Shown here: positions 1 through 64,000 of the stretch, in pieces
Layout: each line of letters opens with the position of its first letter
How positions within the stretch are numbered: position 1 is the stretch's first letter
DNA from: Chiloscyllium plagiosum
Taxonomy: Eukaryota
Assembly (NCBI RefSeq): GCF_004010195.1
Contig: NC_057717.1
Coordinates: 105,065,904 to 105,129,903 of the forward strand
Length of the DNA: 64,000 nt
Direction of reading: 5' to 3'
Made by a program: the position numbers and the translations under genes
Notes under the pieces: generated by a model
Database searches by the model: none
What the model was told of the DNA's origin: nothing
Seen by the model: only the letters and a program-made list of their open reading frames with translations

Positions 1-2555
1 TTGGTCCTGCAAATTGTTCCCTATACGAATGTCTGGGGGCTAATTCCAAAATTGGGACAGCTGTCTCACAGACTAGTCATGCAACAGCCTTACATAGTCA
101 TATTCACAGAATCATACTTCACAGATATCCCAGACACCACTATCACCATCCCTGGACATGTTCTATCCCACTGGCAGAACAAACACAGCAGAAACAGCAA
201 CACAGTAGTAAACAGTCAAGAGGGAGTTGTTCTAGAAGTTCTTAACATTGACTCCAGACTCATGATATCACATGGCTTCAGGTTAAACATGTTCATGGAA
301 ATTTCCTGCTGATTATCATATACCATCCTCCCTCAGCTAATGGACTCCTCCATGTTGAACAACACTTTGAGGAAGTACCTAAGGATGCAAAATGTACAGA
401 AAATGGGGGATTTCAATGTCTACCACTAAGAGTGGCTCATCACAGCACTACTGATCAAGTTGGCCAGGTCTTAAAGGACTTTGCTTAGTCTGCAGCAGGT
501 GGCAATGGAACAAATAAGAGGAAAAAACAGACTTGACCTCATCATTACCAATCCATCAGCTGTAGATGCATCTGATAATGATAGGATCAGTCATAATGAC
601 CATGGTACATGGTCCTTGTGGAGACGAAGTCCCGCCTTCACACTGACAATACCTTCTATCATGTTGTATATTATAACCATGCTAAATGGGATAGATTTTC
701 AATAGTCAACAATTCAAGACTGGGCACACATGAGGCCAATAGCAGCAGCAGCAGCAGAATTATACTCCAATACAATCTGCAACTTCACAGCACGACATAT
801 CTCCAACTCAACCATTACCTCCAAGCCAGGGGATCAACCCTGGTTCAATGAAGAGTGCAGGAAAGCATGCCAAGAACAGCATTAGGCATACATAGAAAAT
901 GAGATGTCAACCTGGTGAAGTTACTAAACAGGACTACTTGCAGGCCAATGGCACTAACAGCAATTAATAGACATAGCAACGAAGTGATTCCAACCAATGG
1001 ATCATTTCTGAGCTCTGCAGTCCTGCCATATCTAGACATGAATGTTGGAGGACAATTAAACAAGTCACTGGAGGAGGCAGCTCTACAAATATCCCCATCC
1101 TCAATGATGGAAGAGCCTGATATTTCAGTACAAAACATAAGGCTGAAGCATTTGCATCAATCTTCGGCCAGAAGTGCCAAAAGGATGATCCATTTCAGCC
1201 CCTTCCAGTCGTATCCAGCAAACAGATGCCAAATGTCCAATTCAATTCACGCTACGTGCTATCAAACAATAGTTGGAGGCACTGGATTCTGCAAAAGCTA
1301 TGGATCCTGACAACATTCCAGCAATAGTACTGAAGACTTGTGCTCCAGAACTTGATGCACCTCTAGCAAAGCTGTTCCAATACAACTACAACACTGGCAG
1401 CCACCTGACAATGTGGAACATTTCCCAGGTATGTAATGTACACAAAATTTAAACTGGTTCAAAAATGGACAAAAGCACTAAATTTCAGAGGCCAGGCAAG
1501 AGTGACAGCCCTTGACATCAAGGCTGCATTCGACTAAGTGTTGCATCAAGGGGCTGAGCAAAACTGGAACCAATGGGAATCAGGGGCAAATCCACTGGTT
1601 GGAATCATGTGATTGTGATTGTTGGAGGACAGTCATCTCAGCTCCAGGATACAGCTGCAGGAGTTCCTTAGGGTAATGTCCTTGTCCCAACCACCTACTT
1701 CACCATAAGGTCAGAAGTGGTGTGTTTATTGATGATTACACAATGCTCAGTACTGTTTATGATTCACGAGATACTGAAGGAGTCCATGTTTAAATGCAAC
1801 AAAATTTGGACAACAAATAGACTTGGGCTGAAAAGTGACAAATAACATTCAAGCAACACAACTGCCAGGCAATGACCATCTCCAATAAAGTCAATCTAAG
1901 CACCGCCCCTTGACAATCAATAGAGTTCCCATCACTGAATCCCCCACTATCAACATCCTGAGGGTTACCATCGACCTGAACTGGACTCACCACATCAATA
2001 CTGTGGTTACAAGAGCAGGTCAGAGGTTAGAGATACTGTAACAAGTAGCTACCTTTTGACTCCCCAAAAGCCTGAAAACCATCTACAAGGCACTAGTCAG
2101 GAATGTGATGGAATATTCTCCTCTTGTCTGGATGGATGCAGCCCCAACAACACTCAAGAAGCTGGACACAATCCAGGAAAAAGCAGCCTGCTTGATTAGG
2201 ACCCCATCTACAAGCATCTCTCCACCACCAACATTCAATAGTAACAGTGTGTACCATCTACAAGATGCACTGCAGAAATTCAAAGATGTCATAGTTGTGG
2301 GTATGTTTGCTGAGCTGAGAAGTTGATTTACAGATGTTTCGTTCCCTGTCTGGATACCATCTTCAGTGCTTTGGAGCATCCTGTGAAGTACTAAGTCTTC
2401 TGGAATTTGTTTAGTTCTGTTCCAGCTGCTTCTGGTTGTCAGTTCCCAAAGATCCTTAGACAGCACCTTCTAAATGCATTACCATTTCCATCTAAAGGAC
2501 AAGAGCAGCAGATACATGGGAACACCAACACCTGTAAGATCCCCTCCAAGCCAGT
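1..2555 (+). mobile_element. Decayed CR1-group LINE (APE endonuclease, RT, 3' tail)
   Basis: Frameshifted fragments QQPYIVIFTESY (endonuclease), NRLDLIITN, GPDNIP..VLKTCAPEL, ALDIKAAFD, MEYSPLVWMDAAPTTLKKLDTIQEKAACLI. Confidence 0.85.
2288..2445 (-). mobile_element. Penelope-like element terminal fragment with hammerhead-like core, nested in the LINE
   Basis: Minus strand GCA CTGAAGA TGGTATCC AGACAG GGAAC GAAACATC TGT; homologous to 21950-22085; CAAAGAT on both sides. Confidence 0.65.
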
Positions 2556-2559
2556 CATA

Positions 2560-4095
2560 CTCCCCTACTCTCCCATTACCATTAATCGGGGGATCAACCC
2601 TGGTTCAATGAAATTATACAGATAAGCATACTAGGAACACCACACAAATATAAAAATGAAGTATCAAGCTGGCGATGCTACATCACAGGACTATTTCATG
2701 CTAAATTTGTATGCCAGGGCAGTATGGTGACTCACTGTTTAGTACTGTTGCCTCACACCACCAGGGACCCAGATTTGATTACAGTCTTGCGTGACTCTCT
2801 GTGAAGGGGTTGCACATGCTACCCATGTCTGCGTGGGCTCCTGCCAGGGGCTTTGATTACCTCCCACAGTTAATAATGATGTGCAAGTTATGTAGACTGA
2901 TCATACTAAATTTTCCATACCATCCAGATGTACAGGCCAAATGCATAAGCCATGGTAAATGCAGGATAATGGGCGGGATATCTGGGTGTGATGCTTTTCA
3001 GAAGGTCGATGCAGGCTCAATGGGCTGAATGGTCTCTTTCCACACTGTAAGGATTATGATTCTATAAACAGTATAGGTTGTTGCAGCAAAATAATAGGCA
3101 GGACTCTGTGATTCTATAACCAATGGATCAACTCTAAGCTTTGCATTTCTGCCATATCCAGTTACGAATTATGACGGACAATTAAACAACTTGATGGGCC
3201 AAAGGACCTTTTTTCTGTGCTGTAGACCTCTATTACTAACTCACTGGAGGAAGAGGCTCAACATATATCCTCAGTGACACTGGAACCCAACACATCAGTG
3301 TGAAAGATAGCATTGAAGTATTTGCAGCAATCTTCAGCCAGAAGTGCCAAATGGATGATTCATATCAGCCTCCTCCAGAGGTCTCCAGCATCACAGCAAT
3401 CTTCAGCCAACTTAATTCATTGTACATGATATTAATAATCAGCTGAAAGTACTGTATACCACAAAGACTATGGTCCCTGACAACATTCTAGCAATAGTAT
3501 TGAAGACATGCTCCAGAACTTGCCATGCCTCCTAATCAAGCTGTTCCAGTACAGCTGCAACACTAGTATCAAACTATCAATGTGGAAATTTGTCAAGCCA
3601 TGTCCTGTATACAAAACATAGAACAAACCAAACCCACCTTATCAGTTAACTCTTGATCATCAGTAAAGTGATGGAAGGGGTCATCAAATATCACAATCAT
3701 AGGAATAAATTGCTTACTGATATTCAGTTTTGGTTCCATCAGAGCCACATTACAGCCTTGTCTGAAACATGGTCAAAAGATGTGAATTCCAGATGTGATG
3801 TAACATCAAGGCCATATTTGACAGATTGCACGATCAAGGAGCTCTTGAAAAATTACAATCAATGAGAAGCAGGTGTAAAACTCTTTGATGTTTGGAGTCA
3901 TATCTAGCACAAAAGAAGGTGGTTGTGGTTGATAGAGGTCAGTCGACTCAGCCCAGGATATCTTCAGGACTTCCTCAGGATAGTGAGCTAGGCCCAATCA
4001 TTTTTAACTGCTTCATCAATGAACTTTCCTCCATCACAAGGTCAAAATTGGGGATGATGGCACAATGCTCAGAACCATCCACGGCTCCTCAGAAG
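2560..4095 (+). mobile_element. Second copy of the same CR1-group LINE, interrupted by a SINE
   Basis: Repeats sequence of 830-1750 (GGGGATCAACCCTGGTTCAATGAA, CCTGACAACATTC.AGCAATAGT); RT remnant SGLPQDSELGPIIFNCFINEL. Confidence 0.8.
2716..3065 (+). mobile_element. Diverged HE1-like tRNA-derived V-SINE
   Basis: GGCAGTATGGTGACTCACTGTTTAGTACTGTTGCCTCAC head; body homologous to 19492-19811; ATGATTCT tail. Confidence 0.75.
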
Positions 4096-4476
4096 CTGTC
4101 CCTTTCAGTTTGGGGTTGCAGGAACATAAAGTGTCATTATTATAATGGTCCTTCTCAGTCCTACCTTTCTGCAGTAAGTTTAATTTTCTTTAACAGAATA
4201 AAGTGAGAAAAAGTTTTTAAACTTATAGGAAACCTAATTGCCATTCATTCAATGCTTACAGTGGAACGACACAAATCACCCAGTAACCAAAGGCAATTTG
4301 CAACTGCCAGGGTGACTGTATTTATATTTTGTTACAATTTTTTAGATTACTTAACACTTGTAGCAGTGTGCAAGATAAATCATTTTTATACTCCCAGCAA
4401 ATTATGGTTCCCTTCTTTATACGTGACGCAACCATCTTCAAAACAGTGCTTTCCTTCAACTTACTATAAACAAAGG

Positions 4477-4614
4477 GGAACATGAGGACTGCAGATGCTG
4501 GAGATCAGAGTCAAAAGTGTGGTGCTGGAAAAGCACAGCAGGTCGGGCAGCATCCGAGGAGCAGGAGAATTGACGTTTCAGGCAAAAGCCCTTCATCAGA
4601 ACCCTTCATCTATG
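4477..4614 (-). mobile_element. Short Penelope-derived insertion with hammerhead core
   Basis: 14-bp TSD ACTATAAACAAAGG (4463-4476, 4615-4628); minus strand CTGATGA AGGGC TTTT GCCT GAAACGTC. Confidence 0.8.
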
Positions 4615-6309
4615 ACTATAAACAAAGGCAAGATAATATCTACATTTCAAAAATTTTGATTAGTACATTTTAGTAACATTTCAAAAGTTTGCAAAGAAGG
4701 CAAAACAACTTCTCCTCTAAATAAACTGCCACAATTATCTGTCAGAATTTACACAGTTGGTTGGTTACTTATTCTCCAATTCCCATGAAATAAAGCTATA
4801 AAACATAATGCTTATTTTATTATTGCTTTATTTGTCTATAATCTTGACTCTAAGGTATTGCTGTATTATACATGTAATGCAATATATATCACTGTCACTG
4901 ATGGAGCCAAGGAGAAACCTTTCAGTATGGCATATAATGTAAGCTCCATTGCAAAAGTAAGTAAGAGACCTGACAATGTCTTCATTACTGTTTTCAAGAA
5001 GAATTTGGTTTTGGGATAACCATAAGGTAGAATGTGTCAGTACAAGGAGACTGAACTTAGCTTCATGAAGAAGAAACAGATGGTTTCTTAGTTGGGTTCA
5101 ATAGAAAAGAAGTAGCAAAAGGGCACCGAGTTTGTAGAATTCTCCAGACTAAGATAGTTTGGTTTGTACAAATCTCATAATTGGAAAGAAGTATCCAGGC
5201 TAGCAGGGCTGGAAATATGTCTTCAGGTCATGAGAGTTGAAAAGGAGGCTTAAGCAGTCCAAGAAGGAGAGCTGGAGGGTGTCACTTGAGTAAAAATTTA
5301 GAAAGTTAAAGTGATGCTTCTCTAGGATTGTGCAACAACAAGGACATTGATGGGAAAAGAGTTGAATCTTCTTACTATTAGTGGTAAAACCTTTCTAAAT
5401 TGTCATATGTCTAATTTTTTAATCTTATGTGTAATCAATTTTCATTCATTTATTAAAAGAACATTGACAACTTCGTATGAATTTGCTCAGTGACCGACCA
5501 CCGCAGTAAGTAAACTGCAAAAACAAAACTTGCGATACAGCAAGTCTGGTTTCACTCTGAGATCTGATTTGTAACAAAAAATTAGGATTCACTTTAACAA
5601 CTCTCAAGTCCTCCTCCAAGCAATAATCAGCAACAACTTATTGAAAAATAATCCACTGAACAGAAACCAAAACCAGTGATTTTGTCTGATTGTATCGTAG
5701 TTTAATGGTTTTCATTATTTGATTAATTTGTCTCATGAGAATAAAACTATTTTGTGAGTATACAAATCCTGTTACTGTACACACATTCTATGCATTTACT
5801 GTTATTTACTCCAGCGAATCTTACTCATGGTGAACTGAAGGTATACCTCTAGTTTGCAAACTAGAGTTTGTGGACATTCGTGGGTTGAGAGGACAAAATC
5901 TTCATATTCTCCTGGGATTTCTACATTTATCGGCTTGCTAACATACTATCTCCATTATTGAATACAAATGAATAATTATAGTTGGAATGATAGAAATGTG
6001 TTAGTACTTGCCACAAATGGACCTACCTTGAAAGTTTAAAAGCAACCAGATTAAATAGGTACTAGCCACTCTCTGGTACCAGCTCAAGCGGTCATTTGTC
6101 CAATATAAACATAAATCAAGGGAATACACTTTAGAGCTGAATGTAGCTCTTTAAGGATGTGTGTAGATCCAGACCTTGATCAATTCAATTTGATGGCAAT
6201 TAAAGGACTGCCAAAGGACTTGTTTCATTTTTTTAAGACTTATATTAATATTGAATGATACTTATTCGTAAGTACAAATTTATAATTTTTAAAACCTTTA
6301 ATTGGTGTT

Positions 6310-6733
6310 TAGATTAGATAGATTGCCTACAGTACGGAATCAGCGCTGAAAATGTGTTGCTGGAAAAGCGCAGCAGGTCAGGCAGCATCCAGGGAACAGG
6401 AGAATCGACGTTTTGGGCATAAGCCCTTCTTCAGGAATCACAGGTAATTTGGCCCAACAAGTCCACACCGACCCTCCGAAGAGTAACCCACCCAGACTCA
6501 TTCCCCTACATTTACCCCCGACTAATGCACCTAACACTATGGGCAATTTAGCATGGCCAATTCACCTAACCTGCGCATCTCTGGACTGTGGGAGAAAATG
6601 GAGCACCCAGAGGAAATCCACGCAGACACAGGGAGGATGTACAAACTCCACACAGTCGCCTGAGGATGGAATCGAACCCAGGTCCCTGGCGCTGTGAGGC
6701 AGCAATGCTAACCACTGAGCCACCATGCTGCCT
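6310..6733 (-). mobile_element. HE1-like SINE containing a ~100-bp Penelope fragment (~6340-6440)
   Basis: Reverse complement of the SINE head at 6670-6733; TAGAT-repeat tail at 6310; insert homologous to 12531-12625. Confidence 0.8.
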
Positions 6734-9235
6734 GCTAAATTGTGGCTGTGTCTTATTTTTTATTATTATTGGCATTTCAGCCATAGCATTTCACTTAAGC
6801 TACTGCATTTTAGACTCAATTTTAAGATTGGCTCTTTTTGTTATTAAGGTTGGCAAACCTAGCCTGGGTGATATCAGAAAGACATTCACTATGAGAACAT
6901 CACAGCTAACTGGCTTTCTATTGTTTGTTTAGTTCATTATTGGAATAGAGATTCCATCAGTAAGACCTTCATATACTTCCAATATTTAACTGCCATTGAG
7001 AGGTGCTGATGAGACATCTTTAACCACTGAAGTCTATGGAGTTCAGGTGCTCTCACAGCATTATTAAAGTGGAACATTCCAAGATCTTAACTCAGCAGCT
7101 AAGAAATCAAATCTTGATAAGTACACAAGGTGTGCACATCCCAATAAGCATCCATTGATAGTCGTATGGAAATCTGGTAAAGACATCTTGCTAGCTCAGG
7201 AATATTCAGGATATGCAATTCATATGACTGATGATAAAATTCCTCTGGCAGTTGTGTATTCACAAATTGAACAAGAACATCATGTGCGAAGTAGGTCTAA
7301 AGTTCAAGGACGCTTTGAAGACAAACCTCAGGAAGTTTGGAATAACCACCACAAACTGAGAGAAATGTTCATAAGAACAAATTACCTAAGGAACAATCTC
7401 TGGAGGTTGTGATGGACAGCTAACAATAGAAAAGAAGTGTTATGATCCCAGCTGATAATATTACTGGACAAGTCAGATCACAGACAAATTTTTTTTAAAA
7501 CAGTGGGTATTTCATTGAAACTCAACCAAGTAAATGCTGGACCTTTAGTTTTAACAATAAAACAGAATTTTATTGCACAAAAGAAAAGGTAAACTAAAAT
7601 AAACCAAGCTATGTGCATGTAACACAATTCAAAAGATTTCAAAACACAGAAAAAATAGAATCTGACCTGTCTCAATACTATCACTTAACAATACTCAAAG
7701 ATGAGAGAGAATCCCTTCTCTATCATATCTATAGGTTTAATTAACTGTTTCTTTTAACCAGTCTTAAGAGTTCGGTAGCTTCTTTGTTGATTAGTCACAC
7801 AATTGATCTTAGAATTTCTCAGCTTCAAACAACTCCTCCTGATCTGGAATGCTCATACTAAAACCCTTACAGCTGAAGTAACTTATTTCTTAACAGTTCT
7901 CAGCTACCTCTTTTCTTCAGGAGAGGCCATTTCATGCATCTAACTGCATCAGAATTTCTGCAAACGGAAAACAAAAGCTTTCCAAGCTACCAGTTACAAT
8001 CATAGAATCCCCACGATGTGGAAGCAAGCCATTCAGCCCATCAAGACCATACTGACCTCCGAAGAGCAACCTACCCAGACCCTAGTGAGATAAGATTAAC
8101 TAATTTGCCGTAAATCATGGATTCAAACTGAAACATTCCTAATCCGTATGACTCAACATCACACTCAAGAGTTCATTTCACCATTGAGAAATAAAAAGTC
8201 TTGGCAGATTTCAATGTAAGGAGTTAAAACTAAACATAAACTTCAGGTGAAGTTGGGTGGAAAGTCATGAGACAAGCAACATTTAATTCAGTTCCAATTT
8301 CAGTTTATAGTCTTACATTCTTTCATCGTCTTGTCTTTTGGTTTAAACATGTTTACAGAATGCAGAGGAACTAAAATGGTTTACAGATACAAAATGGAGA
8401 CTGCCACTACCAAAAGGAGGATAAATTTATACTGCAACAAGTTTACAGAGATAGTTTCTATTGTCAACAGGCATGTTGGTTTAGTTTAAAAAGAAATGGG
8501 CTGCACACTTTTCCAATGTATTATTGTGTAATAATCATACTATTTCTGGAAATTAATTGTTGACTATTGTATGAAAAATTTGCTCCAATTCTCAGATGAT
8601 CATTAATACTTCAATGGCACTAACACCAGCCACACAGAGCACATTAATTGCCAATATCTGTTATTTGTTACTAAAATTGAATTTTTCTGATAGTAGTTCC
8701 ATCACCCCACGAACCCATCACACAGATTAGCAGAAAATAATGGATTTCAAGATCACTCATACTTGTGAAACAGCTAGAACTTTGTATTTGTTATTGTGGG
8801 TCATAAAATAACACAAACACCTCGACTGGATTCCATTCTGTAATTCACTCCTGGGTGCCCATTATTCCTTTTTATTCCTTTTATAGACTAACCAAACCAC
8901 TCAGTAAAATTTCATCCTATAATTTACTCATAGGCATCCATTCATCTATAAATAATCCATCAATAGCTCTTCATTAAACTGTCACTTTGCTCAGTTGGCA
9001 TTTCAGACTCAGAAATTGGTTCAAGTGGGTTCATCTATTTTTGATGTTATTAACTGCAGGAAGAATATTGTCAAGATCTTAGAAAACTTGCCACTTTTCT
9101 TCAAATTGTGCCATGGGACTTTTAACATACACATGAGCCACAAGAAAAGATATGAGCTTGTTGTAATATCCTTAAAAAGCACATAATATGTTTGTGTAGT
9201 ATTGAATAAATGCTATCCTATAAATTCTGTGTCCT

Positions 9236-9342
9236 ATTATCCTGCCCCACTAGCTACCTGATGAAGGAGTAGCACTTCGAAAGCTTGTACTTCCAAATAA
9301 ATGTGTTGGACTATAATCTGGTAATGTGTGATTTTTAACCTT
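9236..9342 (+). mobile_element. Penelope-like terminal fragment (third family) with hammerhead core
   Basis: TAC CTGATGA AGGAG TAGCA CTTC GAAAGCTT GTA, then AATAAA and TGTTGGACTATAA; homologues at 10575-10735 and 14330-14510. Confidence 0.7.
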
Positions 9343-9949
9343 ACCCTAAAGAAGATGAAACCTTTGTAAATTTTAAAGTAGAGAGATCTACTGGTATCCA
9401 TCCAACATTCTCTTGAGATCATAATAGTAAATGCATCAACGTATCCTTCATCTCAGCACTTTTTTGTGAGGTCTTACTACATGAAAAATGCTTGCACTTA
9501 TGCTTTAAATTTAATTATTCAACCTGAAGTGTTTTGCAGACTAAAATCTTATCATTTACTGCTGAAGTTTACTCTTCTGAAATAAAGGAAGCAGGATAAG
9601 CAAGAACTGACCTCTTTGGCACAGCAGTAAATATCGCTAAATATTTTTGTTCCTGAAATTTAGATTAAAATGATCAAACTTTTGTTTTTGGATTTGTATT
9701 CTTGGTATCCATTCTTAATCATTATGTACATAAGGTCTGAACAGTGGCCAAAATATAATCTGAATTCGAATGGTCTTGTCTGTTTTTTTTTCTAGAGAAG
9801 GTAGGGCTGGATCCTACTTTCTGCCCAAGCTTATCTGCTTTCTTTGAAGATGATAAAACAAAAAGCAATGTTGAGTAAGTCAGGACAGCTGCTGTAGTAA
9901 GCTGTATTGCCATGTAAAAGGCAAAATGCAGTTTGACCTTGTGTTGTTG

Positions 9950-10992
9950 GAAAAACGTAGTGACAGAACAGTACAGCACAGAAATAGACCCTTCACCTAA
10001 CAATGTTGTGCTGAACATCACGCCAAGTGAAACTAATCCCCTCTGTCTACCTATGGTCCATAACCCTCCATTCCTTATTTATTCATGTGCTTATCGAAAA
10101 GTCCCTTCAACACCCCTATTGTATCTGGCTCCACCACTACCCCAGCAGTTTGTTCCAGGCACCTTCTATTCTCTGTGTAAAAAACTTACCCCTCACATCT
10201 CCTTTGAACTTTCCCCACTTACCTTAATGTATGCCCTCTAGTGTTAGACATTTCAATTCTTGAAAAAACATTCTGTCAACCTTATCTATGCATCTCATCA
10301 TTTTATAAATTTAAATCAGGTTTCCCTTCAGCTTCCATTGCTCCAAAGGAAACAATTCTAATCTGTCCAGCTTCTGCTTATTTATAGCTCATACCCTCTA
10401 ATCCAAGCAGTATCCTGATAAACCTCTTCTGTATTCTTTCCAAAGTCTCCACATCCTTCCTGTAGTGTGGTAACCAGAATTGAAGACAATGCTCCAAGTG
10501 CGGCCCAGCCAAGTTTTTATAAAGCTGCAACATCACGACCTGACTCTTGTACTCAACTAATTAATCCATTAATGGTAGCCATGATGTGGAGGTGCTGTGT
10601 TGGACTGGGGTGGACAAAGTTAAAAAATCACACAACATCAGGTTATAGTCCAATAGGTTTGTTTGGAAATTAGTACTTCCAAATAAACCTGTTGGATTAT
10701 AACCTGGTGTTACATGATTTTTAAACTTTGTCCAACCAATAAAGGCAAGCATGCCAAATGGCTTCTTTATCACCCTATCTACCTGTGTGGCCACTTCCAG
10801 GGAGCTATCAACTTGAACCCCAAGATCCCTCTGTACGTCAATGCTGTTAAGGGTCCTGCCATTAACTGTACACTTTCCCCTAACATCTGATCGCCCAGAG
10901 CACAACACCTCACACTTGCTGGGATTAACCTCCACCTGCCATTTCTCCACATATTTTCAACTGATCTATATCTCACAATATCCCTTGACAAC
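9950..10992 (-). mobile_element. CR1 LINE 3' end (RT C-terminus and 3' UTR) with fold-back Penelope insert at ~10575-10735
   Basis: KWQVEVNPSKCEVL...QRDLGVQVDSSLEVATQVDRVIKK; insert is an inverted repeat (GGACAAAGTTAAAAAATCA / TGATTTTTAAACTTTGTCC). Confidence 0.85.
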
Positions 10993-11129
10993 CTTTGTGC
11001 AAAAATCCAAGCAAATAATTTGTATCAGAGAATGAATAATGACTCTAACATGTAAGCATAGTTATACATTGCAATAATTTTTGATCCATTATGTTTTGCA
11101 ACCAGGGAAAAGAACCTCTTTTTCTAATC

Positions 11130-12900
11130 ATTACATGTCTCCCCTTACTTAAGAAGGATATACTGGCACAGAGGGAGCCCAACAAAGGTTGACTGGACTG
11201 ATCTTAGGATGCCAAGATTGTCTGAAGGAGTAATCAAGAAGTCTAGCCCTGTATTCTGTAGAGTTTAGAAGTAAGAGAGGGACCACATTGATATTTGCAT
11301 AGTCCTTCTAGGTCTCAACAGGGTACATGCACAAAAGATGTTTCCCTTGGCTCAGGTGTCCAGAATTTGCGAACACAGATTCAGAATAAAGGGTAAGCAT
11401 TTAGGACAAAGGTGAGGAGGCATTTCTTCACTCAGGGTTGGTGAACCTTTGGATTTCTCTACCCCAAAGAACTGTGGAAGCTCATTCATTCAATTTAAGA
11501 CATTTCGCTACATTTCTAGTTTTTGAATACATTATTGGATATGGGGATATGGATTCAGTTCCCCTCTTTCTGACCACTGCTCACTTGATCACAACAAATA
11601 TTTGATTTCTTTTTAGCATGCAGCTACATCACACATATCATTTAAAATATGTGTGATGTAGCTAGATCAACGTCTCTTCATTGGAGTTAGTCCTGGGACA
11701 GCTCACAAGATTGATCCCAGGTACGGAGGGGTTTCCTTATGAGAAGAAGTTGAGTAGGTTGGGCCTGTGCCCATTGGAGTTTAGAAGAATGAGAAGTGAA
11801 CTTATGAAAACATATAAGATTTTTAGAAAGCTTAAAAAAGAGTAGATGCTGTAAGGTTGTTTCCCACTGTAAGAAACTTTGAGATCAGCGGGCATAATCT
11901 CAAAGCAAAATGTCACCTATTTAACAGAGGTGGAGGAATTTCTGCTTTCACAAGGTAGTGATTTGTGGATTCTTTTTAATGCAGAAAACTGTCAAGGCTG
12001 GATTATTAAGCATATTCAAAGATGTAGTAATTGAGATGTAGAAAGTGGAGTTGAGGATTATCAGATCAGCCATGATATTACCATTTGGTGGAGTAGACCA
12101 AATGGCCTACTTTTGCTTTAACATTTTATGGTCTTAGGAACATAGGAACACAAGTAGGCCATTCTGCCCATTGAGCCTGCTCTGCCATTTAATATACTCA
12201 GCTGATTAAATACTTCAAAGTCTTCAAGACACTCCAAGTTTAACAAAAAGAAGAGATAAAAGGGATAAATGAGAATATACTAAACTATCTACTTATAAAT
12301 TCAAATATTTTTAAACACACTATAAAGGCACAATATTTAATTTCAAAATAATTTCGAAGGAACTACAAAGTTTAACAACCTTCTGAATAAAATAAATTCT
12401 CTGCATCACTGTCTTAAATGGAATCCTCCCTATTTTTAAATTGTGCCCCTTAGTTCTAGTCTCCCCATCCAGAAGAAATGTCTTACCTGCATCCATCCTG
12501 TCTATTCCTTTAAGTATCTTTTTATTCTTAGATGGAAATGTGTTGCTGGAAAAGCGCAGCAGGTCAGGCAGCATCTAGGGAACAGGAGAATCGACGTTTC
12601 GGGCATTAGCCCTTCTTCAGGAAGGGCTTTTCCAGCAACACATTTCCATCTCTGATCTCCAGCATCTGCAGACCTCAATTTCTCCTCTTTTTATTCTTAA
12701 GCAATCTAAAATGGCACCGGATTGTGGCAACAATTGAAGCTTTCATTCTATTTTACCGTATTATTCACTATAAAATGTAAGTGATAATAAATCATTCAAT
12801 TCAATAAGTCTTCTAGAGATCAAATCTATTCTTCAAAACTCAAAGAGATACAGACCAAAGATCATCCAATCTCTCTTCATACAACAGACTCGTCAACCCA
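11130..12900. mobile_element. Cluster of old CR1 3'-end fragments (+ ~11130-11550, + ~11700-12135, - ~12137-12900)
   Basis: GAGTTTAGAAGAATGAGAAG motifs; KILKGIDRMDAGKTFLLDGETRTKGHNLKI on the minus strand. Confidence 0.7.
12531..12685. mobile_element. Fold-back Penelope-derived insertion with intact hammerhead core
   Basis: 14-bp TSD TCTTTTTATTCTTA (12517-12530, 12686-12699); inverted arms GATGGAAATGTGTTGCTGGAAAAGC; minus strand CTGAAGA AGGGC TAAT GCCC GAAACGTC. Confidence 0.85.
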
Positions 12901-14963
12901 GCGGTAGATTATGGTAGCATGACGTAAACTTTGTGATTTATATTTTGAATATCATTTACTGCCAGTTTGGAATTATGTTTTTTGAGTTAGTAACATTAAA
13001 GTTTATGTGTCTGATGTTAATTAAAGTATTCCAAGGCAATTTATTTTTAAAAACACTTTTGAGACCTAGCTAGTTTTATGCACCTCTCATGGACTTTTGT
13101 ATATTTTAGAATTTTTTTGGCTCAGCATGGCAAATAATAGAGGCTTAAGGTTTGTAAGAGATTAAGAAAAACACCCATATATTAGAAGGGTTGATTTTTG
13201 GTTTCAGTTTTACTTTGAGTTTTGGACAGTCCTGTGAAGTCCTTGGAATGAGGATGGCTGTATAGATTAGTGATCCTGAGAAAGGATGGATAGTGAACTA
13301 GGTTATTTTGGAGTGAAAGGTTAATGTTAGTTCCAAACCAGTCATGTTGGGATAAAAAGAGATAAAACTGAGTACATTTAAAGTCATGTGTATAATGCTA
13401 TCTACAGCTAACATCAACTAGCCAAAGTCACAAGTGACTTAAACCTATCACAGTGTAAGATATAAGGACTCTGATGTGAGTATTGTACAAGTAGTGTTTT
13501 GGGTACTGTGTCGGGGTATGTTTTGGATTTATACAAAAGCTGTTGATTTTCTTTTAATTCATAAAGGACTACTTTGAAATTAGATATCGTACCTTTATAG
13601 TGTGTTTAAAAATATTTGAATTTATAAGTAGATACTTTGGTATATTCTTGTTTCTCTCTTTTATCTCTTTTGTTAATATATTTATGTTTAATTGATAAAA
13701 CAAAGTCTGCAACAATGTGCGCTCATGTTTCAGTGAAAGTTCATTTTGTTAAAACCAAAACAAATCAAATATGAACTATGAAGGCAAATTTCAGTCTGGG
13801 ATCTGACTTGTCCGGTAATAACATTAACTGGGTATGTAACTTTAGATCAACATGAAGAAGTCAATTACATGGTTTTCTTGAGTGAAGCAAAGAGGAATTT
13901 TAATACCTGCTTACCCCAAGGAAAAAAAACAATGAAACAAGGCACCAATCATACATATACACATACAGTATCAGGTAATACATTTAAAAGGGACAATGTC
14001 TGATCAGGTGATCAGATCAGCCATTTTCAGTCAGTATTTTCAATTTTAAAACCATTTTAGTTCATGATAAGTCTCTGGAATAACAATATGATGATGGGCA
14101 TTAAAATTTGATGGTCTATATTTACCATGATTGCGATTGATTATTGCTCAACATCCAATAAGAGAATCTAATCATGGTTCCTTGACATTCAATGGATTTA
14201 CCATCATTGAGTACATGGAACACTTTCCACTTGCCTGGAGGAGTTCAGACAAAGCAACCTGTTTGATGGGAACTATATCCAACATCTTCAACATTCACAC
14301 TTCCACCACTAATGCACAGGAGCAGCGGATCCATTCAAACCATTTTCTGATCTTTTTATCTCTCTATCCTTGATTTCTCTGCCCATAAATTCTGTGTCTG
14401 TGTGCTTCTCTCTCACTCCACCTGACGAAGGAGCTATGCTCTAAAAGCTTGTGATTTCAAATAAACCTGCTAGATTATATCCTGGTGTCATGTGACTTCT
14501 GACTTTGGACAAGCTTCAGGGATGAAAGAAGAAAAGTAACTTATGATGAACCTTAAAAAAAAAGAAAAATGCCAGTAATGCTGGCAGACATACACAAGGG
14601 AATGGCTCCAGTGCTCCTATTCCACTGTTCTATTGACCAAATAAATGTAAGACGCACCAGAAAACATTAATCCACAAACTACATTAGACAAAATTCAATC
14701 AAGAACTCAGCATTCTATTGGCTATTGTAGAGCTGTCATCTGTTTTCAAATAAAACTCAGATAATACACTAAATGAAAACCCGAGATCAATAACAAAATA
14801 TACAGAAAAGGAGGAATAAAGAGCAAATAGAAATCTCAATATTTCAGTCACAACACAGGTGGCTACTTATAATCCTTTACACCTGTTATTTTAGTGGCAT
14901 TTTTTCCTCCCATTTACACTGTCAGCATCACTCTGCATCACAAACCAGCCATCCAGCCAACTG

Positions 14964-15040
14964 GGTAGGCAAGCAAGAGGCTGGAAGAACATAGGTAGCA
15001 TCAGGAAATGGAGAAGTCAATGTTTCGAGTGTAACCCTTC
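14964..15040 (-). mobile_element. Short Penelope-derived insertion
   Basis: 12-bp TSD TCCAGCCAACTG (14952-14963, 15041-15052); GAAGGGTTACACTCGAAACATTGAC on minus; homologue at ~30268-30355. Confidence 0.65.
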
Positions 15041-16213
15041 TCCAGCCAACTGAGCCTTTTTAAAAAAATAATCACATAACAAAACACATTTTTTTAGGTT
15101 TAATCAATATTATTTCAGGTAATAAAAATGCTTGAATGAAACAGGCAATAAATTAAAAATTAAAGTGATTTCATCATACATTGCATTTAAAACTCAATTA
15201 AGGGTACACTATTCTAATTGAGAGTAAGTTTAGACTTTAGCAAAATTAAATCACAGAATTATTGTTGGTTCAGAAACGATATTGTCAGAGCATTTATTCT
15301 AAAATATTTACGCATTTACATTTAGTATATAATTCTAATTTGTAACAATGGCTCCTTCATTGAAAAACTGCTCAAGAGACCACTCTATCACTTGGTTGCT
15401 ATCTCCTGCAAATATCCATAGCAAGTCTTGCAAGTAGACAGGAATGAAATTTTGAATGCTAATGTGCCCTTCTTTTCCCATCTCCATGTCTGTTCTTCCT
15501 ATCATTGGGATGAATAAGTCTCATGTCAAGGCTAGAAAATAAATTCTGCATCAATCAGCATTTAGGAATTGCAAAATAGCAAAAATGTTCGGGAACAATT
15601 CCTACCCCAGCATCTAGTCTCCCAGATACTGTAGCTCAACTTTACATGAAAAGATAAAATAAACATTTGTCACTTTGAGTAAATTGGCATAACGTATGTT
15701 TGAGATACAAGTGGTTAAATACTTCACACCAAAAGTGATCCATTCCTCCACATTTCAGAATTTCATTGCTTAAAAGGAGAAAGGTATTTTACTAAATCAC
15801 ACCTGATCAATAAAATGGTTGCAGTGAACATTCTAGATCCCTGTCCTTGCCTGATCCCCTTTCATACTTTATTTCTGTTTTTTTAGATGTCTCCAAGACA
15901 TAGTCATCAATCCAAGCTCTCAATGGCATTATCTGACCAACAAAAAAAGCATAAGAACAAAGGGAGGACTGGGAGAGACTAGGAAATCCCTAGTTATCTG
16001 TGTTTGCAGTATTTGGATTATTTAACCATTGAGCAAAGTACTCTTCAATCAAGTACAATTCAATTTTTATTTGCAGTTGACTTCACATAGTCTCTTTATT
16101 AATGAGCTGCACGTATTTACTGAATACAATCACATATTGCACATGTTTATCCAGCTGCAAAATAATCCCAGTCTAACAAGGACAATATTATAAGACAACA
16201 TTTCTATGACTTA

Positions 16214-16399
<186 letters not shown>

Positions 16400-19210
16400 T
16401 CAATAAATTCTTGTTTAATACATTTGAGAGCTCATAAAGGATGCTAATTTTCCTTAGTTAGCAGCACTCTTTTGACTTTAAATCAGAAATTGTGGGTTCA
16501 AGAACCATTCTATTTCAACATAAAATCTAAGATCATATCCCATTGTTGTACTTAATGAGCATTTGTGTTTTCTGCCCTTTGAACTTGGCTTTGAATTTTT
16601 ATCCCTTTACTACTTTGCTTAAGCAAATATCAAAGGAATCATGGCAGGATTCAGAAAGGAGCAGGGAGTTTCTCTCCTGTCCTGCAAAAACTCCTCTCCC
16701 ATATATACAATACCAAGAAAATACCTCACTGTCATCTGGTCATATGTAAAATTATTTTTATTTGTTTATCTAACAGTAGTTGGTGTACATCAAATTCACT
16801 TCCAGAGAGATGGATGTGATAAAGCTATAAATATGTATGCTACACTTTTCTTTATTTTCATAAAAATCAGTGACTGTCATTTTCTCATTTACATCCATTG
16901 ACAACATTAAGCAATTTTAAATCAGGTGTTGAAAATATTGAATAGTCTGAATGAAACAGTTACATATTATCTCAAAAAGCACTCAAAAAACAACTTTATT
17001 AACCTTGAACAGTTTGAAACCAGGTCTTCCCAATCAGATAATCTGCCTCATCTACATGACCAAGACACACAGGGACTACGAATTTATTCACCTACAGAAT
17101 TAGTTGAATATTGGTCAGGCAGATGATGGTGAAAAAGTGTCTTTAGGGAGTTAGTTGTTCCAACATTGCACTTATAGTTTTGAGACCCAAGATGTGGATA
17201 TTAACTGAGATTCCAGATTAATACTATAACCCAGAAATGACCAACACAGTTAGTTAACCTGCAAAGGAATAGCAAATTCTGATGGCTGAAGAATCCAAGT
17301 AACTTTCAAAACTTAAACTAGTTTTAGGAGGATTTTCACTGAAAATAATTTCAGTCTCTCCATACTGACCTACGGTGACAGCAATGTGCATCATGTTCAA
17401 AATGTGCTGCAGCAACTCACCAAGGCTTCCTTAACAGCAGCTTCCAAACTCGTGGCACCTGCCAGTTAGAAAGACATGTGCAGCAGATACATGGGAACAC
17501 TTAGTTCCCTTCCAAGTCACAAGCCATCCCGACTTGGAACTATAAAGCTCTTGTTTCATTGATACCGGATAAAATTCTGCTGTTCCTTCCCAAAAACACA
17601 GTAGATGTACTTACTTCAGCTGGTTTTGCAGGAGCGGTTCACCACCATCTTCTTCAGTAAGCCATAATTACTGGCATTAATAATGGTGCTCACATCCCAT
17701 GAAAGATTTTTCTTAGAAGTTCTTGTATTCAAATTTCCCTTCTCCTCTCCTGAAAGTACTATCTTTTATTGGAGTAAAGTTCCAAATACACTGGTCACCA
17801 TCCAGTAACTTGCCCATACGTACTTGGATTGCAAATGTGTTATGGTGCCAAAGGAAGCCATTTGGCTCATCATGTTTGCACCAATTCTGCAAATGTTTTG
17901 ACTTAGCACCAATCTCCTGCCCTTTCCTATAATTCTGCACGTTGCCTTTTTGAATGCTTCAATTGAACCTGCCTCCATTACATTTTCATTCAGTGCAGTC
18001 CAGACCCTAACTACTCACTGTGTGTAAAAGGTTTTTGACATCTTGCATTTGTGTCCCTTGCAAAACACTTTAAATCTGTGCCCACTACCTCCTAATCCTC
18101 CTTAGGAGCAGGAACAGTTTCTCCCTATCTGCTGTATCCACAGTAAAAGACTGCATCCTTTTATTTTCTGTAATTTTGATTGTGGACTGAAATGGGAAAA
18201 GGTATGTTTCAAAATCAAAGTTTATGGAGGGATTACTGTATTTTTTAAGAGCAAGCTACCAGCATTTATTTGTAAGTGTGTTTACACTGTTGTTTGTTCA
18301 ACCAGCGGGACAGATTTAGTTACAGATGGAACCAATACATGTACAAAGGGAAACTTGGCTACTAACAAGTAGATAATTGGTCTATGGTGTGGTGAACAGT
18401 TGTCAATGATAAAAGCCTTCTGACTATCAACAATTATGTAATAAGCTATTCAGCAATCTAGGAACCTATGGGCATGAATAGGGATGCTCAGAAATCTTCA
18501 AGATGTGACAAGCGAAGTCCTTGACTCGGTGTTAAAAAAAACTGATTGGTTGGCAAATGGACTCTGATTGAGAGAGACATCGCCATGACAAATGCACCCA
18601 TTCATGCTGAGTGACAATTAACAGCTTTGTTTTAATTTCAAATCAGGCAAGTTGGCTCTGAATGGTCAGTGTCAGCCCTGAGAAATGAACCAGCAAACAG
18701 ATGTTACCTATTTTGTTCAGTTGAAACTGATGCAATGCACGTACATGTTCCTTCTGCCACAAAGAACAGGAACTGTGTAATAATGTAAGCAGCTTCCAGT
18801 ACAAGCAAGTCCACTACACTGCAAGCCTGACAACAACAATCTCCACCACTATCTCACTCTCCAGGACATCAGCAATCTCAGAAGATCCAACAAGGAAGAA
18901 AGCAAAATAGTGTTTACAAAGAATTTTAAGAAATTTCCTCTTCTCCTGAATTCCAAGTTGTGCAGGAGTCAGCTCCTTGGATCCCAGCTACCTTTGAGTC
19001 TGATTTTTATACATTAAGTGGTTATTTTATAATGGGAGCAAGATAGTCAAACATGTTCCTACCCTGACTCAATACCCATAACCGTGCACTTTCAATTATA
19101 GCACTTTGCCATTATCTAGAGTTAACCTTCACTTCAACATCCACTAACAATTAGTACAATAAATGCACACACATATGCACAATATGTACAATAAATGCAT
19201 ACACACATCT

Positions 19211-19491
19211 TTGCTACTGCTGCATGATGCTCCAAGATACTATGGACCAGATTCATCCGTGGCAGGTTACAAAAGCTAAGTGATGTTAAAGATGGGTTCA
19301 CGACAGACAATAACAATATTTAATTATGTCTTTATCTATCTCACCTTGGTTATTAATTTTCAGAAATGTTGACCTTTATCTCGGCATTCACAGCCATTAA
19401 TTATTTCTCCCTCTTTTCTCAACATCTGCAGCTCACTTTGGACAGAAACCTACACCAAGGAGATAACTGATGAAGGGGCCTACAAGGAATA
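19211..19491 (+). repeat. 281-bp direct repeat, copy 1 (intron 2)
   Basis: Aligns without gaps to 20582-20862 (offset 1371); 6 mismatches counted by eye. Confidence 0.95.
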
Positions 19492-19811
19492 TGGACGGCA
19501 CGGTGGCACAGCAGTTAGCACTGCTGCCTCACAGCGCCAGAGACCTGGGTTCAATTCCCGTCTCAGGTGACTGGCTGTGTGGAGTTTGCACATTCTCCCC
19601 GTGTCTGTGTGGGTTTCCTCTGGGTGCTCCGGTTTCCTCCCACAGTCCAAAAATGTGCAGGTCAGGTGAATTGGCCATGCTAAATTGCCCGTAGTGTTAG
19701 GTGAAGGGGTAAATGTAGGAGACTGGGTCTGGGTGGGTTCCGCTTCGGCAGGTCGGTGTGACTTGTTGGGCCGAAGGGCCTGTTTCCACACTGTAAGTAA
19801 TCTAATCTAAT
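19492..19811 (+). mobile_element. Near full-length HE1-like V-SINE
   Basis: A box-like TGGCACAGCAGTT, B box GGTTCAATTCC, body CTGTGTGGAGTTTGCACATTCTCCCCGTG, CR1-like tail ending in ATCTA repeats. Confidence 0.9.
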
Positions 19812-19813
19812 CA

Positions 19814-19970
<157 letters not shown>

Positions 19971-20581
19971 AAAATTTCATGAAAGGTAAGATAATTATAA
20001 ATATTACGCATAAATCTTAGTTCAGTTTCAAATAGGAGTCCTTTGTCATCTCAACAGTATTTCAACACTCTTATGGAAACATAAGTTAATGGAATAGCAC
20101 CGTAAAATGTTCAATTAAACATATGTCTATCATTACACATTGCAAGAGGATATCAACAAACATGCAGAATGGGTATTGTTTTCCATATTTTTCATAAGAT
20201 GCTTGTGTCTTTAGCAGAATCAACATTTGCTGCCCATTCCTAATTTCCCTTGAACTGAGAGACTTGCTCATCCCAACAATGATTCATGGTTACCATTGCT
20301 GAAATTAGTTTTAATTCCATTATTTAAAATTGAATTTAAAATCCACTGCGGGACTTGAACCCATGTCCCCAGAACACAAACCTGGGATTCTGGCTTGTTA
20401 GTCCAGTGACATTACCACTGCACCACTGCAACTCCCAAAATGTGCAAATGACTCTTCATTGTAGATAACTGTGAGATGGTGCATTTTTCTAGGAGCAATA
20501 ATTAAGTGGCAAAGTGCAGGGTGGCATCCATATAAGGGAGGAGCAATAGTTCAAAGAGAAATACAATATTTGTAAAGATCC

Positions 20582-20862
20582 TTGCTACTGCTGCATGATG
20601 CTCCAAGATACTATGGACCAGATTCATACGTGGCAGGTTACAAAAGCTAAGTGATGTTAAAGGTGGGTTCATGACAGACAATAACAATATTTAATTATGC
20701 CTTTATCTATCTCACCTTGGTTATTAATTTTCAGAAATGTTGACCTTTATCTCGGCATTCACAGCCATTAATTATTTCTCCCTCTTTTCTCAACATCTGC
20801 AGCTCACTTTGGGCAGAAACCTACACTAAGGAGATAACTGATGAAGGGGCCTACAAGGAATA
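20582..20862 (+). repeat. 281-bp direct repeat, copy 2 (intron 1)
   Basis: TTGCTACTGCTGCATGATGCTCC...GGGGCCTACAAGGAATA, as in 19211-19491. Confidence 0.95.
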
Positions 20863-21296
20863 AGCCTGGGTCCACAATTACATCTCGGAAATGATAACGG
20901 ACTTGAAAAGACCCACAAAAGACAAGCCAGCGAGCCATGCACAGTTGTGGGAATTTCTTTTTGCACATACATTGGCTGCATACTTTAATTCACATTCTCA
21001 ATAAAAATCCTTCAAATTGTTGAATGAATGTCACAATTGATGTTGCTCTGTGTACCTTAATTCAGCTGAACAAGCAGCTACCCACGCAGACTTTTAGTCC
21101 CTCTGTTAGGACCTCAGAAGACATGGAGAATCTGTCCAGACAGCAGCTTCATCGAGCATCACAGAACAGTAAAACCTCATTTGGGAGAAGATTTGTAGCT
21201 CGGGTGCTAGTTGTTGTGGTTCTGTTTGCCGAGCTGGGAATTTGTGTTGCAGACGTTTCGTCCCCTGTCTAGGTGACATCCACAAGTATCCAATAT

Positions 21297-21828
21297 CCTC
21301 TATATTGGGGAGACAGGCCGCCTACTTGGAGAACGTTTCAGAGAACACCTCTGGGACACCCAGACCAACCAACCCAACCATCCCGTGGCTCAACACTTCA
21401 ACTCCCCCTCCCACTCCACAAAGGCCATGCAGGTCCTTGGACTCCTCCATCGCCAGACCATAGCAACACGACAGCTGGAGGAAGAGAGCCTCATCTTTTT
21501 TTTTTAGATTACATTACAGTGTGGAAACAGGCCCTTCGGCCCAACAAGTCCACACCGACCCGCCGAAGCGAAGCCCACCCATACCCCTACATTTACCACT
21601 TACCTAACACACTACGGGCAATTTAGCATGGCCAATTCACCTGACCCTGCACATCTTTTGGACTGTGGGAGGAAACCGGAGCACCCGGAGGAAACCCACG
21701 CAGACATCTTCCGCCTCAGAACCCTCCAACCACAAGGGATGAACTCAGATTTCTGCCTGAGCTACTGCGCTTTTCCAGCAACACATTTTCAGTTCTGATC
21801 TCCAGCATCTGCAGTCCTCACTTTCTCC
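21297..21828 (+). mobile_element. Penelope-like element (family A), GIY-YIG endonuclease remnant and terminal repeat
   Basis: LYIGETGRLLGERFREHLWDTQTNQPNHPVAQHFNSPSHS...LEEESLIF / RLRTLQPQGMNSDF, split by a SINE. Confidence 0.85.
21498..21704 (-). mobile_element. 5'-truncated HE1-like SINE inserted in the GIY-YIG remnant
   Basis: Reverse complement of ~19600-19805; CATCTT duplicated on both sides. Confidence 0.85.
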
Positions 21829-22934
21829 TATTATCGGACAAGCCAAACAGAGAACAGCCAGGGAATTCCTAGAGGCATGGCACTCATCCACTGATTCAAT
21901 CAATAAGCACATTGACCGGCTACTGCAGCGGACAGCTGGAACTGACAACCGGAAGCAGCAGATAAATGCCGGAGGAAACATCACAGAAGCACTTCACAGG
22001 AGGCTCCCAAGCACTGAGGATGTCACCTAGACAGGGGATGAAACGTCTACAACACAAATTCCCAGCTCGGCGAACAGAACCACAACAGTAAAACATCATA
22101 CCATAGAGACTGATGGCATTAATGCGCATGTCTAGCATGCTGCATCCTAACATGTACATTGACCAGTATGAGCAGTATTACTGGCCTTGTACTGATGAAA
22201 GGATCTGTATTACTTAAAACATGACCAGATTTACTGGTGTCAAGATCAGTTCTATCTACTGGTCCCAAATTTGTTGTACCATCCTGGTAACTTCAACTTG
22301 CAGCAGCATTCAGGTAAGATCTCGACCCAAAAATGGTTCACGGGCTTTGATGGTACAGCAAAATGAATCAGCTAATTTCATGCTGTTTTTGTACAGAAAA
22401 TGAAAATAATCTAAACACTAAGCATAAAAAGCAACATTCTCATATTTCACAAAATGGTTAGGTAGAGATTGGATTGAGGTCAGCCAGAATATTAGTTCCC
22501 TGATTGGGGCTGTTAACCTGGTCCGATCAGGAAGCAGGACAGGTCGTCCTAGAGGTGGCCGGATGGTTTGTCAGGGTGGACTGAGAACTGGAAGGGGCAT
22601 GGTGTGGACCAAGAGTCAAAAGGGACGTAGGGGTGGGCTGCCTTAGAATGGTGGGAGGGACGGGGGATGGGGGGTGAGGGGATTGCTGGGTTTCTGGGGC
22701 TCTGTATTGTATGCACTGTTTTTTTATGTAATTGGACTGTCTTGTATATACAAAATGTCATTGTTACTCTTTTGTAATGATTGAAACTGGGATTTGAGGT
22801 TTGTCCTCATTTCCCTGAAAACAGGTTGAAAGGTAGGGTATGGGGCCTGGCTTTGCTGCTCCTTTCCCTTGTAAAATTGCTGTTTCTCTGAATACAGCTG
22901 TTAACATTAATTGTTTTATAAACTGTGAATTGTT

Positions 22935-24372
22935 TAGAACATAGAAACCTACAGCACAGAACAGGCCCTTTGGCCCACAATGTTGTGCCGAGGTTTAATC
23001 CTAATGTAAAATATAATAACCTACGCATCCCTCAACTCACTGATCTCCATGTGCATGTCCAGCAGTCACTTAAATGTCCCTAATGACTCTGCTTCCACCA
23101 CCACCGCTGGCAATGCATTCCATGCATTCACAACTCTCTGAGTAAAGAACCCTCTATACCTCGCTGACATCCCTTCTATACCTTTCCCTTAATATCTTAA
23201 AACTATGACCCCTCATACCCGTCAATCCTGCCCTGGGGAAAAGTCTCTGGCTATTGACTTTATCTATTCCTCTCACTGTCTTGTATACCTCGATCAGGTC
23301 TCCTCTCTTTCTCCTTCTCTCCAGAGAGAAAAGTCCAAGCTTTTTCAACCTTTCTTCATAAGGCAAGTCCTCCAGTCTAGGCAGCATCCTGGTAAACCTT
23401 CTTTGCACCCTCTCCAAAACCTCTGTATATTTTCTATAGTAGGGCGATCAGAACTGGACACAATATTCCATGTATGGTCTTGCCAGGGACTTGTAGAGCT
23501 GTAGCAAAGGTTCGCGGCTCTTAAACTCGATCCCCTTGTTAATGAAAGCCAAAACACCATATGCTTTCTTAACAACCCTATCCACTTGGGTGGCAACTTT
23601 GAGGGACCTATGTATTTGCACACCCAGATCCTTCTGTTCCTCCACACTTTCAAGAATCCTGTCTTTAATCCTATATTCAGCATTCGAGTTCGACTTTCCA
23701 AAATACATCGCCTCGCATTTATCCAGGTTGAACGCCATCCGCCACTTCTTAGCCCAGCTCTGCATCCTGTCTATGTCGCGCTCCAGCCTGCAATAGCCCT
23801 CGATACTATCGACACCACCTCCAACCTTTGTGTCATCTGCAAATTTACTAACCCACCCCTCAACTTCCTCATCCAAGTCATTTATAAGAACTACGAAGAG
23901 CAGAGGCCCAAGAACAGAGCCCTGCAGGTAGCCACTCACCACTGACCTCTAGGCAGAATACTTTCCATCTACAACCACTTTCTGCCTTCTGTCAGCCAGC
24001 CAATTATGAATCCAGATAGCCAAATCTCCCTGTATCCCATACTTTCTGACTTTATGAATGAGCCTACCATGGGGAACCTTATCAAATGCCTTGCTGAAGT
24101 GCATGTACACCACATCCACTGCTCGACCTTCGTCAACCTGTCTTGTCACCTTGTCGAATAACTCAATAAGATTTATTGAGGCATGACCTACCCCTCATAT
24201 AGCCATGCTGACTGCCTTTAATCATGCTGTGCTTTGCCAAATAGTTATAGATCCTATCCCTCAGAATTCTTTCCAAAACTTTGCTGACCATAGACGTAAG
24301 ACTGACTGGTCTGTAATTGCCAGGGATTTCCCTATTACCCTTCTTGAACAGAGGAACAACATTCACCTCCTT
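22935..24372 (-). mobile_element. Relatively young CR1 LINE (RT and 3' end) inside provirus 1
   Basis: PLFKKGNREIPGNYRPVSLTS, DVVYMHFSKAFDKVPH, QGSVLGPLLF, KFADDTK, ERVQRRFTRML. Confidence 0.92.
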
Positions 24373-24600
24373 CCAGTGCCATTTACGTTACATGCAAAAG
24401 TACAGGCATAAATCAGAAAGCTGGAAAGCAAAGGAATCATAAAACCAGTACAGTCTGGAGAAATTACAGCATCGGTTGTACCGATTGTGAAGCCCAACAG
24501 GTCAGTTCACCTTTGTGGGGATTTTAAACAATAATAAACCACTTTTTGCAGTTGGATAAGTACCCAATCCCTCGCACAGAGGACTTGCACACAAAGTTGG

Positions 24601-24602
<2 letters not shown>

Positions 24603-24632
<30 letters not shown>
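24603..24632. repeat. (GA)n microsatellite inside Gypsy RT
   Basis: Pure GA run. Confidence 0.9.
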
Positions 24633-24633
<1 letters not shown>

Positions 24634-27174
24634 CTGTCTTTCACAAAGCTGGACATGAGTCATGCGTACCTGAAATTGTGATTAGATGAGGATTCCCAGA
24701 GGTATGCTACAATTAATACCCAATGTAGAAGACTGCCTTTTGGGGTAGCATCAGCCTGTGCCATTTTCCAGCAGACAATGGAGAACACTTTACAAGGTCT
24801 AACCCAGGTCAACACTTATCTGGGTGATGCACTAATAACCAGGAAAACCAAGAAAGAACATTTAAAGAACTTGGACAAAGCATTTAAGCATTTCTCCATG
24901 GTGGGTGTTCATCCAGGCACTCTAAGTGACCTGCTTGGGCTAAGAGTCAACAAGACCAAGCTACACTTATTGGAAGATAAAATAAGGGCAATCAAAGGTG
25001 CCCCAGCTCCCATGTCTGTATGGGAGTTTAGGTATTCCCTTGAGTTGGTAAATTATTACGGAAAATACAAATGTAACCTGGCCTCCAGCCTGACACCCTT
25101 ACATCCAGTATCAATAAAGAGTCAGCCTTGAAAATGGTCTCATAGCCAAGATGCAACTTTTAGGGAAGCGAAGAAACAGCTATCATCCTCTAAGGTCACA
25201 CTACGATCCTAAGCAAGATGTGATGCTGTCATGCGATGCCTCCCCATATAGTATCGGGGTAGTGTTAGCTCACCAGCGCCATGGGAGAGGAACACCTGAT
25301 AGCGCATTCTTCCTAGACGTTGGCTAGTGCTGAACAAAAATACACCAAGATAGAGAAGGAAAGTTGGATGGTCATCTTTGGTGTGAATAAGTTCCACCAA
25401 CACCTTTATGGGCGTACATTTGTAATAGGAATGTACCACAATCGCCTGCTAGGTATACTTAAAGAGGACAAGGCTGTGCCACCCATAGCTTCAGGCCGAA
25501 TAAGTGGGCTCTTATTCTGAGTGCTGACAGTTACATGTTGGTACACTGTTCGGGAGGCCAAGTGGCAAATATGGATGCCTAGAGCCACCTCCCTCTGGCA
25601 GATACTCGATTGCTAGTACTGCCACTAGAAGAGCGTCCACTCTGCTTTTAAGCTTTCTGGACACCCTTTCTGTCACCACTGACGATATCAGACTGTAGAC
25701 ACAAAGCAATCCCGCCTTGACAAAACCAAAATAGCTGGCGGTGATTGGGGAAACAAAAGGGCCATCGCAACCAGAACTAATTCCTTTCTGCACCCATCGA
25801 GACCATAGAGGATGGCATATTATTATGGGGAGCAAGAGTAATTGTCCTGAACAAAGTTCACCGCCAGCTACTGGATGAACTCAACTCGGATTATCCAGAG
25901 GTTTCCAAAATGAAGATGTCAGCAAGAAGTTATGTCTGGTGGCCAGAATTGGATGCCAACATAGCTGCAATGGTGGGGCAGTGCCCAGAGTGCCAACAAA
26001 GACAAGAATTAATACCAGCAGCTCCCCCACATTCATGAGAATGGACTCTGTTACTCGTCGACTTCACCAATCCTTTCATGGGGTCTATATTCTTAGTCAT
26101 TGTGGAGTTCATTCAAAATGGTTGGATGTGCAAAGAGCTCATTTGTCAAACATGGGGATGACAACTGAACAGCTGCAAACATCTTTTGCAATCCACAGAC
26201 TCCCGGGGGTGTTGGTCACAAACAATGGGCCATCATTTACCAGCAAGGAATTAAATTATTTTCTAAAGTCAGTCAGCATTCAGCATGTAAGGACAACTCC
26301 ATATTATCCATTGTCCATACAATCTGGCGGAAAGAGCAGTCCAAACTTTGAAGGCAGACTTAAAGAAACAGCCTACAGCTTCACTTGATACCAAACTGGC
26401 CCAGTTTCTGTTTGATTATTGAAACACCCCTCATACCACGACAGGGGCTACTCCAGCAGAGTTGTTAATGGCGAGATGACTCCACCCCAGGTTAAACCCA
26501 ATCTTCCCAGACCTAGGGGAGAGGGTAAAACGGCATCAGGAATGCCAATGCTGAACACAAGAATCCACTAAACAAGAGAGACGGTTTACTTCAGGGGGCA
26601 AAGTTTTGGTGTTGAAACCATGGAAATGTTCCTGCATGGGTGAAAGGCATGGTCGACGTGAGAGCAGGTCTCATGACATACAGGTACAAGAGGTGATCCT
26701 GAACAAGCATATGGACGATATGAAATCTGCAACCTCCCAAACAGAGCAGGAGCAAAATATATCTAGCCCTTCAGAACATCAGGCAAGGCTGTCAGAACCC
26801 ATGGGCTCTCCCATGTGTCTAGCACCGAAGAAACTTCCAAGGACAGAATGAAAATGGCAGATGTCGCAGCCTCGACGCCATTATCACCTGAAGATTTATT
26901 TCTTCTGAAATGCTCTGGGCACAAGAGGCAGGCTACAGTCCAGTACGCCTCACCAGAATCCAAGGCAGAGTTAGGGGAACCAGACGTGGTGCGAAAACAC
27001 CCCACGAGAAGCTGCAGAAAAAACAAGGGACCTATGTACCAGGACTTAGAGGGGGATGGATGTAGTGATTGGAACAAGGTCAGCCAGGCGGACCTCATAG
27101 AATGAGTTCTCTGGTTAGGACTGTTAATCTGGTCCAATTAGGGAGTCCTGACTGACAGGTATAAACAGAAGTGT

Positions 27175-28134
27175 AAAAAATAAGCACTACCGCACTTAGG
27201 TGGTAGTGTGGGGGTTTAAAAAATATATAAACAGGAGATTGTCACTAAAAAAAAATAAACAGAAGTGTACACGGTCTCCACCAACACCCTGCAGTTGTTC
27301 AGGGAGAGGTGGGCACCGCAGGGAGTGGAGTGCATTATTTCCCCCTCCAACTCTATTTTGATTTAGTCCCTACCCTCCCCTTCACTGTTTGATCACACAG
27401 CACTGCCCTTTGATGTGAAGGGCAGTGTTTGTCACTGGCCACCCGGGTGTTTTCCTATCTTCCTGGTGGTGGAATTTGAATAAAGATTCGTGCACTTTGT
27501 GTCTTTCACTGTGTCTTACACCTGCACACACACACCATGGGTGCTGGGGAAGAAAATAAGCACTACCGCCGTTAGGTGGAAGTGTGGGGGTTATAAGAGA
27601 AAAAAAAATAAACAGAAGTGTACCCGGTCTCCACCAACACCCTGGAGTTGTTCAGGGAGAGGTGGGCGCCGCGGGGAGTGGAGTGCAGTATTTCCCCCTC
27701 CAACTCTATTTTGATTTAATCCCTGCCCTCCCCTTCACTGTTTGATTACACAGTGGGGGTAAACAAAAAATACAAGAGTGTCAGAGTTTCTGCTCACTCT
27801 AAAAAAAAGAAAAAAAAAGTAAACAGAAGTGTCCCTCCCCTTCACTATTTGATCACACTGCATTGCCCTTTGATGTGAAGGGCACTGCTGGTCACTGGCC
27901 ACTCGGGTGTTCCTTTCTTCCTGGTGGTGGAAATTGTATAAAGATTCATACACCTTGTGTCTCTCACTGTGTCTCATACCTGCACACACACAACATGGGT
28001 GCTGGGGAAATAATAAGCACTACCACAGGTAGGTGGTAGTGTGGGGGTAAACAAAAAAAACAAGAGTGTCAGAGTTTCTGCTCACTCTGACAGGCTATAG
28101 CGTGGGGGAAAAGGAGAAAAGAAAAAGAAAAAAG
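27175..28134 (+). mobile_element. Stacked 5'-truncated Tx1-like non-LTR retrotransposon 3' ends inside the Gypsy 3' LTR
   Basis: ORF end TVSTNTLQLFRERWAPQGVECIISPSNSILI* (27271-27366) resembles Tx1-clade ORF2 C-termini (recalled similarity); AATAAA, terminal hairpin, GGGGG and poly(A); units separated by TAAACAGAAGTGT. Confidence 0.75.
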
Positions 28135-28629
28135 AACAGGAAAGTCAGGGGTTCTGTTCACTCTAGTAGTTAGCTCTGAACTAGCTGGTAATGTACTATG
28201 CACATGTAACTAAACAGTGACTTGGTGATGGGATACCGGCCTTTCAGGTTACAGCACAGGAGCCATTGGCTGGTCATGTTGACTCCCTGGTAGAACTATT
28301 TATTTATAATTCCATTCCTCCCTACCTTCTTGAATCACTTCACATTCTTCCTTTCCAGAAAAGATTCCAATTCTCTTCTGAATGTCTTTACTATACTCTG
28401 GGATAGCGCATTCCAGACCTTAACCACATGTTACATGAAAACTATTTACCTCATGTCACCTTTGCTTCTTTGCCAATTACTTTAAATCTGTGAGTGTAGT
28501 TGTGGTCCAGAGTCATACAGCACAGAAACACACCCATCAGTCCAATTTGTCCAAGCCAACCAGACATCCTAATCTAACCTTGCACCTTATACCAATATTA
28601 ACAGTTTATTTCTGTTTTCCTGGAGTATT

Positions 28630-29110
28630 CTATGTCCAAATGCAGCAATATTTGAACAATATCTAGGTGTGGACTGACAATTGGTAAATAATGTTTGCAC
28701 TACTGAAGTACAAGGCAATGATCATCTGACAAAAGAGGATCTAACCTTTGTCCCTTCACATTTAATGCCTTTACCATCACTGAAACCCCACTATCTCAAT
28801 ATCCTTGCCATTGACCAGAAATTAAAATGGACCAGCCATATGGCAACAAGAGCAGGTCGGAGGCTAGGAATTCTACAGCAAGGAACTCACCTCCTGACTT
28901 CCCAGAGCATGTCTACCATCTGCCAGGTACAAATCAGGCATGTAATGAAATACTCCCCGCTTGCCTGAATGGGTGCAGCTCCAACAACACTCAATAAGCT
29001 TGGCACTATCCAAGACAAAGCCACCACCTAGTTGGCATCACATCCATAAATGTTCACTCCCTGCACCACCAGCACTTAGGAATAATACTTTATACTGTAT
29101 GCCCTATTCA
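28630..29110 (+). mobile_element. CR1-group LINE 3' fragment (family of 1-2555)
   Basis: IDQKLKWTSHMATRAGRRLGIL...VMKYSPLA. Confidence 0.75.
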
Positions 29111-29139
29111 AGATGCTGAACACTTTATTAAAGCTTTAA

Positions 29140-30266
29140 ACTATTAGGTGAGGAGAAGGGGATTCCTAAGTAGTAGTAAGATTAGAAAGGCAGATGAGAA
29201 TTAATGAAAGCAAGTTAATTAGAAAAGGTAGGCAAGAGCATGAAAGCAAAGAACCTTACAGGTAAAAAAGATGAACTCAGGGTATGATGGGAACATGGGA
29301 TGGGGATATCATAGCTCTTGCAGAAACATGGCTTAGAGAGGGACAGGATTGGCAGCTCAATGTTCCGGGGTTTAGATGCTAAAAGAAGGTTAGAAAGGGA
29401 GGTAGTGCTAGTGGTAGTGGTTCTGGTGGTGATGGTGTTGGGGGGAGTCTTTTTGATTAGGGAAAACATTACCGTCGTACTTAAAGATGACATTTCTGAA
29501 GGATCATGCAGTGAAGCTATATAAGTGGAACTCAAAAATAAGAAGGGGACGATAACCTTGCTTGTACCACAGGACCCCCCAATAGTCAGCAGGAAATTGA
29601 GAAGCAAATAGGTAGAGAGATCTCAGATATATATAAAAATAATTGGGTTGTAATAATGGGGAATTTTAACTTTCCAAACACAAATTAGGCCTGCTATAGT
29701 GTTAAGGACTTGGATGGTAAGCAATCTGTTAAATACATTCATGAAAATTTTCTTTAGCAATATGTAGATGTACCTACCAGGGAAGGATCAAAACTTGACC
29801 TTCTCTTGGGAAATAAGGCAAAGCGAGTGACTGAAATGTTAGTGGAGCAGCACTTTGGGACCAGTGATCATAACTCTATTAGTTTTAAAATAGTTATGGA
29901 AAAGGAGATTCCTTGTATAAAAATTAAAGTTCTTAATTAGAGTAAGGCAGTTTTTGCCAGAATGGGACAGGAACTTTCAAAAGTTGATTGGAGTAGGTAA
30001 AGGGATGACTGGTAAATCGGAGGCTTTCAAAAGTGAAATAACAACAGTCCAGAGGCATTATGTTCCTGTTAGAGTGAAGGGTAAGGCTGGTAAGAGTAGG
30101 GAACAATGGATGAATAAAAATATTGAGTCTCTGGTCAAGAATAAGAAGGAGGCATGTGTTAGGTATGGTCGACTGGGATCATGTGAATCTCTTGGAGAGT
30201 ATAAGAACTGTAGGGGCATTCTTTACAGGGAAATCAGGAAGGCAAAATGGGGATCTGACATTGCCT
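29140..30266 (+). mobile_element. Decayed CR1 ORF2 endonuclease region
   Basis: GAAACATGGCTT (ETWL), WQLNVPGFRC, LDLLLGN, HFGTSDHNS remnants. Confidence 0.8.
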
Positions 30267-30349
30267 TGGTAGACAAGCAGGAGGCTGGAAGAACACAGCA
30301 AGTCAGGCAGCATCAGGAGGTGGAGAAGTCAACATTTCGGTTTTAACCC

Positions 30350-31760
30350 TTCTCCACCACTCAACAGGATCATGGTTAATCCGAAATGCCTCTTGTCCAC
30401 TTTCCTGCCCTTTCCCCATAACCCTCAATTTCCTTATTGATTAAGAATCTATGTATTTCAGCTTTCAATATACACAAGGGTTCTGTTCCCACAGCTCTCT
30501 GTAGCAAGAAACATCTTCCTGGTAGTTACCCTGTCAAGGTCCTTAAGAATCCTATATGTTTCAATGAGATCGCCTCTCATTCTTCTAAATTCCAAGCAAG
30601 TAGAGTCCCAACTTGTTCATAAGACAATCCTTCCATACCAGGGATTATCCTTGTGAACCCTCTCTAAACTGCCTTCAATAAAATTATATCTTTCCTTAAA
30701 TAAGGAGACCAAAACTGCTCACAGTACTCAGATGTGCAAAAAAGATGGTGGTATAATGGTAAAAGTCACTCGGCTTGTAACCCAGTGGGCTAGCTTAACA
30801 GCCAGGCAAAATAAGTTTAAATCCCACCATAACAGTTGGTGGAAATTAAATTCAGCAAAAACATGTGGAAAAATGAAGCTTGTATTAGTAATGGTGACAT
30901 TGTTTTTGGGATGGTACAATGGTTAGCACTGCTACCTCGCAGCGCTAGAGACCCGGGTTCGATTCCAGCCTCAGGTGTGGAATGTGCAGAGTTTGCACAT
31001 TCTCCCATTGTCTGCATGGATTTCCTCCAGGTGCTCCAGTTTCCTCGCACAGTCCAAAGATGTTCACGTTTGGTGGATTAGCCATGCTAAATTGCCCATT
31101 GTGTTCAGGGATGTGTAGGTTAGATGGATTAGCCATGGGAAATGCAGGGATATGGTAGGGGGAATATGTCTGGGTGGCATACTCTTTGGAGGGGTTGTGT
31201 GAACTCCATGGGCTGAATGGCCTGTTTCCATACTGTAGGGATCCTATGATTCTATTCTATGACACCAGCACAGTCACAGTTGCAGTACGATATACCTACT
31301 CTTATTATCCAACCCACTTTAAAAAAAGGCCAACATTCCATTATCCTTCCGGACTACCTGCTGCATCATTGTACTAGCTTTCTGTATTTCATGCACAAGT
31401 ACCTTAAAGTCTCTTTGTGTTGCAGCTTTCTACAGCTTTTCTCTTTTTAAATAACACTTCTTCTGTTCTCACTTCCAAAATGAATAACTTCACATTTCCC
31501 CATATTATACTCTATTTGCCAAATTTTTGCCCACTTATCTCTCTTAAGCTGTTTGTATCCCTTTTGCAAATTGCCTTTCCATCTACTTTTGTGTCATCCG
31601 AAAATTTGGCGAGAGAACATTCCCTTATTTCCTCCAAATCTTTAATATATTATAACTGCTGCAATCTCAGTACTGATTACTGTGGTACCCCATTGGTTAC
31701 AGGTCACCAACCTGAAAAAAAATGCCTTAACCCTCTCCCTGCTTTCTGCCCATTTGCCAA
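30350..31760 (-). mobile_element. Old CR1 3' fragment interrupted by an older tRNA-SINE (~30745-30900) and an HE1-like SINE (~30908-31262, +)
   Basis: CR1 RT on minus (plus text GTGTCATCCGAAAATTT = KFSDDT); SINE head GGTACAATGGTTAGCACTGCTACCTC with B box GGTTCGATTCC. Confidence 0.7.
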
Positions 31761-33639
31761 ATTAAGTGTTACTTCATGATTGAGAGGCTGTACTTTTTCA
31801 GTGCGAACATGAAGATACTGCTTTGGGATTTATTATGAACAAAAGGGTTAAAGCAAATCACAGAATCTCACCCTTCTCAGGCCAGTGCACTTTTTATTGC
31901 TATGAATTGTGGGGGCAGCTTTCTGAACTGAACTCCAACTGAGAGCGTGGTTGAAGCTGCCCATTCTCATTTCACAAAGGATCCTTGACAGCCTTTGGAG
32001 GTGACTTCTATCCCATCTGTCTCTGAACTCTTCTCTTCTATCTTTAATTTTGAAAAAGGGTTTTTAAACAGAGCATTGTAGGGAGAAGGCATATCAAGTT
32101 AATAACAGGTCAACATTAGCACAAATGGTTTTTAAAAGGCAAATCAGCAAGAGTAGCAGAATTAGTATCACGTTAATATTATTTTTTGATCAGGATAGAT
32201 TGCCAAGTCTTTTTTTTAAATCAAAGGTAGTCAAATATTCATTTTTATATTTGCTAGACTGTTACCTAGTTTACTGCTGCAGAAAATATTGTCAAAGACT
32301 CCGAAGATGGCATTTCAAAAATCAATTGTCATTGAGCTGATGGATGGCCCAGTGCCATCCATATGAATGTTTGTGATGTGCAATATTATAAGTAGCTTCA
32401 ACCCTTTTAGAAACCACAGTTATAGTGGTGTTTCTCCACACTATCAGATTAACCATTTATCATCCATTTTTATTATATAAAAGGACTTTTTTTACTCTGT
32501 GATGATTATCCATTTAAACTTTCATCCGTAGCTCGTGGGAATGCTCCACCTCACCCATATGGCCCAGCTGAGATCGTGGGTGAGAAGTGTGCACTGTCGT
32601 GTTATGGTGCACAGCATTAGAAACATGCCATGCCAATTGGGAACACAATCAAAATGCTGCTCAACTAACAGTTCGCTTTTATTACATTTATTTTAGTGAA
32701 AAACTACAGTACTTGTATAGATCACTCAACAAATTATTAATCTGCAAACAGCAATGGTGAGGAATGCTGGGGCATTAAATAGAATGGGGCGCAAAAAGCA
32801 CTTTTCATCCTCACTTCTTTAATCTCTTGACCTAAATTCTGAGATTTTTCAATTCTTCCGTATGATGTGGGTTTTGCAGTGTTTGCATTTGTTGCACCTT
32901 CTTAATTGCCCTTGAACTGAATGGCTTGCCTTTTCAGAGGGCAGTTAAGAATCGGCCACATTGCTCTCGGTTTGAAGACTTAGACTGGGGAATGAGCAGT
33001 TTTCATTCCTTAAAGAATATTAAATGAACCATATGGATTTTAAAACTATTAATGATAGTTTCATAGTCACCTTTACTAGATTAGCTTTATAATATTTCTA
33101 AATTTAATAAATGAATTTAATTTCCTACAACTGCCATGGTAGGATCTGAATCTATGTCCCTAAACCATTGTCAAAAGGCAGCCCCTAGTCCAGAATATGG
33201 CCCCTAAGGAACCCATGACTGTTGTTCCAAATACAAATAAGTGCTTAAGGAAGATTCTGCAAGGAGATACTCTTGCAATCATCGGATTTTTCTCTCCCAC
33301 CTTTGATGCTGATAGGTAGGAGATATCAAGGGGCAAGTTGTTTTCTAGGCGGGTGAGGGGCCAGGACTTCAGGTAGGAAAGCAGGCCAAGGGAAAAGGCT
33401 TCATGTAGGTGAACAAGACTTGGGAGAACGATAATCATTCCTTCAATTGAGGTGTTACCCGCATGAACGACTGTAATCAAGATGACAGAGCTGAGCCTGT
33501 GAAGCATGTGAGTGAGTGAGAGAGCTTGTTAGGCAGTGAGAAAGTCTGTGCAAGGAGATACGAATGAGCTGCTGGGGTGTGTGTGTGTGCCTGTGCGTGT
33601 GTGTGATGCGCAGCAGCAAAAGAGAGCAGGTTTCCACTG

Positions 33640-34212
33640 AACAAAACTAAATTGGACCAGTTGTATGGGTACTGTCAATACAAGAACAAGTCAAAGGCTA
33701 GGAATCTTGCAGCACATAACTCACCTTCCAATTCCTCAAATCCTGTCCACAATCAGGAGTGTCATGAAATGTTTCCACTTAGCTTGATGAGTGTCGATCT
33801 AACAATATTCAAGAAGTTTAACACCACACAGGACAGAGCAGTCCATTTGATTGGCACCACATTCATAAAAATCTACTCATTCTACCACCGATGCTCTTAC
33901 TACACATTACCGTTATCTGTAAGATGCACTGCAGAAATTCACCAAGGCTCCTTAGACAACACCAGCCAAACCAATGACTAGGACAAGGATAGTAAATAAA
34001 TGGGAACCATCCAGACTTAGGTGAATATTGACATTCTTCAGTGTCATTGGGTCAGAATCCTCAAACTCCTTCACTAACAGCATTGTGGGTTTTACCACAC
34101 CAAGTGGATTGCAACAGTTCGAGTTCACCACCTTGCTCTGAAGGCCAAATACAGATGAGCAATAATAAACTCTGCCCCAGTGAACAACACTCCCATGCCA
34201 TGAATAAATAAA
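33640..34212 (+). mobile_element. CR1-group LINE 3' end
   Basis: KKFNTTQDRAVHLIG; tail ...CCCATGCCATGAATAAATAAAA. Confidence 0.7.
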
Positions 34213-34569
34213 ATAATGTGCATGTGGGAGATGAAAGTATGTGCGTGAGTGTGGGGTACAAGTCAGAAAAATGAGTATGCTTGTATTGTGTGAGAGAAAA
34301 CAAGTGTGCGTACGTCTGCTTAAGTGTGTAAGGGAGTCTATGTGTATGTGTAAGGGAGAGGAAAATTGGGTACATAAGTGACAGCGTGTGTGTGTGAGAG
34401 AGAGTGTGAGGGAAAGGGAGAATGTGCACATGATATGAGACTTTTTTTGTATGAGTGTGAGAATAAGAGTGAGCTTGGATGGTGTGTATGTGTGCGAGGG
34501 TGAGTGAGTGTATGAGGAGAAGGAGTTTGTAAACAGGAAAAGAAGCAGTCACTTCATTGAGAGTTTCCA

Positions 34570-35570
34570 TAGCATCAAAGACACAGAGGAGCAGTTTGGG
34601 AGGCAGATTTTGGAAAGGTGCAGAAGTAACAGGGTTGTTGTCATGAGTGACTTCAACTTCCCTAATATTTATTGGAACCTCCTTAGTGCAAATAGTTTGG
34701 ATGGAGTAGAATTGGTCATGTGTTCAGGAAGGATGCCTGACTCAATATGTAGATTGGCAGATTGGGGGAGGTGGCCATATTGGATTTGGTGCTTCGCAAC
34801 AAACCAGGTCAGGTGTCAGATTTCTTGGTGGGACAGCATTTCGGTGATAGTGATCACAACTCTCTAACCTTTAATATAGTCATGGAGAGGGATAGGAGCA
34901 GACAGTATGGGAAAGTATTTAATTGCGAGAGGGGGAATTACAGTGCTGTTAAGCAGGAACTGGGGCACCTAAATTGGGAACAGATGTTCTCAGGCAAATG
35001 CACAAGAGAAATGTGGAGGTTGTTTAGGGAGCACTTGCTACAACTCCTGAATAGGTTTGTTCCACTGAGACAAAGATGGGTTGGGAGGGTGATGGAACCT
35101 TGGATGACAACAGGAAGGAACTGAAGAATGGACTTAGGAGAGCGAGAAGGAAGCATGAAAAAACCTTGGTGGGTAGGAATAAGGAAAACCCCAAGGCTTT
35201 CTACACTTATGTGAGGAACAAGAGGATGGCTAGAGTGAGGGTAAGGCCAATCGGTGATAGTGGAGGGAACTTGTGCCTAGAGTTGGAGGAGGTAGAGGAG
35301 GTCCTTGATGAATACTTTGCTTCAGTATTCACTAGTGAGAGGGACCTTGTCGTTTAGGAGGACAGTATTAAACAGGCTGATATGTTTGAACATGTTAATG
35401 TTAAGGAGGATGTGCTGCAAATTTTGAAAAAACATGAAGATTGATCATTCCCATGGGCCAGATGGGATATACCCAATGTTACTACAGGAAGCAAACAAAG
35501 ACATTGTTGCGCCTTTGGCGATGATCTTTGCGATCTCACTGTCCACTGGAATAGTGGCAGATAATTGGAG
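34570..35570 (+). mobile_element. Decayed CR1 ORF2 (endonuclease to RT linker)
   Basis: VVVMSDFNFPNI, AILDLVL, HFGDSDHNSL, KENPKAFYTYV, HGPDGIYP. Confidence 0.88.
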
Positions 35571-35571
35571 G

Positions 35572-36100
35572 ATGAACTCGATCAAACACATGGTAAATGG
35601 AATCCAAGTCAATGTGTTTGTTGATCGAGTTTCGGTTGGAGTGCCATGCTTCTAGGAATTCTCATGTATGTCTGGTTTGGCTTGTCCTCGGATGGATATG
35701 TTGTCCCAGTCAAAGTGGTGTCCTTCCTTATCTGTATGTAAGGAGACAAGCGAGAGAGGGTCATGTCATTTTATGGCAAGTTGATGTTCATGTATCCTGG
35801 TGGCTAGTTTTCTGCCTGTTTGTCCAATGTAGTGTTTGTTACAGTTCTTCTTACAGTCCACGTACCACCCCCTGAGAAAAAGAATAGGAAATGGCATCAA
35901 CACAGGAAATGGCATCACCAACCCAAGGAAACCCAAACATATAAATAGAAAGCAGGAAAGATCAGCAGTGCTTCATCTGGAGGCTCACTGATGGTGTTAC
36001 CTAGCATGGTGACGAAAAATCTGAAAATGAACCTTCCAGCTCAGCGAGCAAACCTACATCTAGAACCTCAACCTGAGCAACAAATCTTCTCAAAACTCGT
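35572..36100. mobile_element. Penelope-like element with 5' inversion (endonuclease remnant on -, terminal repeat on +)
   Basis: Minus strand EFLEAWHSNRNSINKHIDLD; plus strand degenerate hammerhead CTGATGG TGTTACC TAGCAT GGTGAC GAAA. Confidence 0.75.
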
Positions 36101-36750
36101 TAATCTACTCCCAAAAGTGGCTGAACCAATGTCCTGTACAGCTGCAACATGACCCCTCAGCTCTTATACTCATTGCTCTGACCAATAAAGCAAAGCATAC
36201 CAAACACCTTCACTATCCTATCTACCTGTGACTCCACTTTTAAGTAACCATGAACCTGCACTCCAAGGTCTCTGTTCAGCAACACTCCCCAGGACCTTAA
36301 CATTAAGTGTATAAGTCTGCCTTGATTTGCCTTTCCAAAATGCAGCACTTCACATTTATCTAAACTAAATTCCATCCACCACTCCTCAGCCCATTGGCCC
36401 ATCTGATCAAGTTGCAGTCTAAGGTAACCTTCTTCACTGTCCACTACATCTCCAATTTTGCTGTCACCTGCAAACTTACTAACTATATCTCCTATATTCA
36501 CATCCAAATCATTTATATAAATGATGAAGAACAGTGGATCCAGTACTATTCCTTATGACACACCACTGGTCACAGGCCTCCAGTCTGAAAGGCAACCCTC
36601 CACCACCACCATGTCTTCTGCCTTTGAATCAGTTCTGTATCCAAATAACTAATTCTCCCTGTATTCCATGTGATCTAATCTTGCTAACCAGTTTATCATG
36701 AGGAATCTTGTTGAATGCCTTATAGATCATGTCCACCGTTCTGCCCTCAT
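36100..36750 (-). mobile_element. CR1 RT fragment
   Basis: VSKFAGDSKIGDVVDSEEGYLRLQ...KCEVLHFG. Confidence 0.85.
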
Positions 36751-37675
36751 CACTCTCATTGTTAATAACAGAAATTCCTCACAGAGTTTGACTAACCTTT
36801 TCCATTTTTAATCTATTGAGATTATCCAATACAGAACAGATCAAATATCAAACTTCAAACTTCTAGATCATGCTCAGAACAACATAGCAAACTGCCCTTA
36901 TCTCCAAAGTCACTGTTGAGCATATCTGGACATAAATTGCTTTATCAGTATAAAAACTGGAGTACACACAAAATAGATTAAAACTATTAAAACTCAAAAG
37001 GTTGGCAAGGCAGCCGATGTGTGGAACCGCAGGAGATGAGGGAGATACTAAACGAGTATCTTGCTTCAGCGTTTACTGTGGAGAAGGACATGGAAGATAT
37101 AGAATGTGGGGAAATATATGGTGACATCTTGAAAAATGTCAATATTACAGAGGTGGTGGTGCAGGATGACTTAAAATACAAAAGGAAATTGTACATATAC
37201 AATTGGAAAGGCAACATGTTCAGAGATATCGGGATAGAAATGGGACCAACAGTCCTTTTCAGGAGCCAGCACAGGCACAATGACTGACTGGTTTCTTGAG
37301 CTTTAACATTCTATAGACACAAAATTCAACTGCATAGTGCCAGTGTTTTTCAGTGCTACAGGTGCTGTGTTGAGTTTAGCTTTAGTCCAGGCCATGCATA
37401 TACACTTCTGTACAGGCAGTGTTGGACACAATCTTGGGGATGGTATTACTGGAGGTACAAGGAGCTTTTAAAATAAGTCTGAACAGTAGGCAGATCATGA
37501 TGTTAATCAACATGTAATGTTGATTTGATGGCAGGTTGGCAATTTGGGAACATAATGCTACAGCTAATGCCTTCTCCTCACCAATTACAGCTATCAGCAG
37601 TACGAATCACCAGCATTAATTAAAGGGATAATCAACTAATGTAAGGTGAGTTGCTGATTGATTTTTACTGACTAT

Positions 37676-38245
37676 AATGCTGAGTCAATGTCTGTGCAAA
37701 GGAGGTCTAGAAAGAGTTGCAGTGGTTTTTGTTGAGATTCATCCCAAGCAGCTCTGTGACCAGGACTCTGCGCTCTATGAGCTGGACCCCGGGTCACACG
37801 GCGAGATAAAGATCGACTGTGCTTGGAGGACCATCAACTCAGTGAAAGATACTTTTTGGTCTGCCCGAAACTTGTTGATCTTCCAGTGTCAACAGCTGAC
37901 ATCGACCGAGTTTTACGGACTGGTACATTCCAAAGTCCAGGACAATATGCTAAGGTATGTAATGAAGCCTGGGGCAGGCACAGTGGAGAAAGACTACCAT
38001 GTAAGGTCTTTCTACCAAAGCATAATGAGACTTTGTTCCATTATAAGACCCTCTCATTGCCTCAATGTACATAAATTCTGTTCAGTATGAATAAGAAATG
38101 CCTTTGGTTTTTGCAACTGCAGGGAACGTAAAATTCCAATGTTTTTCTTGATAAGCAAAGATTGTACAGAACTGCTTTAGTACCTGCGAATGTAGATAAT
38201 GATTCTTTCTATAATAAAATATATATTTGCAATTTAAAAAATTAA
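37676..38245 (+). mobile_element. Tx1/L1-clade non-LTR retrotransposon 3' end (different family from the 27-kb array)
   Basis: CAWRTINSVKDTFWSARNLLIFQ...VHSKVQD C-terminal motif; AT-rich UTR with AATAAA and A-rich end. Confidence 0.7.
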
Positions 38246-41200
38246 AGTTTCTAAAGTCTACAGTGCAGGTGTGACACATGCTAAAGGTCTTAAATAGAAT
38301 TTATGATCCATAAATGTGATATTTGTCACAAACAGTCCATGCTGGCATTCATAATCTATCTGAGCTTCCTCATGCCTTTCCTCAGCTCAACCCATCAGCA
38401 TAACCTTTTGTTATTTGTACCTCATTTAGTTTCCCTTTAAATTCAGCTATGCGATTTGTTTAGCCATTCTGTAATAACAGAGTGCTACATTCTCATCACT
38501 CTTTAGTTAAAAGCACCACTGAATTTCCTTTGGATTTAATGGTAACAAAATGCCATCAATACAAGATAGACATGTTCCTCCTCACAAGTGGAAACATTCG
38601 CTGGAAAGCCACTCCATCAAAACATTTGGTATTTTTTAATTTCTATTAGGTCATCCCTCAGCCTTCTTATTCAACAAAAAATTTAATCTGTTCACACTTT
38701 CTTAATATACATACAAATGCATTTCTAATACTGTCTTTATAAATCCTTTTCTGCACCCTCTGTAGCACTGCTATACTCTTTTCTTAATGCGGCAACAAAT
38801 TCAAAATTCTATCCATCTAAAGTGGCACAGACATACCATCCCCCTTCATTAATCACACTCCAACTTGAAATGAATTAAGTGCTCAGCTCTTTCTGTTAGA
38901 GAAACCTTCTGGAGTCTTGATGACTATATGCAGTCTATTATGTCCTGAATGTTGGAAAAGTCAGCAATTGTAGAAACTTCCACAGAGCACTCACTTCAAA
39001 TGCTGGTGACTATGGGAAAGACAACTGTCCTATCTACAAGGCATGAAGAGAGATCATATTTATTTCTTAATCTGTATTCCCTTGTTTAATTTTTAAAATT
39101 GACTCTTGCTGAATTTAATGGTTGATATTGAATGTAGCATGGGCTAGTTGGGTGCTTCTAGAAACATCCAGTAGTCACCTAAACAAAAGCTGACTCATAG
39201 TCGGTCAGGAATTTCCAGTCTCCCATTTGTCTGAACATTGTCTACACTTCTCATTTGCAGTAAAGTCCATACAATGTGTCTATGCCAGCCAATTCTGAAA
39301 GAAGGAAATCACTGAAACTCATTTTAGCTGAAGGTCTCACAGTTGTCTCATATGACACACTGGTTTTGACAAAAAACATAAAAATCACCTCAATAAGTTG
39401 AATTGACCCATCCAAGAACCTTGCCAGGTGACTGAATCTTCAGGTTTTTGAATAAACTTCAAGAGCACAGCTCTGAACTATGTTGGCAGAATGCTATTTA
39501 TTTCCCGTTTGCTTAGAAAGTGAATTAATCTCCAGTTTATAAGAATCAAAACAGTATATCTTCAACTGCATCTGAGCTCCTACAAAATGGAATTCTGCAA
39601 GAGCCTTCACTGGACATTGAATTACGGAACTCTGATTCGAATGCATTAATACCGGTGTGTTTTGTTTTAAGCTATTTGAATTCAAACTTCTTTTCTTTCT
39701 TCTTCCATGAGTGTGTGTGCACGCGCGTCTGTCTGTCTGATTGATGGAAGTGGAAGCCAGGTGAAAAGGTAAGGAGCATGTGGCCACACCAATACCCCAT
39801 CCACCCCTTCCCACAAAAACCCTCTGCTCGAAGTGTCTCAGAGCCTGCAAAACCTGCATCAGTTTGTACAGCCACCTACAGTCTCACACTGAGAGTGGAA
39901 GAGTGTCATCCTTATCTGCGGGGGACCGCCAATGATGATGATCTTATGGAAATGTATCCCCTGAATGAATGCTTGATTAAACCATTCTTTTTTTTGTGAA
40001 CTCTAAGCATGGCTTATTGTGAGTATTTAAAAAAAATTAGATTTCACAGAACGTTTGAGGCAAATGCACCATGTCTCTACTAAAAGGGAAACAAAATAAA
40101 ATAATTTAAAACTATATCTGTCATGGTGAAAAGGAAAAGAATTTAAATTTGCCTCCGTGACATTGATCTTGTCTGTGACATGATACACTAGTTAGCCCTG
40201 GCTATTGATGGCCTGCCTTATACTGTAATTTGCCTAAAGTCAAGAAAACCTGAATGGTAGCTCCTGTAATAAACTAGCAGAAGCCTGATAATAGACACTG
40301 GAAAAATAAGACCACCAAGTGAGTGGCCCTGCGGCAGAAGGCTGAATAACAGGACAGTTGCATCGGCATTGTCACTGGAGTACCAATCTAGATGCCTGCA
40401 CTAATGATTAACAAGGACCTATCCTTGACCCCTTATTTCTCTGGCTAAACCTTTCTGTCACTCTTCCTCTCTCTCCTCCTTTAAGATGCTCTGTTAAGCT
40501 ATCTCACTACCAAGTCTTTACTCACTTGTTCAAATTACCTAATTTCTTTTTGTGGTATAAATTCTGTTTGATAATGCCCTATGAATTGGACCTTTTAACA
40601 CCTTAAGGTTCAAATCAAATGGCAAGCTGTTGAGGCTGTAGATCTTGAGACATGAGTTCAAATCTCAGAATTGCAGCTCAGTTAATTAAATAATTTTAGA
40701 ATAAAAAGCTAGTAATTACAATGGTTCTGAAACTGTTGGATGGACATACACACCTCTCTTGTTCACAAAATATTCCAGTGGGAAGGAGTTCTGTGTCCTT
40801 ATCCACTTTAGCCAAGTGTGACTTTAAACCCATTCCCATAGAAAGTTTGTTGACTCTACTGCTCTAGCCAGCCAACTATTCATTTTCTTCACAAGAGAAA
40901 CCGTAATCCACATCAACTGCAAAGGTTCAAGAAGAAAACTCAGCACTATCTCTTCAAGGGGTATAAATGACACTCATATCCGATGAATGAATTTTTAAAA
41001 CCTTTCACTATAAGAATTTATCCAACAGAATGGAAAATTGCCCAGGTATGACCTATCCGCAAAATGTAGGACAAATTCAATCCACCCAATTAGTGTCCCA
41101 TCATGTATGCTCAATTGTCAGTAAGTGATAAAAGGTGGTATCAACAAGCGCCTACTCCCAAATAACATGTTACTGATGTTGTTTGGCATCTGCCAGGATA

Positions 41201-41635
41201 ATTCAGATCCAGACCTCATTCCAGCTTTGCTCTAAACATTTAGAAAGACCTGAATGGTGAAGTAATGAATACCTTGACATCAAAACAGCATTTGACCAAA
41301 TGTGACATCAAAACCTGGAATTTCATAGAGTTGGAAGGACTCTGGACCAATTTGAAAATGGTGAGTAGAACTGAGATCCCTGTCCCCATTCCCGGCACCC
41401 CCAGATGCAAATAGTAAACCTGCATTCTGCACTTCCACACTGGCCAACTGTATTGCACCTCTCCTATAATTATCATCAAGCCAGACCAGCTTCTCCATGA
41501 CTCGTGCTTCACAGATGTCAGGGGAGTCTTGAATGATCATCTGTATTCAGGAAACATTTGAAAGGTAAACTCAAATGTTCTTAGCCACTTCCATGCCAAC
41601 TGAATACCAATTCATTCTCCCAACCATTTTAATAG

Positions 41636-41842
41636 GAGAATGTGAGGACTGCAGATGCTGGAGATCAGAGTCGAGAGTATGGTGCTGGAAAAGCACAGCA
41701 GGTCAGGCAGCATCTGAGGAGCAAGAGATGCCTGATGAAGGGCCTATGCCTGAAACATTGATTATCCTGCTCTTCGGATGCTGCATGACCTGCTGTGCTT
41801 TTCCAGCACCACACTCTTGACTCCCAACCAATTTAGTCGCCT
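41636..41842. mobile_element. Fold-back Penelope-derived insertion with hammerhead core
   Basis: 19-bp TSD CTCCCA(A/C)CCATTTTAATAG (41617-41635, 41843-41861); inverted arms; CTGATGA AGGGC CTAT GCCT GAAACATT at 41732. Confidence 0.85.
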
Positions 41843-44800
41843 CTCCCACCCATTTTAATAGCCTCTTATAGCCCCATGAATGGCTCCAACTCACCATGGT
41901 TCCCAATAGCATTCGTAATCCCTTCCAGCTCCAATCCTCACATGCCCTCCCATGCTAGCTCATGGTCCTTTCATGCCTATTTAATCAGTAGACACTATAC
42001 ATGGAACCAATTAACCCTATAGTAACAATGGTATATTTGAAACTGCTTCAACAAAAAAAAAATGCCCATTCATTATTCTTTGGAAACAAATACAAGTCTC
42101 CCTACAACTTTATAAAAGTGTCAATGAAACATACCATTAAAGTATCAGTAATAGCAGTTTAAGCATTTCCCACCACTTAAATGTGCACAAATAAACATTG
42201 GAATATTAAGATAGGTCACCAAAGAAAACATAACTTCATAAAGATTTCAGTCAAGCAAAGTCAACAGTTCTTTCAAGCTATCCAAATAGTCTCTTACTCA
42301 CATAATCCTTTTACAAGCCCTGGCACTCAGCCAATAGGTTGGCACTGAGTTAGAATGAGAGCTGCAAGATTCCACAGGGATTTGTGGGAAGGGTGTGAGT
42401 TGGCATGAGGAGTGGGGGGATAATGAAGTGTGAGAGGTGAGGGCTGAGAAATCTAAAACATAACCAAAAAACTTGAATTAAATCACAGAACTGAGACACA
42501 CTAAAAACCAGTCCACTTCAGCCCTCAGCGACTCTGTGACCACTATCAAACTATTTCTGAGATTAACATGGACCTTACTCTATAATCTGCTTCCCCTACC
42601 CCAGAAGGAAAAAAACAGCCATTTGGAAGCCTTTCTATTGAGGCTGGTGTGACAAGCCTAGAAATGTCCTTGCTGGAGCTACCTACTACCGGTGGCAAAA
42701 ATCTGCTTCAAGTAGCCCTTTCAAATTAATGGCACTGTGAATTAGTGGGGAAAAGTCTCCTTTGGCTGGAGTCTTGGCTGGCATAAAATATTAGCTGTAG
42801 TTGGTGGAGGCCAATCACTTTAATTGACATCGCAACCAAATTCCTCAGGTTAGTTTCCAAATCCCAAACATCTGCTGCTTTATCAAGGCATTTCATCAAG
42901 TTGTTGCTGTTTCCTGTGCCAATGTTGTTACTTGGTAGTCCATCTGATTTCACCTATTTTTAATTTTTATTTAGGATAATGCCACACTGATCAGACAAAT
43001 CTCAAGTTTGATTCCTAGTTTATGCTGGGAAGTTAACCTCATCCATAATGCATTTAAGCTTGGTTTGAGTACTTCATGTGGCAATTATTTATGGGTGAGC
43101 CTACCCAAATGAGAGTTTGGTATTAACATCAAAAGGCAAAGTACATTTAACAGTGATTTGGGTAAACCAGACTTTGTAGCAAAAATCACTGACTAGTGAT
43201 TAGGTACAGGAATATATTCTGAATTTTCCACTCCTTAAGTAGGAACGTTCATAGTATGTGGGCATCCCTAGCAAGACAAGCATTTATTGCCCATCCCTAA
43301 TTATATTGGCAAAGATGATGATAAATTGTCTTCTTGAAACGTTACAGTCCTTGAGTGTAGTACAGCAAGCATCGTTCGGCAGTAAAGGCCACTGGTTTGG
43401 AAGGTGCTGTCTAAAGAGCCTGGATGAGTTGCTACAATGTATCATTTATGTGATATTCAACTGCTGCCACTGTGATGGTGGTGAAGGAATTGAATGTTGA
43501 AGGCGTTACACAGGATACTAATCAAGCAGGCTGTTGTGGCCTGGACGATGTTGAGCTAGGGAATTATTGGAACTGCAACCTGGCAAGTGTTAAGTATTCC
43601 ATCACATGCACGACTTTTCCTTGTAAATGGTTGACGGGATTTGGGAAGTTACTCCCTGTAGAACTGCTGGCTTTTAAATACAAACCAATGTGTAATAGCC
43701 TAAATACAGATGGCAACTCAGGCAGAGACTTCGTTTGGCTATTTCATTCAGCTGTCTATTGCCTTAACCTGTTAAAGCATCATATTCATACTTCAAAGCA
43801 GGGGATTTCCTGTTCTTTTTGGGACAGCAAGTCACAGAGCTGGTTGGATGGCATTTATTCACTATCAAGGAAGCCCCAAAACTTTGCCAATCAAAGGAAA
43901 TACAGTAAAAATTGTTAAGAATCAAAGTGTGGAGACTCCAGACACAAAAATAATTTACACATCTACTTTTGTGGCTGTTCATTTTAACGATGCTTGAAAT
44001 CACGTTGCAGCAAGATCAGATCTTGCAATTTGAAGAGTCCCCAGCTGGACCTGACTTGCCTAAGTCAAGCACCGCAGATATAGTGTCTGTATCTTGGTGA
44101 TCGTAGCTCTCAATGACCTGCTTTTACTTTAATATAATGCACTGGAAGCATCACTTACTGATGAACGCACTCTGCTGCGGACTTTTACTGCTCATTGATT
44201 GGTGCTAGGCAAGAAATGACTGAATCAGCGTGTTGCATGAGAAGATTTCTATCTTAGGCATCCACTTAGGCATTGTTTGCATTTAGCTAATTACAGGGTG
44301 AAGGTTCAAGTAACTGGATGTTAGCTTCATGGATTGATATCAACCACTTCATAACACTCAAGAAACCAGCAACACATCTCGAAACCTATCTGAAAAATCT
44401 GCACATTAACTTTTTCTGAATGATATAACTCAAGTCTTCCACAATGTTTTAGTTGGTAAGAGTTGAACACAGAGATCCAGAACTGTTGTCAGAGAAACGG
44501 TCCCTCAAAATGTGCAGTTGCAGGCTTCGCTTGACAGATTGGGTACTTAAGTCACTAATGCTGTTAACATTTTGTATTTACCCACTCTAAAGAAATTTGC
44601 AATGAGAGGTGCTTGTGAAGTTCCACCTATGGTTAAAAAACAGTGAACTGAATGAAATATTTTTTTGCGTTTCTCATAATCATGCCAATATGAAGGGTAA
44701 CTTTTTTTTAAAACTCCTCACAATACCACTTAAAGTATACCTCAGGCAATAAAGACACGAATGTTATACTACACAAATGGGCTAGCAAGGATATTTGATA

Positions 44801-47425
44801 CATTTGCTTGGAATTGCTCTCATTCCACAATTATTGTTGTGAGGTATGCCCTAATGTTTTTTGCTACACTTCCAGCAACATTATAGAATGAGAAAATATG
44901 AAGCCAAAGAATAATAATTTCTGAAGAGCAGGTGTGTAAAACTTGATGATATGTTCCTTTAAGGAAGGTGTAATTACTCTGCTCTCCTAGATGACCAATA
45001 GCTTGGTTGGTATTCAGGTCCTCAAGTCAATTAGAGGTCTGGCAGTATCTCTTTTATGTTAATGCTTTTCTCAAAAGCAAAACAAAAAGAACATTCATAA
45101 CACATGAAGAATAACAGACATTGTTTTCTTTATTTGAATTCTTTCATCAGATAAGGGAATAAGTGGCAAAAATGAACATTTTATTGTTCACCATTAACTA
45201 CTGTTTAAAAGGTGGTGGTGGACCACCTTTCTTGAACCACTGCATGTGGCATAGGTACATCCACAATGCTACCAGGAATATCCAGGATTTTGATCCAGTA
45301 ACAGTAAAAGAACAGCAATATAGTTCTCAAGACAGGATAGTATGTGACTTGGAGACCTTGGAGGTGGTGGTATTCCCATGCACCTGCTGCTTGTTTGTCC
45401 TTCTAGGTAGCAGGAGCTGCAGGTTTTGAAGGTGTTGGCAAAAGGAAGCTTAGTGAATTGCAACAAGTTCACAACTGATCCCAGACCAAAATTCATAGAA
45501 ATTTCACTACAGGAGTGTTTGCTCTATTTCATAGCCATCTTCCATTTATTATTTTTTTCTGTTCCTTCTCATTATAGTATTGCTTCACAAAATTTAGAAT
45601 CCTATCATTTTCACATCAGTCGAGTTGACAATGATGTGGATTCCTCTCACATCTTAAAAAAAAAGATGTTGCCTCCAGGCTTCATTTATTCTGAATCTAG
45701 TATATGAGTAGAGATTGGACAAAATGGATGATCGTAGTCAGGGGATCACTAAGAAATTAAATTGCAGCTGAGTTCTTATTATCTACTGATTAATTGCAAT
45801 CTGTGCATGAAACAAATCTTCATTTTAGCAATCTCATAATCTATTTCCTAAAAAAAATCTGCTGTTTTGTTGGTTTGGGTCCAAGGCAATTAGAGACTTT
45901 TACCTGATGAAATGCCTTGAATTTTGTTCAGAAGCAAAAAGATTCAGCAAACAGGTGCATGATTAGAGACAAAAACGTTCTGATCCTGGAATAGGTCACT
46001 AACAGCATTATTTTCAATGGTGCAGATATTAAAACTTAAATTAATAAATCCCATAATTGGCCAATGTTTAGCATGCAGGAAAATATGAAAAACTGGAGAA
46101 GGCAAGCAACCCAAGTTGCAACATTAGGCATTAATTGGAACAATGGCTAAAAAGGAGAACAAAATGGTCTGACAAATGTTGTTGTATGCCTTTAAGAATG
46201 CTCGTACTGTGTGTATGTGACATTCCCAGTAGTTAGTCTGTAGGCAGCGCAGACACAAGTTTATTTACTGTACTATCTGCTTCATTAATTATAAAGTGTT
46301 TTATTATTTCAAGTAAACTAACCCACGGAGTTGGTCAATCACTGACAAATAATTTGATCAATACACGATTATCATTACCATGATAAATACCTTCAGTTCT
46401 CAATCACCTTTTTAGGGTTTACTTGAGAGAGGCAGTAGCAGGGTTACTTTAGATAATCCAAGGCCTTATGGAATAATACATACTGAACTAACTTTCAATC
46501 ATTCCTATTCTTTTTTGTTGTCTTGGGTCTAGAAAACACAGCCCAAGGATTGCTGAAGGAGAGTTTGACATTCCAAAATTGAATCAAGTAGCAAGTTTTG
46601 CAGTTATCAGATTTCCCACCCTCAGGTTTTATAATGGAAAAGGATGACAACACAGTGATATAACACATGTCCAGTGGCAGTGCACTGCAATGCAGAGTAA
46701 TGTACAACCAGGCTGCTCAACTGTAGTGAGTTATCAATCTTAACCATGTCTTCATTAAAAGTATACTGTGAGGATCAAGTACATACTTACAGGAAGAGAA
46801 GTAAAAAATCTGAAGGAGATGTTGATATTTATGGATCAACCAAGTTAGCCAGAAACCTCATTCCAATAAATAAACCATTAGTGTCCATTTGGTTTAGCTT
46901 AAAATGGTAGCATTCTTCCTTAAGTTGTATGTCAAGACACACTCAAGGGTTTAAGCATGCAACCTTTACAGACATTCAAACGTAATACAAGCAAAATTGT
47001 GAAATTGCTACGGATTCAGATAGATGCTAAAGATCCCACTCCATAACTGAAAAATGTAAACATAGATCACATTTTCTGGCCAACGTTTTGCCTCAAATCA
47101 ACACAAGAAGCAAACAGATTAACTGCTTCTTCAAAATCATTGTTTTTGGGACAGTGCTGCATGCATTATTGCTGGTGTGTTTGCCCATAAAACATTACTT
47201 ACTTTTGAGTACAATGATTTATGTAATCGTGGAAAGAACTGATAAGGTGTTATGTAAACATAGACCCATTTTATCTTTACCTTGCTTTATATAAAAATGG
47301 GTTACCTTTACTGTGAATGACCTAGATGCATTGCTATATTTATGCTGAATCCACAATAATACACAATACATTTGTCAAGATCATGATCTGATCTTTGGAG
47401 GTGTGTATTTTTTTGTAAAACAGTC

Positions 47426-50400
47426 TGAAATAACTCCACAAAGACTAATAACCTGTCACCAAGTCCCCCCTTTATATAAGCGTGCGTAGTACATGATACT
47501 GACCCAGCTAGCTCAGAGACGTCTCCTAGATATATCTGCCAGAACTCTCTGAGGCTGTTAACCTGGTCCAATCAGGGAACTCTTATTTTATGAAGTCCTG
47601 CAGCTTCTCCTGTGGTGTCTGTCCACTAGATCCAGTTTGTCCGACTCTGCCTCGCATATTGGCGGCGTGTACCAGACCATGGCCCGGCTTTTGTGCTTAG
47701 AGAATCTCAGAAGAAATTTATCTTCTTCCTCCTGCGGCAATGGCGTCAAGGTTACAAGATCTGCTGTGTCCACCTTGTCCTCAGGAGGTTTCTTCTACAC
47801 TAGGCAGATGGGGAGAACCCATGGGTTCTGACAGCCTTGCCTGCGGGCCAGGTACATTTTACTCCTCCTCAGTTTGCAAAGTTGCAGCATTCATGTGGTC
47901 CACGTGCTTCTTTGGATTCACCTTTCCTACCCGAACTTAGTACATCACAGGACCTGACCTCATGTTAATCATGCCTCTTACCCATGCAGGGCCATTTCCA
48001 TGGTTTCAACACCAAACTTCAACCACTGAAGTAAACGGCTTCTCTCGCTTAGGAGTCTTGTGTCCAGTGATGCCCTTGATGCCATTTCACTCTCTCCTCT
48101 AGGCCTGGGAATATCAGGTTTAACCTGGGTGGAGTCTTCTCCCCATTAACAACTATTTTGGAGCTGCCCTCAAGTTGAGTCAGAGGTGGCCCTACAATCA
48201 AACAGGAACTGGTATCAGGTTTGGTATCAAATGAAGCTGGAAGCTGTTTCTTTAAGCCTGCCTTCAAAGTTTGGACTGCTCTTTCTACCAGACAATGGAC
48301 AGTATGGATCTGTCATTACATGCCAAATACCATTTGGCTTGAGGAAACACTTGAATTCTCTGCTGACAAATGATGGGCTGTGGCCTGTGAGTCTGCATAT
48401 TGCGAAATATGCTCACAGCTTTTCTATCATCGTTTTTGTGTTTGATAAATTAATTCTCTGCATGTCCTTCCACTTTTAATGGGCATCCATAATGACTAAG
48501 AATCTGGAGTCCATAAAAGGATCAGCATACTCAATATGTGACTGAAACCAGGGCTTACCCAGCCATTCGCATGAATGTAGGGGAGCTGGTAGTGGTGATT
48601 TTTGTCCTTGTTGACACTCAGCACTGCCCCACCAATGTGGATAAGTCAGCATCCAGTCCAGGCCACCAGACATAACTTCTCGCTAATATCTTCCTTTTGG
48701 AAACCTCAAGATGACCCTAGTGGAGGTCAGTCAGTATCCAGTGGTGACCTTTGCTCGAGACAATCACTCCTGCTTCCCATACTAATATGACATCCTCTAT
48801 GGTGATCTGGTCTCGCCGGGTCCAAAAAGATTTCAATTCTAGTTGTGACGGTCCTTTTCTTTTCCTTATCACCACCAACTGTTCTAGTTGTGCCAGTCTG
48901 ATATTGTCAGCAATGACCGGATAGGTATCCCCTTAAAAGCTTAAAATCAGAATGGATTCTTCTCGTGGCAGCACCACCAATGCTGTATCTGCCAGTAGAA
49001 GGCAGCTCAAGGCATCTGCATTTGCCAACTGTCCACCCAGACGGCATTCCAACATTTAACTGTATGCACTCAGAATAAGAGCCCATCGCTGAATTCGACT
49101 AGAGGCTATGAGCGGCTCTCTCCTCAAAGTAGACCTAGCAGTGGTTTGTGGTCTATTCCTATTATAAAATTACAGCCATAAAGGTATTGGTGGAACTTTC
49201 TCACACCAAAGATGATAGCCAAACCTTCCTTCTCTATCCGGGGTGCATTTTGTTCTGCACTAGCCAAAATCTGTGAAGAATACCCAATCGGGTGTTCCTT
49301 TCCACTAAATCACCAGTGTGCCACCATTACCTTGATACTGTATGGTGAGGCACTGCACACCAGGATCACATATCACTTGGGATTGTAGTGTGCCAACACC
49401 TGAGATAACAATAGCTGCTTCTTCAGTTCAATGAAGGACACGTTTTGGCTACAAGACTATTTTCAAGACTTATCCTTTTTCAGTAGCAGATTTAAGGGTG
49501 CCTAGGTGGAGGCCAGGTTACGTAAGAATTTTCCGTGGGTACCTTTGATCACCCTCGCTTTACCTTCTAATGGGTGTAACTGGTCTTGTCAACTCTGCAG
49601 CGCAAGTAGGCCATTTGGGTGCCAGGAACACACATTTGTCCCTCCTAAGGCATGCAGTTGCCTTTGAGAAATGTTTAAGCACAATGTCCAAGTTCTCTTT
49701 ATTCGTCTTCCAGGTTATTAGCACATGGCGACCTGGGGTAGGCCTTGGAAAATGGCACAGGCTGATGATACCCCAAAAGGCAGTCTCATGTATTGGTACA
49801 AACCGTTATGGGTTTTAATTGTAGCATACTTCTGGGAATCCTCATCTAAATCACAACTGCTGGTATGCAAGGCTCATGTCCAGCTTTGTGAAGGATAGCC
49901 ATCCCATCGGTATTGCGTACAAATCCTCTAAGCGAGGAATTGGGTATTTATCAAGCTCTGAAAAGCAGTTTACCATCTCTTTGAAATTCCCACAAAAGGC
50001 AAACCAACCCTTCAAGCTGCATAGTCAGTCAGGCTGCCCATTCTGTAAACTCTACCGGTTTGATCATTTCTGTGCTTTCTAGCCTCCTGATTTCTGCCTC
50101 TAATTTTGCACATAAAGCAAATAACTCTGGGTGGGTCTTGCAGGGTCATGGAATTGCTTTTCGGTCAACATGTAAGGTGGCCTTGGCCCCTTTGATAGAT
50201 CCTAGACGTTCCTGAAAAATATCCAGGTATTTAATTAGGATTTCACTCAGGGAGGCATTTTGAATCGAAAAATGTTAAGCTAATCAAGTTGAGTCTTTTT
50301 CAACCAATTTCACCCTATCAAGCTTGGGTCCGAGCCTTTTACTACAATCAGTGGTAACTGAACCAGCTGCTTCTCATAAGAGACCAGAACCGAAGTAGTA

Positions 50401-51769
50401 CCATTAATTTGTTGGGGTTCCCTGGTGTAGGTTTCCAACCAGGCCAAAGGTCTTCTGCAAACTTATGGAGTCCAGAGCAAATTTTGGTAAAGATTGGTTT
50501 CACAATCACTGATACATCCGCGCCAGTCTCAACCTCCATTATAACTGAGTTAACATTTAACCAGACACTTACTTTAAATAGTTCTGATTTGGATATTGCT
50601 AAGCAATTTAACTGTTCAAGTTACCTGTAGGTGGACTTTCCAGGGTGTGCACTCTCCTGGATACCTGCCTATGAGTTCTCTTACTCAATTCAAGCCTAGT
50701 GGCACACTTTTGCTGGTTGGTATGCATTCACATATCAGCTGCAAGTACAATGGTCTGCTTGCCCAGACCCTTGAGAAAATTTTAAACCATTTTGTCGAAG
50801 TTTGGCTTTGTTTTAGGGTTTTGCTGTGAGCTGACCAAGAGTGCCTCTATTCAGGATACGTCCTGAGTATGGTATTGCAATTGCATTCACTCAAGTGGTG
50901 TTCTCCAAATTCAGTTGAACTGGTGAGCGTGTTCACTTCCATTGGAATACCCTGTAACTCATATGTTCCAATTGCTGCATTTTCTAGTGACAGTGTGATA
51001 CCTGTTTGAAGTCCAGTTGGACTTCAGCTCATAGACATTTTTGCATGGTCACATCATTAATCCCACATATCAAATGGTCTCTCAGCATCTCACTTGGGGT
51101 CAAACCAAAGTCACATGCCTCTGCCAGTCATCTTAACCTCGTCAAAAATCCCAATACAAATTTCCCTGGTTCGCGAACTGCCAAATAAAACTGATAGCAT
51201 TTCAGAATTAGAGGCGGCTTGTGGTCATAATATTCCTTAGCTAAATCTGGCAACTCTTGAAAGGTTTTAGTATGTGGTGCCTCAGGAAAATTAGGCTCCT
51301 AATAACGGAAAAAGCTACAGGTCCATAAGCTGTCAGGAGAATTACTTGTTGCTTTTCGTCTGCCCCAATGCCATTTGGCTGGAAAGAAATAGCACATTCT
51401 TTCCACATACAGGGCCCAATCTTTGAGTCAAGCTTCCCAAATAGCATTATAATGCCAGAAATGCTTACCCCCAACTCAAAGGCAACTGTTATGAGTGAAT
51501 CTCTTTAGGTATGTGGTTTTCTCTTGTCCCCACTGCAATAACTCCAGGAAGGCTAGTACTTGGTCACTAAGTCACCCTTCATTTACACATGCATAGTATG
51601 TGACACTGACCCAACTAGCTCAGAGTTGGCACCTACTGTGAACAGAACCCCTGATACTCTATTTATATCAGTCAGTCAGGACTCCCTGATTGGGGCTGTT
51701 AACCTGATCCAAATCAGTGAACTCAAGTTTGATGAGGTCTACCTGGCTGATCTCGTTCCAATCACTACA
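47426..51769 (-). mobile_element. Gypsy LTR retrotransposon, near full-length decayed provirus 2
   Basis: 5' LTR 51769-51534 (TGTAGTGATTGG...TTATTGCA) then PBS-like GTGGGGACAAG; gag MLFGKLDS; protease MEVETGADVSVI; RT/RNase H remnants; integrase PWFQSHIEYADPFM..FLVIMDAH; partial 3' LTR ~47600-47426; flanks CAGTC/TAGCC may be a diverged 5-bp TSD. Confidence 0.9.
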
Positions 51770-53058
51770 TAGCCCTTCTGAAAGCTCACTTCAACCTGTT
51801 CCCAGGCCTCCACTATTAAAGTTATAAACTGGTTGGTAAGGTGAGGAGAGTCATTCCATTATTTTTCATACCAACCGAACCTCCAATCATTGCTTTCTAA
51901 TGTTAGAATGATATCGGCCCAATTCAGGGAATCACAGGCACATGGATTCCTTGGAATCATTAGACTCACATGCTAAATAGTCCTGACTTTCCAAATGGTT
52001 TCTAATTTTTCTGAAATATTCAGACATTGCTTTTGTCCACTATTAAAGAGAGTGGTTTCAGGCAAAATCCTCAGTCAAATATTTACCATTAAATTTAAGT
52101 AGAACACATTGAATATGGTGTTATCACTACAGTAATACTATAGTAACAGATCTGCTTTATATATTTCCATTTCACAGTTGGTGGTGCCTTGAACTATCAA
52201 GGCCATACACTGTGGAATTTCCACCTTAAACTTCTCAATAATAACCGATTCTCCTTAAAAGCTACTTTGACCAAGACCGGGCATTTCCGTTAGTAATGTT
52301 TGTCCAATTATATTCCTATGAAACTTCTGATCAATTCTCTCAAAGACAATGTATAAATGCAAGCTCTGAATGTTAAACAGCATCAATTTTCTCAAAGGAA
52401 ATGACCTATGCTGAGTTTCTTTTCCATTTTGACTGCCTGGCACTTAACCAAGCAGTACTCTTGTCAGTGTCAGCCCAGATAATAGCTGACTACCATGTCA
52501 TGTTCCTGGGGATAGGGAAAACAAAGAGAAAATGAAGAGGACATTACAGTAAATTGTGTTGCTGTTATCATGACCACTGGTCAGAAGTGCTATGGACAGT
52601 TCTGACTGTAAAACACATTTTGGAATTATAAGAGTGCTGATGCAGCAAAAGATAGCTGCAGATGTAAATTAAATGATGTCTGGAGAAGGAGAGACCCCTG
52701 AAATGTCACTCGAAAGGTATAAAAGAAATTCCAAACAATCTTTCAAAAGGAGGAAAGAGGTAAGTCAAAAAAGACTGGACTGTGATCTTGTGGCTACAAA
52801 GATAATTAGGAACGAATGCCCTCCTACTAAACAGAAAGCCACCCAGTGTGAATTATGCCCTAAACTGTAGATCCATTTTGTAGAATGCACAAGGACAGGT
52901 GCTAAAAAGACAGTTTCAACTGTACTGGATGGGCTACAGGGACGAAAGTTCTCAGGTGTGTATTAGCCTGGATTAGCGTACTGTGAAGTCCATACTTGAA
53001 GAACTATCCTATAGTCACCCATCAGTTGCAAGTAAAGGGACTCTTACTCTGAGCCAGC

Positions 53059-53215
53059 AGTTCAGGCAGCATCCAAGGAGCAGCAAAATCGACGTTTCGG
53101 GCAAAAGCCCTTCATCAGGACGTCGATTGCTGCCTGAACTGCTATGCTCTTCCAGCACCACTAATCCAAAATCTGGTTTCCAGCATCTGCAATCATTGTT
53201 TTTACCTGTTTTTAC
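53059..53215. mobile_element. Fold-back Penelope-derived insertion with perfect minimal hammerhead core
   Basis: 18-bp TSD CTCTTACTCTGAGCCAGC (53041-53058, 53216-53233); minus strand CTGATGA AGGGC TTTT GCCC GAAACGTC GA (53087-53120). Confidence 0.88.
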
Positions 53216-53624
53216 CTCTTACTCTGAGCCAGCCAACTAGCAAGCCAGACAAAATTGACAATAAAAAGGCTCTCTCTCACACACGGTCTACTGGAATTCA
53301 GTCACAGTCATAAGGAATCAGAACAACAGAATCTCAACCAACTTGTGAAACTAAGAATCTTGAAATTGATTGCTGAGCTACCAACATCACACGACCAGTA
53401 ACCTCTTTTGCAATGGCTGCAATGTTCAACTGTTAGCTCTTTATGATGAATCCAGAGACTGGTCTATATATCTGCTTTTTTTTTTATAAAGACTTTGATC
53501 TTCTTGGACTCACTTCTTTTAAATCGATGTTTGTTCCATTATGAATTCTTCTCAAATTTAATCATTAATAATCTCACTCTTTGTTAACTCAAGAAAGCCT
53601 GGTTAAATTAGTTCCTTTTAAACA

Positions 53625-54155
53625 AGAGTATACAGTTCTGGTCGCCCTGCTACAGGAAGGATATTATTAAATTGCCGAGGTTTCAGAAAAGATTTACCAG
53701 GATGCTGCTGAGACTGGAGGGCTTGAGTTACAGGGAGAGGCTAGATAGGCTGGGACATTTTTCATTGTAATGTAGGAGGTTGAGGCATGACCTTACAGAG
53801 GTTTATAAAATCATGACGGGTACAGATAAGGTGAATAGTTAAGGCCTTTTCCCTCGGATGAGGGAGTTCAAAACTAGGGGGCAAATTTTAAGGTGAGAGT
53901 AGAAAGATTTAAAAAGGACCTGAGGGGCAACATTTTCACACAGAGGGTGGTTTGTATGTGGAATGAACGGCCAGAGGAAGCGATAGATCAAAATACAAGT
54001 TCAACACTTAAAAGAAATTTGGATAGTACATGAATAGGAAAGGTTTACACGGATATGGGTGAAACGCAGGCAAGTGGGACTAGGTTAGTTTGGGAAGCTT
54101 GGTCAGCATGGACAAGTTGGACTGAAGGGTCTGTTTCTGTGCTGTATGGGTCTTT
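53625..54155 (+). mobile_element. CR1 3' end
   Basis: QFWSPCYRKDIIKL..QKRFTRML remnant and tail GAAGGGTCTGTTTCTGTGCTGTATG. Confidence 0.85.
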
Positions 54156-55144
54156 GTGGATCTGGAGAAAGATATCTCCTTTGAATCAAATTTTTAAAAT
54201 GGCGCTGGTTGCAATCAGTGAAGGTGGTCAGTGACTAAAAAACAAAGGGAGTTAGTACATCCCTCCTCACCCAAGTATCCCATCTGGAATCATTACAAAT
54301 TGCGTAACCTCACCCAGGGACTGGGCAATACACTGTTCTTGTTGATACAAACTTCAGTTGAAGATCATCATGTTCAGTAGCAGAGAATGAGAATAATAGG
54401 TGGCTAATCAAAGGCTGTCAGGAACATACTATTACCACGGGGGTTGATACAACAATGATGAAGCTGTAACAAATTAAAAGAGCCACCACAGGAATGCTGC
54501 TGTACTGACAAGCTTCAAACATATCCTGTTGTCTCAGTCATCCCTTGCAGAGACCAAAGCCAGGCAGATATAATTTCCAGAACAGCCACTGCAATTAAAA
54601 CAGTTCCTATTCACAAATGAACAGTTTGATGTTTAAGCAAACTAAAAATATAAATTTTCAGTCATAAGATGAATCCTTCAATGAAATGTCAAATTTTCTT
54701 CCGTTCATTAAGATAGACATTTTTTCTACTCAATAGCTGCCCTAACAATCTGCATTCTTACATGAATTAGATTATATTACTTGTATAAACATGTGTAGCT
54801 TTGACTGGGTACAAATGTTATACTGGTGCATACTGGTACACATTACATTTTGAAAAATGAACAATGAAGAATCATGCAATACTGTAATCAGTTGATTAGT
54901 TTTACAGCTGGACATACAAGGCCTGCTGCTTATCCTATGTACTAAATTGTGGAATATCACATAGCTATAAGCTGGGGAGTCCATTTGAAGGGCAAAGAAT
55001 TTTTCCCCATACCTATCCAGTATAGGGTACTTACGTTTTCTGAGAGTTATCATTCAGTATTCCTGAAAGGTTACATATCACAATTATCAAAAGGTTAAAC
55101 CTTACTTTCTAATGGGTAACAACAAGTTTCACTAAGGGGCAGCT

Positions 55145-55615
55145 TACCAGATTGACATCTGGAATGAGCAGGGTATTTTATGAGGACAGGTTGAACAGGC
55201 TGGGCCTGTTTCCACTGGAGTTTAGAAGAGCAAGGCATTACTTGATTGAAGTTTAAAAGATCCTGAACAGACTTGACAGGGTGGACATCAAAAAGGTGTT
55301 TCTTTTTGTGGTCAGTCCAGAAGTAGGGGACAATGTGTAAACATTAAGAGACCCCTTTTGAAAAAGAGATAAGAATTTTGTCTGAAAGGGTAGTGCAACT
55401 TTGAAACTCTACTTCAGGAGGTGGTAGAAACGGGTCATTGAATATTTAGCCAGAGGTGGATAGATTATCATTAGGCAAGGAATCAAAAGGTTATCAGGGA
55501 TAGATGGGAATGTGGAATCTAAAACACAATCAGATCAGCTGTGATATTATTGAATTGTGGAGCAAGGTCAAGGGCTGAATGTGTATTTCTGCTCCTGTTA
55601 AGTATGCTCATATGG
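55145..55615 (+). mobile_element. Old CR1 3' end
   Basis: CTGGAGTTTAGAAGAGCAAGG...CAGATCAGCTGTGAT...GGGCTGAATG, similar to 11700-12135. Confidence 0.7.
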
Positions 55616-58600
55616 AAGGTTTAAAACTATAAAGGGAACTGATAGAACTGACCAAGGTGAATAGTCAAGAGTTCAATCACCAAGGGAAACTACTTAAAAT
55701 TTAGGAATCAGGAGAGACTGCTTTCACTAAAGTAAGTAAATTTTAGATTTAGAGTATTTGGTTTTCTTAAAAGGCAGTTAAAGATCACATTACATAATTC
55801 ATAAAATAGTAGAAAAATCATCTAGTGTTCTATTATTATTCATTTTTCATATGAATATTATTCACTATCCATGTTTTATTATATTATCCTATGACCCATA
55901 GGATGCCAGTATATACTGCTCTTCCCTAATTGCCCTTGAGAAGCTGATGAAAAACAGCTTCCTTGAATACAATTGGATGGTTTGCATGGCCATTTCAGAG
56001 GACAGTGAAGAATCAAACTTATTATCTTCACACATATGCCAGACTGAACATGGTCAGCAGATTTTCTTCCCAAAACAATGTTGTTAATATTCTCTGGTGG
56101 TGCAAAAATGTCATTACAGTACCGCAAAACAATTCACTGCATATGAAACGCCATGAGACATTTAAGAAGTTAATTTTTCTTTCCTTACCAAGAAAGTCCA
56201 CTGAAATACTTTTATAAAGACAATTATTAAAGTTTCTGAAGAGATACATTGAAAGGATAAAGTGATTGAACAAAATGGCCTTTCACAAATGCCAAAAATA
56301 CTTAAAGTTTGAGATCTCATGTACTCTTCAATAGCATGACCATAAAATGTATATAATTTTTACAAAAATTGTTTGCTGTTCACAGCATAATATTGCATGT
56401 TTGTTAATATCAGACAATAAAGTGTTTCAGTAATCAATATAAAAACATTTGAACTTTTCCAATATTTTATATAAAACCTACTAAGTGTGGAAAAAAATCT
56501 TTGAGTCCATATTTTACTCAAATTCTATATAATCGGCAATCTCATGCACATACCATAGCGAAATGAACTAGTTATTGATACATTCCCTTGGAACTCACAG
56601 TCAGCTCTAAATCTTAAGTATCTTCTCAAAATGCTGTCCTTCACCTTCAAGTGATGGAACACAACTCTGTGTTGACAATGGCCAATGCAAGTTTTCAGTT
56701 ACCTGTTATTTTATTCAGTGACAATTTTTGCCTGACGATCTTCCTGTGACTTATGATATTTTCCCACATTAAAGGAAAATGCATAAATAAAAGCTCTGGC
56801 TGTGATATACCAAATGTTAAAAGTTGCGAAGTATAAGTTAGAACTATTTCACCACAGACTGGGGGAGGAGGAAAGAGAAGAAATAAAAGAAGTATGCAGT
56901 TTTCAATTATCGGGTTAACAGTTCAATTTATATTTGAAAAATACTGTTGCAAGTTTTACTGTAATTTTAAAACCAGGCTTTGGCACATGAAGCAAGTCTG
57001 CCAAATATAAAGAGAAAGGTAGGCAGAAAATAGCTTCTGGGTGCCACAGCAATATAAATATTTCAAGTCTAAGCTAAGTGAGAGCCCAACTTCCACCATC
57101 AGAATGTGTTCCAATTTTAATGTTTCGATTTTCACAGTAAAAGAAAATGTCCAGCGTCTAAACAGCAAATGGCAGCCATACACCATATTCAAATAGCTTA
57201 TTCCATTCTTATTTACAATTTTAAAACCCTGGTTACTAAATTTGGTAAAGGAAAACTGAAGGTCTATACAAAATGGGAAGGCCAAGTTACAAAACATTCC
57301 TCCAGGGTAGTCACACATTGAAAAAAGAAAGGCACCATTCTACTGAATGGCTTGTTGAATATTATGAAATGTCAAATATCTTGCAAAGAGCATGTCTTTT
57401 TCTCTTTACTTTTAAATTGTGGAGCAAAATGAAAAAAGCATGCTTTTTTTTAAACTATGGAAACTGTTTAAAGAAATGTTGCAGTTTCCAAACAAGTTAT
57501 TGGGTGTCATTGAGAGTTGTATTTACAATGTTGCCTTGATCAAGCAGTGAGAGAGGATTGCTGGACTCATTGGTACCAGGGTCTGTGCTCGGATCAATTG
57601 CCTAGAGACAAGCTGTTGATTGGTTTTCAAACAGGATCAATTGTGTGGGTCAGGAATGCTCAGTACAACAGCTCGCTGCTTGGAATCTGAGTAAGTAGCC
57701 AGTCAGTGTGTGAACAATAGAGAGGGGCAAAAGGCCTCCAGACTCAAACATGACAGCATCTCACTTTACTTCCAGAGAAATAAAGAATTGGAAGACAGCT
57801 AGCTATTCTCACTATTTGCCTATAAGGCTGCTGCCTCTAATCAATGACTGACAGACTGAACAATTAGTGTGTTAACTGCCCTGTGTCTGAGTAAAGAAAC
57901 AAAAAGACACCTAACTGATTTCGCTGGATTGGTACTTTTTGAAAAGAGCTCCCATAATATTTTTCTTTCCACAATTTTGTTTTGCTCATCTATGTCTGTT
58001 TCAATGTGTTTGTAGGGATTTAAGAAGGGCTAGCGTACAGGCTAGAGTTATAAGTTGATAAATTCATATTTTGTTTAAGTGTAGTTGGAACTGATTTATT
58101 TGGAATGAATAGTAATTTTGTTAAGTACAGAAACATGATCAGTACTTTGTATTGACTTATAAGTTCACTAGATCAGAAAATTGAGAACTTTGAGTAATTT
58201 AACTAAATTTTTAACTTTTGTCACAATCCTCAGAGTAGTCTCATCTAGTATCAGTACACTTTCCTAAGTTGATTGAGTCTCAAGATTGTTCACACTTGCC
58301 AGGTATATTTCTGCAGAAAAAGTTTTGCAGAAAACTTTTTATCTATGTCTACAGTTTCTGCATTGTGAAGCAAAACATTAGTTTTATCTTGCACATTCCA
58401 GATTTCCCCTCCTTTTTGCACACACACACAATTTTGTGTTCATTCAGGTAAGTGATATTAGTGTTGGGGAGCGGAACATTTTTCATCTCAGTATCCAGTA
58501 TCAAGTGCCTCAAATGTAACAGAAGTAAACTCAAGGCAAAATCTCTATTCTCTCCTAGTGATGTATTATAAGGACAGACCTACTGTGTCAGCTGATAATT

Positions 58601-61600
58601 TTGATTTTTCCACACCACCCATTTTTGTGGACTCTTCAAGGACCTTATCATTTTATACTGAATTGTGGACAACATTATATAAATCTGACATTTGACCGGC
58701 TCATTTAGTCAGTTATCAAACCAGATACTGAGCAAATCCATCTTCTAAATTTGCCATCCGGTCTCAAAAGAAGAGTTTGCTCTTAATATTTAATTAGATA
58801 GAGGTTCAGCATGTGGGGAGTCTGGGTTAAAAGGTTTATGGGCTGTCTTTATGGTTCATTCGATCAAGAGTTTTCACAACCAGGACATCTAGTAACATAT
58901 TTTAATTCATCTTCTCAGATTCATTGCATCTCCCTCACCCCTAAATGATGCAATGTGACAAACTAGTTCCTAGACATTTACCAATTATGAAACCATATGT
59001 TATTACAAGTGCAGAGACATATAACACTCTCACTTTATGGAATATACAATTCCTTTCCATTCTCTGTTCTAACAATATTGGGAAGCACAACCTGGATCCG
59101 ACTCCACCTAAATCTAATATTTTAGTTCAGAATTCTATGAACATTAAAATATCAAATGCAGATACTTAATTGGTCTTATTGATTTGATTGTGTGAAGTAA
59201 GGGAGCTTGTTACAATGAAATGTTTGCAATGTGGAAAATGCATGTTCTATATACATGAATTTCTGCATGTTGTATTTTCACACAAGCTTGGGAAGAAAAA
59301 CAAATTGATTAAAACTTAAATGGCAAGACTATGCTCTGAAATATCTGAATGAATGAGTGACTCCTTTTTGTGTTAGGAATTGAAGTCTTGTAGTGTCTTG
59401 GCTAATTCAGTAGTAGCAAAAACTAAGAACTCAGTTTCTTCATAGATTACTCCAATACAGAAATGTATATTTTGATATTTTGGGACAATAAGATCTGTTC
59501 CAAAATGTCTGCTATTCTAGTTTGATTACAAATCAAACATTTGTGCTACTTCTGAGAGAAACAAAAAATCTCTTATTCAAATTTGAGACAAGAATAACAA
59601 TAAAATAGTTCATCTTTTACAGAATTCAAATCAACATTATTATATGTGCCTTTAAACACTACTTTTCTCAACAGGCTACCCAGTCAATCTCATCAATTAA
59701 AAACAAAGCTAACTAGTGAGTTTTGTATCTTAGCTCAATGATGGGTGACATCCATGACACTTTATGTTTTAAATAATCAAATAACGAACGATGCTGTAAA
59801 TTAGAGTATGGCAACTTTGAACCTTCCCATAATGTGACTTTCTCAGCTGTGTGTCATGAGGGGATCAAGAGAGAACAAATGTCACTCTTGACCAATCTCA
59901 GGCAACTTTTATTAACGACGAATATCGCTGTATGAGTAGGTCTAGGAGTAGGTAGCTGACTGATGCTTGGCTAAGGATGATGCTTAGACTGAATGGAATA
60001 AATTCAACAATAAATCATGATTCTTGAGAGATTAGTTTGAATAACCATGAGAGGTTCAACAATATATGTTTAGAACACAGAGTTCCAAGTTTAGTCATTA
60101 ATGTTGTTAACACTAAGGGTCAGTCTCCAAGGGAGTAAATTTGCCTTGTTCTCTACATCATGGGGGAAGAAGAAAGTTAAGCCTTGGAAGAGGCTTTCGT
60201 TTACATTTTAATATAAGAAACATACTGCAGATACTGGAAATAAGAAATAAAACAGTAAATGCTGGAGAAACTCATAAGGCCTGGCAGCATCTGTGGAGGG
60301 AGAAACAGCATTAAAGTTCTTCTTTGGAACTCCATTTACATACAGTTTAGTTATAGCATTGGTGTCACGGGAGCTATGATTTTAAAGTGAGACACAAAAA
60401 GATCGTAGTAAAACAAGTACTGAATACATAAAAGCTTTAAAATCATAAAATACAAGACAGACACAATCTTGAGTAATAGTTGCCTTGGATATTTCAAAAT
60501 CACCACTATAATAGTTTCAAATTAATCAATCAACAGCCAAATTCCTTGACGAGGGCCATTCATTACAAAATAGATTTTAAGATCAAATTTTTTTCGCCAC
60601 ATTTTTAGAACCAGGATCCAGTTGTCCTCTAATATTCCACACAACAGAGGAGATTTGTAAATAGTTGTGCGTTAAAAAGGTTTGAATGCTCAGACTACAG
60701 TTTTGATTTCAATTTAATTTATTTTGAAATCAGGACAACTATTGAGTTGCTAGTAGCTGTAAGCGAAAGGACTATTCTGATATTCATTGCTCAAAATACG
60801 CAGGGGTTTCAGGCAAAAGTCCCCAATCACCTGAGAAAATTCACTCAAAGAGTGCCCAAAAGACAGAAAAGTTTCCCCTCTAGTTGCAATGAAAGTAAAT
60901 GATTAAGTGTTGCTCCTCCAAGCACAGACTGGGTCTCTCCCATATTTGCATCTGACAGGCTGGCTGGTGAGCTTATCAGCAACAAAAAAAACAGTCTGCG
61001 ATTGGAGGAGCAGTGAGTAGCTGGGAAGGCAAATGCTGACTTGAGGAATGGTTTTAAGTAAATCTGTTGGACTACAACCTAATGTCGTGTGACTTTTGAC
61101 TTTGACTTAAGGAAATTACCAGAGAATGCCTTTTTCAGAGGATAAGGTGCAAGTGACAAGAGCCTGAGGGCACAGTTGATTACAGTTGAGGGCCAAGGGT
61201 TGAACCCAGGGTCAGGTGGCAATAGCCAGGAGTGGGAGTGCCGAGAGCAAAGGTGTGAGATCCAAGTGGAGGAGAGAGAAGGGGAGGGGACACACACCTT
61301 TTGGCAGGCATGGCTGAGCTTTTTGCCATCACCAGTTCTGGGAGTTCCATCCACTGGATCTAGATTCTGGGGAGGAAGAGACTGCAAAAGATATAAAATA
61401 GGATAAGGCAGCTGCATGGGGAGTTGGGGAAGGAAATAAAAAGTGTGGGTGTGATTGCAAAGGAGAAGGGGAAGAGAAGGACGATACCAGAGAGATCAAT
61501 TTTAAACCTGTCAACAAAGAAATACTCAGCCAACTGGGAACTTAGAAAACTTTAAATCACTGAGGTAATAAATTCCTTGTAAATTAATGTGGAATAACTA

Positions 61601-61884
61601 GTTTATGACTAAGTGACACCAAGAGCATCCAAACTTGGAAAGGACATAGTGGATCCTACTGTGATAAATCTTGTAAATTGTTAAATTTAAATCTGTGCTT
61701 GAGATCGGAGATACAATAAATAAAGTTGTAACTGGTTAAAATGTTCCAGCTTTGAGAATATGCAATGAAAATGCATTAGCAATGACATTACAAGTCTGTG
61801 CAAATTATGTTTAGGGTGCTGGCTTTTTATGTCTAAAAGTTTTCATAACTTATTTTGAAATAAAACTTTGTAAACTTACTTACC

Positions 61885-62468
61885 ATGCTGGGACCACAGT
61901 CCTAGCAAATCGCATAACTAGGGCTGTAAACAGGGCTTTAAACTAAATAAGATGGGGGCGGGGGAGGGAAGGGTTCAGTTATAGGGGAAATTAGAAAACC
62001 CAAATTAAAAGGAGGAGATAAGAGTGCAGAACTCAGAAGAGGTTATTAAAATCTCCAGCACAGACACAAATAGGGCAGAGTATTTGGAAAGGGTTAGCAA
62101 TTAAACTTCAAGCACACTGGAGAAACTAATGACAATGAGAAAAGGGGCAGTTCACATAGGACTGAAGGTGTTATATCTGAATGCACGCAATATAAGGAAT
62201 AAGGTAAATGAGCTTGTGGCACAGATCAAAATTGGCAGGTATGACTTGGTGGGCACCACGGAGACTTGGCTGGAAGGGGATCAGGATTGGGAGCTGAATA
62301 TTCAAGGATATACATCTTATGAAAAAGATAGGCAGGTGGGCAGCGGGAGTGGGGTTACTTTATTAGTATTAAATTAAGTCAATAGTAAAAAACAAAGTAG
62401 GGTCAGATGGTGTAGAATTTGTGTTTGAAGAATTGAAGATCCACAAAAGGTTTAAAAAAAGCCATTGT
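61885..62468 (+). mobile_element. CR1 ORF1 end / ORF2 endonuclease start
   Basis: LKVLYLNARNIRNKVNELVAQI..YDLVGTTETWL..DWELNIQGY. Confidence 0.85.
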
Positions 62469-62469
62469 C

Positions 62470-64000
62470 GGTGTAGCTGAAGGATTCTGGGTAATCCAAG
62501 ATGGAGGACAGGAAAAGTTTCTGGCTGTAACAGCTGCTAGTTTTAGGTATTGGAGGTGATTTCCTCGAATTCCAGGAGCAGCAATTACTACTTTATATGC
62601 TGTTGCATTGTTTTGGAACTCTGGAGAAACAAAGTCAAAACAACAGCACTTTTAAAAGAGAGAGGAACAGACAAAGGCAGCACATGGTGAGGTCAAAGCA
62701 GGAGAGAGAGAGAGAGAAGAAACAAACAAACTGACACAGCAGTGAACTTGCACAGTTACTGTCTTTGCTGTATTGCTGGGTATCGGAGTGCATGTGGGAA
62801 AACTAACAAACAGTGAAATTCACAACTAATCTTGGAGGAGCCTGTTTGGGAGAGGTCATAACACAGAAACAGATAAGTGGATATTTTAAGCGTGGCCTTA
62901 CATTAAGTCTGCAGGATTGAGGAGAGTGGGTTATTTCTTGATTATTTGTTTTATTGAGATATGTCTCTTGATTAAACTTAAAATATAAGCCATAACTATT
63001 AATTTATCCTGGAGAAATAAGACAGTGCTATTTTCTGGGTCTGTAGATTGTGAAGGAGCAAAAATGGCCTTTAGTAGAGTGATATGCTCTTCTTGACGGA
63101 TGTGGGAGCTTAGGGAGGGTTTACGTGTTACTGAGGATTATATCTCCAATAAATGCCGTTGGTTGCAAATCCTATCAGATCGAATGGATCAGCTGGAGAG
63201 ACAGAGGTAATGAGGAATTTACAAGAGCAAGGGGATGTGATGGGTGGCAGTTATAGGAAGGGGGAAAAAGTCGCAGACACAGTCACATAGATGGGTTAAC
63301 TCCAGGAAAGCTAAGAGAGGTAGGCAGTTAGAGCAGGAGTCTTCTGTGGCTATCTCTATTTCAAACAAGTATGCTGTTTTGGAAAATGTAGGGGGTGATG
63401 GATTCTCAAGGGAACATAGCATAAACAGCCAAGTTTCTGATATTGAGATCGGCTCTAATGCAATGAGGGGTACGTCGGGTTGCAAGAGATAGATTTTGTT
63501 AGGGGACTCTCTAGTCCAAGGTACAGACAGACGTTTTTGTGGCCAGCAGCAGAAAATCAGAATGGTATGTTGCTTCCCTGGTGCCAGGATCAAAATGTCT
63601 CAGAGAGGGTGCAGAATGTTCTCAAGGGGGAGAGGGGCCAACAGGAGGTCATTGTACACATTGGAACCAACAACATAGGAAGGAAAAAGGTTGAGATTCT
63701 GAAGGGAGATTACAGAGAGTTAGGCAGGAATTTTAAAAGGAGGTCCTCAACAATAGTAATTTCTGGATTACTCTCGGTGCTATGAGCTAGTGAGGGCAGG
63801 AATACGAGGATAGAGCTGATGAATGCATGACTGAGGAGCTGGTGTATGGGAGAAGGATTTACATTTTTGGATCATTGAAAGCTCTTTTGGGGTAGAAGTG
63901 ACCTGTACGAGAAGGACGGATTGCATCTAATTTGGAAAGGGACTAATATACTAGCGGGGAGATTTGCTAGAACTGCTCAGGAGGATTTCAACTAGTAAGG
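62470..64000 (+). mobile_element. CR1 LINE 5' end: 5' UTR and decayed ORF1 (zinc finger and SGNH esterase-like domain), running off the window
   Basis: ATG at 63064: MAFSRVICSS*RMWE...YISNKCRWLQILSDRMDQLERQ; LGDSLVQG, CCFPGARI, VHIGTNNIG, DGLHL motifs. Confidence 0.88.

Follow-up and report, generated by a model that had tools for sequence, protein, structure and literature searches.

Stacked 3' ends of a poly(A) retroposon behind the TATA box of a Gypsy-type LTR in the shark Chiloscyllium plagiosum

Does a LINE in the genome of the shark Chiloscyllium plagiosum use the promoter of an LTR retrotransposon as its landing site? The question is raised by a locus within a 64,000-nt stretch of one contig (the window), where the 3' LTR of a Gypsy-type element is broken just after its TATA box. 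An earlier note on this DNA had described the intervening sequence as 3' ends of a poly(A) retroposon, here called E, stacked behind the TATA box with a regenerated 13-nt duplication, and had proposed that the E family uses the LTR as a landing pad. The description is borne out, while the proposal is unlikely to hold for E at large.

The host element belongs to the Ty3/Gypsy group by the reverse transcriptase–RNase H–integrase order of its decayed pol remnants, along which the Pfam domains RVT_1, RT_RNaseH(_2), Integrase_H2C2 and rve follow one another, and by an LTR that runs from TG to CA behind a purine-rich tract (Table 1). Loose ends of read contigs accumulate before 27061 in all four public sequencing runs (among the 24 of 5653 loose ends listed), and contig depth drops to single copy in the bin 28248-28331. 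No partner 5' LTR for the element was found within the 64-kb window. An LTR-like piece at 22456-22545 was considered for this role and rejected, as its identity is about 69% and it lies nearer to the family majority than to the host LTR.

The left part of the LTR ends in the 13-mer TAAACAGAAGTGT (T), which occurs exactly at 27162, 27256, 27609 and 27820 on the forward strand; these are its only exact matches in the 64 kb, and six in all are obtained when up to two mismatches are allowed. Four exact 13-mers inside 670 nt far exceed what chance would give. The variant TAAACAGGAG is found at 27228. Each of T copies 2-4 is preceded by an A-rich tail and followed by a piece of E, and the LTR resumes at 28135 with the target copy AACAGGAAAGT, which has mismatches to the 13-mer at 3 of 11 positions. 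The earlier note had read the T copies, the variant, the tails and the point of resumption correctly, and it was also right that the LTR is truly interrupted. The related LTR at 51775-51545 on the reverse strand aligns with the interrupted one on the left up to 27169 and on the right from 28145, with 3 nt of its own sequence between the two aligned parts. Since this LTR is uninterrupted at the spot, 27175-28134 is inserted material.

Table 1. Features of the interrupted LTR and its surroundings, in window coordinates
Feature	Position	Strand	Remarks
Decayed Ty3/Gypsy-type pol remnants (RT, RNase H, integrase zinc-binding and core domains)	24682..27105	+	stops and frameshifts; ORF pieces
Purine-rich tract directly before LTR, polypurine-tract-like	27047..27060	+	sequence reading; putative role
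3' LTR, left part, begins TG	27061..27174	+	TATAAA at 27161-27166; first T at 27162-27174
Unit U0	27175..27255	+	92.5% identity to E 285-324
U0: last 40 nt of E with 3' hairpin	27175-27214	+	
U0: tail	27215-27227	+	
U0: TAAACAGGAG + ATTGTCACT	27228-27246	+	19 nt, read as LTR read-through
U0: A9	27247-27255	+	
T copy 2, exact	27256..27268	+	
Unit A, longest E piece	27269..27608	+	322 nt + 18-nt tail
T copy 3, exact	27609..27621	+	
Unit B	27622..27819	+	93.9% identity to A
B: E 1-132	27622-27753	+	then last 6-7 nt of E
B: tail	27760-27771	+	
B: 29 nt of a different LTR variant	27772-27800	+	ends CACTCT
B: poly(A)	27801-27819	+	
T copy 4, exact	27820..27832	+	
Unit C	27833..28101	+	89.8% identity to A
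C: E 105-322	27833-28047	+	
C: tail	28048-28058	+	
C: LTR variant as in B	28059-28088	+	
C: further 13 nt	28089-28101	+	
Mini-piece	28102..28134	+	last 7 nt of E (GTGGGGG) + decayed A-rich tail
LTR, right part	28135..28256	+	diverged target copy AACAGGAAAGT, then LTR remainder ending CA
Related LTR without insert, ~80% identical	51545..51775	-	empty-site reference; alignment to interrupted LTR

The array is read here as four E units (U0, A, B and C) and a 7-nt mini-piece rather than the six inserts originally counted, 27175-27255 being better taken as one unit, U0. The common 3' end that had been ascribed to five inserts, with the E 3' hairpin, is present only in U0, A and C, while B and the piece at 28102-28134 keep just the last 7 nt. 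Similarly, the E pieces do have three different 5' ends, as differing truncation points had been claimed, but A (27269) and B (27622) begin at the same E nucleotide.

The portion of E in the window is its 3' end only: the last 31 codons of an ORF and a structured 3' UTR some 225 nt long. In unit A, the open frame of 31 codons ends in a TAG stop at 27364-27366 and is followed by the 3' UTR, where hairpins lie at 27400-27428 and 27560-27585. The frame is intact in both A and B, and U0, A and C have retained the 3' hairpin, with z-scores of -3.0 to -6.2. Other genomic copies of E run upstream of the start of unit A (39 contigs in run X1 and 39 in run X3), but the window holds no E coding sequence upstream of 27269 and no RT domain of E. 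The A-rich 3' tails, 13-nt direct repeats and 5' truncation are hallmarks of poly(A) LINEs that insert by target-primed reverse transcription (TPRT). The L1-type TTTT/AA nick consensus is absent: T starts after every tail, and in B it does so after a G. From the sequence, the nick would fall within the TATA box, between TTTA and TA of the bottom strand, at an A/T-rich site off the L1 consensus.

Searches for relatives of E yielded little. A protein search with the 31-aa ORF end gave four matches with E-values of at most 0.001, none LINE-related; each of these proteins is internally repetitive and aligned over 4-7 stretches, and they were rejected as homologues and read as spurious. The 89-aa minus-strand ORF that spans the 3' end of unit A, T and the start of B gave no candidate. 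In Rfam, no family reached its gathering score, and three sub-threshold matches had E-values of 0.29-0.4. A metagenome scan with the 21-nt E hairpin returned seven loci and no E copy; six of the seven share only 21-22 nt, and the other (L007) adds a 70-nt stretch at 75.7% identity.

The abundance of E was assessed from summed contig depths at ≥80% likeness in four public runs, which make the copy numbers rough ones, and a contig that matches more than one T copy may have been assigned to a single one. The depth of E was about 1.0-1.3 million in X1, 1.8-3.5 million in X3 and 0.09-0.23 million in X10, that of the LTR about 88,000, 60,000 and 25,000, and that of the T-to-E junction at position 27621 was 676, 560 and 231, at single-copy contig depths of about 15, 8-28 and 5, respectively. 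X10 comes from a related organism; a contig from that organism covers 28145-28869, and alignments end at a masked A-rich stretch. Passages of PMC4494074 treat a LINE as target-specific if one kind of sequence makes up more than 20% of its flanks. By depths only, E is suggested to have roughly 10^5 copies and the LTR a few thousand (E at ~4-57 times the LTR depth, depending on the run), and the T-to-E junction ~30-45 copy equivalents, depths that speak against E as such a LINE. Bins that contain a tail and T show no excess beyond what the E parts alone explain. With E so far above the LTR and the junction limited to tens of copies, it is unlikely that the E family as a whole is dedicated to the LTR.

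Nevertheless, the junction is multi-copy, and it has company. Among the 15 of 1179 joints listed, T is followed by E from about position 98 (X1, two contigs, depth 161), TAAACAGGAG by E from about position 41 (X3, two contigs, depth 344), and LTR position 27155 is joined to E at about position 146 (one contig each in X1 and X3). Such further T-adjacent junctions at other truncation points indicate that the site was hit repeatedly. The repeated insertion proposed in the earlier note thus stands as far as these junctions and the LTR flanks of three units go, but it does not extend to A and B, which, having the same 5' junction, are not independent events.

How much of the array was then made in place? 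One or two ordinary LINE insertions followed by rearrangement at the DNA level (unequal exchange, slippage, gene conversion and deletions) would account for the common junction of A and B and for a 154-nt repeat, including A9 and T, that is 95% identical between 27247-27400 and 27600-27753. A and B also share the minority letter C at E position 8, where 96% of the family depth reads G, and, on junction and letter together, one or more of the units may have arisen by local duplication instead of a fresh insertion. The LTR-variant tails of B and C agree at 47 of 48 positions on E parts that differ by about 11%, which hints at local rearrangement or template switching, and homogenisation would likewise yield identical T copies. 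As an account of the whole array, this explanation is nonetheless unlikely. There are three kinds of tail structure, unrelated to one another, in U0, in A and in B and C. Between the local LTR and the LTR variant of B and C, identity reaches only 77-80%, so the variant was imported and not copied on the spot, and the poly(A) that follows it in B requires an RNA step. Nor is the array periodic: TRF found no long-period array in 26000-29500, only short A-rich and 12-nt repeats, and the repeat spacings are 353 nt in one part and 458-460 nt in another. The units are thus not head-to-tail copies of one period, as in a simple tandem duplication or a satellite. Finally, the units have diverged by 6-15%, while the four T copies are identical. 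Divergence in situ was given an estimate of about 0.03 by our own arithmetic from the unit identities; target site duplications (TSDs) from later insertions fit better. That the array is an assembly artefact of a repeat-rich stretch is very improbable. Its interior, 27088-28058, is unbridged among the contigs listed, but the right junction is reproduced in X1 (28059-28870, 3 differences), which may be the assembled sample, and in X3 from a different study (28084-28515, 0 differences), and the differences between the units are unlike the product of collapsed or expanded reads.

If the units did arrive separately, the site may have been chosen by the enzyme of E. E, or a subfamily of it, would then be a sequence-specific Tx1-type LINE with an endonuclease that recognises the TATA-box region of the LTR, inserting sequentially and helped home by co-transcribed LTR sequence. 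This would explain why one site was used by units of different structure, why the LTR flanks of three units come from other LTR variants, and why more T-adjacent junctions occur in the run contigs. Cartilaginous fishes have Tx1-like repeats and lack full L1, according to passages of PMC8455134, and both LTR-preferring Tx1 families and tandem inserts that sandwich a TSD appear in the parts of PMC4494074 consulted. In X1, an E:LTR depth ratio of ~12-15 could in principle mirror arrays. We consider this explanation unlikely all the same, given the depths of E and of the junction and the lack of excess in the tail-plus-T bins; in addition, E equivalents number only 2-3 per LTR at this locus, and no E unit occupies the only other related LTR of the window. 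It is still less probable that E was carried within the LTR, as a U3 insert copied to both LTRs in each Gypsy cycle, with units stacked at the repeated T by template switching of the Gypsy RT. The T-to-E joint and two other T-adjacent joints each reach ~10-45 copy equivalents, suggesting amplification after the junction had formed, and the related organism shows a comparable junction depth (231 in X10, at a single-copy depth of about 5). LTRs with foreign small-RNA-like sequences are also known (PMC10886601). However, the different units would still demand several independent E insertions at T, the poly(A) behind the LTR variant in B demands LINE-type retroposition, and the second LTR of the host element is absent from the window.

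A hot spot or a small LTR-resident sublineage is the better fit compared with family-wide targeting. The reading we favour, though with belief and doubt in about equal measure, is that E, a non-LTR retroposon with a poly(A) tail and many copies, entered an old Gypsy LTR at a single nick site on at least three separate occasions, through a sublineage resident in the LTR while the family is dispersed. With each TPRT event, the 13 nt on the right-hand side of the nick would be duplicated and the site thereby rebuilt, allowing inserts to stack. In U0, B and C, the unit's own tail is followed by 19-43 nt of LTR, so the progenitors of these units were already at the same LTR position elsewhere. The tail/T region of U0 and of B contains an A/T-rich hexamer similar to a poly(A) signal; the read-through stops 15-27 nt beyond this hexamer, which may have acted as such a signal, and the read-through RNAs would have been retroposed again. 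The small sublineage would thus keep re-entering the LTR family, or be co-copied with it. C, with its decayed tail and a right-hand TSD changed at 3 of 11 positions, fits the oldest unit, and would come first in the order of events. At least three independent landings in one LTR are improbable for an endonuclease that merely prefers AT, so that an additional bias or recombination between occupied LTRs is needed. A more elaborate form of this idea, which we regard as speculative and unlikely, is a shark LINE sublineage that is resident in one Gypsy LTR family, lands after the TATA box, is transcribed from or through the LTR, uses its tail and the regenerated target as a poly(A) signal, and is guided back to other LTR copies by the LTR flank of its RNA. 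Any role of the LTR promoter is likewise conjectural, and E may both borrow that promoter and silence its host, as the earlier note had supposed.

Some of these features have counterparts in known elements. E resembles human L1 in its poly(A) tail, 13-nt TSD, 5' truncation, A/T-rich nick and carried downstream flank. Human L1 also undergoes 3' transduction. E differs from human L1 in its conserved 3' hairpin, and reuse of a site to the single nucleotide is atypical of L1. The promiscuous L1 has the TTTT/AA nick consensus (PMC1950540, in the parts consulted), whereas E would nick away from a poly(T)-A junction. Passages of the same source present Tx1L, in Tx1D of Xenopus, and R1Bm, in 28S rDNA, as stringent LINEs with site-specific endonucleases (PMC1950540); these occur almost only in their own targets, whereas E is apparently mostly dispersed. 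Closer to the present case, the crocodilian Tx1-clade LINEs Tx1-8_Crp and Tx1-4_AMi insert preferentially into LTR retrotransposons, as passages of PMC4494074 report, so the pairing is not new in kind; a family-wide LTR preference is doubtful for E, which is known here from its 3' end only. The same passages describe sequential same-site insertions "sandwiching a TSD" by SINEU-3/Tx1-Mar in Mariner-N4_AMi, where non-autonomous pieces ride on LINE machinery, and say that co-transcription with the target strengthens specific integration (PMC4494074). The likeness to E lies in the stacked same-site insertions and the 5'-truncated copies at the same target; the difference is that the target is a DNA transposon, which flanks 77 of 88 truncated copies (PMC4494074, same passages). 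A literature search, with a reach that stopped short of Repbase and Dfam, found no description of this LINE/LTR pair in cartilaginous fishes.

The locus is probably a neat insertion hot spot, not the mark of an LTR-dedicated LINE family. As a mere hot spot, it would be an ordinary nested-repeat locus and a warning for repeat annotation, as models of this LTR family may contain pieces of LINEs. If the site preference is real, it would provide a cartilaginous-fish addition to the few LINEs for which another transposon serves as a safe harbour, with a landing point in the core promoter of an LTR. It could then be tested whether the host promoter revives 5'-truncated LINE pieces and whether 3' flanks borne on the RNA steer integration.

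A decayed Ty3/Gypsy-type element supplies the 3' LTR in which the region 27160-28150 lies. This LTR begins at about 27061, behind a purine-rich tract, where loose contig ends cluster in all four of the public sequencing runs compared with the window, and ends at about 28256, where contig depth drops to single copy. A related LTR on the opposite strand runs uninterrupted across the site; the left part aligns to it as far as 27169 and the right part again from 28145, the related copy having three nucleotides of its own in between. The 960 nt from 27175 to 28134 are therefore inserted material, which begins 8 nt past TATAAA. Just upstream of the Gypsy pol remnants is a CR1/L2-like reverse-transcriptase remnant, which probably truncates the 5' half of the element.

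Within the 64-kb window, exact matches to the 13-nt target motif TAAACAGAAGTGT (T) lie at 27162, 27256, 27609 and 27820 only, and copies 2-4 are each preceded by an A-rich tail; the four positions and the tails had been given in an earlier note and stand. TRF found no long-period tandem array across these units, and Rfam gave no match above threshold. Every insert is a piece of a single element, E, an abundant poly(A)-tailed LINE-type retroposon, numbered here from the first nucleotide of unit A, its longest copy. Unit A begins with 96 nt of open frame (31 codons and a stop codon), and the same frame is open in unit B; two hairpins lie in the 3' UTR that makes up the remainder of A, and the terminal one is retained in three units (z-scores -3.0 to -6.2). 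Other copies run on upstream of the start of unit A (39 contigs in run X1 and 39 in X3, one common extension, agreement 0.80-0.84), so E is a 5'-truncated longer element and not a 340-nt unit.

Repeat features of the window and the inserted units
Feature	Position	Strand	Description
Unit U0	27175-27255		last 40 nt of E, tail, TAAACAGGAG + ATTGTCACT, A9
Unit A	27269-27608		322 nt + 18-nt tail
Unit B	27622-27819		E 1-132, last 6-7 nt of E, tail, 29 nt LTR-like ending CACTCT, poly(A)
Unit C	27833-28101		E 105-322, tail, LTR-like 30 nt as in B, 13 further nt
Mini-piece	28102-28134		GTGGGGG + decayed A-rich tail
Gypsy pol pieces	24682-26388	+	matches in order RVT_1, RT_RNaseH, Integrase_H2C2, rve
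Related LTR	51775-51545	-	~80% identical to the studied LTR
LTR-like piece	22456-22545	+	nearer the family majority than the studied LTR is
CR1/L2-like remnant	23154-24387	-	RVT_1 matches on three ORF pieces
Direct repeats	19207-19491, 20578-20862	+	285 nt each, 98% identical, 1371 nt apart
SINE-like repeat	4512-4602, 6347-6437, 12533-12623, 41672-41762, 53031-53121		~91 nt, five copies, 65-96% identical to the reference copy

The earlier parse is revised at 27175-27255, where two inserts had been seen and a single unit, U0, is now read; the 19 nt ahead of its A9 may be read as LTR sequence brought by read-through. The LTR-like stretches of B and C are identical at 47 of 48 positions and only 77-80% identical to the local LTR, and so come from another LTR variant. 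The tails of U0, A and B/C are three unrelated structures, so RNA-mediated events took place at least three times at a single nucleotide position. The units are 6-15% apart (identity A-B 93.9%, A-C 89.8%; 3' ends of U0, A and C mutually 85-90%), yet the four T copies are identical, for which we estimate from the unit identities a chance of about 0.03 if all had diverged in place; T copies generated at later insertions fit better. C looks like the oldest unit, with a decayed tail and, on its right, a target copy (AACAGGAAAGT at 28135) that deviates at 3 of 11 positions. A and B cannot count as independent, since they share a 5' junction, inside a 154-nt repeat (95% identity) that includes A9 and T, and both carry C at E position 8, where 96% of family depth has G. 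The several different 5' truncation points described earlier thus do not extend to this pair.

Contigs of the four runs were aligned to 26400-28900 at ≥80% likeness; X1 and X3 come from different studies of the same organism, X10 is from a related organism, and X16 is a possible RNA run. Single-copy contig depth is ~15 in X1, 8-28 in X3 and ~5 in X10. Summed depth in the E 3' UTR reaches 1.0-1.3, 1.8-3.5 and 0.09-0.23 million, respectively, against 88,000, 60,000 and 25,000 (means) in the left part of the LTR (27072-27155), 84,000, 69,000 and 26,000 at 28210 in its right part, and 676, 560 and 231 at 27621, the final T base ahead of unit B. As summed depths of short contigs, in which a contig fitting several T copies may sit at only one, these values correspond roughly to an E copy number of order 10^5 in the window's organism and tens of thousands in X10, a few thousand LTRs, and 30-45 copies of the T-to-E junction exactly as in A and B. 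Bins with tail and T have no depth above that explained by their E parts. The depths argue against a family with most copies at T, and the proposal that the family uses the Gypsy LTR as its landing pad is unlikely for E as a whole, E being far more abundant than the LTR and the junction so rare.

The outer parts of the LTR have high depth and the first ~45 nt past the insertion site (28145-28190) low depth (bin 28080-28163, mean 1,727 in X1); within the LTR family, variability seems far higher at the centre than at the ends. A further short repeat of very high abundance lies just downstream of the LTR, at 28500-28583, where X1 depth leaps to ~220,000 and loose ends occur before 28509 and behind 28545. 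Of the other repeats in the window, the 285-nt direct repeats could be a recent duplication or the two LTRs of a small element, and a short SINE-like repeat recurs.

Among the joints and loose ends listed (15 of 1179 and 24 of 5653), three joints run from LTR or T sequence into E at other positions: T and one additional letter into E from ~98 (X1, 2 contigs, depth 161), TAAACAGGAG and one additional letter into E from ~41 (X3, 2 contigs, depth 344), and LTR 27155 into E at ~146, the letters between not given (one contig each in X1 and X3). Two more listed entries have a short spacer between an A-rich tail and truncated E that, judged by eye, may resemble T variants. The site has thus been used elsewhere with other truncation points, and junction depths of 10-45 copy equivalents mean that T-adjacent junctions were amplified after formation.

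The most likely mechanism, which we hold at about an even chance, is repeated landing of E at one nick site in the LTR, with a sublineage resident there. E would integrate via target-primed reverse transcription, the first nick, as placed by the junctions, falling between TTTA and TA of the bottom strand, within the TATA box; this is A/T-rich but not the L1 consensus TTTT/AA given in PMC1950540. Duplicating the 13 nt that follow the nick on its right would rebuild the site. Transcripts of a resident E piece would continue past the tail and T and enter the LTR, those of U0 and B ending, to judge from positions, 15-27 nt beyond an A/T-rich, poly(A)-signal-like hexamer in the tail/T region. Such read-through RNAs, retroposed again, would account for the LTR-derived flanks that U0, B and C carry. 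Both the jump within B and the 7-nt mini-piece past C break beside the G-run at the E end, which suggests template switching there. A small LTR-resident sublineage would thereby recycle inside the LTR family, with most of E apparently dispersed. In the LTR-like piece at 22456-22545, similarity stops directly past GACAGGT, within 1-2 nt of this nick site, and the sequence from 22546 onward is unrelated and not E; either a further insertion at the spot or coincidence could account for this.

A truly LTR-specific Tx1-type family is unlikely: repeated use of the site and the literature agree with it, and the contrast in abundance between E and the LTR is at odds with it. Local rearrangement of one or two inserts would explain the common A/B junction and the near-identical B/C tails, but does not fit three unrelated tails or a foreign LTR variant bearing its own poly(A), and we consider it rather improbable. 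Carriage and stacking during Gypsy replication, which suits the multi-copy junctions, would still require several primary insertions and is quite improbable. That the array is an assembly artefact is very improbable; its right-hand part is matched by an X1 contig (28059-28870, 3 differences) and an X3 contig (28084-28515, none), and none of the contigs listed bridges its interior.

Repeated insertion at the LTR site by E has parallels. Target preference is found in many Tx1-clade families, Tx1-8_Crp and Tx1-4_AMi favour LTR retrotransposons as insertion sites, and sequential insertion produced tandem SINEU-3 copies "sandwiching a TSD", according to Kojima (2015, PMC4494074), whose supplements may name the LTR targets. 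Cartilaginous fishes, by the whale shark paper (PMC8455134), have Tx1 L1-like repeats and no full L1, which makes Tx1 a plausible starting assumption for this poly(A) LINE; no RT domain of E is present in the window. The literature searched holds no description of this LINE/LTR pair in cartilaginous fishes. A LINE with LTR preference is not new in kind, and at best a small sublineage, not a whole LINE family, is dedicated to a Gypsy promoter. The stacked inserts first noticed here are real, and they make a tidy case of repeated site use with carry-over of 3' flanks.

Follow-up and report, generated by a model that had tools for sequence, protein, structure and literature searches.

A Tx1-clade LINE with a strong preference for the TATA-like box of short Gypsy-like LTRs in the shark Chiloscyllium plagiosum

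Introduction

In crocodilians, two LINEs of the Tx1 clade, Tx1-8_Crp and Tx1-4_AMi, prefer LTR retrotransposons as targets (Kojima 2015, PMC4494074). In the same work, a family is considered target-specific when more than 20% of its flanks are of one sequence kind (PMC4494074). Some Tx1 families carry target-derived 5′ heads, from U1 or U2 (PMC4494074). Target-derived 5′ heads are also described for Keno and Tx1-Mar, together with suspected transcription from the promoter of the target and with non-autonomous partners that share the target (PMC4494074). The model for a dependence on target transcription is provided by R1 and R2 in rDNA, where read-through sequence aids integration (PMC4494074).

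Here, we analyze a stretch of 64,000 nucleotides of the C. plagiosum genome (the window, whose numbering is used throughout), in which a short LTR is interrupted by an array of LINE fragments. We propose that a Tx1-clade LINE, with two open reading frames, an APE-type endonuclease, a reverse transcriptase (RT) and a zinc-binding tail, very probably integrates by target-primed reverse transcription, strongly preferring TA/TAAACAGGAGTGT/CAG at the TATA-like box of Ty3/Gypsy-like LTRs of ~230 bp.

Results

Four truncated inserts in one LTR

The LTR is interrupted directly 3′ of TATAAACAGAAGTGT, i.e., after position 27174, and the array spans 27160-28146. Its features, with those of an uninterrupted paralogue in the same window, are as follows.

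27048..27060, + strand: purine-rich tract adjoining the LTR, a candidate polypurine tract from direct reading (agagggggatgga, then TGTAGTG)
27061..27174, + strand: left arm of the LTR (U3 side), ending in TATAAACAGAAGTGT (27160-27174); 79.6% identical to 51770-51658 (− strand)
27160..27165, + strand: TATA-like box, within the left arm
27162..27174, + strand: target copy 1, the last part of the left arm
27175..27255, + strand: insert A, in which the terminal ~40 nt of the LINE are followed by an A-rich tail, a foreign target copy TATAAACAGGAGAT, TGTCACT (7 nt, from another LINE fragment) and A9
27256..27268, + strand: target copy 2, TAAACAGAAGTGT, exact match
27269..27608, + strand: insert B, the terminal 340 nt of the LINE, A tail included
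27609..27621, + strand: target copy 3, exact match
27622..27819, + strand: insert C, made up of unit positions 1-132 and, beyond an internal deletion, the LINE end, followed by a short tail, a foreign LTR piece CAAGAGTGTCAGAGTTTCTGCTCACTCT and an A tail
27820..27832, + strand: target copy 4, exact match
27833..28134, + strand: insert D, the most diverged, consisting of unit position 105 to the end, the transduced LTR piece of insert C extended further, and an A-rich tail
28135..28145, + strand: decayed last target copy, AACAGGAAAGT, from direct reading
28146..28256, + strand: right arm of the LTR (R/U5 side), ending …TTACAGCA, as aligned with uninterrupted paralogues
51564..51770, − strand: diverged LTR paralogue with an empty site (…GATATAAATAGAGTATCAGGGGTTCTGTTCAC…), uninterrupted

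The 13-nt target TAAACAGAAGTGT occurs exactly at 27162, 27256, 27609 and 27820, always on the + strand, without any further exact copy in the 64 kb; allowing up to two mismatches adds only two sites, both with two mismatches and both on the − strand. By arithmetic, a 13-mer would be expected ~0.002 times in the 128 kb of both strands. On direct reading, an A-rich tail precedes every later target copy. The variant TATAAACAGGAGAT is located at 27226-27239, and the LTR resumes at 28146 with CAGGGGTTCTGTTCACTC, past the decayed target copy. The paralogue at 51770-51564 is continuous across the insertion site.

We read the array as four inserts, each of them the 5′-truncated 3′ end of a LINE. All align to a reference unit of 340 nt (27269-27608), namely 27177-27216 to unit positions 285-324 (92.5% identity), 27622-27753 to positions 1-132 (93.9%) and 27833-28060 to positions 105-339 (86.8%). 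The 5′ ends of A, B, C and D thus correspond to unit positions 285, 1, 1 and 105, and their ends differ. As units they measure 81, 340, 198 and 302 nt, with a LINE content of ~40 nt in A, 340 nt in B, 132 nt plus the end of the element in C, and ~220 nt in D. Tandem Repeats Finder reports short A-rich repeats only in this region, and the array lacks the combination of equal-length units, identical junctions and mutually closest copies that defines a plain tandem repeat or segmental duplication.

Several of these points had been made in a preliminary description of the locus. The split directly after TATAAACAGAAGTGT, the four exact target copies, each later one behind an A-rich tail, and inserts with a common LINE 3′ end and varying truncations are all borne out. 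The six inserts counted there reduce to four, 27238-27255 being the end of insert A and 28059-28134 the end of insert D. The LTR does resume, as had been stated, its right arm beginning at 28146, after the decayed target copy at 28135-28145.

The 3′ portions of three inserts hold sequence from elsewhere. The foreign target copy in insert A, whose GGAGAT(T) variant is also found in three other arrays (L002, L007 and L029), is probably a 3′ transduction, and the shared 48-nt end of C and D (repeat family D5) is 98% identical. A, C and D thus appear to have acquired fragments of other target sites by 3′ transduction, which would mean that the source copies of these three inserts also resided in such sites and were read through.

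The interrupted element is probably Gypsy-like

Two further features of the window concern the host of the array.

24682..26388, + strand: remnants of pol from the host LTR retrotransposon, decayed, with RT followed by integrase (Pfam)
22455..22935, + strand: diverged LTR left arm (22455-22534, ~70% like the arm of the 3′ LTR), interrupted at GACAGGT by a copy of a second poly(A) retroposon family (22535-~22935)

The pol remnants comprise RVT_1 (24682-25131, E 1.6e-6, below the gathering score), Integrase_H2C2 (25781-26038, E 6.4e-9) and rve (25879-26388, E 4e-4, below the gathering score). A search for homologues of the integrase yielded two distant relatives only, on which the rve and RT_RNaseH families are found. 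The order of RT and integrase, the H2C2 integrase, the TG…CA LTR and the purine tract before the 3′ LTR are those of Ty3/Gypsy elements, in remnants that are decayed. These features support a host that is probably a Ty3/Gypsy-like element with short (~230 bp) LTRs. The preliminary description had named a Gypsy LTR, and the remnants lie upstream of it on the same strand, followed by the purine tract and TG; the assignment is one of likeness, not of rigorous classification.

For the left arm, a first look at the genome gives at least 3656 candidates, and the best paralogue is 84% identical; no closer 5′ LTR partner was found genome-wide. The arm at 22455-22534 may represent the 5′ LTR that belongs to this element. 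By its position only, TATAAA is a candidate for the working promoter of the LTR.

By similarity, the LINE groups with Tx1

The LINE extends 5′ of the start of insert B in other copies. One of these, L047, has a 708-residue frame with Exo_endo_phos (E 2e-4, below the Pfam cut-off) and RVT_1 (3.7e-19, above it), followed in a later frame by zf-RVT (4e-5, just below the cut-off) and preceded, upstream of the ORF2 frames, by an ORF1-like region with a CCHC motif. An APE-type endonuclease, an RT and a C-terminal zinc-binding region, i.e., the domains of the Tx1 clade, are therefore all represented. The ORF2 of L090, a natural long copy, aligns with the Xenopus 'Transposon TX1 149 kDa protein' (YTX2_XENLA) with 842 bits, 53% identity and 91% coverage. 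Its score against human L1 ORF2p is four-fold lower (214 bits, over EN and RT, query residues 54-801), and that of the LINE ORF2 against R2 is at most 74 bits. These scores bear out the Tx1-like character proposed earlier, and the ORF2 would accordingly be grouped with Tx1 and not with L1 or R2. Its best partial protein matches are from cartilaginous fishes.

The A-rich 3′ tail, frequent 5′ truncation and target-site duplication, all of which this LINE shows, are hallmarks of target-primed reverse transcription. First-look candidates in the genome number at least 2382 for the 3′ 340 nt, at least 2761 for the next 492 nt and at least 760 for the RT end, i.e., they fall toward the 5′ end of the LINE. 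Insert B is 93-96% identical to the 40 candidates that were scored among the at least 2382.

Preference for one nucleotide position genome-wide

On the LTR side, only the left arm was used to rank paralogues by similarity, and 39 of these were considered. The site is uninterrupted in 27 of them, is occupied by the LINE in seven, has tiny A-tail inserts with target duplications in two, and has other repeats nearby in three. All seven LINE inserts are in sense orientation. Their 5′ junction lies directly after GTGT in five cases and at most 3 nt off in the other two; the exceptions are L086, where it follows GAGTG, and L054, where it follows either GTGT or GTGTCAG (ambiguous). Truncation points differ, except in the close pair L053 and L071. 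The differing 5′ truncation points at this one nucleotide show that the insertions are independent. The genome contains 989 exact CTGACAGATATAAACAGGAGTGT sites, of which 607 continue with CAG. When 20 of the non-canonical (non-CAG) sites were sampled in positional order, six contained the LINE, two a second retroposon family, which shares its target site with the LINE, and one a tiny insert; nine were sequence variants of empty sites and two were other cases.

On the LINE side, 465 of 3097 exact 20-mers of the 3′ end have AAACAGGAG 4-34 nt downstream, and the reversed-pattern control gives 0. A target-like 11-mer, AACAGGAGTGT (up to two mismatches), lies within 80 nt of 33 of 75 LINE 3′ ends (36 loci), against 1.0 on average and at most 5 in shuffles. 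An LTR U3 arm is found directly upstream, in the same orientation as the LINE, in 12 of 29 loci. More than 20% of the flanks are thus of one sequence kind, which is how target specificity is defined in Kojima 2015, in a sample partly ranked by similarity; all loci were picked by such ranking, except for the exact 3′-end count, the 989-site count and the 20-site sample. The specificity is a strong preference and is not absolute. The surroundings of L011, L019, L023, L030 and the long copy in L047 are not LTRs, some of them having only an AACA-like start of the duplication, and LTR arms are present at only one of eight long-flank loci picked via an internal segment of the LINE.

The stacking seen in the window, attributed earlier to regenerated targets, recurs at most of the loci fetched. 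L004 is a clean stack of two inserts, and L025 contains a locus-specific target variant, TAAACATGAGTGT, three times, i.e., true target duplications. In the mechanism that we propose, the endonuclease would nick the bottom strand within or beside the TATA box, the cDNA would be primed on the A tail, and the top strand would be cut 12-13 nt downstream, past GTGT. With cuts staggered in this way, each insert would come to lie between copies of (T)AAACAGGAGTGT; and with the target regenerated on both sides, more copies could stack in the same orientation. The window would then hold four such insertion events, all 5′ truncated. Because the junctions are precise and the orientation fixed, we infer that the endonuclease is the determinant of specificity.

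It might instead be that no sequence is recognized, i.e., that an L1-like endonuclease favours T/A-rich sites such as a TATA box, perhaps where active LTRs have open chromatin, and that inserts are better retained in junk LTRs. The L1 endonuclease follows the rule TTTT/A, which the predicted bottom-strand nick (…CTGTTTA/TA) resembles; duplications outside LTRs often begin with (T)TAAAC or are A-rich; and the other repeats in three of the 39 LTRs lie ~30 nt or less from the site. Nevertheless, in all 13 LINE-occupied LTRs sampled the 5′ junction follows GTGT or is at most 3 nt off, the orientation is always sense, and the duplication is fixed at 12-13 nt. In addition, 15% of LINE ends precede one exact 9-mer, and the LTR family that harbours at least 12 of 29 LINE loci represents a tiny share of the A/T-rich sites of the genome. 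A retention bias cannot produce precision to the nucleotide, and we consider this explanation improbable.

Independence of the inserts

A second possibility is a single insertion followed by local tandem duplication, through unequal crossing-over at the target copies or A tails, so that the units would not be independent. B and C share their starting point on the LINE, with 93.9-95% identity between them, and C and D have their 48-nt end in common. In other arrays (L010, L014, L022, L007 and L028), neighbouring units often share a truncation point and a target variant. Within the window, however, the 5′ ends differ, as do the 3′ structures: A contains a foreign GGAGAT target piece, B has no foreign piece, and C and D have an LTR piece that is followed by poly(A) at two different points. 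Moreover, B and C each have closer relatives at other loci, on other contigs (97.0% and 95.3%, respectively). The median identity to other copies of the family also varies by unit, being 94.5% for B, 91.7% for C and 87.3% for D, and independent LTR copies elsewhere have been struck at the same nucleotide. Tandem duplication, which the preliminary description had raised against its own reading, is therefore very unlikely as the origin of this array; given the truncation points and target variants shared by neighbours elsewhere, local duplication or multi-unit transduction also builds arrays.

By these medians, the inserts in the window increase in age from left to right. In 15 other arrays of at least three units, the trend is mixed (10 negative and 5 positive rank correlations), in a choice of loci that is biased.

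That a LINE fragment was once acquired by an LTR subfamily and multiplied as the LTR element retrotransposed, the insert being shared by descent, is scarcely credible: LTR copies are indeed numerous (the at least 3656 candidates above) and LINE-LTR fusions are found in many places, but occupied LTRs differ in their 5′ truncation points (from ~40 nt to ORF2 sequence) and in unit number, their target duplications match the local LTR variant, and under the established scheme of LTR replication a faithful transfer into both LTRs would not be expected for sequence inserted between TATA and R. A misassembly of repeats, which the preliminary description had also considered, has a negligible probability, because even in this region of high-copy repeats, where none of the short-read contigs spans the full array, exact contigs of two studies bridge the C/D and D/LTR junctions (27772-27874 and 28059-28350 in run X1, 28084-28350 in run X3, from another study, the best-matching run being possibly the assembly's own sample), and the same architecture is found at dozens of loci on many contigs. 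Read contigs from two related species, labelled organism B and organism C, are short, and paralogues dominate among them; in organism C, one contig aligns with the right flank starting at 28145, and a second with the left flank as far as 27102.

An LTR-like 5′ head

LINE copies with a complete 5′ end open with ~52 nt resembling the LTR sequence that directly follows the predicted nick (CAGAGGTTCTGTTCACTCTGAGAGCTGG…GGATCAGTGT). The heads share an insertion, GTGTG(C/T)GC, that is absent from 18 aligned LTR right arms (17 paralogues and that of the window). An origin of the head from another insertion site, located 75-80 nt deeper in the LTR, was rejected, since by reading none of 83 LINE 3′ flanks enters the AATAAA region, and since GTGTG(C/T)GC is lacking in the LTR arms.

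Because the head matches the LTR downstream of the cut, a full-length insertion behind TATAAACAGGAGTGT would rebuild the TATA-to-start arrangement in front of the LINE. Such an insertion would also separate the R region of the LTR from its promoter, and arrays would be transcribed from the LTR U3 as a single RNA. The LTR-like head and the 5′ transductions are hints, of an indirect kind, that the LINE may use the LTR promoter. Judging from these sequence features, the LINE could be a promoter parasite of the LTR family, both depending on the LTR element and disabling it; we offer this only tentatively, at somewhat below even chances. If it is true, transcription as a single RNA would explain why dispersed long copies (L020 and L047) carry 5′-transduced LINE fragments, why 3′ transductions are frequent, and why a second, non-autonomous retroposon family is present at the same site.

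Discussion

The locus is a well-supported instance of a vertebrate LINE that selects a single nucleotide position within a different retrotransposon, and the genome offers thousands of natural target copies, filled and empty. Such a system is suited to asking how an APE-type endonuclease reads a site of 13-20 nt, and to studying promoter borrowing by LINEs and how one mobile element checks another. Should the LTR-like head indeed rebuild a promoter, this would illustrate clearly how a LINE has adapted its 5′ end to its landing site. For annotation, the preference accounts for many arrays of LINE fragments in this genome, which are not satellites.

The closest named protein is that of Tx1L, the type element from Xenopus laevis (53% identity over 91% of the EN-RT part), whose target duplication is short, and whose target is the Tx1D DNA transposon repeat and not an LTR. 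Tx1L is likewise sequence-specific, and uses another multicopy transposon as its landing pad (PMC4494074). R1 and R2 differ in that they belong to other clades, the endonuclease of R2 is restriction-like, and the target is a host gene rather than a retrotransposon.

Keno, a Tx1-clade element in U2 snRNA genes, and Tx1-Mar with its SINEU partners resemble the shark LINE in their site-specific insertion into a multicopy transcribed unit (PMC4494074). The second retroposon family at the site of the shark LINE parallels the SINEU partners of Tx1-Mar (PMC4494074). Their targets are Pol II/III snRNA genes or a Mariner element (PMC4494074), whereas the target here is an LTR. In addition, the head of the shark LINE matches sequence downstream of the insertion point, unlike those of Keno and Tx1-Mar, and not upstream of it.

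The preliminary description knew of no account of this LINE-LTR pair in sharks, and a literature search at the level of abstracts found nothing specific for cartilaginous fishes. The crocodilian Tx1-8_Crp and Tx1-4_AMi differ in their host, and their site within the LTR is not given in the main text of that report (PMC4494074). They do target LTR retrotransposons, as does the shark LINE (PMC4494074). The pairing of a Tx1 family with LTRs is thus not unprecedented.

Anatomy of the split LTR and its inserts

The short Ty3/Gypsy-like LTR begins with TGTAGTG at 27061, is broken at TATAAACAGAAGTGT (27160-27174), resumes at 28146 with CAGGGGTTCTGTTCACTC and ends near 28256. The 13-nt target at its TATA-like box, TAAACAGAAGTGT, is repeated exactly at 27256, 27609 and 27820, each copy behind an A-rich tail, as the preliminary description had noted. 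A pattern search of the 64-kb window found no exact copies beyond those in the LTR array. That description was also right that the LTR resumes after the array, but position 28135, which it gave for the resumption, is a decayed target copy (AACAGGAAAGT) ahead of the right (R/U5) arm. A diverged LTR paralogue (51770-51564, minus strand) crosses the site without interruption, and thus represents an empty site.

Features of the host element and the inserts in the window
24682-25131, plus: RVT_1 remnant of decayed pol (Pfam domain match)
25781-26038, plus: Integrase_H2C2 remnant of decayed pol (Pfam domain match)
25879-26388, plus: rve remnant of decayed pol (Pfam domain match)
27048-27060, plus: purine run directly before the LTR (read from sequence)
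27175-27255, plus: insert A; last ~40 nt of the unit, tail, TATAAACAGGAGAT and TGTCACT, A9
27269-27608, plus: insert B, 340 nt
27622-27819, plus: insert C; unit 1-132, internal deletion, unit end, short tail, CAAGAGTGTCAGAGTTTCTGCTCACTCT, new A tail
27833-28134, plus: insert D; unit 105 to end, the foreign LTR piece of insert C extended further, A-rich tail

Alignment of all inserts to a single unit (27269-27608, a LINE 3' end), with a re-reading of transduced pieces, reduces the six inserts originally claimed to four. We take TATAAACAGGAGAT and TGTCACT in insert A as a putative 3' transduction from a source array. A separate 18-nt insert at the end of A was dropped, since the GGAGAT(T) target form and a LINE fragment starting TGTCACTGG recur together in arrays elsewhere in the genome (L010, L002, L007 and L029). 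The foreign LTR pieces in C and D are 98% identical over 48 nt and differ from the local right arm, which indicates that the source copy of both occupied the corresponding position of a different LTR. Repeatedly, an LTR piece transduced behind a LINE tail ends 17-22 nt beyond the cut (TTCACTCT), where a new A tail begins (window 27772-27800; L102, L098, L105 and L006). A preferred RNA 3' end could be the cause, as could previous insertions of A stretches only, with long duplications like that of L076.

The inserts appear to represent at least three separate events, and probably four, judging from their sequences. B and C are 93.9% identical, and each is closer to copies on other contigs (97.0% for B, 95.3% for C) than to the other; median identity to the family is 94.5% for B, 91.7% for C and 87.3% for D, and the 5' and 3' ends of the inserts differ. 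Separate events are therefore favored over local duplication of a single insertion, the alternative raised at the outset. In arrays L010, L014, L022, L007 and L028, neighboring units often agree in both 5' truncation point and target variant (3-5 times), which suggests that unequal crossing-over or multi-unit transduction contributes there in addition to independent insertion.

Other repeats are present in the window. A diverged LTR left (U3) arm at 22455-22534 is interrupted after GACAGGT, ~13 nt short of the usual 5' junction; the interrupting sequence is a copy of a second poly(A) retroposon family (family 2), itself cut by another repeat. This arm possibly belongs, as its 5' LTR, to the element with the pol remnants at 24682-26388. 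An RVT_1 fragment on the opposite strand within the LTR element (23448-23948, minus, E 2e-10) is likely another inserted LINE. A dispersed ~90-nt repeat (GCTGGAAAAGCRCAGCAGGTCAGGCAGCATC), found five times (4512-4602, 6347-6437, 12533-12623, 41672-41762 and 53031-53121), has no relation to the LINE/LTR array.

Identity of the inserted LINE

The 340-nt unit yielded at least 2382 first-look candidates in the 3.56-Gb genome, in which the window occupies C8:105065904-105129903; the 40 scored are 93-96% identical. The element extends upstream of the unit in other copies, and an upstream walk led to a long natural copy in L047, with an ORF1-like region containing a CCHC motif, a 708-aa frame that matches RVT_1 and, weakly, Exo_endo_phos, and zf-RVT in a later frame. 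The EN-RT part of the L090 copy (805 aa) matches the Xenopus 'Transposon TX1 uncharacterized 149 kDa protein' with 842 bits (53% identity, 91% coverage) versus 214 bits for human L1 ORF2p; partial protein matches to shark and skate records show 48-64% identity and hint at a cartilaginous fish as the host. By similarity, the inserted element is a Tx1-clade LINE, as had been proposed.

Preference for the LTR site

Because the LTR query consisted of the left arm only, ending at the break, filled and empty sites score alike. This search gave at least 3656 candidates, and 161 nt around the site were fetched for all 39 other scored paralogues. The site is uninterrupted in 27 of these; seven carry LINE sequence in sense orientation, two carry tiny A-tail inserts with 15-17-nt duplications, and three have other repeats nearby. 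The LINE starts directly after GTGT in five of the seven and at most 3 nt away in two (L086, after GAGTG; L054, ambiguous), with 5' truncation points ranging from a ~70-nt end piece up to ORF2 sequence. Among 989 exact genomic matches to CTGACAGATATAAACAGGAGTGT, CAG follows in 607. Twenty non-CAG sites (16 on C1, 4 on C2), sampled by position, comprised six with the LINE directly after GTGT, two with the second retroposon, one tiny insert, nine empty-site variants and two with something else. By extrapolation, ~17% of canonical sites would be occupied, in line with 9/39 paralogues. In L070, L079, L081, L136 and L139, unrelated repeats or unknown sequence are inserted at most ~30 nt away from this LTR position.

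The flanks of LINE 3' ends were also examined. An exact 20-mer at the 3' end has 3097 copies, 465 of them with AAACAGGAG 4-34 nt downstream, while reversed-pattern controls gave 0. AACAGGAGTGT (up to 2 mismatches) follows 33 of 75 LINE 3' ends in 36 fetched loci (shuffle mean 1.0). In 12/29 loci, the LINE or LINE array is immediately preceded by an LTR U3 arm of matching orientation; several of the other loci run off the 1.5-kb flank. LTR arms were found in only 1/8 long-flank loci. The local target variant TAAACATGAGTGT, present three times in L025, and the clean stack of two inserts in L004 indicate that the duplications are real target duplications. Thus, the LINE does prefer the LTR site, but the proposed target specificity is not strict: exceptions located elsewhere are L011, L019, L023, L030 and the L047 long copy.

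Proposed insertion mechanism

The inserts have A tails, are truncated at the 5' end and lie in sense orientation between duplications of 12-13 nt, (T)AAACAGGAGTGT. In 13/13 occupied LTRs sampled, the 5' junction falls at GTGT/CAG or at most 3 nt away; the duplication start shifts by a few nt, and TATATAAAC is kept at some junctions. Target-primed reverse transcription is the established scheme on which the following steps are based. The bottom strand would be nicked first, inside the TATA or beside it; cDNA would be primed on the A tail; and a second nick 12-13 nt downstream would restore the target on both sides of the insert. With the target so regenerated, stacking would be possible.

An LTR-like head on the LINE

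LINE copies with a complete 5' end start with an LTR-like head. In L020, a truncated LINE and tail are followed by CAGGAGTGT and then by CAGAGGTTCTGCTCACTCTGAGAGCTGG…GGATCAGTGT, a stretch continuing for at least 500 nt into a homologue of the 5' region of the L047 long copy. The L020 head junction gave 1844 candidates. A target-like motif precedes the head in 18 of 20 copies examined, mostly behind stacked retroposon fragments; of the other two heads, one lies behind an LTR left arm that has lost its TATA region and one is joined to a 3' piece of a LINE. After extension by 600 nt, 4/10 head copies showed the U3 arm of an LTR ahead of the stack. The first ~52 nt match the right arm of one LTR subtype and then diverge. 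A GTGTG(C/T)GC insertion common to heads occurs in none of 18 aligned LTR right arms, which argues that the head is passed on as part of the LINE.

Although located outside LTRs, L047 and L020 have the head and an upstream LINE 3' fragment, which in L047 spans 283 nt and is 95% identical to the 3' region of the same copy:
L047:484-766 versus L047:7653-7935: 5' fragment versus 3' region (repeat comparison)
Their template RNAs thus appear to have started within a source array, ahead of the head; such starts would fit transcription driven by the LTR U3. The 5' regions of long copies contain, once or as several tandem repeats, a segment with 95% identity to their own 3' region, and these repeats could instead form an internal promoter. 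These segments may be either stacked fragments from 5' transduction or monomer-like promoter repeats.

A second retroposon family

Family 2 uses the same LTR site as the LINE and shows the same local duplication of the target. Its body is GC-rich and internally repeated, and its tail ends in GTAATTTGTTTAATAAAAT plus A.
Family-2 copies: L025:1914-2584; window 22535 to ~22935; L127, L134, L091, L095, L096, L100
It has at least 2611 first-look candidates, and the best 40 full-length matches are 86-92% alike. This family is probably a partner mobilized by the Tx1 machinery.

Comparison with known Tx1 elements

Both the observation and the core interpretation, a Tx1-clade LINE stacked in an LTR, stand. 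An abstract-level literature search found no description of such a LINE/LTR pair in cartilaginous fishes. Targets of Tx1 elements listed in Kojima 2015 (PMC4494074) include Tx1D, U2, microsatellites, Mariner and Harbinger; the crocodilian families Tx1-8_Crp and Tx1-4_AMi are reported there to prefer LTR retrotransposons. The LTR-matching head, which recalls the U1/U2 heads described there for some Tx1 families, is possibly the new part, a twist worth testing.

What the first reader, a model, noticed from the sequence alone, without database searches (positions are those of the whole stretch)
27770..28096. Apparent 3' transductions of foreign LTR sequence imply the donor copies sat at the same LTR site
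Seen: two inserts end GGGGGTAAACAAAAAA and continue with ACAAGAGTGTCAGAGTTTCTGCTCACTCT (27772-27800, ~28060-28088), and the first is followed by a second poly(A). This is homologous to the LTR sequence just downstream of the target but differs from the local copy (ACAGGAAAGTCAGGGGTTCTGTTCACTCT at 28136). Inference: read-through transcripts from a source element in another LTR copy carried its flank along, which would be independent evidence of target specificity and a tag for the master locus.
Basis: partly seen in the sequence, partly recalled or inferred. Interest (0 to 1): 0.75.

Follow-up and report, generated by a model that had tools for sequence, protein, structure and literature searches.

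The report
Read-through tags in stacked LINE ends
Several short tail ends of a jumping gene are stacked at one spot of an old retrotransposon end-repeat, and three carry a snippet of a different copy of that end-repeat, most likely picked up by read-through at their source; this is a known process seen in an unusual setting, and the source copy was not found.

Summary
The sequence is as described. Four 5'-truncated, poly(A)-tailed LINE ends sit at the TATA box of an old Gypsy-type 3' LTR, each preceded by an exact copy of a 13-bp target.

The 29-nt tag occurs twice, identical. It differs from the local LTR at 6 of 29 bases and, where it runs longer, closes a perfect 9-bp stem that both comparable LTRs in the window lack. 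It is therefore foreign LTR sequence, not a drifted local duplicate.

A contig of a related species shows another double-tailed junction. Short 3' transduction is the best reading (0.62).

Two claims need trimming. Both tag copies share one odd tail, so they record one donor junction, not two. No donor was found (no genome held), and the unit-4 junction lies on an unbroken single-copy-depth contig, which argues against a prolific master. Unit 4 has no poly(A) directly after its tag, and no listed contig confirmed unit 3's tag.

3' transduction and LTR-targeting Tx1 LINEs are both in print. The scan noted what appears to be the same targeting at five other loci of this genome (unchecked notes).

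The parts
24376..27047 (+). Decayed internal region of a Gypsy-type LTR retrotransposon (RT before integrase; many stops and frameshifts)
   Evidence: Pfam RVT_1 E 1.6e-6 at 24682-25128 and rve E 4e-4 at 25879-26385, both under the curated cut-offs; about 70% alike to a second copy on the minus strand
27048..27060 (+). Polypurine tract before the 3' LTR
   Evidence: sequence
27061..27174 (+). Left part of the 3' LTR (TG start), ending in the TATA box and target copy 1 (27162-27174)
   Evidence: 79-80% to the empty LTR at 51770-51658; target copy exact
27175..27223 (+). Unit 1: LINE 3' terminal hairpin plus first A-run
   Evidence: 35 of 38 to unit 2; hairpin z -4.1
27224..27255 (+).
   Evidence: aligns to the TATA/target region with a G at the variable site and a 2-nt insertion; lies between two exact target copies
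27256..27268 (+). Target copy 2 (TSD)
   Evidence: exact
27269..27608 (+). Unit 2: last 31 codons of an ORF, 3' UTR with two hairpins, A-rich tail; no tag
   Evidence: the family continues 5' of this point (loose ends at 27272 and 27625)
27609..27621 (+). Target copy 3 (TSD)
   Evidence: exact
27622..27771 (+). Unit 3 body: same 5' start as unit 2, 184-nt internal deletion between the outer ends of two hairpins, first A-run
   Evidence: 124 of 132 to unit 2; breaks at unit-2 positions 27400 and 27584, helices 27400-27428 and 27560-27585 at p>0.8
27772..27819 (+). Unit 3 foreign LTR tag (27772-27800) plus second poly(A) (27801-27819)
   Evidence: not spanned by any listed contig
27820..27832 (+). 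Target copy 4 (TSD)
   Evidence: exact
27833..28059 (+). Unit 4: 3' UTR fragment plus first A-run
   Evidence: 87-89% to unit 2
28060..28093 (+). Unit 4 foreign LTR tag, holding a perfect 9-bp stem (28067-28075 with 28084-28092); no poly(A) directly behind
   Evidence: spanned by an X1 contig with 0 differences at depth 10
28094..28134 (+). Very short element-end-like piece (to 28108) and G-interrupted A-rich tail (28109-28134)
   Evidence: 11 of 16 to the end of unit 4; parse uncertain
28135..28253 (+). Mismatched last target copy (28135-28145, 8 of 11 to the others) and right part of the LTR (CA end)
   Evidence: 68% to the empty LTR; orthologous with its flank in organism B (piece 24)

Best explanation
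A very abundant poly(A)-tailed LINE family inserts by target-primed reverse transcription just at the TATA box of this LTR family. Each insertion rebuilds the 13-bp target, so ends stack up (the structure is shown; the enzyme and the order of insertion are inferred). Some templates were read-through RNAs from copies sitting at the same site in other LTRs. They ran through their own A-tail, 20-35 nt into the donor LTR, and were copied with that snippet (foreign origin shown; RNA route inferred from second tails flanked by exact target copies in units 1 and 3). Units 3 and 4 trace to one donor junction, unit 1 to another. Unit 3 was made from an RNA bearing that junction, with a reverse-transcriptase jump across two hairpins; whether the RNA came from the distant donor or from this array is open. 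Unit 4 has no second tail at its tag and may have primed by pairing of its RNA end with the CTGACAG upstream of the TATA box (speculative). The short tag length may come from a poly(A) signal formed where the A-tail meets the TAAA of the target (speculative).
For: Four exact target copies against bodies 6-13% apart. Tag differs from the local LTR at 6 of 29 bases, and at 9 of 33 to the end of the stem. Stem 9 of 9 Watson-Crick in the tag, 3 of 9 locally, 2 of 9 in the empty LTR; 0 of 2,000,000 random drifts from the local copy rebuilt it. The local and empty LTRs agree with each other against the tag at positions 14, 16 and 22. Tail-tag-tail-TSD order in units 1 and 3. In organism B, 4 of the 12 shown rows of table 5c (605 in all) show the same architecture at other loci: one double tail with an LTR-like piece, two tail + target-like + next truncated copy, and one LTR with the tag's ACAAGAGT start and an insert at the site. 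Unit 3's deletion ends within 1 nt of helix ends on both sides. Signal-like hexamers lie 15 and 19 nt (unit 1) and 26 nt (unit 3) before the second tails, and AATAAA forms at 2 of 4 target junctions. 3' transduction is described for L1 (PMC3812793, passages) and for site-specific R7Ag and R1Bm (PMC7265360, passage).
Against: No donor found (no genome; five collection scans blank). Unit 4 lacks a poly(A) at the tag end and its right target copy mismatches at 3 of 11. The unit-4 junction lies on an unbroken contig at single-copy depth (10, as its flanks), so no large family of near-identical daughters is evident (inference). In RNA run X21 depth falls from 140 at the element end to 2.6 over the tag, and 109 reads turn to poly(A) at 28060, so read-through is not common there; poly(A) capture also primes on inner A-runs, which weakens this test. 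Unit 3's tag is unconfirmed by contigs. A-rich tails contain signal-like hexamers by chance. Look-alike transductions of Alu failed manual checks (10.1101/2024.04.29.591526, passages).
Confidence: 0.62

Rival explanations
1. The tag is foreign but arrived as DNA: ectopic gene conversion or break repair copied an element end plus flank from an insert in another LTR, or the Gypsy element switched templates between two LTR variants during its own replication.
For: Unit 4 has no new tail at the tag, and the array's right end mismatches the other target copies at 3 of 11. The family and the LTR are both very abundant (table 2), so homologous templates are plentiful.
Against: Does not explain tail-tag-tail followed by an exact target copy in units 1 and 3, or the double-tailed junction in organism B.
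Confidence: 0.14
2. One foreign import (unit 4); unit 3 is a DNA-level local chimera of unit 2's 5' part and unit 4's end, made by slippage or unequal exchange inside the array.
For: Unit 3 starts at the same base as unit 2 (124 of 132 alike) and shares 47 of 48 nt with unit 4's end; the two divergences are compatible (Fisher p 0.45). Two hits from one rare donor at one site are unlikely, and the junction looks single-copy.
Against: Needs two non-homologous joints and a new 19-nt tail placed exactly before an exact target copy. The breaks follow RNA helix ends. The shared 5' start has another cause: the target end resembles the family bases just upstream (loose-end consensus; compared by eye).
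Confidence: 0.15
3. The tag is a local duplication of this LTR that has since diverged.
For: 23 of 29 identity to the local copy. If the duplicate were old (8-10% pairwise), 5-6 mismatches would not be extreme (P 0.03-0.17).
Against: All four TSDs and both tags are identical within their sets. The tag has a perfect stem that the local copy and the empty LTR lack, and those two agree against the tag. Rewriting one arm of the local copy from the other does not give the tag (by inspection).
Confidence: 0.04
4. Unit 3's tag and second tail are an assembly error in a repeat-dense stretch.
For: Depth 0 in bin 27766-27816 in runs X1 and X9; no listed piece spans the whole stretch.
Against: That bin is partly masked and the tool warns that a hole proves nothing. 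The two tag regions differ at one base and have different neighbours on both sides. The unit-4 junction is confirmed exactly.
Confidence: 0.05

Closest known systems
3' transduction by L1 and SVA (PMC3812793, passages; 10.1101/2021.07.12.451456, passages)
   Same: Element end, first A-tail, donor flank, second poly(A), TSD; caused by a weak poly(A) signal. Truncated copies can be donors (stated in the preprint).
   Different: Tags here are only about 20-35 nt and are the target sequence itself, because donor and recipient sit at the same site of one LTR family. No donor was validated.
Tx1-clade LINEs that target other transposons: Tx1L in Tx1D; Tx1-Mar and SINEU-3 in Mariner-N4_AMi; Tx1-8_Crp and Tx1-4_AMi in LTR retrotransposons (PMC4494074, passages)
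   Same: One site in a repeat, poly(A) tails, tandem copies sandwiching a TSD through sequential insertion.
   Different: The passages I read mention only 5' transduction, not target-derived 3' tags; the paper's supplements could not be read. Tx1 membership of this family was not shown here.
Read-through of target sequence in site-specific R1Bm, R7Ag, R2Ol, SART1Bm (PMC7265360; PMC6530143; passages)
   Same: Transcripts run into downstream target sequence; 3' transduction seen for R7Ag and R1Bm; RNA ends can pair with the target to prime.
   Different: Those are assay results for elements in rDNA or telomeres, where target copies are near-identical and a tag would be hard to see. Here diverged LTR copies make the donor visible.

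Membership tests
3' transduction | Non-element sequence between the element's first A-tail and a second poly(A) | tested here: met
   Met in units 1 and 3; not met directly in unit 4, where the next A-rich tail is 20 nt further on
3' transduction | One TSD pair encloses element plus extra sequence | tested here: met
   Exact 13-bp copies flank units 1 and 3; unit 4's right copy matches only 8 of 11
3' transduction | Extra sequence is not local | tested here: met
   6 of 29 mismatches; perfect stem absent locally
3' transduction | Source element found with the same flank continuing downstream | not testable with these tools
   No genome; collection scans blank; only an 8-nt variant match at another locus
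3' transduction | Poly(A) signal shortly before the second tail | tested here: inconclusive
   Variant hexamers only, 15-26 nt upstream, in A-rich context
3' transduction | Read-through RNA exists | tested here: inconclusive
   Depth 2.6 over the tag against 140 before it in X21; about 2% of the run was read, with poly(A) capture
Non-LTR retrotransposon (TPRT product) | 5' truncation, poly(A) tail, TSD | tested here: met
   the family extends 5' of the units and RNA reads end in poly(A) at 27612 and 28060
Tx1 clade | APE endonuclease and RT that group with Tx1L | not testable with these tools
   Only 31 C-terminal codons are in the window. No Pfam family, 4 spurious repeat-protein hits, Atlas best score 0.75. 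The likeness to Tx1 ORF2 ends is recalled; earlier scan notes say Tx1 (unchecked)
Target-specific LINE | More than 20% of family flanks in one repeat (criterion of PMC4494074) | tested here: inconclusive
   Four of four units at one site here, and 4 of 12 shown rows at other loci; no unbiased count was possible
Ty3/Gypsy LTR host | RT before integrase, PPT, TG...CA LTR | tested here: met
   domain scores under the Pfam cut-offs; BEL-type not excluded

The most novel reading that the evidence does not exclude
The target does three jobs for this LINE. Its TATA box transcribes any copy, even a truncated one, that lands in sense just behind it. Its first bases complete a poly(A) signal with the element's A-tail, so transcripts end 15-30 nt inside the LTR. 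The resulting target-matching RNA end helps prime the next insertion. Truncated copies would then be self-made donors, targeting would be partly RNA-guided, and every read-through daughter would carry a natural barcode of its parent LTR, giving a donor-to-daughter genealogy across the genome.
Probability: 0.15. Interest if true: 0.62.

Novelty: new variant of a known kind. Interest (0 to 1): 0.33.

Why it matters
If the tags are transductions, a vertebrate target-specific LINE leaves a readable record of which LTR copy its template came from. Such a record is hard to see for elements in near-identical targets such as rDNA or telomeres. That would allow source copies to be mapped in a very large family and would test whether read-through RNA contributes to targeting in nature. 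As it stands this is one locus that combines two known behaviours, with no donor in hand.

Tried and rejected
Whole-genome search: no genome held.

Pattern scans for the element end, its 3' UTR or the LTR found 0 loci in viral, metagenome and prokaryote genome collections; these collections are not expected to hold this animal.

Classifying the 31-residue ORF end failed: 4 hits, all summed matches to repetitive unrelated proteins; Atlas no score above 0.75. A word-based homologue search could not be run on so short a peptide, so the clade stays open.

Rfam: 8 matches, all far under gathering scores. No listed holder was on record as RNA. Earlier scan notes by sequence: nothing.

An ungapped 21 of 29 match near 38531 is not an LTR. 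No long-range pairing joins the two breaks of unit 3's deletion. The bacterial promoter scan is irrelevant here except that it exposed the stem in the tag.

Considered and rejected: the units as tandem DNA duplicates (bodies differ 6-13% while targets are identical); a SINE with a natural 5' end at 27269 (the family continues upstream).

The R1Bm paper (PMC1074724) is not held; I saw it only as cited in PMC7265360 and PMC6530143. Supplements of PMC4494074 could not be read and may show junctions like these. Four searches for natural 3' transduction in Tx1 or site-specific LINEs listed no paper on it; the library lacks most subscription papers and Repbase Reports.

Full report
Setting. The window is repeat-rich animal DNA. 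Its repeats look like those of sharks (recalled; earlier scan notes say the same). The finding lies in the 3' LTR (27061-28253) of a decayed Gypsy-type element: RT and integrase remnants in that order (both under Pfam cut-offs), a polypurine tract, and TG and CA ends. A second copy of the family on the minus strand has an uninterrupted LTR at 51770-51533, in which the TATA box runs straight into CAGGGGTTCTGTTCAC. That defines the empty site.

Anatomy. The 13-mer TAAACAGAAGTGT occurs exactly four times (27162, 27256, 27609, 27820) and nowhere else in the window at one edit. Behind each copy sits a 5'-truncated 3' end of one family. The bodies differ by 6% (units 2 and 3) to 13% (units 2 and 4) while the targets are identical, which fits separate insertions of diverged templates better than tandem duplication. 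The family is very abundant in organisms A, B and C (summed depth up to about a million against about 10-30 on unique flank; the tool warns this is no copy number). It continues 5' of units 2 and 3, and is transcribed mainly from one strand with poly(A) at its end. Units 2 and 3 hold the last 31 codons of an ORF, which no search could classify. Its likeness to Tx1 ORF2 ends is recalled only.

The observation. Unit 3's tag is followed by a 19-nt tail and an exact target copy. Unit 4's tag runs on to about 28093 and is followed by a 15-nt element-end-like piece, an A-rich tail and a target copy that matches at only 8 of 11. A contig of run X1 spans 27995-28223 with no difference; none of the 24 listed pieces (of over 61,000) spans unit 3's tag, whose bin is partly masked.

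Is the tag foreign? Yes, on three grounds. First, the clock: four targets and two tags are each identical within their sets, while tag and local copy differ at 6 of 29. That is unlikely at 4-6% pairwise divergence (P 0.001-0.009), though not at 10% (P 0.07). Second, structure: the unit-4 tag closes a 9 of 9 Watson-Crick stem, against 3 of 9 locally and 2 of 9 in the empty LTR, and 0 of 2,000,000 random drifts from the local copy rebuilt it. The local and empty LTRs agree with each other against the tag at positions 14, 16 and 22, so the local state looks like a subfamily state, not private decay. Third, an organism-B contig joins the LTR TATA box, the tag's ACAAGAGT start and a truncated copy of the element (row 27167>27328).

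Did it come by RNA? For units 1 and 3 the order tail-tag-tail-exact TSD is the signature of 3' transduction (PMC3812793 and 10.1101/2021.07.12.451456, passages). One organism-B row shows the same double tail at another locus (27218>27867), and two show tail, target-like sequence and a next truncated copy (27222>27406, 27990>27722). These are 4 rows, with the one above, of the 12 shown out of 605, chosen by the tool for support and not a sample. Unit 3 also lacks 184 nt, with both breaks within one base of the outer ends of two strong helices, as a polymerase jump on a folded single strand would give. I noticed this after the fact, and no pairing joins the breaks. Signal-like hexamers lie 15-26 nt before the second tails, and the A-tail plus the target's TAAA spells AATAAA at 2 of 4 junctions. 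This suggests why tags are short, but A-rich sequence makes such words cheaply. A TSD beginning inside an AATAAA is noted for one dog SINE (PMC11699766, passages).

Units 3 and 4 share the same odd tail (AAAC then A6-7) as well as the tag, 47 of 48 nt: they are one donor junction seen twice. The unit-4 junction sits on an unbroken contig at the depth of unique flank (10.0 against 9.2 and 10.2), so many near-identical daughters are unlikely (inference). That makes two independent hits from a dominant master doubtful, and keeps open that unit 3's end was recopied from this array or made in the same burst. In RNA run X21 (2,422 reads laid, about 2% of the run read) depth drops from 140 to 2.6 on entering the tag and 109 reads turn to poly(A) at 28060; poly(A) capture would hide read-through, so this is weak. 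Unit 4 has no tail at its tag. Its last bases echo the sequence upstream of the TATA box (27152-27163 against 28087-28099, one base inserted), which allows a reading as a longer TSD primed by pairing, as reported for R2Ol, SART1Bm and R1Bm (PMC6530143, PMC7265360, passages), but the evidence is thin. A donor also need not be a master: truncated elements can transduce, and every unit here lies in sense just behind an LTR TATA box.

Comparison with what is known. Tx1-clade LINEs that target other transposons, including two that prefer LTR retrotransposons, and tandem copies sandwiching a TSD, are described (PMC4494074, passages; supplements not readable). 3' transduction is described for L1 and SVA and, in assays, for R7Ag and R1Bm. 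Four searches listed no paper on natural target-derived 3' tags in a vertebrate site-specific LINE; the library is incomplete. Earlier notes of this scan report what appears to be the same TATA-box targeting at five other loci of this genome (unchecked, and I could not confirm that the family is the same).

Verdict. Observation confirmed. Foreign origin well supported; 3' transduction likely (0.62); donor not found; 'master tag' unsupported. It works like L1 3' transduction; membership in the Tx1 clade was not shown here. A new variant of known behaviour, interest 0.33. The bolder reading, that the target supplies promoter, poly(A) signal and priming sequence, has probability about 0.15.

Noticed in passing
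window 27224-27255: A third LTR-like tag of a different variant, with its own second A-run, in unit 1.
   Followed up: yes
window 27753 (unit 3), against 27400 and 27584: A 184-nt internal deletion whose breaks fall at the outer ends of the two strongest 3' UTR hairpins.
   Followed up: partly
window 28067-28092: Perfect 9-bp stem in the foreign LTR variant just downstream of the TATA box; broken in both comparable LTRs of the window.
   Followed up: partly
window 27269 and 27622: Units 2 and 3 start at the same base; the target's last bases resemble the family sequence just upstream, an imperfect microhomology hot spot.
   Followed up: partly
window 22462-22950: A left-half LTR of the same family breaks off at 22534 and is followed by non-LTR sequence with a T-rich stretch that may be another LINE's 3' end; unclassified.
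   Followed up: no
window 51770-47425 (minus strand): Second decayed Gypsy copy; neither LTR carries the inserted family.
   Followed up: partly
window 27577, run X21: 58 RNA reads leave the terminal hairpin with a different 3' end and poly(A), suggesting an expressed sister family.
   Followed up: no
window 28145-28447 and 26950-27102, run X9: The LTR's right part with unique flank is orthologous in organism B (11 substitutions and 4 gaps in 303 nt), so the Gypsy insertion predates the split; whether the array is there too is unknown.
   Followed up: partly
window 41668-41823: Inverted pair of 59-nt arms, 90% complementary and 38 nt apart, from an abundant repeat family.
   Followed up: no
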